Assembly (NCBI RefSeq): GCF_008065095.1
Contig: NZ_CP042911.1
Coordinates: 7,890,001-7,922,000, forward strand
Reading direction: 5' to 3'
DNA length: 32,000 nt
Source: Gemmata obscuriglobus
GTDB lineage: Bacteria; Planctomycetota; Planctomycetia; Gemmatales; Gemmataceae
Below, one piece after another: positions 1-32,000 of the stretch. How positions within the stretch are numbered: the stretch's first letter is position 1; each line of letters starts with the position of its first letter. Both the position numbers and the translations under genes were made by a program. Below the pieces are notes generated by a model. That model did not search any database. It saw only the letters and a program-made list of their open reading frames with translations, and was not told the DNA's origin.

Positions 1-120
1 CGAAATGTAAAAATTATCTTACCATATCCAGTTAATCGACGGGGATGACTTCTCCCCCGATTCGGCGTGACGGCGCCCCAGAAGGCGCTCTCGCTCACAT
101 CCCGCCCCAACAACCTCACG

Positions 121-438
121 CTACCGTCCCCGAACCCGCACAGCAGCCCTCCCGGATGAACGATTGCGGGACTGGCGAGTCAGAGGGATGACGCCTACGG
201 CAAGAAGGTCTGGGTCGACATTATTGCCAGCTACGTTCGGCCAAGCATCTTTATTCGCACCGGCGAAGTTGTGGGAGGCTCGCACCACTTGTTTGAGCGC
301 GTTCGTGTTCCGCACTCGCTGAGCCGCTTCCCGGACCTTTTGAACGGCGGGCAGCAACAAAGCAAGGAGCATGGCCAGAATGGTAATTGCGATGAGCAAC
401 TCAATCAGAGTAAATGCCGGCCTCAATTGACGAGCCAT
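121..438 (-). CDS. prepilin-type N-terminal cleavage/methylation-domain protein, DUF1559-like, unusually short (105 aa, possibly truncated)
   Basis: The N-terminus [34 protein letters not shown]...NALKQV..HNF matches the type IV pilin-like methylation motif plus hydrophobic helix typical of planctomycetal DUF1559 proteins. The usual ~300 aa body is absent. Confidence 0.55.
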
Positions 439-559
439 TCCGATGGCACTCCCATAGAAGCCCTGGCAAAGCTACTGCGGCCGTCGCGCACCAGGTCCAT
501 GGCCATCAATACCGAGAGTCGTCGGCACGTGAGTTTGGTGAAGCGGGAAGCCCGAACAG

Positions 560-867
560 GCACGAGGTCGTGAGCGCCGGGTGGCAAACTCATGACGGCC
601 GCCCGTGCGCCGCAGGTGCTTCAGCGCCCCTCACGCACCCGACCGCGGACGGTCACAGAATCGGCATCAGCCAGGCTCAGGGCGTTGGGCACGCTCCCCG
701 CGCGCAGTTCCGCAACGATGCGGTTTGTACTCCGCGATCGATTCCGGGGAATTGTGCATTACGAGGTAAACAGTCCGGCGATTCCCGCCCATGGAAAAGC
801 GGACATCGGCTTGGTCGGAAGGCTTGTGGTGGGCGTAGACGGGGACGGATTCTTTCTTCGGCGGCAT
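560..867 (-). pseudogene. tyrosine recombinase/integrase N-terminal remnant (frameshifted and truncated)
   Basis: An ATG at 867 gives MPPKKESVPVYAHHKPSDQADVRF..YLVMHNSPESIAEY. The frame then breaks at an AAA run (TTT 724-726 on +). The adjacent frame continues NRIVAELRAGSVPNALSLADADS. This resembles the N-terminus of planctomycetal phage-type integrases as I recall them. No catalytic domain remains. It lies about 110 nt beyond the 3' end of tRNA-Lys and is transcribed away from it. Confidence 0.4.
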
Positions 868-978
868 GGCTCACTAGGGATACGGCGTAAGACTACGCCG
901 CTTCCTGACTGATCCGGCCGCACTCCCGAACGTCGAGAGGTAAGCTTAACTGCTTCGGCAGAAAGGAATTACAAACAG

Positions 979-1051
979 TGCGCCCGCTCGGATTCGAACC
1001 GAGGACCAAGCGGTTAAAAGCCGCTTGCTCTACCAGCTGAGCTACAGGCGC
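979..1051 (-). tRNA. tRNA-Lys (anticodon UUU)
   Basis: The reverse complement reads GCGCCTG TA GCTC AGCTGGTA GAGC A AGCGG CTTTTAA CCGCT TGGTC CTCGG TTCGAAT CCGAG CGGGCGC A. It has a 7-bp acceptor stem, a T-loop TTCGAAT and anticodon loop CTTTTAA. CCA is not encoded. Confidence 0.92.
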
Positions 1052-1313
1052 GTGAACAGCTTGCACGCATCTACGATAGGAACACCGGCAATAGTTTCCA
1101 GTTGTTCATCTCCGGTAACCTGCCATTTTTCCAGTTAGATCACGCCGCAGCTTTCGCGGCGCAGGTTGGACCGTGACCACATTCCGGGCCGTGTTCGCCC
1201 GGTTGCAGGCCGCTCACGTGCGCGTCGTCAGGAAGTTCTTCTGAGTTGTATCCAAGGCGACCGGTTCCGACTTCAATCGTGGACCGAGAGCGTTCACCAC
1301 GCCGGTGTGGTAC

Positions 1314-2563
1314 CAGGGCCTTTCCTTGATTCACTCTACGTAACTCCGATAAGTCCCTTGGCCATTGCCGGGTCCATCTGGAGCCGCTCGATCGCCTCCG
1401 GGCAACTCACCGCCTTGACCTCACGCCACAGGTGCACCACGGCGTTCCGCAGCGCCGCCAGCACCTGTGGTGCGTGCCCCATGCGCACACGACACGCGTC
1501 CTCGCCCAGTGTCACGTCACGCACGTAATGCAGTTCGTTCTCGATGCGCCAGTGCGTCCGCACATGGTTCAGGAGTGTGGCCGCATCCGCCTTCTCGGCC
1601 GACAGGCTCGTGATGCCGAAATGCACTTCGACCGTCGTTTGGCCTCGGACCGTCCGCTCACGCGTCAACTGGAAGCCCTGCTTCACCCCCGCCCACGTCG
1701 GCGAGCACGTCAGAATCGAGGTCGTTTGCAGCGTCCGCTTCTCGATGCGGCCGTGACCCTTATCGACGGTCGTGGCGATGCGGCTCGGGGCGGGCGGAGG
1801 CCGATCCCCAGGGGGAAGTGGCCGCCGCGATCGATCGGGCGGCGGTCTCGAAGGCGAACCCGGCTCGGATGTCGATCCCCAATCCGGGTTGGTTGTCCTT
1901 CACCGTGAGCACGTAGTCGCCGCCGGCCCCGACCACCTCCTCGGCCAGGTCTCGCTGGCAGAACATGGCGTCGCCGACCACGACCTTCCCTCGCAGCGGC
2001 AGAATGCCGAGGAGCGTCAAGGCGGCCTTGTGCTCGTTGGTGCTCGCATCGACCTTGACCTGGGCGAGTACGGCACCGACGGTGGGGGCGTATGCGGCCA
2101 GCAGGTGCTGACCGGGGATCGCGCCGTTGCGAGAGCCTCGAAGGGTCTTGCCGTCGATGGAGATGTGTGTGAAGGCGGCCGGGTCGACGCGGCTGGCGAT
2201 CCAGTACGAGAGGACGTGCTCCAGTTGGTCGGCGTCGAAGCGTCGCAGGGTGCGGGAGAGCGTGGAAACGGCCGGGGTCTTGCCGCGTCGGAAGCCGAGG
2301 GCATGGGCGAGGGCGGGTCCGTGCTGTCGCCCGAAGCGAGCGATGCCATTGAGGCTGGTGCGCCCCATGAGCATGGCGAGGGCGACGAGTCCGAGGAAGG
2401 GGGCGAGTGGGTGGATAAGGCCGTGCTTGCTGCGGGGATCGGGAACCGCCGCCAGGGCATCGACCAGGGTGCAAGGAGACATGGGTACCTTCCTGGCTGC
2501 GAGAAGGCGCCCCACATAGCCACGTTCCCTCGTGTAAGCAAGGTGAAATAAGGAAAGGCCCTG
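1314..2563 (-). mobile_element. ISAs1-family insertion sequence (1250 bp) with a 10-bp target-site duplication
   Basis: The terminal inverted repeats are CAGGGCCTTTCCTTGATTCAC (1314-1334) and GTGAAATAAGGAAAGGCCCTG (2543-2563), matching 19 of 21. The flanking direct repeat GGTGTGGTAC occurs at 1304-1313 and 2564-2573. Size and duplication length fit the ISAs1 family. Confidence 0.8.
1336..2515 (-). pseudogene. ISAs1-family (H-repeat-associated) DDE transposase, split by one frameshift
   Basis: The N-terminal ORF 1760-2515 contains ...DALAAVPDPRSKHGLIHPL...ISIDGKTLRGS...YVLTVKDNQP. The C-terminal frame contains TTVDKGHGRIEKR...THWRIENELHYVRDVTLGEDACRVR. The frames differ by one nucleotide near 1770-1800. 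Confidence 0.8.
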
Positions 2564-2628
2564 GGTGTGGTACAGTGTCCCACCGGAACGCAGGTTGATT
2601 CAGCCGGCGGGACACTGTACCACACCGG
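2564..2628. repeat. long palindrome (25-bp arms, 17-nt loop); the left arm carries the ISAs1 insertion
   Basis: The right arm is CCGGCGGGACACTGTACCACACCGG (2604-2628). The pre-insertion left arm is 1302-1313 joined to 2574-2586, with one A/C mismatch that would be a G-U pair on the minus-strand RNA. The loop is AACGCAGGTTGATTCAG. It lies about 130 nt downstream of the minus-strand HesB-like gene. Confidence 0.8.
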
Positions 2629-2757
2629 CGAAACGAACAACGCTCGCGGGAACGCAATCGCGAGCAACTGCACCCGCGGCGGAGCGCCGCAGAGAAGGTC
2701 TCGGAACCGGCCGCCCGTGGCTCACAACCGCCGATGTTACGGCGGTCTTGTTCATGC

Positions 2758-3285
2758 CTACTTCTGTTGAGCCGCGCGGTCGTGTGCGGCCCGCTGCTCG
2801 AACTCGTCTGTGATCGATTTCCCCGCGGCGTTTTGCGGGCACCGGGACTGCGGGAACGTCACGATGAAGCCCCGGTTCCCGTCTACCGCGCCGAAATCGA
2901 TTCGGGTGCCCCGGGCGTACGGGCGCTGCCACTCGAGCACCACACACCGAATCCCGTCGACCACGAACTCGAAATCGTCGTCCCCCGGGGGAGCGGCCTC
3001 GATATCGAGTTTGTTCTGGAAACCAGTACACCCGCCGCCTTTGATCGTGTACCGCAGCCACCACCGATCGATGTTCAGACCCGCGACGTGCGTCCGGAGT
3101 TCGTGGGCCGCCGCTGGTGTGATTTCCAGGTACACCCGCTCCCGCGGGGGCGGGGCCAGTTCCAGCGCCGGGCCGGCAAGACTCGGCGCCGGGGTGCGGG
3201 GCCGCGCGTCGCGCACGGGCATGTCGCACCCCGTGAGCCACACAAGAAAAAGGGCGAACGTAGGCCCGGTTTGGGCTCGGATCAT
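2758..3285 (-). CDS. HesB/IscA-like domain lipoprotein
   Basis: The start is taken at MIRAQTGPTFALFLVWLTGC (lipobox LTGC), because the longer ORF start would overlap the upstream gene. The HesB/IscA core is ITPAAAHELR...RYTIKGGGCTGFQNKLDIE...FEFVVDGIRCVV...GTRIDF. The C-terminal CGCG motif of IscA is absent. Confidence 0.7.
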   Translation of the reverse strand: MIRAQTGPTFALFLVWLTGCDMPVRDARPRTPAPSLAGPALELAPPPRERVYLEITPAAAHELRTHVAGLNIDRWWLRYTIKGGGCTGFQNKLDIEAAPPGDDDFEFVVDGIRCVVLEWQRPYARGTRIDFGAVDGNRGFIVTFPQSRCPQNAAGKSITDEFEQRAAHDRAAQQK

Positions 3286-3350
3286 GGGCACGGTCTCGTT
3301 GATTTCACAGACCCGCTCCATGCTACCAGACCCGGCCGGCCACGCAACCG

Positions 3351-4871
3351 TCACTTCTTCTTCGGCTCGGCCTCCTTCGCCGCAATGCCGGGGCTGGCGT
3401 TGAACACCTTCACGACGGCCGCCGTCTTCACGTTCCACACGGCGACGCTGCCGTCGTAGCTGCCGCCCGCGACCAGTTCACCGTCGGGGCTGAAGGCCAC
3501 CGTGTACACGTAGTCCGTGAGGCCCGCCAGCGACTTGCCCGCCGCCAGCGTGTCCATGTTCCACAGCCGCACGGTCTTGTCGGCGCTCGCGGTGGCGAGC
3601 AGCGGCTGCTTCGGGTTCGCCACGACCTTGAACACCTCGTCCCCGTGCCCGCCGGCGTTCTTCACCTGCTTGCCCTCGCCGTTCGGCTTCCAGGTGCGGA
3701 GCTGCTTGTCCGCCCCTACCGAGTACCCGGCCGAGCCGTCGGCCTTCACCGCCACCCCGTACACGATGTTCTGGTGCTCGGGGAATGTCACCACCGACTC
3801 CTTCGCCTTCAGGTCCCACACCTTCGCGGTCTTGTCGCGCCCGGCGGTCAGCAGGTACTTGCCGTCCGCCGAAATGGTGCAGCCGAGTACCCAGTCCGCG
3901 TGGTTCTCGACCGTCTGAACCGGCTTCGCCTTATCGAGCCCCTCGGACAGGTCGAAGACCCGCACGGCGCGGTCGCAGCCGCCGGCCGCCAGCGTCTTAC
4001 CGTCCGGGGTGACCGCCAGACACAGCACCGAATCTTCCACGTCGAACAGGTGCTTCACCAGCACCTTCGGGTCGTTCACGCCGTCGAGCACCTCGACCCC
4101 GTCTTCCCCTCTGGCGGCCCCCCCCCCTGCGGGTTCCCCTGCCCCCCCTCCGGCCTTCCCCTTCGCAGCGAGGTCGTAGATGCGAACGTCGCCCTCCTGC
4201 CCCGGGCGCCCGCCCGCGACCGCCAGCTTGCCGTCCGGCAGGAACGCCAGACCGTAGGCGCGTTCGGACCGGGTACGGACCCGCTTCGTCAGCTTCCCGG
4301 TAGTCGCGTCCCACACGGTGAGTTCGTGGTGCCCGCCCACCACCACCGACTTGCTGTCCGGCGTAAACGCCAGCGCGTTGACGATGACCGCGAACGGGTA
4401 CGCCTTCGGCGGCACCGGCGGCTGCCACCGCACCCGCAACTCCTTCACGAGGTCGCCCTTCGGGTCGATGCCGGCGTCGAGCTTCGCGCCCTCCTTGATC
4501 CACCGCTCGACGAGATCGGCCTTGCCCTTCGGAACGGCCTCGCCCTTGTCGCGCGGCGGCATACGCCGCTGGTCGGTGGTGACCAGGAGCGCGTGGAACT
4601 CGCTCTGGTCGGGCTTGCCCGGCACGATCGGGTCGCCGCCGGTGCCGCCCGCGCGGATCTTCTCGTAGGTGGTCATGTCGTACTTGCCCGACTTCTTCTT
4701 GGAGTCGTGGCACGCGAAGCAGTTCTCCTTGAAGATCGGGGCTACGTCGTTGATGAAGCTGACGGGCTTCTGGGCGTTGGCCGCCGGCAGGTCCGAGAAC
4801 AGCAAGAGGTATGAGGCGATCAGCGCGGCGACTGCGCAAAGGACGCACGCACAGTATCGGTGGCGCAGCAT
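3351..4871 (-). CDS. planctomycete cytochrome-c domain (PSCyt1) plus WD40 beta-propeller protein
   Basis: The start is taken at MLRHRYCACVLCAVAALIASYLLL (signal/anchor). FINDVAPIFKENCFACHDSKKKSGKYDMTTYEKI..GG carries the CxxCH heme motif. Multiple WD40-like repeats follow (e.g. AFSPDGELVAGGSYDGSVAVWNV). Confidence 0.85.
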   Translation of the reverse strand: MLRHRYCACVLCAVAALIASYLLLFSDLPAANAQKPVSFINDVAPIFKENCFACHDSKKKSGKYDMTTYEKIRAGGTGGDPIVPGKPDQSEFHALLVTTDQRRMPPRDKGEAVPKGKADLVERWIKEGAKLDAGIDPKGDLVKELRVRWQPPVPPKAYPFAVIVNALAFTPDSKSVVVGGHHELTVWDATTGKLTKRVRTRSERAYGLAFLPDGKLAVAGGRPGQEGDVRIYDLAAKGKAGGGAGEPAGGGAARGEDGVEVLDGVNDPKVLVKHLFDVEDSVLCLAVTPDGKTLAAGGCDRAVRVFDLSEGLDKAKPVQTVENHADWVLGCTISADGKYLLTAGRDKTAKVWDLKAKESVVTFPEHQNIVYGVAVKADGSAGYSVGADKQLRTWKPNGEGKQVKNAGGHGDEVFKVVANPKQPLLATASADKTVRLWNMDTLAAGKSLAGLTDYVYTVAFSPDGELVAGGSYDGSVAVWNVKTAAVVKVFNASPGIAAKEAEPKKK

Positions 4872-5482
4872 GACTGGGTGTCTCGGAGAAAGTGAGTCGG
4901 GGCAGGTTTGGGAGTGAGTGTAACGGATGTCGGGAGCGGGAGCAACGAGATCGGGCCGAAGAACGAACTCGCGTCCCCTCCCTGAGCACACGGCGGAGGC
5001 CAACACGCCGCAGGGTACTACAAGGGATCGAGCATCCACTCAGGGTGTCTTGGGTTGCTAAATCCCTGAATTACGACCGGATCGGTAGCTTTTTCCTGCC
5101 GACAGGTAACTCTGACACGGTGCGAGCGAACTTCACCACATTTCGACAATCCGCCCCCTACTGTGGGCTCCCGATCAAGCTCGCCAAACGGTGCATCTTG
5201 ACAACCGGTCGTCCGATGTTCGGACAGTTAGTTACCGGCGTGGACAAGAACTGATCACCCGATCTGGAGTCGCGTTTTTCCGACTTTTCGGCACCGTGCC
5301 GGCACCCGGTTTGCAACTTACATTGCCACTCAAAGTAGTGCTTCCGCACAATTGGACGGTCGATTTGCGACGGATCGCACGAGACGGTACTCGCCGCTCG
5401 TAGCTCTCGCCCGTCGCCCCTACGCGGCGGCCCGGCCGCGAACCCGTCGCCCCCAACCCAAGTCCGCGAGGTCCTTGTCACT

Positions 5483-7084
<1,602 letters not shown>

Positions 7085-7115
7085 CGCACGAGAGTCCGCC
7101 AACAGGCATCTGAAC

Positions 7116-7167
7116 GTGGCCGCGACCGCGCGGGGCGATCCTGTCGCTCCCGTATGGTCGCGGCCAC
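7116..7167 (+). terminator. hairpin downstream of otsA
   Basis: Perfect 12-bp arms GTGGCCGCGACC (7116-7127) and GGTCGCGGCCAC (7156-7167) start 32 nt after the otsA stop. The 28-nt loop is large and there is no clear T-tract. Confidence 0.45.
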
Positions 7168-7447
7168 AACCAGTTTAAGAGAAGACACCCACACCACATT
7201 CACGCATTTCCGGAATAACGATCGCCTTGTGAAAAGTTCGATAAGAGTCGCCGGGTCTTTGTCAGGAGAAAACGAGGTGCAGGCGGGGAAATGTAACATG
7301 TGGTCAATCGGGCACCAACTCGTGTAAGGAGGCAGAAAGGCGCGGGTATAATCGCAGCGAGGCGGTGCGCACCCGCGCCGGCCCCCTCAGTGGCCTCACG
7401 CCCGGTAGCTGAGAACCTCCCCGATCGGCACTTTTAGTGGGTGTTGC

Positions 7448-8440
7448 ATGTTTCATTCCATCCAGCGTCGCTTGACGTGGTTCGCACTGGCCCTCGGCGC
7501 GCTCAGTTTGCTCCCGCTCACAGGGGTGCTGAAGGCACAACAACCCGGCCGTGCACGGCCGGCAGGCAGCTACTCTTACGTTCCGCGAGGCGCCTGGCGT
7601 CCTGCCGGTTTTAACGGCACGCAAAACAACATCGGCAACGGCGGACAAATTCAAGGGGGCCAGATTCAAGGCGGCCAGATTCAAGGTGGGATCGGCGGTC
7701 AAATCCAAGGCGGCATCGGTGGTATCGGTGGCCAGATCCAGGGCGGGATCGGTGGCATTGGTGGGATTGGCGGCATTCAAGGCGGGATCGGCGGCATTCA
7801 AGGCGGTATCGGTGGGATCGGAGGTATCGGTGGCGGCATCGGCGGGATCGGTGGTGGCATCGGTGGCATTCAAGGCGGCATCGGTGGGATTGGCGGCGGT
7901 ATCGGTGGCATTCAAGGTGGCATCGGCGGGATTGGGGGCGGGATCGGTGGGATCGGCGGCGGTATCGGTGGCATCGGTGGTGGGATTGGTGGTATCGGTG
8001 GCATCAGTGGCGGGATCGGCGGGAACATTGTCACCTTCCCCTCCATCGGCAGCTACCTGGGTGGTGCCGGCGGGTTCGGTGGCGGGATTGGCGGTATCGG
8101 TGGTGGCATCGGCGGGATTCAAGGTGGGATTGGTGGGATTGGTGGCATCGGCGGGATTGCCGGCGGGTTCGGTGGCGGGATTGGCGGTATCGGTGGTGGC
8201 ATCGGCGGGATTGGTGGCATTCAAGGCGGCATCGGCGGGATCGGTGGCATTCAAGGCGGCATCGGCGGGATCGGTGGCATTCAAGGCGGCATCGCTGGCA
8301 TTCAGGGCGGCATCGGCGGGTTCAACATCGGCGGTGGCGGGTTCGGCGGTATCGGCGGCATCGGCGGCGGTGGATTCAACATCGGCGGTGGCGGGTTCGG
8401 CGGTAAGCAACTCGGGTTCAGCGGCGAAACGGGCTACTAA
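7448..8440 (+). CDS. secreted Gly/Ile/Gln-only repeat protein (GGI/GGIQ units, silk-like GGX)
   Basis: The signal peptide is MFHSIQRRLTWFALALGALSLLPLTGVLKAQQ. About 260 residues of GGI, GGGI and GGIQ units follow, with no charged residue. Differences between repeats are mostly synonymous in this frame (ggc/ggt/ggg/gga, atc/att, caa/cag) but not in the other open frames. Confidence 0.75.
   Translation: MFHSIQRRLTWFALALGALSLLPLTGVLKAQQPGRARPAGSYSYVPRGAWRPAGFNGTQNNIGNGGQIQGGQIQGGQIQGGIGGQIQGGIGGIGGQIQGGIGGIGGIGGIQGGIGGIQGGIGGIGGIGGGIGGIGGGIGGIQGGIGGIGGGIGGIQGGIGGIGGGIGGIGGGIGGIGGGIGGIGGISGGIGGNIVTFPSIGSYLGGAGGFGGGIGGIGGGIGGIQGGIGGIGGIGGIAGGFGGGIGGIGGGIGGIGGIQGGIGGIGGIQGGIGGIGGIQGGIAGIQGGIGGFNIGGGGFGGIGGIGGGGFNIGGGGFGGKQLGFSGETGY
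7637..8405 (+). repeat. degenerate 9/12-nt tandem repeat array encoding the Gly-rich protein
   Basis: Units of the GGCGGCATCGGTGGGATT type are reiterated in two blocks. The blocks are separated by a unique linker encoding NIVTFPSIGSYL. Three reading frames stay open across the array. Confidence 0.9.
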
Positions 8441-8462
8441 CCAGTAACGTTGGTCAAGCGCG

Positions 8463-8505
8463 AAACGGCTCGGCCCGGGGCACTGCCACGGGCCGAGCCG
8501 TTTTC
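8463..8505 (+). terminator. rho-independent terminator of the Gly-rich gene
   Basis: Perfect 14-bp stem AAACGGCTCGGCCC / GGGCCGAGCCGTTT with a 13-nt loop, followed by a T-run (TTTTC). It starts 23 nt after the stop codon. Confidence 0.7.
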
Positions 8506-8579
8506 GCTACCGCCGGCGCGCGCGCCGGAGTACCATCAGCAGCCCGCCCCGGTTTTGTTCGGTCTTGCGGAAACTCAAC

Positions 8580-11500
8580 ATGACGCGCCTTTTGCTCGTC
8601 GCATTGCTCGCCATTGCCGCGCCCCTGCCGCTCGCCGCTCAAGAGAAGAAACCGGTGCGGCTCTTCGCGGAGGCCGAGGACTTCACCGTCACGTCGTCCG
8701 GCTGGAAGGTGCTGCCGTTCCGCGACAACTACTACGCGGGCACGTTCGCGATCACGTTCCTCTCGCGCATGGCGTGCCTCAGCGCGCCCGAGGAGATCGG
8801 CCCGGACCGGAAGGCCGTCGCCGAGCAGACCGTCACGATCCCTTACGCCGACGCCTTCGAGGTGATGGTGCGGTACGAGCAGCCGTTCCAGTTCGCCGCG
8901 GAGTTCACCGTCGAGGTCGAGCAGGGGGGCAAGGTGCTGGCGAGCTTCCCATGCGGCCGCCTGACCGATCCAAAGGTCTGGGCGTTCAACGACCACAAGC
9001 GCGTGCCGATGGAGCGGTACCAGTGGGGCGGCACCGACAACATCGTGTGGCAACAGCCCGGGAGCGTGAAGCTCGACGCCGGGCAGGCGAAGTTGCGCCT
9101 CATCGCGTCCGAGCAGAAGGACGGCGACAAGCCCCGGGTGAATGCCGCGAAGCGCAACATCGACGTAGTGTGTCTCACGAACGATAAGGCCGGGATGAAG
9201 GCCCAGGAGAAGACCCGCTACCTCGAGTTCGACGGCTGGCTAGTGCAGGACGGCGACGTGTTCGTCCGCTTCACCAACCCGAAGGACGCGCCGGCCCCGG
9301 TGGTGCCTGTCGTCGCCCCGTTCGATCAGGGGCAGCACTCGCCGTACTACGTCCACGTCCGCGACTGGCCCACGCAGCACGTCCTCAAGAGCGGGCGCGC
9401 GGTCAGCGAAACGGCGTTCGTCAACGCCGGGCCGCGCTCGGCGAAGGTGAAGCCCGAATCCCTGGCGCGAGTGGTGGACGTGCCGAAGGGCGACATCCCC
9501 GACGGCGAGTTCCTCCGCCCCGGTGACACGTCGGGGTGGGTGCCGATCGGGCAATCGCTCGACGCGCTCAACTACTCGCAGTGGTTCCCGAAGGTCGTCT
9601 CGAAGGCCAAGGCGGACGGCGTGTACCTGCGCGTCGAGTTCGGGATTCCGGACGGGCGAGGGGGCGTCAAGGTCGTCAAAGACGTGACCGTGAAAGGGCC
9701 GGCCCAGAACCTCTCGCCCGCGTGCTTCGACATCCCCGGGTGCGTGAACCCCAACCAGGACCACCTGCTCGCGCTGCTAAAGCGGTACTGGAAGCCCGAC
9801 ATCCGCACGCAGAAAGAGGTGCTCGATTACCTCAACGCCCAGGTCGCGAAGTTCCCGAAGGTCGGGAGCGCGCCGAAGCGGCTGCCGATTTACAACATCA
9901 TGGGCTTCGGCGGCGCGCTGGACGCGTTCCCCGAGGCGAAGCAGCTCGCGCTCGCGCTGGGCGACAACACCGCCGTGAACGCCGCAGGCAAGAAGCGCGA
10001 GCTGGTGGCGCACTGGGGCGACCCGTCCGTCGAGTGGATCAAGAAGCAGGAAGCGTCGCGCAAGGGCGGGTTTGACGACCTCGCCGTCGTGAGCTACGGG
10101 GACGAGATCCACCTGCCCGCGGTCCCGCTCACGGACGACGAACTGGCCGCGTGGCTGAAGGAGAAGGGCGTCGCCGTCGAAGGGCCGGTGAAGTACACCA
10201 CCGACCGGAAGGCCCCGCTTTACTACTACTCGCAGATCGCGGCCAAGGAGAAGGGCGCCGCGAAGTACGCGCCGGGCACCGCCTACTACAAGTCGAAGGG
10301 CGTGCGGACCGGCGCCAACTACTCGCCGCACGCGAACTACCTCGTCACCGAACTCGACTACATCCGGCCCTTCAAGCTCAAGGCCATGTCGATGCCGTGG
10401 TCGGAGGACTACGCGTGGCAGATCGCGGAGTTCAGCCCCCAGATCGTCGGGTACCTCGCGAGCGGGCTGCGGGCCGGCGCCAAGTACGACGACCTCCCCA
10501 TCCACATGTACGTGATGCCGCACTCGCCCGGGCAGATCCCCACCGAGTTCCGGCAGAGCTTCTACGCCTCGATCGCCCACGGCGCGAAGATGATCAACTA
10601 CTTCTGCGCGACCCCGTCCGCGGTGGGCGCCACCGAGAACTACGTGGACAGCTACGACCTCAAGATGTGGAAGGAGATCTACACCTGCACGCACGAGGCC
10701 GGCGTCTTCGAGGACTACATCGTTGACGGGAAGGTGCGGCCCGCGAAGGTGGGGCTCCTGCTCTCCGCCACGGACGAACTGATCACCGGCGTGAACAACT
10801 TCTCGCTGGCGGTCCACAACAACGAGCGCAAGGCCCTGTACTACGCCCTGCGGCACGCGCAGGTGCCGGTCGATTTCCTCTCCGAGGACGACGTGATCGA
10901 GGGGCGCGCGAAGGACTACAAGGTCATCTACCTCACCCAGCAGTACGTCCACTCGAAGTGCATGGGCGTACTCCAGAAGTGGTGCGAGACGGGCGGCACG
11001 GTCGTGGCGATGGCCGGCGGCGGGTACTGGAACGAGTTCCAAAAGGAGAACCCGGCGACGCCGAAGTTCTACGGCGCCACGGGAAGCACGATCAACGCCG
11101 ACCCGAAGCTCGTGTCCAAGTACCTCCTGAAGGACAACGTGCCGCTGCTGACGAAGCATGATTTGCCGCAGTACGAGCCGCTTGACATGGCGCAGTGGCA
11201 CATCGGGGGGCTGTCGAAGCAGGACCCGGACCCGAACCCGAGCCCGAACCACGTGTTCAACGTGCCGGTGCTCGTGTGGAAGCAGCCGCTCACGGTGACC
11301 GACGGCACGACGATCGGGAAGTTCAAGGACGGCTCGCCCGCGGTGGTGGTGAAGGCGCACGGCCGGGGCCGCTCGATCCTGTTCGGGTTCCTGCCCGGGC
11401 AGGCGTACCTCCAGAGCGCGCTGCCGGTGCGGCCGGTTGATCGCGGCGCGACCGCGGACAGCTTCGCGCACTTCCTGCCCACCGGGATGCGCCTGCACCT

Positions 11501-11816
11501 GCTGCCGCGGCTCACCGACGACCTCCTCGGGGCCGCCGGCCGCGACGCCAAACCGGTGGTGACCACCGACGGGCTGGTCGAAACCACCTGCATCGACACC
11601 CCGGCGAAGGGCGACGCGCCCGCGCGGCTGGCGATCCCGCTCGTCAACTGGGCCGGTGCGGAGGCGAGTTCGCTCACCATCACGGTCCGCGGGCTCGACA
11701 AGGTGAGCCGGGTCCGCAGCGTCGAGCGCGGCGAGATCAAGTACACGCAGGTCAAAGGCGGCATCCAGATCGTGATGCCGCTGAACGTCGCGGACATGCT
11801 GCTGATCGACCGGTGA
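8580..11816 (+). CDS. large secreted protein, GH42-like architecture (TIM-barrel-like region plus beta-galactosidase trimerisation/GATase1-like region); function unknown
   Basis: The ATG at 8580 gives signal peptide MTRLLLVALLAIAAPLPLAAQ (the ORF-track start at 8565 is TTG). The segment VGLLLSATDE...ALRHAQVPVDFLSEDDV...YKVIYLTQQYV...LQKWCETGGTVVAMAGGG resembles the GH42 trimerisation domain. Amino-acid composition is clearly coding. Confidence 0.85.
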   Translation: MTRLLLVALLAIAAPLPLAAQEKKPVRLFAEAEDFTVTSSGWKVLPFRDNYYAGTFAITFLSRMACLSAPEEIGPDRKAVAEQTVTIPYADAFEVMVRYEQPFQFAAEFTVEVEQGGKVLASFPCGRLTDPKVWAFNDHKRVPMERYQWGGTDNIVWQQPGSVKLDAGQAKLRLIASEQKDGDKPRVNAAKRNIDVVCLTNDKAGMKAQEKTRYLEFDGWLVQDGDVFVRFTNPKDAPAPVVPVVAPFDQGQHSPYYVHVRDWPTQHVLKSGRAVSETAFVNAGPRSAKVKPESLARVVDVPKGDIPDGEFLRPGDTSGWVPIGQSLDALNYSQWFPKVVSKAKADGVYLRVEFGIPDGRGGVKVVKDVTVKGPAQNLSPACFDIPGCVNPNQDHLLALLKRYWKPDIRTQKEVLDYLNAQVAKFPKVGSAPKRLPIYNIMGFGGALDAFPEAKQLALALGDNTAVNAAGKKRELVAHWGDPSVEWIKKQEASRKGGFDDLAVVSYGDEIHLPAVPLTDDELAAWLKEKGVAVEGPVKYTTDRKAPLYYYSQIAAKEKGAAKYAPGTAYYKSKGVRTGANYSPHANYLVTELDYIRPFKLKAMSMPWSEDYAWQIAEFSPQIVGYLASGLRAGAKYDDLPIHMYVMPHSPGQIPTEFRQSFYASIAHGAKMINYFCATPSAVGATENYVDSYDLKMWKEIYTCTHEAGVFEDYIVDGKVRPAKVGLLLSATDELITGVNNFSLAVHNNERKALYYALRHAQVPVDFLSEDDVIEGRAKDYKVIYLTQQYVHSKCMGVLQKWCETGGTVVAMAGGGYWNEFQKENPATPKFYGATGSTINADPKLVSKYLLKDNVPLLTKHDLPQYEPLDMAQWHIGGLSKQDPDPNPSPNHVFNVPVLVWKQPLTVTDGTTIGKFKDGSPAVVVKAHGRGRSILFGFLPGQAYLQSALPVRPVDRGATADSFAHFLPTGMRLHLLPRLTDDLLGAAGRDAKPVVTTDGLVETTCIDTPAKGDAPARLAIPLVNWAGAEASSLTITVRGLDKVSRVRSVERGEIKYTQVKGGIQIVMPLNVADMLLIDR

Positions 11817-11950
11817 GGCTGTCGTTGTCTGCCCCTGGGACCGCGGCCGTCCCGGCCGCTGCTCTGCGTTTGGCGCCGCTCGGCAACAGACCGCCAGGCT
11901 GTTTCGCGGGCAGAGCAGCGGCCGGGACGGCCGCGGTCCCGGGGACAGCC
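11817..11950 (+). terminator. 134-nt hairpin immediately after the stop codon (31-bp perfect core arms)
   Basis: The core arms are GGGACCGCGGCCGTCCCGGCCGCTGCTCTGC (11837-11867) and the exact reverse complement at 11910-11940. Outer pairing is GGCTGTC (11817-11823) with GACAGCC (11944-11950). The 42-nt loop ends in AGGCTGTTTCGCGG. Confidence 0.6.
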
Positions 11951-11991
11951 TTCACACCAAGCACCGCGCTCTCCCCTTCGAGGTTGTGACC

Positions 11992-13281
11992 ATGCGAACC
12001 TCTCTACCGCTCGTCGCGCTTGTTCTCTTCGCCGCGCCATGTCAGGCGCAGCCCAAGGAGGCGCCGAAGGCACCGTTCCGCTACGCGATGGGCACGGCGT
12101 ACCACATCCTCCCGGGCACGCACACCGACGAGTCGGGCTACTTCTCGCTGTGCGAGGGGAAGAACGGCAAGGTCTACGTGGGCACCGCAGCTTACGGGCT
12201 CAACGCATACCTCGTCGAGTTCGACCCGAAAACCGGCAAGCAGCGCGTCGTCGTTGACGTGAACCAGGTGTGCGGGTTGCCGACACCGAAGACCCCGACC
12301 TACGGCGCGCAGTCGAAGATCCACACGCGGAACTTCGTCGCGCCGTCGGGCAAGATCTACGTGGGCAGCAAGCAGGGCTACCGGCGTGGCAAGGACGACA
12401 CCGCGGACTACCCCGGCGGCTACGTCATGGCCTACGATCCCGAAACCGGCAAAACCGACAACCTCGGAATGCCCCTCAAGGGCGAGGGCGTCAACGATGT
12501 GACCGCCGACGAAGCTGCCGGCCTTGCATACGTGGTGACGTGTGAGGACCACCACTGGATGGTCCTCGACCTGAAGACCAAGAAGTACCGCGAGCCGGAC
12601 CCGAACCTGCGCGTCACCCCTTACGCCCAGACGCTGATCGACAGCAAAGGGCGCGCGGTAGTTCTTACGCGTGACTTCAAGCTGGCGCGCTTCGACCCCG
12701 CGACCAGCAAACTCGCGGTGCTCGAACTGGCGTCGGACGGCAAGCCGGTCGGCTCGGCCGATGACAAACTCGGCCCGGCGTGCTGGGCGCTGACCGCTGA
12801 CGCCAAGAGGGCCTATCTGGTGCGCATGTCGGATCCGCGACTGTTCCGGCTCGACCTCGCGGCCGAGGGGGCAACGGTGCCGGTCGCGGACTTGGGGCGG
12901 TTGATTGAGGGGAAGGGGTTCGATTCGCGCGGGTCGCTGATCGTTGGTGCGGACGGGAAGGTCCACGCGCTCTATCGCGTCGATAACGACACGAAGTTCG
13001 GCACCGGCTACCTGCACCACCTGGTCACCTACGACCCGGCGACCAAGACGCCGACGGACCGCGGGGTGCTGGGGGTTAAGAACCCGGGCTGGTTCGACTT
13101 CGGCCCCGGACCGGACGGGAAGCCGAAGCCCTGGACCCACGGGTTTCACAAACTGCCCGACGGCATACACACGCCGCTTCACGCGCACATGGCGCTAATC
13201 CAGACGAAGGACGGCACTTTCTATGCGACCGTCATCTACCCGTTCACGCTGCTGAAACTTGAACCGAAGGACTTGAAGTGA
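11992..13281 (+). CDS. secreted hypothetical protein, probably beta-propeller-like
   Basis: The ATG at 11992 is preceded by GAGG and gives signal peptide MRTSLPLVALVLFAAPCQAQ. Motifs of the GKVYVGT / GKIYVGS / GKVHALY type recur. Composition is coding. Confidence 0.85.
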   Translation: MRTSLPLVALVLFAAPCQAQPKEAPKAPFRYAMGTAYHILPGTHTDESGYFSLCEGKNGKVYVGTAAYGLNAYLVEFDPKTGKQRVVVDVNQVCGLPTPKTPTYGAQSKIHTRNFVAPSGKIYVGSKQGYRRGKDDTADYPGGYVMAYDPETGKTDNLGMPLKGEGVNDVTADEAAGLAYVVTCEDHHWMVLDLKTKKYREPDPNLRVTPYAQTLIDSKGRAVVLTRDFKLARFDPATSKLAVLELASDGKPVGSADDKLGPACWALTADAKRAYLVRMSDPRLFRLDLAAEGATVPVADLGRLIEGKGFDSRGSLIVGADGKVHALYRVDNDTKFGTGYLHHLVTYDPATKTPTDRGVLGVKNPGWFDFGPGPDGKPKPWTHGFHKLPDGIHTPLHAHMALIQTKDGTFYATVIYPFTLLKLEPKDLK

Positions 13282-13285
13282 AGCG

Positions 13286-13325
13286 ACGGCGCGTGCCGTG
13301 GCGCTGGCGTCACGGCACGCGCCGT
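13286..13325. terminator. bidirectional hairpin between convergent genes
   Basis: The 15-bp perfect stem is ACGGCGCGTGCCGTG (13286-13300) / CACGGCACGCGCCGT (13311-13325) with a 10-nt loop. It overlaps the last codons of the minus-strand gene. Confidence 0.55.
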
Positions 13326-13738
13326 TTGAACAGCATGTTGGTAACCGGCGTACCCGCACGTCCCGCCACACCGGGTGTCGGAACCTGTCGGTCCAGCAGT
13401 TCCCACCCGGCCGCACCGAGGCCGTTGAGCACCTGCATCCTCTGGCTCGTCGGCGACGAATCTTTCTTGATCGTGAGCTTCAACTTCTCGGCCAGTTCGC
13501 TCCACTCTTTGACAGCGAACTCTTCGGTTCCCGCGGCCCAACGAAGGTTCAGTGTGCCCTCGACCGCAGGAACCTCGTTGCCGTCTTTGTCTTTCCCGGC
13601 CGGGCGTGCGGGGGAGCCCCGGAACGACAGCTCGGCGTACTCCCACTTTGGGACCGCCTTCTCTTGTGCAAGGGCGGCGTGAGAAGGGAGGATGAGCCAA
13701 AGGGCCGCGGTCAGGGTGGCGACGGCAAGTACACGCAT
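13310..13738 (-). CDS. small secreted hypothetical protein (DUF4177-like pattern WEY...GWELL)
   Basis: The start is taken at MRVLAVATLTAALWLILPSHAALAQ (signal peptide). The domain call is a weak by-eye impression only. Confidence 0.65.
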   Translation of the reverse strand: MRVLAVATLTAALWLILPSHAALAQEKAVPKWEYAELSFRGSPARPAGKDKDGNEVPAVEGTLNLRWAAGTEEFAVKEWSELAEKLKLTIKKDSSPTSQRMQVLNGLGAAGWELLDRQVPTPGVAGRAGTPVTNMLFKRRVP

Positions 13739-13834
13739 GATGCTCTCCTTGTGAGCGAACACGCGCAGAATAACCACGCCCGGCGGGAGAAGCGAATGAG
13801 TTCGCGGTGAGTCCGTGGCGGCCACGCTCCGGCG

Positions 13835-14659
13835 CTACTTGCTGTTCTTCTGAACGAACTCGCGGAACGACTTGTTCAGCGGGTCCGCGTTACTTACGAA
13901 CTGGAAGATGATGGTGTAGTGGTTGCGGTCCTTGCACTTCATCAGTTCGAACGGGCTGTCGGCCTTCTTCAGCGCCGCGCCCATGTCCTCGGCCATCTTG
14001 TCGAGCAGCGGGAAGTCGGTGTCCGCGTAGGCGATGAAGAACGGCGGGCACTTCCCGGTCGCGTGCGTCAGCGGGGACGCCAGCGTGCAGACCTTCTCGT
14101 CCTTGCCGAACGGCACCTCGAACACCCGCTCCGTGTGCAGGATCTTGTACACGCCGCTCAGCGACGCCACGCCCCGGATGTCCGCCGCGCTGCACCGCTC
14201 GGCCTTCAAGTACTGCGGGTCGGTCGCCAGGAGCGAGACGAGGTGCCCGCCGGCCGAGTGCCCGCACAGGAACAACTGGTCCTTCTTCCCGCCGTACTTG
14301 CCGATGTTGTCGCGGGTCCAGGCGAACGCCTTCGCGACATCCTCAATGTGCGCCGGGTGCTGGACCTTGGGCGAGAGTCGGTAGTTGCAGATCACGCACC
14401 CGATGCCGTCGGCCGCGAGCGACTTCCCGAGCACCTCGTACAGGTTCTTGTTGCCGGACTTCCACGAGCCGCCGTGGACGAACAGCACGGTCGGGAAGTC
14501 CTTCTTGCCCTTCGGCGTGTACACGTCGAGGACGTGCCGCTCTTTGTCGGCGTCCTTGTCCGTGCGGTACGCGATGTCGGCGTGCTTCTCGTGCGCCTCG
14601 GGCTTGCCCTCGGCCGGCGCGGCGACACCGACCGCCACCAGCAGCGACAACAGATTCAT
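13835..14659 (-). CDS. alpha/beta hydrolase (esterase/lipase-type)
   Basis: It carries the HGGSW oxyanion motif and the GHSAGG nucleophile elbow. The ATG at 14659 is preceded by GAGG and gives a signal-like MNLLSLLVAVGVAAPAEG. The longer GTG start at 14722 adds a segment with low GC3. Confidence 0.85.
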   Translation of the reverse strand: MNLLSLLVAVGVAAPAEGKPEAHEKHADIAYRTDKDADKERHVLDVYTPKGKKDFPTVLFVHGGSWKSGNKNLYEVLGKSLAADGIGCVICNYRLSPKVQHPAHIEDVAKAFAWTRDNIGKYGGKKDQLFLCGHSAGGHLVSLLATDPQYLKAERCSAADIRGVASLSGVYKILHTERVFEVPFGKDEKVCTLASPLTHATGKCPPFFIAYADTDFPLLDKMAEDMGAALKKADSPFELMKCKDRNHYTIIFQFVSNADPLNKSFREFVQKNSK

Positions 14660-14784
14660 CGCGGCCTCGTCGTCGTTGAGATCGAGTTGGGAAAAGAGCC
14701 GGAGATAACGATTGTAATTCACAAAACCCTCGCGGGAAGACGGGCACGAGAGTTAGAGCCCGCCCCCCGCGAGTGGATTCGCGG

Positions 14785-15138
14785 TCACCCGCCCAGAACC
14801 CGCGCGTACATCTCCTCGTTGAACCCGATCACGAGCGTGCGCCCGACGCGGGCGGTCGGGGCGCGGAGGTTTCCGGTCGGACCCATCATACGCGCGAGCA
14901 GAGTCGCGTCGTCGGGGCGGTCGGTCGTCAGGTCGAACGTCTCCACCTTCTTGCCCTTCGCGGCGACGAGGGTTTCAACGCCGTCGAGCAGCGCGAGGGC
15001 CTCGTCGGCCCCGTAGCGGACCTTGGCGGCGTTGACGGCTTCGGTAACGGGCACAGATTCGGACCCAAGGAACCCCTGGGCTTTCTGGCACGTCATTCAC
15101 CCGCGCCGCTCGTACAGCCAGTCGATTTGCTTCGCCAT
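14785..15138 (-). CDS. ArsC/Spx/YffB-family thioredoxin-fold protein with in-frame TGA (15097-15099) at the first Cys of CxxC; candidate selenoprotein
   Basis: The conventional ORF is 14785-15096 (MTCQKAQGFL...). The codon just upstream is TGA. It is preceded in frame by ATG GCG AAG CAA ATC GAC TGG CTG TAC GAG CGG CGC GGG, with AGGTGG 4 nt before that ATG. The joined product is MAKQIDWLYERRG-U-MTCQKAQGFL. It aligns with YffB TLYGIKNCDTCKKARRWL, and its C-terminal NLRAPTARVGRTLVIGFNEEMY aligns with IIKRPLL...LLGFS. Confidence 0.6.
15054..15087 (-). promoter_or_regulatory. candidate bacterial SECIS hairpin
   Basis: On the mRNA, 16 nt after UGA: GCCCAGG-GGUU-CCUUGGGU, an upper stem of 7-8 bp including two G-U pairs with a GGUU apical loop. 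A lower CAGA/UCUG stem lies across an internal loop. The loop GU is at about +27/28 from the U of UGA. Confidence 0.4.
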
Positions 15139-15250
15139 CGTGCCACCTGTGAGGGAAACGGAAAGCCCGCGAACCACGTTCGCGGGCTTTCGTAGTAACC
15201 GGCCAGCCGTCTACTTCTTAACCTGTGGCGCGGAGCGCTCACGGCACCGC

Positions 15251-15335
15251 CGGGTGATCACCCAATTGCAATATCGGTGAACCACGTCCGGCGAGGTTGT
15301 TTCAGACACCGATATTGCAATTGGGTGATCACCCG
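15251..15335. repeat. 85-bp perfect palindrome (29-bp arms, 27-nt loop), AT-rich relative to surroundings
   Basis: CGGGTGATCACCCAATTGCAATATCGGTG (15251-15279) has its exact reverse complement at 15307-15335. The arms contain nested palindromes GGGTGATCACCC, CAATTG and TTGCAA. The loop is AACCACGTCCGGCGAGGTTGTTTCAGA. Confidence 0.9.
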
Positions 15336-15486
15336 ATAGCGGTGCTGGAACAGCGCTCCCCGCGGCGAAAGCATTGGAAGAAGCCCGGACGACGCAACAT
15401 CGTCCTGTCGCAGAGCGACGAGCTAAACAGACCAAACCGGTTGATGGCGTTTTAAGGCGCGGAGACGCGGAAGCAACCGTCTGCGG

Positions 15487-15602
15487 GTTGCAGGTCACAA
15501 GTCCCAAGTCGTCAGGTCGCAGGTCGCAAAGCCGAAAAGATCCTTTGCAACAGTCTTCGACTTGAGACCTGCGACTTGCAGACTTGAGACCTCGCCGACC
15601 TG
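15487..15602 (-). terminator. long imperfect hairpin built from GACYTGR-type repeats, directly after the metallophosphoesterase stop
   Basis: 15491-15525 pairs with 15566-15602, including a 13-bp run CAGGTCGCAGGTC / GACCTGCGACTTG. An inner helix GCAAAG/CTTTGC is present. The structure begins about 10 nt downstream of the TAG at 15613-15615. Confidence 0.45.
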
Positions 15603-15612
15603 AGACCCTTGG

Positions 15613-16503
15613 CTAAGGCAACTCGAGTTCGAACCGTTCCGCGTCCAGGAACTCGCCGGTTGCGAAGTCGTACACCCGGCGTGCGCCCGTCAGGCGTCGG
15701 CCGTCGATAGTGTAGTCGTGGTAGCCCCAGCGCTTCGTCTGCGTCGAGCTGCCGGTGCAAATGGTCGGAAACGGCAGGTTCGGCGCGACCGGCAGAACGT
15801 ACCAGTGGTGGCGGTGTCCGTGCAGCCACAGGCTCACGCCGCACTCGGCCGCGGCGTCGCGGGCGGCGTGCCAGTCGTGCAGCCGGTGCCACCGCGGTTC
15901 TACCGTGTGCCCTTCCTTCAGAAGGGGGTAGTGGCTGACCACAATACGCGGGCCGTCGTCGAGCGATTTGCACAGCCGGCGGAACCGGTCCAATTGCGCG
16001 TGCCCGACCCGGCCGGTCGCGTCCCAGAACAGGAAGTTCGGCTTCGCGGAGTTCAGCGCGATCAGCCACACGTGCCCCACCTTCCGCGCGAAGGGGTACA
16101 CCTCGTTGCCGACGCGCTGGCCGTGCTGCCACGGGGCGAACGCGTCCTCAAAGTACCGGTCGCGGATGGCGCGGCCGGTGTACAGGTCGTGGTTCCCCGG
16201 TACGGCGAGCCCCGGCGGCAGCGAGTCGTCCCCAACACCGATCCGGGTCGCCGCCTCGCGCAGCTCCGCGGCGAAGCCCATCGTGCTCGCGTCCCCGGAG
16301 AAGACGAGCTGATCGAACCCGCGGGTCGCGAACTCGCGGCGGAGCACGGCGGCCACGTCGCTGGCATACCGGAACCGGGCGCCCCGGCCCAGGAACCGGA
16401 CGTTCACCCATCCGACGCTCCGCTTGTTGAACGTGTCCCTCACGCGCCACCCCAGCGGTTGGGCGGTCAGGTGGATGTCACTGAAGTGGGCCAGTCTCAC
16501 CAT
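15613..16503 (-). CDS. metallophosphoesterase (calcineurin-like)
   Basis: Motifs are MVRLAHFSDIHL, VFSGDAS, PGNHD and LHGHRHHWY. The longer ATG at 16590 adds 29 Pro-rich residues with low GC3, so the 16503 start is preferred. Confidence 0.85.
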   Translation of the reverse strand: MVRLAHFSDIHLTAQPLGWRVRDTFNKRSVGWVNVRFLGRGARFRYASDVAAVLRREFATRGFDQLVFSGDASTMGFAAELREAATRIGVGDDSLPPGLAVPGNHDLYTGRAIRDRYFEDAFAPWQHGQRVGNEVYPFARKVGHVWLIALNSAKPNFLFWDATGRVGHAQLDRFRRLCKSLDDGPRIVVSHYPLLKEGHTVEPRWHRLHDWHAARDAAAECGVSLWLHGHRHHWYVLPVAPNLPFPTICTGSSTQTKRWGYHDYTIDGRRLTGARRVYDFATGEFLDAERFELELP

Positions 16504-16618
16504 TGCGGGGTGCGGAACTCGGGGGTAAGGGATAAAATTCGCCACGTGCGGCGAGCGCGGCGGTGGTGCTGCTGTCTTACGATACCGCATTCACGATTCT
16601 GCACGCCCCGTTTCTCCC

Positions 16619-17383
16619 ATGATTACCTACAGCTTCCCGGGGAAAGTGATTCTGGTCACCGGCAGCTCGCGCGGGATCGGCGCGGGGGTGCTGTCGGCGT
16701 TCGCCCGGGCCGGGGCGACGTGCGTGCTCCACTACTGGGCCGACCCGGACGGCGCGAACCAGAAAGACGCCGAGGCGCTCGCCGCCGAACTGCGCGGGCT
16801 CGACAGCAAGCCGGCGGTTCACCCCTTCCCGGCCGACGTGCGCGACGCCGCGCAGGTCGAGGCACTCATGGCGCACGTGAAAGGGCAGTTCGGCGGGTTG
16901 GACGTGCTCGTCAACAACGCGGGCATCATCAAGGACCGCACGCTGAAGAAGATGACGCTCGACGAGTGGCATGCGGTGATCCAGACGAACCTTGATGGCG
17001 TGTTCCACTGCTGCAAATACGGGACCGAAATCATGCGCGACGGCGGGCGCGTCGTGAGCGTCGCGTCCGTTGCGGGATTGGTCGGGTTTCACGGGCAGAC
17101 CAATTACGCGGCGGCGAAGGCCGGCGTGATCGGCCTCACCCGTGTGCTCGCGAAGGAACTGGCCCGGCGCCAGATCACGGCCAACGCCGTGGCCCCCGGG
17201 GTGATCCAGACACCGATGCTGGGCGAGATCAAGCCCGAGGTAATGGCCGAGTACCTGAAGCAGATCCCCGTCGGGCGGCTCGGCAAGCCGGACGACATCG
17301 CCAACGCCGTGCTGTTCCTGGCGTCCGAGGAGAGCGGGTACATCACCGGCCAGGTGCTCCCGGTCACCGGCGGTTGGGTGTGA
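16619..17383 (+). CDS. SDR-family oxidoreductase, 3-oxoacyl-ACP reductase (FabG)-like
   Basis: It has VILVTGSSRGIGAGV (TGxxxGxG), NNAG, and YAAAKAG (YxxxK). Confidence 0.9.
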   Translation: MITYSFPGKVILVTGSSRGIGAGVLSAFARAGATCVLHYWADPDGANQKDAEALAAELRGLDSKPAVHPFPADVRDAAQVEALMAHVKGQFGGLDVLVNNAGIIKDRTLKKMTLDEWHAVIQTNLDGVFHCCKYGTEIMRDGGRVVSVASVAGLVGFHGQTNYAAAKAGVIGLTRVLAKELARRQITANAVAPGVIQTPMLGEIKPEVMAEYLKQIPVGRLGKPDDIANAVLFLASEESGYITGQVLPVTGGWV

Positions 17384-17423
17384 GTCGCGCAACGTGCCGC
17401 GATTCTAAAGGTACAGGTATGTG

Positions 17424-18110
17424 ATGAATGAGGACCAGCTAAAGGCAGAACTGAAGGCACTCGTTGCACGCTTTGAGACGAGCCCGGCACCGGAATGCCG
17501 AACGATTGTTCGGCGCTGTGTTGAAATCCAAAACCAGCTCCTCGACTCCGGATTGGATCGCCCACTCGGTTCGGAGTACGAACTCGACGAACTCTTCTGG
17601 AGTGATCAATATGCCGAATTCGTCGAAGCGTACCGACTGTCCCGATGCAGCCTGCTGAAAGACTTGGAGCGGACGGCGTACGCCTGTCTGGTTCGAGTCG
17701 TTGGGGTCGACCCGCCGCCGGGTCCGAAAACGCGGGTACGCGTGCTCAAGCGTTTGAAGAGACGGCCCCCGTTCTCGACGGTCTCGTTTTACGGGGCGCG
17801 CGGGACGCTTCCGGTCGGAGCAACGGGGCTCCTTTTGCTCTGCTGGCTGCCGCCGTGGATGCTGTTTCCGCTCCCCGGCGCCAGCTCTTGGATGCCCGTG
17901 ATCGACCACGAGGGCGCCCCGTTCGCCGTCGTCGATCACCCCGGCGCGAACTACTTGCCGCCGGACGCCGGGGCTCTCAACGGAACGTACGATGGCCTCC
18001 CGGCTCAACTCGTACCGCTCGAACAGATGGAGCGCATCCTTTCGGTTAGCCAATCGTGGTTCAGCCCGATCCGCGCTTTGCTGGCGTGGGCTCGGAACGA
18101 CACAGAGTAG
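17424..18110 (+). CDS. hypothetical protein (no recognisable domain; more A/T-ending codons than neighbours)
   Basis: It is a long ORF with protein-like composition (MNEDQLKAELKALVARFE...). The ATG is at 17424, one codon after the ORF-track GTG. Confidence 0.55.
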   Translation: MNEDQLKAELKALVARFETSPAPECRTIVRRCVEIQNQLLDSGLDRPLGSEYELDELFWSDQYAEFVEAYRLSRCSLLKDLERTAYACLVRVVGVDPPPGPKTRVRVLKRLKRRPPFSTVSFYGARGTLPVGATGLLLLCWLPPWMLFPLPGASSWMPVIDHEGAPFAVVDHPGANYLPPDAGALNGTYDGLPAQLVPLEQMERILSVSQSWFSPIRALLAWARNDTE

Positions 18111-18492
18111 CCCTCGCAATCATTAGCGCGTTTTAATCACCTTGTAATGCAAGGGCTTTTCTGGGCGGGGGAGCTATGACGAACCGGTTCACCGCAAGAA
18201 CAGGGTGGCGTAATGAATGAAGCTCTGGCTTTTTCCAGAACCTCTGTTTCTTTCCGCTACCATTCTGACAGTTCCAAGTGGTCAGTGAAGAGTGGGCGTT
18301 GCGTCCGCTTCAGGCCCGATGCGGATCGGAACGATCGTGTTTCTCGCCCACTGTTTACCGCCCACTTGAAACTGCTGGATTCGGGAGCGCCCGGACCGGC
18401 TACCGCGACCAACAAACGGGCGCGTCGCGGCTTCTGGCCGTACCCGCCGGCACAAGGTAAGTTGACCGCACCCCTCTCCCGAAGGCATTCCA

Positions 18493-19629
18493 ATGAAACG
18501 GCACATCATCCGCAGTCTGGCTTTGTTCGGTCTGGTCGTTGCGGCGGCGGCCACCGCCCGCGCCCAGAACGCCAACCCGGACACGATCGAGATCCGGAAC
18601 CGCAAGGACGGCACCACCAAGAGCTACCGCGGGTACCTGAAGGTCGGCCCGGCCGGGTTCCAGGTGCTCACCGGCGACAAGCTCGATAAGGCCAGCGAGC
18701 CCATCGCCCCGGACGATATCGTCAAGGTCACCGTCGGCGACCTGCCCAACATCAAGACCGAGGTGCTGGCGGCGGTCCGGGAGAAGGAGGACGCGGCGCT
18801 CAAGGTCAAAGGGAACAAGTCGGCCACCAAGGAGTACGCGGACGCGGTGACCGCGTACCGGGAACTCGGGAAAGCGTCCGGCCTGCCGGACCGCACCAAA
18901 CGGTATCTGGACTTCAAGGTGGTGTCCCTGAACCAGCGCCCGGTGGACGAAATGGACGCCGCCGACCCGGCGGGCAAAGAGGCGTGGGGGAAGGCCGCGG
19001 ACAAGGTCGCCGCGGACTGGAAGGACTTCATCAGCACGTACAACGCGGCGGGCAAAATGGGGTGGGAGGTGTGGTCGGCGGCGCGAATCGCGACCCGGGT
19101 CCAGACCGAGCGCGGCAAGTACGACGAAGCGGCGTCGGTCTGGGGGAGCCTGCGGCGGTCCAAGGAGTTGCCCGCGGACGCGCGGCTGGAGGCCGGCCTC
19201 CAGGAGATCGACTTCCAGATCCGGGCCAAGGCGTACTCGAACGCGTCGCTGTCGGCGGCGGACCCGGACATGCAGAAGGCGACCGGCTCGCGCAAGGAGC
19301 GCCTGGCCGTTTACGAGTTGGCCGCGAAGGCGGGCGGCGAGGGCAAACCGCTCGACGGGGTGGACAAGATCAAGGCCGCGATGGACAAAACGAAGGACCC
19401 GACGGTCCACGCGGCGGGGTACGCGATGATGGGCGAGCTGTACCTCGCCGCCGGCAAGCCCCGCGACGCGATGTGGATGTTCCTCTGGGTGGAAACGGTG
19501 GTGAACCAGGACAAGGACGAGGTGTTCAAGGCGATCGCCCGGCTCACCGAACTGTTCGACGCGCAGACGGACGAGGACCAGAGCAAGAAGTACCGCGAGA
19601 AGATCAAACGCTTCCGGTCACTCATTTAG
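18493..19629 (+). CDS. secreted hypothetical protein, helical/TPR-like C-terminal half
   Basis: The signal peptide is MKRHIIRSLALFGLVVAAAATARAQ. Composition is balanced and Lys/Glu/Ala-rich, clearly coding. Confidence 0.85.
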   Translation: MKRHIIRSLALFGLVVAAAATARAQNANPDTIEIRNRKDGTTKSYRGYLKVGPAGFQVLTGDKLDKASEPIAPDDIVKVTVGDLPNIKTEVLAAVREKEDAALKVKGNKSATKEYADAVTAYRELGKASGLPDRTKRYLDFKVVSLNQRPVDEMDAADPAGKEAWGKAADKVAADWKDFISTYNAAGKMGWEVWSAARIATRVQTERGKYDEAASVWGSLRRSKELPADARLEAGLQEIDFQIRAKAYSNASLSAADPDMQKATGSRKERLAVYELAAKAGGEGKPLDGVDKIKAAMDKTKDPTVHAAGYAMMGELYLAAGKPRDAMWMFLWVETVVNQDKDEVFKAIARLTELFDAQTDEDQSKKYREKIKRFRSLI

Positions 19630-19983
19630 ATGCCGCCCGTTTAGATGACGGCGTCGGCGTTCGCCGCGGCACGAAGTGGGCGCGAAGGCGCACCAAGACA
19701 ACAGGGTCCGGGTGTCGATCTCGAGCGCCGGCTCTGCCCCGGCGTTCCTTTAAGCGTATTTTATACTTTTGGCCTCTTGCCTGTCGTGCCGTCGCGCCCG
19801 TCTTCTCGGTGCACACGTGGTGCCTTCGCGGTGATGCTTTTGCCCCTCGGGTCCGGTTCTTCCTGTCGTTCGTGTTGCGGCACCCGGGGCGCCGACCTTC
19901 CCTGATCTTTGGATTGTCGGGCTCTGGCGCTCGGGGTAAACTGTGCAAAGATTGCCCGTTGTTGACGGTACGAGGCGATTCGC

Positions 19984-20415
19984 ATGTGGGCGCTTGCACT
20001 TCTCGCGGCCGAAGGCCCGGCCGATGACCCGCTGAGCCGGCCCGAACTGCTGTACGGCATCGCCGGGCTCGTGCTGGCCCTGCTCGGCGGCGCCATCGCC
20101 ATCTCGCTCGCCGACCGGTGGCGCAAGCGCGCGGCCGCGCCGGCCGGGGTCGACGGAACGGACATGCTGACCACCTACCGGGACATGTACGAGCACGGCG
20201 AGCTGACCGACGGCGAGTACGCGGAGCTGCGCCGCCGGGTGGCGGAGAAGGTGAAGAACATGCCGGTGCCCGCACGGCCGCCGGCGCCGGACCCCACCGG
20301 CCGCCCGGACCCGGCGAAGCTCGCCCCGCCGGCGCCGCCCGCCGCAGGCCCCCGGCACGATCCGGACGCTCCCACCGTGCCGACCGAACTGCCCCCGCCG
20401 GCCGGAACCGCTTAA
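19984..20415 (+). CDS. membrane protein with SHOCT-like short C-terminal domain and Pro-rich tail
   Basis: A TM helix LLYGIAGLVLALLGGAIAISL is followed by TTYRDMYEHGELTDGEYAELRRRVAEKV, which fits the SHOCT pattern. Confidence 0.65.
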   Translation: MWALALLAAEGPADDPLSRPELLYGIAGLVLALLGGAIAISLADRWRKRAAAPAGVDGTDMLTTYRDMYEHGELTDGEYAELRRRVAEKVKNMPVPARPPAPDPTGRPDPAKLAPPAPPAAGPRHDPDAPTVPTELPPPAGTA

Positions 20416-20634
20416 CCGGCGCCGCAGGCGCAACCGGCGCCGCTCGCCGGCCAGTGGACGCGATTGCGCCTGTTCTCCGGTTCCTGCGCGCCTCGACTCT
20501 GACCGGACGGTATGATTAGGCTGAAGTCGCGGCCGACCCGCCGTCGCGACCCGCAAATACCCGGTGCGCGGAGCCCGAGCGGCCCGCACAACGCAAACGT
20601 TACCTCAACCGACATTTTTAGATCGGGGAGCCCA

Positions 20635-21936
<1,302 letters not shown>

Positions 21937-21961
21937 CCGAATTGGGGAGGGGGAACCCAAC

Positions 21962-21992
21962 GAGCGCCCGCGGGAGGAACCCGCGGGCGCTC
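21962..21992 (+). terminator. clpX terminator hairpin 1
   Basis: The 13-bp perfect stem is GAGCGCCCGCGGG / CCCGCGGGCGCTC with loop AGGAA, followed by TCGCTTTC. Confidence 0.65.
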
Positions 21993-22002
21993 TCGCTTTC
22001 GG

Positions 22003-22033
22003 GCGTACCTGCGCCGCCCCGGCGCAGGTACGC
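22003..22033 (+). terminator. second tandem hairpin after clpX
   Basis: The 14-bp perfect stem is GCGTACCTGCGCCG / CGGCGCAGGTACGC with a 3-nt loop. It ends 21 bp before the IS630 left end. Confidence 0.5.
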
Positions 22034-22117
22034 GGCGGGATTAGTCTCTTCTTAAGTTCAGCGTAGCGCTGAGGTTTGGAATCGATTATAGGGGGGGGCA
22101 TCCGACCGGGGGATGCC

Positions 22118-22916
22118 ATGAACTCGCTGTCGATGGACTTGCGGAAGCGGGTGTTTGAGGACTGCGGCGCGGGTATGGGGACCAAGGCCGTGGCCCAGAG
22201 GTACGAGGTCAGCGAGTCCTGGGTACGTCGCCTCAAGCCGCGTCGGCGCCAGGACGGGCGGACCGAACCCCAGTCCTGCCGCAACAACCGCCGGCCTCAA
22301 CTCGACGCCCAGGCCGAGCGGATCCGTGAGGCCATCACTGCAACGCCCGACAGGACCCTCGAAGAACTTAAGGTCAAGTTAGGTGTCACGGTCTCCCTCG
22401 GGACCCTGTGGCGAGCCGTCGCCAAGCTCGGCCTGACGGTGAAAAAAGTCCAGCGGGCGTCCAAGCAGGAGCGCCCGGACGTGAAGCAGAAGCGGGCCGA
22501 TTGGAAGGCCGCCCAACCGGCGCCGGACGTGGACAAGGTGGTGTTCATCGACGAGACGTGGGCCCGCACGAACATGACCCGGCGTTACGGCCGGAGCCCC
22601 AAAGGGGAGCGGCTGGTGTGCCCGGCCCCGCACGGGCACTGGAAAACGACGACGTTCGTGGCGGCCCTACGGGCCGATGGCGTGGCGGCCCCGATGGTGA
22701 TCGATGGGGCCATGACCGGGGACCTGTTCGTGGCCGATGTGAAGCAGATCTTGGTGCCGACACTACGGCCCGGCGATGTCGTAGTGATGGACAACGTGAT
22801 CTGCCACAAGCGGGTCGCGGCCAGGCAGGCGATCGAGGCCGCGGGGGGCCCGGGTGCTGCTCCTGCCACCGTACAGCCCCGACCTGAACCCCATCGAGTT
22901 GGCGTTCTCCAAGCTA
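22118..22916 (+). pseudogene. IS630-A transposase, 5' part (frameshifted in a G6 run, then interrupted by IS630-B)
   Basis: The sequence is MNSLSMDLRKRVFEDC...VFIDETWARTNMTRRYGRSPKGERL...VVMDNVICHK...IEAAG. Removing one G from 22843-22848 restores ARVLLLPPYSPDLNPIELAFSKL. Confidence 0.8.
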
Positions 22917-22966
22917 CTGCGTCCCGGGTAGTTAACGCACCCTTTGGTCACGGATGCTCTCTAACT

Positions 22967-24223
22967 CAGTAGTTTCAAGTTGGCGGCTTGGTTTTGTTGG
23001 CCGATCGTGCAGTAGTAATGGACTTATTTTCGCCATCTGTAGGTGCCAGCCCATCGGCCAACAGTATCAGGCATACCGCCGCCAGTGTCCACCCGAGGCC
23101 GCGGGCTGAGCGGGACCACAACCAGGCGTTACGCAGGATCAGCCCGACGGCCACCCACAGGAGTCGCACGACCCCATCGGTGGTCGAGGTCCGGGGCCGA
23201 ACCTGCCCCAACTGGCGGTAGCTGCTCTCGATCCCGAATCGGGTCCGGTACAGGTCCCGAATCGCCACCGGGCTCCCGCTCACCCGCCACGCCGCGTACA
23301 GTAACTTCTTGCTCCGCCGGCCCCCGGTCCGCCGGTACCGGTAGCTCTTGTGAGCGATCACCACGTGCACCCGCACCGAGGTGCCCCGATCCGCGTGGGT
23401 GTACGCATATCGACCCGCGCCCCGCCGCCGCACGGCCCGCAACCCGACCCCCTTCACCCCGGGCCGGGGCTTGCGGCCCCGGACCACGGCCGGGATCACG
23501 AACGGCACACCCCGCGCCTGGAGCAACCGCATCACCGCGATCGAGAAGAACGCCTTGTCCAGCAGCGCGACCCGGACCGTAACCCGTGCCGCCGTCACCT
23601 GATCCAACAGCCGGGTGAGCACCGCGGTCATCGGCTCCTTCTCGCCCACGGCCGTCAACCCGAGCGTGTACCGGTCCGGTCCCCCGACGAGGCACGCGGT
23701 GGCGTACGTGTGGAACGTGTGGGTGCCGCCGGCCCCCTTGGACCGGGTGGTGTCCCGGTTCGGCGTCCCGAAGTACCCGATCCGGTGGTAGTCGATCGCG
23801 ACCCGAGCCGCCCGCTTCCGCTTGCCGAGCGGGGCGTGGAGGGCCGGCCGCAACCGCCGCTCGAGGGTGCGGCGCCGCTTGGGCAGCGTGAGGTACAAGC
23901 AATCCCAGATGGCCTGCCCGGACGGGGCGTCGGCGATCGCGGCACAGGCCGCGGCCACCGAGCGGGCGAACGCCGCGGCGAACAGCACCACCCGCCACAC
24001 CACCTCGGGTGTACAGGTGCGGCGACGCTTGGGCAGTTGGACCGCACGGCCGAGCCAGTCGGTCAGGACCGGACGGAGGTGCCGGGTGGCGTGGGCCGGG
24101 GTGGCTCGGATAGACTGACGTTTGGGTCGCATGGGGGCTCCGACAGTGGAGGCGTGGTAACCACCATTGACCGGTAAACCCATGCGGCCCGCTACTCATA
24201 AATCGCCCAACTTGAAACTACTG
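22967..24223 (-). mobile_element. IS4-superfamily (ISH3-like) element C, 1257 bp, inserted in IS630-B
   Basis: The 17-bp perfect terminal repeats are CAGTAGTTTCAAGTTGG (22967-22983) and CCAACTTGAAACTACTG (24207-24223). The 5-bp duplication TAACT occurs at 22962-22966 and 24224-24228. Confidence 0.85.
22975..24183 (-). CDS. DDE transposase, IS4 superfamily (ISH3-like), apparently intact
   Basis: The 402-aa ORF fills the element. It carries the YRTRFGIESSYRQLGQVR signature (Y-2-R-3-E-6-K type). The ISH3 assignment is by size and duplication length, so it is tentative. Confidence 0.8.
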   Translation of the reverse strand: MGLPVNGGYHASTVGAPMRPKRQSIRATPAHATRHLRPVLTDWLGRAVQLPKRRRTCTPEVVWRVVLFAAAFARSVAAACAAIADAPSGQAIWDCLYLTLPKRRRTLERRLRPALHAPLGKRKRAARVAIDYHRIGYFGTPNRDTTRSKGAGGTHTFHTYATACLVGGPDRYTLGLTAVGEKEPMTAVLTRLLDQVTAARVTVRVALLDKAFFSIAVMRLLQARGVPFVIPAVVRGRKPRPGVKGVGLRAVRRRGAGRYAYTHADRGTSVRVHVVIAHKSYRYRRTGGRRSKKLLYAAWRVSGSPVAIRDLYRTRFGIESSYRQLGQVRPRTSTTDGVVRLLWVAVGLILRNAWLWSRSARGLGWTLAAVCLILLADGLAPTDGENKSITTARSANKTKPPT

Positions 24224-24231
24224 TAACTGGT

Positions 24232-25266
24232 ATGAGCAGACCCATCGGAACGCCTGTCGAACTGGAACGCCGCCGTCAGCAGGCGGTACAAGCTGTTGCG
24301 GGCGGTCCGGCCCGCCAGACGGTCGCGACGGTCCTGGGGGTTCACGTCAAGACCGTGTCCCGCTGGGTCCGGGCCGCACGCACGCCCGGCGGCGTGGCGG
24401 CCAAGGTCCACCCGGGTCCGACCCCAGGCCTGACGGACGACGACCTCAAGCGATTGGCCGAGTTGCTGCTCCAAGGGGCCAAGGCCCACGGGTGGCACAA
24501 CCAGCTCTGGACGGTGGCACGGGTTGCCCGGTTGATCGAGCACGAGTTCCACATCCGGTACCACCCGGAACACGTCCGGGAGATCCTCAAGCGGCGGCTC
24601 GGGTGGACCAGCCAGAAGCCCCGCCGGAAGGCCCGGGAGCGAAACGACAAGGAGGTGGCGAGGTGGGTCGGTGACGAGTTCCCCCGGATCGTCCGGGACG
24701 CGTTCCGCCGCACGGCCCACTTGGTTTTCCTGGACGAGTCGGGGTTCTTCCTGACGCCGACCGTCCGTCGCACCCTGGCCCCGCGGGGGAAGACCCCGGT
24801 CCTGACGGGGTGGGACCGTCGGGATCGACTGTCGGCGATCCGTGCCATTACCGTCAGCCCGGTGGTGGCTCGCCCGAACCTGTTCTTCGAGGTGTTCGAC
24901 CACACCGTCCATGCCGAGCAGGTGGTGGCGTTCCTGGCCGACCTACACCGCCGGTTGGGACCGTTGACGGTCGTCTGGGACCGCGGGGCGATCCACGATA
25001 AGTCCGGGTGCGTGCGGGCGTGGCTGGCGGGGCACCCGGGGGTGGTGACCGAGAAGTTCCCGGGGTACGCTCCGGACCTGAACCCGGACGAGGGCGTGTG
25101 GGGGTGGACCAAGTACGGGCGGCTGTCCAACCTGGCGGCTAACGACACGGACGAGTTGTGGGATCATGTGATCGACGAGTTGGGCACCGCGAAGTCCTCC
25201 CCGAACCTGTTGAAGGCATTCATCCGGGAAGCACGACTGCCGAGCCTATCAATGGCCGCTAAGTAG
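24232..25266 (+). CDS. IS630-family transposase of element B (intact ORF, 344 aa)
   Basis: It has an N-terminal HTH region, then VFLDESGFFLTPTVRRTLAPRGKTP...VVWDRGAIHDKS...FPGYAPDLNPDEGVWGWTK. Its ATG lies 3 nt after the TAACT duplication of element C. Confidence 0.9.
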   Translation: MSRPIGTPVELERRRQQAVQAVAGGPARQTVATVLGVHVKTVSRWVRAARTPGGVAAKVHPGPTPGLTDDDLKRLAELLLQGAKAHGWHNQLWTVARVARLIEHEFHIRYHPEHVREILKRRLGWTSQKPRRKARERNDKEVARWVGDEFPRIVRDAFRRTAHLVFLDESGFFLTPTVRRTLAPRGKTPVLTGWDRRDRLSAIRAITVSPVVARPNLFFEVFDHTVHAEQVVAFLADLHRRLGPLTVVWDRGAIHDKSGCVRAWLAGHPGVVTEKFPGYAPDLNPDEGVWGWTKYGRLSNLAANDTDELWDHVIDELGTAKSSPNLLKAFIREARLPSLSMAAK

Positions 25267-25293
25267 GGAACGTTAACTACCCGGGACGCAGTA

Positions 25294-25440
25294 AAGGGAC
25301 TGCTCCGAGCCGCCGGGAAGCGAACCATCGACGGCTTGTGGGACGTCTTGGGAAAAGTGTTGGATGCGTTCGCACCCGACGAGTGCCGACGGTACATCCG
25401 GCACTGCGGGTATGGAATCAATACCGCTACACTGAACTAG
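25294..25440 (+). pseudogene. IS630-A transposase, 3' part
   Basis: KGLLRAAGKRTIDGLWDVLGKVLDAFAPDECRRYIRHCGYGINTATLN* continues ...AFSKL exactly once IS630-B and one TA are removed. Confidence 0.8.
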
Positions 25441-25494
25441 GTGTTACGCAGTGCGCTGTTTTGGGAAGCCAATGCGAGGTCGCGCCAGGTAGGC

Positions 25495-25765
25495 TCAGAC
25501 GGCCTCACGAATGATCGCCGTCTTGGCTTCGACCCAACTGACCCCGGTGGCGAAGCAATGGGCCTCGAACCGCAGGAACACGCAAGGCCAGCCCGATGTG
25601 GTTCCGCTGTGCGCGGGCCGAGCGGCACTGGCACCGCTCCACCCCGGTGCATTGCTTGAGCCACCGGTGGTCGTGCTCGATGGCCCGGGAGAACTCGGCG
25701 AATTGCAACCGGGTTAGGTCCGTCATCCCCAGGTCGTTGGTGGCCCAGTACGCGGTGCCACCGTC
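25495..25765 (-). pseudogene. C-terminal fragment of another DDE transposase (IS4/IS701-like), frameshifted
   Basis: GGTAYWATNDLGMTDLTRLQFAEFSRAIEHDHRWLKQCTGVERCQCRSARAQRNHIGLALR continues in another frame as FLRFEAHCFATGVSWVEAKTAIIREAV*. The N-terminal part is missing and is cut off by the IS4 element at 25766. Confidence 0.6.
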
Positions 25766-27399
25766 GAATGGCACTTCCGTGGTGTTTTTGGGCGTTCGGT
25801 CCAATAGCTGACCTGGGACGCCCGAGGCATCCGGAACAATCGCGTTGTGACGGCTGTGCCGCCTTGGCTACCGGGTCTTCCAACGCTACCGTAAGAGCAG
25901 CATCGAGGTCGTCCACGCTCCGACGGGTCGCGCTGTCGTACGGGCGAGGTCGGGCTCGATGTCTCATTTATACGCTCCGGCGCCCTCGTTCCAAACGGTG
26001 CTCCGCACCTTCGCACCGGCTCCCGATCTGCCCGCGCGTGCGTTGCTCACGGTCGACCAGATCCAGGCCGCCGGCGCGGACCTGGGCGTCGACTTCGCGA
26101 CCGAAGGTCATCACGTCTGGACGCCCGCGCGCACGCTCTGGACCTTCCTGACCCAGTGCCTCAGCACGTCCACGTCCTGTGCGGCGGCGGCGGCGGTGGC
26201 TCTGCGCGTCACCCTCGGGTTGCATCCGTGCTCCGAAGCGACGGGGGCCTACTGTAAGGCCCGCGCCAAGCTCCCGGTCGCCTTGCTCTCCCGACTGGCC
26301 ACTCAGTCGGGCGACGAACTCGAGCGCCACGCGCCCAAGGAGTGGCAATGGAAAGGACGGCGGGTGCTGCTCGGGGATGGCACGACGCTGTCGGGCCCCG
26401 ATACCCCCGCGAACCAAGCTGCGTACCCCCAGCACACGAACCAGAAGCGCGGCCTGGGGTTCCCGCTGATCCGTGTGGTTGTACTCCTGGGGTTCGCGAC
26501 CGGGGCCCTGGTCGGGGCCGCGATCGGACCGGCCAAAGGCAAGGAGGCCGGTGAGATGGCCCTACTGCGGGAGTTGCTCGACCGGTTCCAAGCGGGCGAC
26601 GTGTTCGTCGCCGACCGGGCGTATTGCTCGTACTGGTTGGTGTCGGCGTTACAGGCCCGTGGGGTCGATGTGGCCATCCGGTTGCACCAATCCCGGCACT
26701 ACGACTTCGGCGCCGGCCCCCCGCCGGGGCGATGACGATCACGTGGTCACGTGGGACCGACCCGCGCGTCCCGATTGGATGGACAAGGCGACGTATCACG
26801 CGATGCCGACAGCCGTGACGATTCGCGAGGTCCGGTTCCGGGTGAAGCGCCCCGGGTATCGAACCCGCGAGATCGTCGTGGCGACCACACTAACGGACGC
26901 CACCGCGTACACACGCGAGGACCTGGCGCAGTTGTACCACCACCGGTGGCGGGTCGAGCTTTGGATCCGCGACATCAAGCAGACGTTGGCAATGGACGTG
27001 TTAGGCGGGAAGACGCCGGAGATGCTACGTCGCGAGATCTGGTGCCACCTGTTGGCGTACAACGTGGTGCGCCACGTGATCGCCCAGGCGGCGCGTGCGC
27101 GGAACCGGTGCCCGCGTCAGATCAGCGTGACCGGTGCGCGGGATCTGTTGAATGCGTTCCGCGAGTCCTTATCCACCGAGACCGTTGCCGGGTGGGAGAA
27201 GAAGGTCGCGGTGCTGTTGCATGCGATCGGGGGTCGGCGCGTCGGTCGTCGCCCGGGTCGGTGCGAGCCTCGGGAAGTCAAGCGACGCCCCAAAAGCGAC
27301 TGGTGGATGACGAAGCCGCGAGCCGAACGACGCGCCGAGCTGTTAGCCAATAAGGCAGCGAGTAATTTACACAAACAGAAACTCACGGAAGTGCCATTC
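25766..27399 (+). mobile_element. IS4-family element E (about 1.63 kb)
   Basis: The terminal repeats are GAATGGCACTTCCGTG (25766-25781) and CACGGAAGTGCCATTC (27384-27399), perfect over 16 bp. No target-site duplication is visible. Confidence 0.75.
25959..27399 (+). pseudogene. IS4-family DDE transposase, frameshifted in a C6 run (26717-26722); no stop codon inside the element
   Basis: The first part runs ...GDGTTLSGPDTPANQAAYPQ...GDVFVADRAYCSYWL...RLHQSRHYDF. The second frame runs DDHVVTWDRPARPDWM...YHHRWRVELWIRDIKQTL...RPGRCEPREVKRRPK. Deleting one C restores HYDFGAGPRRGDDDHVV. Confidence 0.8.
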
Positions 27400-27416
27400 A
27401 ACCCGCCTACGGTGTC

Positions 27417-27496
27417 GCTTTTCTTGACGAGCCGCGATCGCCAGGGAGCGGGATACGTGGTCCCGTTCCCTGGCGGTCGCGGCTCGTCAAGAAAGC
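27417..27496. repeat. 80-nt near-perfect hairpin (about 37 bp of pairing, 7-nt loop) between two IS elements
   Basis: GCTTTTCTTGACGAGCCGCGATCGCCAGGGAGCGGGA pairs with TCCCGTTCCCTGGCGGTCGCGGCTCGTCAAGAAAGC around the loop TACGTGG. The two imperfections are G-U compatible on the + strand. Confidence 0.85.
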
Positions 27497-27553
27497 GGCC
27501 GTATCACCGGGTACGTGTATCAGGACCGGATTCGGCAGCAGCTTGTTTTTGCT

Positions 27554-29032
27554 CTGTAGTTTCCGCGAATCGGCCGCGCTCACGCGGCCAGATCCAAGCA
27601 CCGGTGGGCGAGGTCGCGGATTTTCGCGTGGTCGTGGTGCTCGCCCACAACGGCCTGAATCTCCTGGGCCAACAGCTCGTGTTGCCAGGCCCGGCGCTTG
27701 TCCGCGTGGCTCGGGCGCCGGTTCGGGTCGTCCCACGGGGATGCGGATCGGTGCCCCACCAGGGCCTCGGCGTTCTGGTTCCAGGCCCACACCTCGGTCA
27801 GGGTGTGGGCCCACGCGCACAGGTGGAAGCACCCCACGTTCGACGGCACCCCGCGCACCTGCTGCTGACCCGCCCCGGCGACTTGTTTGAGATCCCGAAA
27901 ACAGGTCTCCAGGGTGAACCGGTCGGCCACCCGCTCCAGGATGTCGGCCACGGTCGCGGTGGTGTCGGTGCCGAAGAACGCGACCCATCCGTGGGGCTCG
28001 TCCACCAACACCACCCGGATCGCCCCACCGGCCGGGCGCCACGTGGCCACGAACGTCTTGTACCGCTTCTCGACCGACTTCCCGTACACGGTGAACATGC
28101 CGGTGCTCCACCCGCCGGGGTGGGCGGCCCGCTTGGCCAGCGACACCCGCTCGGTCCCGTACACCCGCGGCCGCCCGGGCCGCCCGGGCACTCGCGCCGG
28201 TGGCACCGAGCACAGGGCCGCATCCCGGCGCAGTCGGCTCACCACCGTCACCCCGAGCTTCCGCAGCGGCTTGAGCACCGGCCCCTGGGCGTACGCCCCG
28301 TCGGCCACCACCCACACCGCCTTCCCCCACAACGCCAGCCACCCGTGCGCCCACCGCACCAAGCCCACGGCCATGGTCAGCTTGGTTGCGAACGGGGGCC
28401 GGTCCGCCGCCCGAACCGCCCCCAGGTTCGCCTTCCGGATGTACCGCCGGGCCAACAGGGGTAACGCCACGACCCCGCCCAGCGGGTGCGCCACCAGCAA
28501 CCCGAGGACCACCCACACGTGCCCGTACACGAACCCGCTCCCGGCCGGCCCGGGGGTCGGGTTGTGGTGCACCCCGGCCCCTTGCACCTGGGAACCGTAC
28601 CGCGCCGTCGGGGTGTCATCCAACGCGAGCACGACCCGCGGCCCGGTCACCAACGGCCGGAGCACCTCGACCAACAACCGGGTGGCGATGGCCTCGGCCC
28701 GGCGCCCGACGGCGGCCGCGGTGGGGTAGCAGCGGCGGTACTGGGACGACAACCCGGCGGCTCGGATCCAGCAACTCCGGGCCTGTCGCCCGCGGGCCAA
28801 CAGCACCCCCAGGAACAACAGCGCCAACCGCCGGCCCGAGCGCCGATCCAAGGCACCGGCCAGAATCGAAAACCACTGGCACCGCGGGGCCGGAGTGTGC
28901 GAAGATGGCATCGCCGCGTCCGTTCGGGTTGGGAGGTCGTGTGGTAACGCCATCCTCCCGGACGGGCCGGCATTCGTCTACTCCGAACGTACCACCATCA
29001 CCGCCCGGCCTACAAATTCGCGGAAAGTACAG
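27554..29032 (-). mobile_element. IS701-family element F (1479 bp) with a 7-bp duplication
   Basis: The ends are CTGTAGTTTCCGCGAAT (27554-27570) and ATTCGCGGAAAGTACAG (29016-29032), matching 16 of 17. The direct repeat TTTTGCT occurs at 27547-27553 and 29033-29039. Confidence 0.8.
27580..28953 (-). CDS. IS701-family DDE transposase (intact, 457 aa)
   Basis: The sequence has VLALDDTPTARYG..., WVVADGAYA..., and FTLETCFRDLKQVAGAGQQQVR, typical IS701/DDE_5-type blocks. Confidence 0.85.
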   Translation of the reverse strand: MALPHDLPTRTDAAMPSSHTPAPRCQWFSILAGALDRRSGRRLALLFLGVLLARGRQARSCWIRAAGLSSQYRRCYPTAAAVGRRAEAIATRLLVEVLRPLVTGPRVVLALDDTPTARYGSQVQGAGVHHNPTPGPAGSGFVYGHVWVVLGLLVAHPLGGVVALPLLARRYIRKANLGAVRAADRPPFATKLTMAVGLVRWAHGWLALWGKAVWVVADGAYAQGPVLKPLRKLGVTVVSRLRRDAALCSVPPARVPGRPGRPRVYGTERVSLAKRAAHPGGWSTGMFTVYGKSVEKRYKTFVATWRPAGGAIRVVLVDEPHGWVAFFGTDTTATVADILERVADRFTLETCFRDLKQVAGAGQQQVRGVPSNVGCFHLCAWAHTLTEVWAWNQNAEALVGHRSASPWDDPNRRPSHADKRRAWQHELLAQEIQAVVGEHHDHAKIRDLAHRCLDLAA

Positions 29033-29060
29033 TTTTGCTGCGATTCGTTGAGATTTGCAG

Positions 29061-29147
29061 CGGAAGGGCAGGGATTCGAACCCTGGAACGCCTTTCGGCG
29101 TTGCCGGTTTTCAAGACCGGTGCAATCGACCACTCTGCCACCCTTCC
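29061..29147 (-). tRNA. tRNA-Ser (anticodon UGA), class II with long variable arm
   Basis: The reverse complement reads GGAAGGG TG GCAGAGTGGTCGATTGC A CCGGT CTTGAAA ACCGG CAACGCCGAAAGGCGTT CCAGGGTTCGAATCCCTG CCCTTCC G. The acceptor stem is GGAAGGG/CCCTTCC and the T-loop is TTCGAAT. Confidence 0.9.
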
Positions 29148-29917
29148 AAATCCTTACGCTCCTATCACTTCGGTCACGCTCTTCGTGTTGACACATCCGT
29201 CCTTTAAAAACGCTTTAACTGCCACCATCCTCTTTTCAGGTAGGCCGGGGGCGTGGTGACGCGCTGCGAACAGCGCCCCGCGCCTTTGCCACGCGTAGGT
29301 GACGCATGAAACAGTCTAGCAGTTCGCGCGCGCCGCGAAAAGCAGTCGCCCGACCGAAGAAGCCGTACGCCACGTTTTCGCTCAGGCCGCCAGAAGGTAG
29401 CGGCTCTTCTGCCGGAACTGACTGTAAAGCCTGATGAAGTACCGTCAAGCGCCGAGGTAGCCCTCTGAGCGCCTTATCCACCGTCCGGCTGGTAGCGTCT
29501 GTACCACAAAACCAAACCCAACCGGATCGCGAATCATACAACCTGATTGTCGCGATAACAAAAAGATAACACTATTGTCGCAGGTTCCACCCGAACCACT
29601 CGACGCGGGCCATGCGGCTCGCGTCCCTACCCACGGGCCGGTGTCGAGCGCTGGAAGAGCGATGATACGAAGCGAGTCAGCCGGTGTACACGGTGGCCAG
29701 ACGGCCAGACGTGGGCACCAACCGGAAGCCGGCCAGCGCCCGAGCCCGAAATCGATCACCAAGGCCAGAACGATTGGCAACCCCGCCACGGGACTAACCA
29801 GGTCGGCCGGCTCGACCACCAGTTTGAGGCCCGGGCTGCGATGAGCACCGCGCCGACCGCAGACGCAACGAACGCGGGCGTGGCAAGCGGTTGTACGCAG
29901 CGCGCGGGTCAACCGGC

Positions 29918-30328
29918 TCACTCCGCCACCTCGGCAAGCACCGAAAGTTCAACGACCTTGTCTTGTGCCGAACTTGTATACAGCACAATTTTCCCCACGA
30001 AGTGGCCGCGGCGTTTAAAGGTACAGGCCGCCTCCAGAGTACACGTCTGACCCGGGGGCAGTGTCAGGGGGAACTCGCCCGCCAGTTCGGCACACCCTTC
30101 CACTTTGCAACACCCCTGTCCCCCAAGAAGTACAAGGTCCGAAGTGCCGTCGTTGGTGACACCGAACCGGGCCACGGCTTCAGCCCCGGCCGACACGCGC
30201 CCCAAGTCTATCGACCGATTAACCGTCACCTGATCGCGAACGGACGGCGGTTGGCTGTACCGCGCGTGCGAGTCGCACCCGGCGAGCGCGCCGGCGCCAC
30301 ACAAAACCAAAGCTCTCACCATACGCAT
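29918..30328 (-). CDS. DUF1573-domain lipoprotein
   Basis: MRMVRALVLCGAGALAGC carries lipobox LAGC. IDLGRVSAGAEAVARFGVTNDGTSDLVLLGGQGCCKV...LPPGQTCTLEA...GHFVGKIVLYT fits the DUF1573 pattern. Confidence 0.8.
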   Translation of the reverse strand: MRMVRALVLCGAGALAGCDSHARYSQPPSVRDQVTVNRSIDLGRVSAGAEAVARFGVTNDGTSDLVLLGGQGCCKVEGCAELAGEFPLTLPPGQTCTLEAACTFKRRGHFVGKIVLYTSSAQDKVVELSVLAEVAE

Positions 30329-30361
30329 GTCATCGACCTCCGCCCTGGCGGCCGCATCGGG

Positions 30362-31378
30362 CTACGCGGTTCGCCGCTTCCGGTAAACGGCGGTAGCAGC
30401 GAGGCACAGCCCCACGACGCTAAAGGCGGCCAGCCCGATCCAGCCCCAGCGCCAACTGGGAGGTGGGGTGGGAGGTGTTTGGCCGCCGGCTTGGTCATCG
30501 CGCGGGGCGCCGATCTCGGGCAACCCGTAGGCGGGCAGGGTGTACGATTCGTCAGGGGTCGGGTCTTGCGAGATCGATTCAATCGTAAACGTTTTAATTA
30601 ACTCGCGGGACGGCAGCTTGCTGGTCACCGTCACCCGCTCCCAGGCGAGCGGGGAGGGCTCGGACGCCGCGTACTGGATCTTCGCCTCGTCACTCGCTTT
30701 GGGACGGCTGATGACCCGCCGGAGCATGGCCCACCCCCGCCCCGGGTCGTACACCGCTTCGCCCTGGAGGGCGGTGCGGTTGGGGTCCGCCGGCAAGGTG
30801 AAATCGAACGTCGCCCGCACGAGTTCGCGATCGTCCTCGCGGACGGTGTCCGCGTGGAGCAGTTTGACGAAGGGCTGATCGAACCACTCGTCCATGCGAA
30901 CGCCGGCGTAGAACCGGTGCGGCGCGATCAGCCAGCCGTGCTCCAGTTCGACCCCGTCCCGCATACGGACGGCCTCGGCCTCGCTGACCGCCAAGTTGCT
31001 GAGCGACCAGTTCTTGGTCGTCAACTGGGGCTTCGTGGCGATAAAGGAGTACGTAGGGTTGAAGACGATCGCGGAGTGGGCCGCGCTTTGCTTGTCCGGC
31101 AGCTCCTTCCGGTGAGCCTCGAAGGCGAGCCGGTCCGGCCGCCGGCGCACCGCGACCTCAATGTTGTGGTAGCGCCCGGGCACCTTCGCCTCGCCCGGCT
31201 TCTGCACCTCGTCGGTAACCCGACCGGTCCACGAGCGGCTGGTCGCCGACTCTTCGAGCGCACGCCACGCCGGCCGGCCCTCGACCTTGAGTCGGGTCAA
31301 CGTCGCATCGTCGGCCCCAATCCAACCGGGCGACGTGAGCACGAGAGCCGTCGCCGTACATCGAACCACGAGCCACAT
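30362..31378 (-). CDS. hypothetical protein with N-terminal signal and C-terminal TM anchor
   Basis: The start is taken at MWLVVRCTATALVLTSPGWIGA. The C-terminus is WRWGWIGLAAFSVVGLCLAATAVYRKRRTA. It lies 33 nt upstream of the DUF1573 gene on the same strand, so a likely operon. Confidence 0.75.
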   Translation of the reverse strand: MWLVVRCTATALVLTSPGWIGADDATLTRLKVEGRPAWRALEESATSRSWTGRVTDEVQKPGEAKVPGRYHNIEVAVRRRPDRLAFEAHRKELPDKQSAAHSAIVFNPTYSFIATKPQLTTKNWSLSNLAVSEAEAVRMRDGVELEHGWLIAPHRFYAGVRMDEWFDQPFVKLLHADTVREDDRELVRATFDFTLPADPNRTALQGEAVYDPGRGWAMLRRVISRPKASDEAKIQYAASEPSPLAWERVTVTSKLPSRELIKTFTIESISQDPTPDESYTLPAYGLPEIGAPRDDQAGGQTPPTPPPSWRWGWIGLAAFSVVGLCLAATAVYRKRRTA

Positions 31379-32000
31379 GGCCCCCTCCGTCTCGCGCGTG
31401 CGGGTCGGAAATCGCATACAGCCCACCAACCACGTGCGACGCCCGCCGCGCCTGGCGGGACCCGACAGGTCAGAACACGTAAAGCGGACAGTAGCAGAGG
31501 CCGCGCACCATCACACAGCCGACGCACGCCACTGGTGCGCAAGTCCCGGCGTAATCGGTCGAGCGGTTACCAATGCACTCGGCCAGTCGCCCACCACCAC
31601 GAAACAGGGGCGCATGATACTTTGCTGCCGATCAGCCGAATTGGCGTGCCGGCCATGTGCCGGATGGTGACGAACCGCCGGACCGGCTCTCCCTCTCGCA
31701 TGTCGCTCGGGTCGTCCGCAACAGCACCAAGGCTGCGTGCGTGAGTAGCGATTTCCGACTGGATACTGCGGTGGTCATCTGTCACCCGATAGACCGAGCA
31801 AGGGCGCGTACCGGTGACGTGTCTGGCAAATCGGCCTGGCGATCGATCAGCCAGAACGCAATTAAAAATCTGACAATATTTGCACACCGCGGATGCTAAC
31901 GTCACAACAGCGAGCGATCAAGTGAATTCGGCGATATTATTTCCCTGCCCTGGCGCCGGCATTTGCTGCAGAGGATGTGAGGCGCCGGACTGTCACAAAA

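Follow-up and report, generated by a model that had tools for sequence, protein, structure and literature searches.

An in-frame UGA codon in a window of 32,000 nucleotides (nt) from Gemmata obscuriglobus, which is the whole stretch of DNA that was analyzed here, very probably encodes selenocysteine (Sec) in a selenoprotein of 117 amino acids, as judged from sequence comparisons. The 103-amino acid "hypothetical protein" that is deposited in GenBank for this locus is an annotation artefact, which comes from taking the Sec-UGA as a stop codon. In the mechanism that we propose, a SECIS hairpin located within the coding sequence, 15-34 nt past the UGA, would recruit SelB carrying Sec-tRNA(Sec), and it is because of this recruitment that the UGA would be decoded as Sec; both SelB recruitment and Sec insertion are drawn from the established mechanism of Sec decoding in bacteria. 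Delivery of Sec by SelB would give helix 1 a redox centre, U-M-T-C, at its N-terminus, and the protein would then work as a selenol/thiol oxidoreductase. Translation through the UGA as Sec had been put forward in a preliminary description of this DNA; it is supported by orthologues with Cys at the same position, by conservation of the segment upstream of the UGA, by the lack of a start codon after the UGA in most Sec-form orthologues, and by a covarying SECIS hairpin.

The gene lies on the minus strand (Table 1). The open reading frame (ORF) that had been called at 14785-15096 begins with the ATG at 15096-15094, reads MTCQKAQGFL... and ends after 103 amino acids with the TGA at 14787-14785. 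Immediately upstream of its ATG is the TGA at 15099-15097, which gives the junction UGAAUG in G. obscuriglobus, and this TGA is itself preceded by 13 in-frame sense codons (MAKQIDWLYERRG) that follow the ATG at 15138-15136. The called ORF, the TGA directly upstream of it, and the 13 sense codons with AGGTGG 4 nt before their ATG were all found as the preliminary description had given them. The TGA is not a sequencing error, since 13 independently assembled contigs from G. obscuriglobus assemblies contain identical DNA; ABGO01000479, a contig of G. obscuriglobus UQM 2246, carries the locus. The 103-amino acid ORF is 100% identical to the "hypothetical protein" entries AWM35640.1, QEG31831.1 (GobsT_66770), and VTS11177.1, and is also recorded as C1280_00450 and UniProt A0A2Z3H3U2.

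Table 1. Features of the proposed selenoprotein gene and its leader; positions are those of the window.
Feature	Position	Strand	Details and basis
Complete selenoprotein gene (proposed)	14785..15138	(-)	117 codons (M1...G117), Sec at codon 14, terminal TGA at 14787-14785; translation, NF041106 match, full-length Cys homologues
Shine-Dalgarno-like AGGTGG	15143..15148	(-)	Separated by 4 nt from the ATG at 15138-15136; seen in the sequence itself
In-frame UGA, residue 14, read as Sec	15097..15099	(-)	First position of UxxC; codon alignment (n=81), alignment with Spx and 2m46
TGC, Cys17	15088..15090	(-)	Second (resolving) residue of U-M-T-C; invariant in 36 full-length Cys forms
Bacterial SECIS hairpin	15063..15081	(-)	8-bp stem GCCCAGGG/CCUUGGGU, GUU triloop at 15073-15071; within the coding sequence, encodes A-Q-G-F-L-G
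Family signature GPTGNLRAP	14857..14883	(-)	Residues 86-94; invariant or nearly so in family alignments
Perfect 14-bp leader hairpin	15161..15191	(-)	GAAAGCCCGCGAAC-GUG-GUUCGCGGGCUUUC; 23 nt upstream of the ATG; repeat search

The product joined across the UGA is a thioredoxin-fold protein of 117 residues; its superfamily is ArsC/Spx/YffB and its subfamily NF041106. For profile searches Sec was written as Cys in the joined sequence, which matched the NCBIfam model NF041106, "ArsC family (seleno)protein" (ArsC_rel_Se_1), with 142.2 bits (cut-off 85, E 8e-42). Residues 5-111 of the joined product are matched to positions 1-107 of the 107 in the model, and because the match spans the whole model, the segment upstream of the UGA is part of what NF041106 describes. 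The Pfam family ArsC (PF03960) is reached marginally by the joined product (27.2 bits, cut-off 24), whereas the truncated 103-amino acid ORF stays below the cut-off (23.2 bits). When the family profile was compared with the PDB, the matches were the ArsC-like structure 2m46 (E 2e-9), several Spx structures, and YffB; in these profile alignments the CxxC motif of Spx and of 2m46 has its first Cys at the UGA position, which bears out the earlier claim that the codon falls on the redox-active Cys of ArsC/Spx/YffB proteins.

Relatives of the gene were collected with the peptide GPTGNLRAP as the search pattern, which led to 599 confirmed genomic relatives. A species-level set (n=81) was made up of the window and 80 loci from a scan of one genome per species; these loci come from Gemmataceae, Isosphaeraceae, Pirellulaceae, Phycisphaerae, Acidobacteriota, Methylomirabilia/Rokubacteria, and other groups. 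Five metagenome-assembled loci (L017, L018, L021, L025, and L051) are close Gemmataceae-like copies that carry the labels "uncultured Alcaligenaceae" or "Bacteroidales"; the labels are probably due to mis-binning or wrong taxonomy and do not reflect the real distribution. At the position of 15099-15097, the alignment has TGA in 66 of the 81 sequences, TGT in 8, and TGC in 7, and never TAA or TAG (0/81), while the second Cys of the U/CxxC motif is kept in all 81. Upstream of this codon, the peptide IDWxYxR is kept equally in Sec and Cys forms, with W, Y, and R invariant and I and D nearly so, and an in-frame start codon is found 12-15 codons 5' of the TGA, with no stop between, in 63 of 65 Sec forms. 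Since the TGA, the upstream peptide, and the hairpin described below recur together in 66 of the 81 species-level sequences, the arrangement is far beyond chance.

This distribution bears on a first alternative, that the locus is a pseudogene in which an ordinary Cys-type ArsC-like gene recently acquired a nonsense mutation from TGC or TGT to TGA. A single base change would be enough, and Cys forms do occur in close relatives such as Gemmata massiliana. However, a recent mutation does not fit a TGA that is shared across several phyla at a position where TAA and TAG are never seen; in addition, both flanks of the codon are intact and conserved without frameshifts, and the SECIS-like hairpin co-occurs only with TGA. 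We regard decay of a Cys-type gene as an extremely improbable account of the locus.

Protein searches returned two length classes, one of 116-117 amino acids, which reads ...IDWLYxRKSCxTCxKA..., and one of 102-103 or 87-89 amino acids, which starts no earlier than the residue just after the Cys. The full-length Cys homologues of the first class place their Cys exactly on the UGA and span the 13 upstream residues, which is what the preliminary description had proposed to check. The outcome that it had named as contrary evidence, orthologues that start at the downstream Met behind an unconserved upstream region, was not what the alignments contained: the upstream region is conserved, and in 50 of the 65 Sec forms the codon after the TGA is one that is unable to initiate translation (ACN, AGC, AAC, TCG, or AAG).

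The deposited annotation would be right if the UGA were a stop codon and translation of a 103-amino acid protein began at the AUG at 15096, with the 13 preceding codons being a non-functional leader or mini-ORF. Three GenBank submissions and UniProt have made this call, the AUG adjoins the UGA in this genome, and ATG or GTG occupies the same place in 15 of the 65 Sec-form orthologues (AUG in 12 of them). Nevertheless, a start at the downstream Met fails for the family, because the start codon is lacking in the other 50 and the upstream region is conserved, and it is conserved as protein, matching the full-length Cys forms in the IDWxYxR peptide. The 103-amino acid product would also be without strand 1 and the first redox residue, and it is this shortened form, not the joined one, that drops under the Pfam ArsC cut-off. 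A stop at the UGA is thus highly unlikely, and the Met that follows it in Gemmata is incidental. Under the Sec reading, the AUG right after the UGA may still permit some initiation or re-initiation in this genome, which would give the 103-amino acid product. That the UGAAUG overlap in Gemmata works as a selenium-dependent switch, in which ribosomes would terminate and re-initiate to make the 103-amino acid product when selenium is scarce, is quite unlikely, because AUG is found at this place in so few of the Sec forms.

Reading of the UGA as Sec is further supported by the hairpin that follows it (Table 1), which starts 15 nt past the UGA, has its loop 23 nt past the UGA, and has a predicted minimum free energy (MFE) of -11.3 kcal/mol. 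The preliminary description had drawn a hairpin after the TGA with arms of 7/8 nt and a GGUU loop above a CAGA/UCUG lower stem. A hairpin is indeed present, but the 8-bp stem with a GUU loop fits better than the arms and loop that had been drawn; the lower stem folds in the window sequence but was not recovered among orthologues (RNAalifold, 64 sequences). Bacterial SECIS (bSECIS) elements have been described as having an apical loop of 3-9 nt with a G in the first two loop positions, a stem of 4-16 bp, 16-37 nt between UGA and loop, and an MFE of -7.5 kcal/mol or lower (PMC13188914, Fig. 2), and the window hairpin falls within all four of these criteria (8 bp, 3-nt loop GUU, 23 nt, -11.3 kcal/mol). 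A search of Rfam returned no SECIS or other relevant family for 14700-15300 at E up to 10, and only tRNAs for the whole window at gathering scores.

Conservation of the hairpin was assessed in 64 distinct Sec forms, in which 91.4% of cells are paired between alignment columns 19-26 and 30-37. Controls in which the partner columns were slid gave 30-59% pairing, and none of 500 shuffles reached the observed pairing or covariation score. Covariation is strong at two of the pairs: columns 21:35 are occupied by GC in 29 Sec forms, UA in 17, and CG in 15, and columns 26:30 by GC in 41 and AU in 19. The base in column 21 has the third, synonymous position of an Ala codon (GCC, GCU, or GCG), and column 35, 14 nt away, corresponds to the middle base of the codon that comes five positions on (GGG Gly, GAG Glu, or GCG Ala); because selection at the protein level cannot couple a synonymous Ala base with a non-synonymous base, the coupling of these columns points to an RNA stem. 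The stem also includes a joint switch from GGG/UUC (Gly-Phe) to GAG/UUU (Glu-Phe), and the SECIS of this family is thus a clean case of an RNA stem dictating the choice of amino acids. Among 15 Cys forms only 39% of the hairpin cells are paired, and the mean hairpin MFE is -4.5 kcal/mol in Cys forms vs. -11.4 kcal/mol in Sec forms. At three loci (L048, L053, and L082) the hairpin is shifted by one nucleotide (GCCCAAG-AGUU-CUUGGGC). Lying within the published constraints, covarying in Sec forms, and absent from Cys forms, the hairpin of the window conforms to the bacterial SECIS pattern that the preliminary description had proposed for it.

A further alternative is read-through of the UGA without Sec, by a near-cognate tRNA (Trp or Cys) or under a reassigned genetic code. 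UGA stops 10 of the 17 genes in the window, the selenoprotein gene included, and since it is an ordinary stop codon for these genes, a reassigned code is ruled out. The residue that homologues have in place of the UGA is Cys, not Trp or Gly, and read-through of this kind would leave unexplained a conserved, covarying hairpin at the distance of a SECIS. The literature also credits G. obscuriglobus with complete Sec machinery: a full set of Sec-insertion genes is listed with IMG identifiers for selA, selB, selC, and selD (PMC4807772, Table S8), and G. obscuriglobus UQM 2246 is counted among Sec-utilizing organisms, with 3 known selenoproteins (PMC5029168, Table S2). Read-through without Sec is therefore very improbable. 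No gene of the machinery was found near the locus: a Pfam scan gave none among 16 ORFs of the window, ARAGORN detected tRNA-Sec neither in the window nor at any of the 80 related loci, and tblastn with E. coli SelD and SelA queries gave no match in the regions that flank the related loci. The tRNA at 29060-29147 (minus strand) is an ordinary tRNA-Ser with a long variable arm, whose anticodon UGA reads UCA codons; it is not tRNA-Sec (selC).

The selenoprotein reading is right but it is already known: publications exist on the family and its Sec form with UxxC, as well as on the Sec trait of the organism. The NF041106 family is the "Arsenate reductase-like protein, UxxC" of a 2026 review of selenoproteomes (PMC13188914). 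An "Arsenate reductase 2, UxxC" appeared in a 2008 analysis of GOS data (PMC2398784), and a 2016 survey reported UxxC arsenate reductase-like selenoproteins in 12-14 organisms, under the name "Arsenate reductase-like (UXXC-containing)" (PMC5029168); these two entries probably represent NF041106 or a closely related family. PGAP already gives Gemmata proteins the name "ArsC family (seleno)protein". Novelty was overestimated in the preliminary description, given that the curated NF041106 model and the published catalogues already cover a UxxC ArsC-like family. Nothing here is new in kind, and what remains as news is the mis-annotation in GenBank and UniProt: three GenBank records and UniProt A0A2Z3H3U2 carry the 103-amino acid call in place of a selenoprotein of 117 amino acids with Sec at residue 14, and many metagenomic calls of 87-103 amino acids in the NF041106 family are shortened in the same way.

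Both forms of the protein are found within Gemmata. The Sec form occurs in G. obscuriglobus, G. algarum, and Gemmata sp. IIL30, and the truncated call of 89 amino acids in SH-PL17 suggests that this strain has it as well; in G. massiliana the protein is of the Cys form and the hairpin is missing. Such a split within the genus is typical of Sec/Cys exchange.

The neighbors of the gene in the window encode an alpha/beta hydrolase, a metallophosphoesterase, and an SDR protein; no ars genes are found among them. Clustering of the neighborhoods of all 81 loci identified no conserved partner gene beyond the local synteny of close relatives, and the largest cluster is the antisense ORF of the selenoprotein gene itself. 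The alpha/beta hydrolase gene (BD-FAE/Abhydrolase_3; 13835-14722, minus strand) follows the selenoprotein gene on the same strand after 62 nt, but the hydrolase is probably not a functional partner, because this arrangement is limited to about 7 closely related loci. Upstream of the gene, the leader hairpin (Table 1) is conserved, along with about 60 nt of leader, in Gemmata algarum, Gemmata sp. IIL30, and one further locus (L007), and it shows compensatory changes in Frigoriglobus (L008). It had no Rfam match and no clear U-tract, and it could serve as a terminator for the gene upstream or as a leader structure; whether it belongs to the selenoprotein gene is uncertain. Further upstream is a perfect inverted repeat of 29 nt (15251-15279/15307-15335) with a 27-nt spacer and TGATCA and CAATTG palindromes, which is single-copy in the window. 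It probably breaks assemblies, since four short-read contigs of G. obscuriglobus (L001-L004) all end at about this repeat. Elsewhere the window is rich in insertion sequences, as indicated by five ORFs with DDE transposase domains (DDE_Tnp_1, DDE_3, or DDE_5) at 1760-2515, 22975-24183, 24232-25266, 25959-26735, and 27580-28953.

To place the protein among known structures, a Cys-form homologue (P0002, 73% identical) was modelled in place of the Sec protein. The AlphaFold2 model of this homologue (pLDDT 93.4) has strand 7-10 followed by helix 15-27, whose N-terminus carries the Cys that stands for Sec. In the thioredoxin fold, this is the classic position of the active site. By analogy with other CxxC/UxxC proteins of this fold, the protein is most likely a thiol/selenol-disulfide oxidoreductase. 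The best Foldseek matches of the model are Spx, YffB, and ArsC-family proteins, with a TM-score of only about 0.5, and because even the nearest solved structures reach no higher than this, NF041106 is a divergent subfamily.

The closest known system is NF041106 itself, which shares with the protein the UxxC motif, the mixture of Sec and Cys forms, and a size of about 116 amino acids; nothing of substance differs. The Spx/MgsR proteins (TIGR01617; PDB 1z3e, 3gfk, and 6gho), which are regulators that sense redox state and bind RNA polymerase, share the ArsC-like thioredoxin fold and an N-terminal CxxC at the equivalent position, were matched by profile in the PDB with E 3e-6 to 7e-6, and are among the best Foldseek matches. 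However, the TIGR01617 score (26.7 bits) is under the curated cut-off of 75.05, the structures superimpose with an rmsd of 6-7 Å at the TM-score given above, and the GPTGNLRAP signature and a beta-hairpin predicted at 56-69 are features of the NF041106 protein and not of Spx. The glutaredoxin-coupled arsenate reductases of the R773 type (ArsC; PF03960/TIGR00014) belong to the same Pfam family and have their nucleophile at the same N-terminal position, but their motif is CxxS, or UxxS in the selenoprotein form "Arsenate reductase 1", whereas the motif here is UxxC; moreover, the TIGR00014 equivalog is absent from the matches of the joined product at E up to 1, and the ars operon context is lacking. 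YffB (PA3664; PDB 1rw1) resembles the protein in superfamily fold and size (profile E 2.7e-4, Foldseek TM 0.54) but is only about 19% identical to it across the structural alignment. With a signature of its own, a predicted beta-hairpin insert, and this distance from solved structures, it is plausible that NF041106 is a distinct selenol/thiol oxidoreductase, neither an arsenate reductase nor a regulator of the Spx type.
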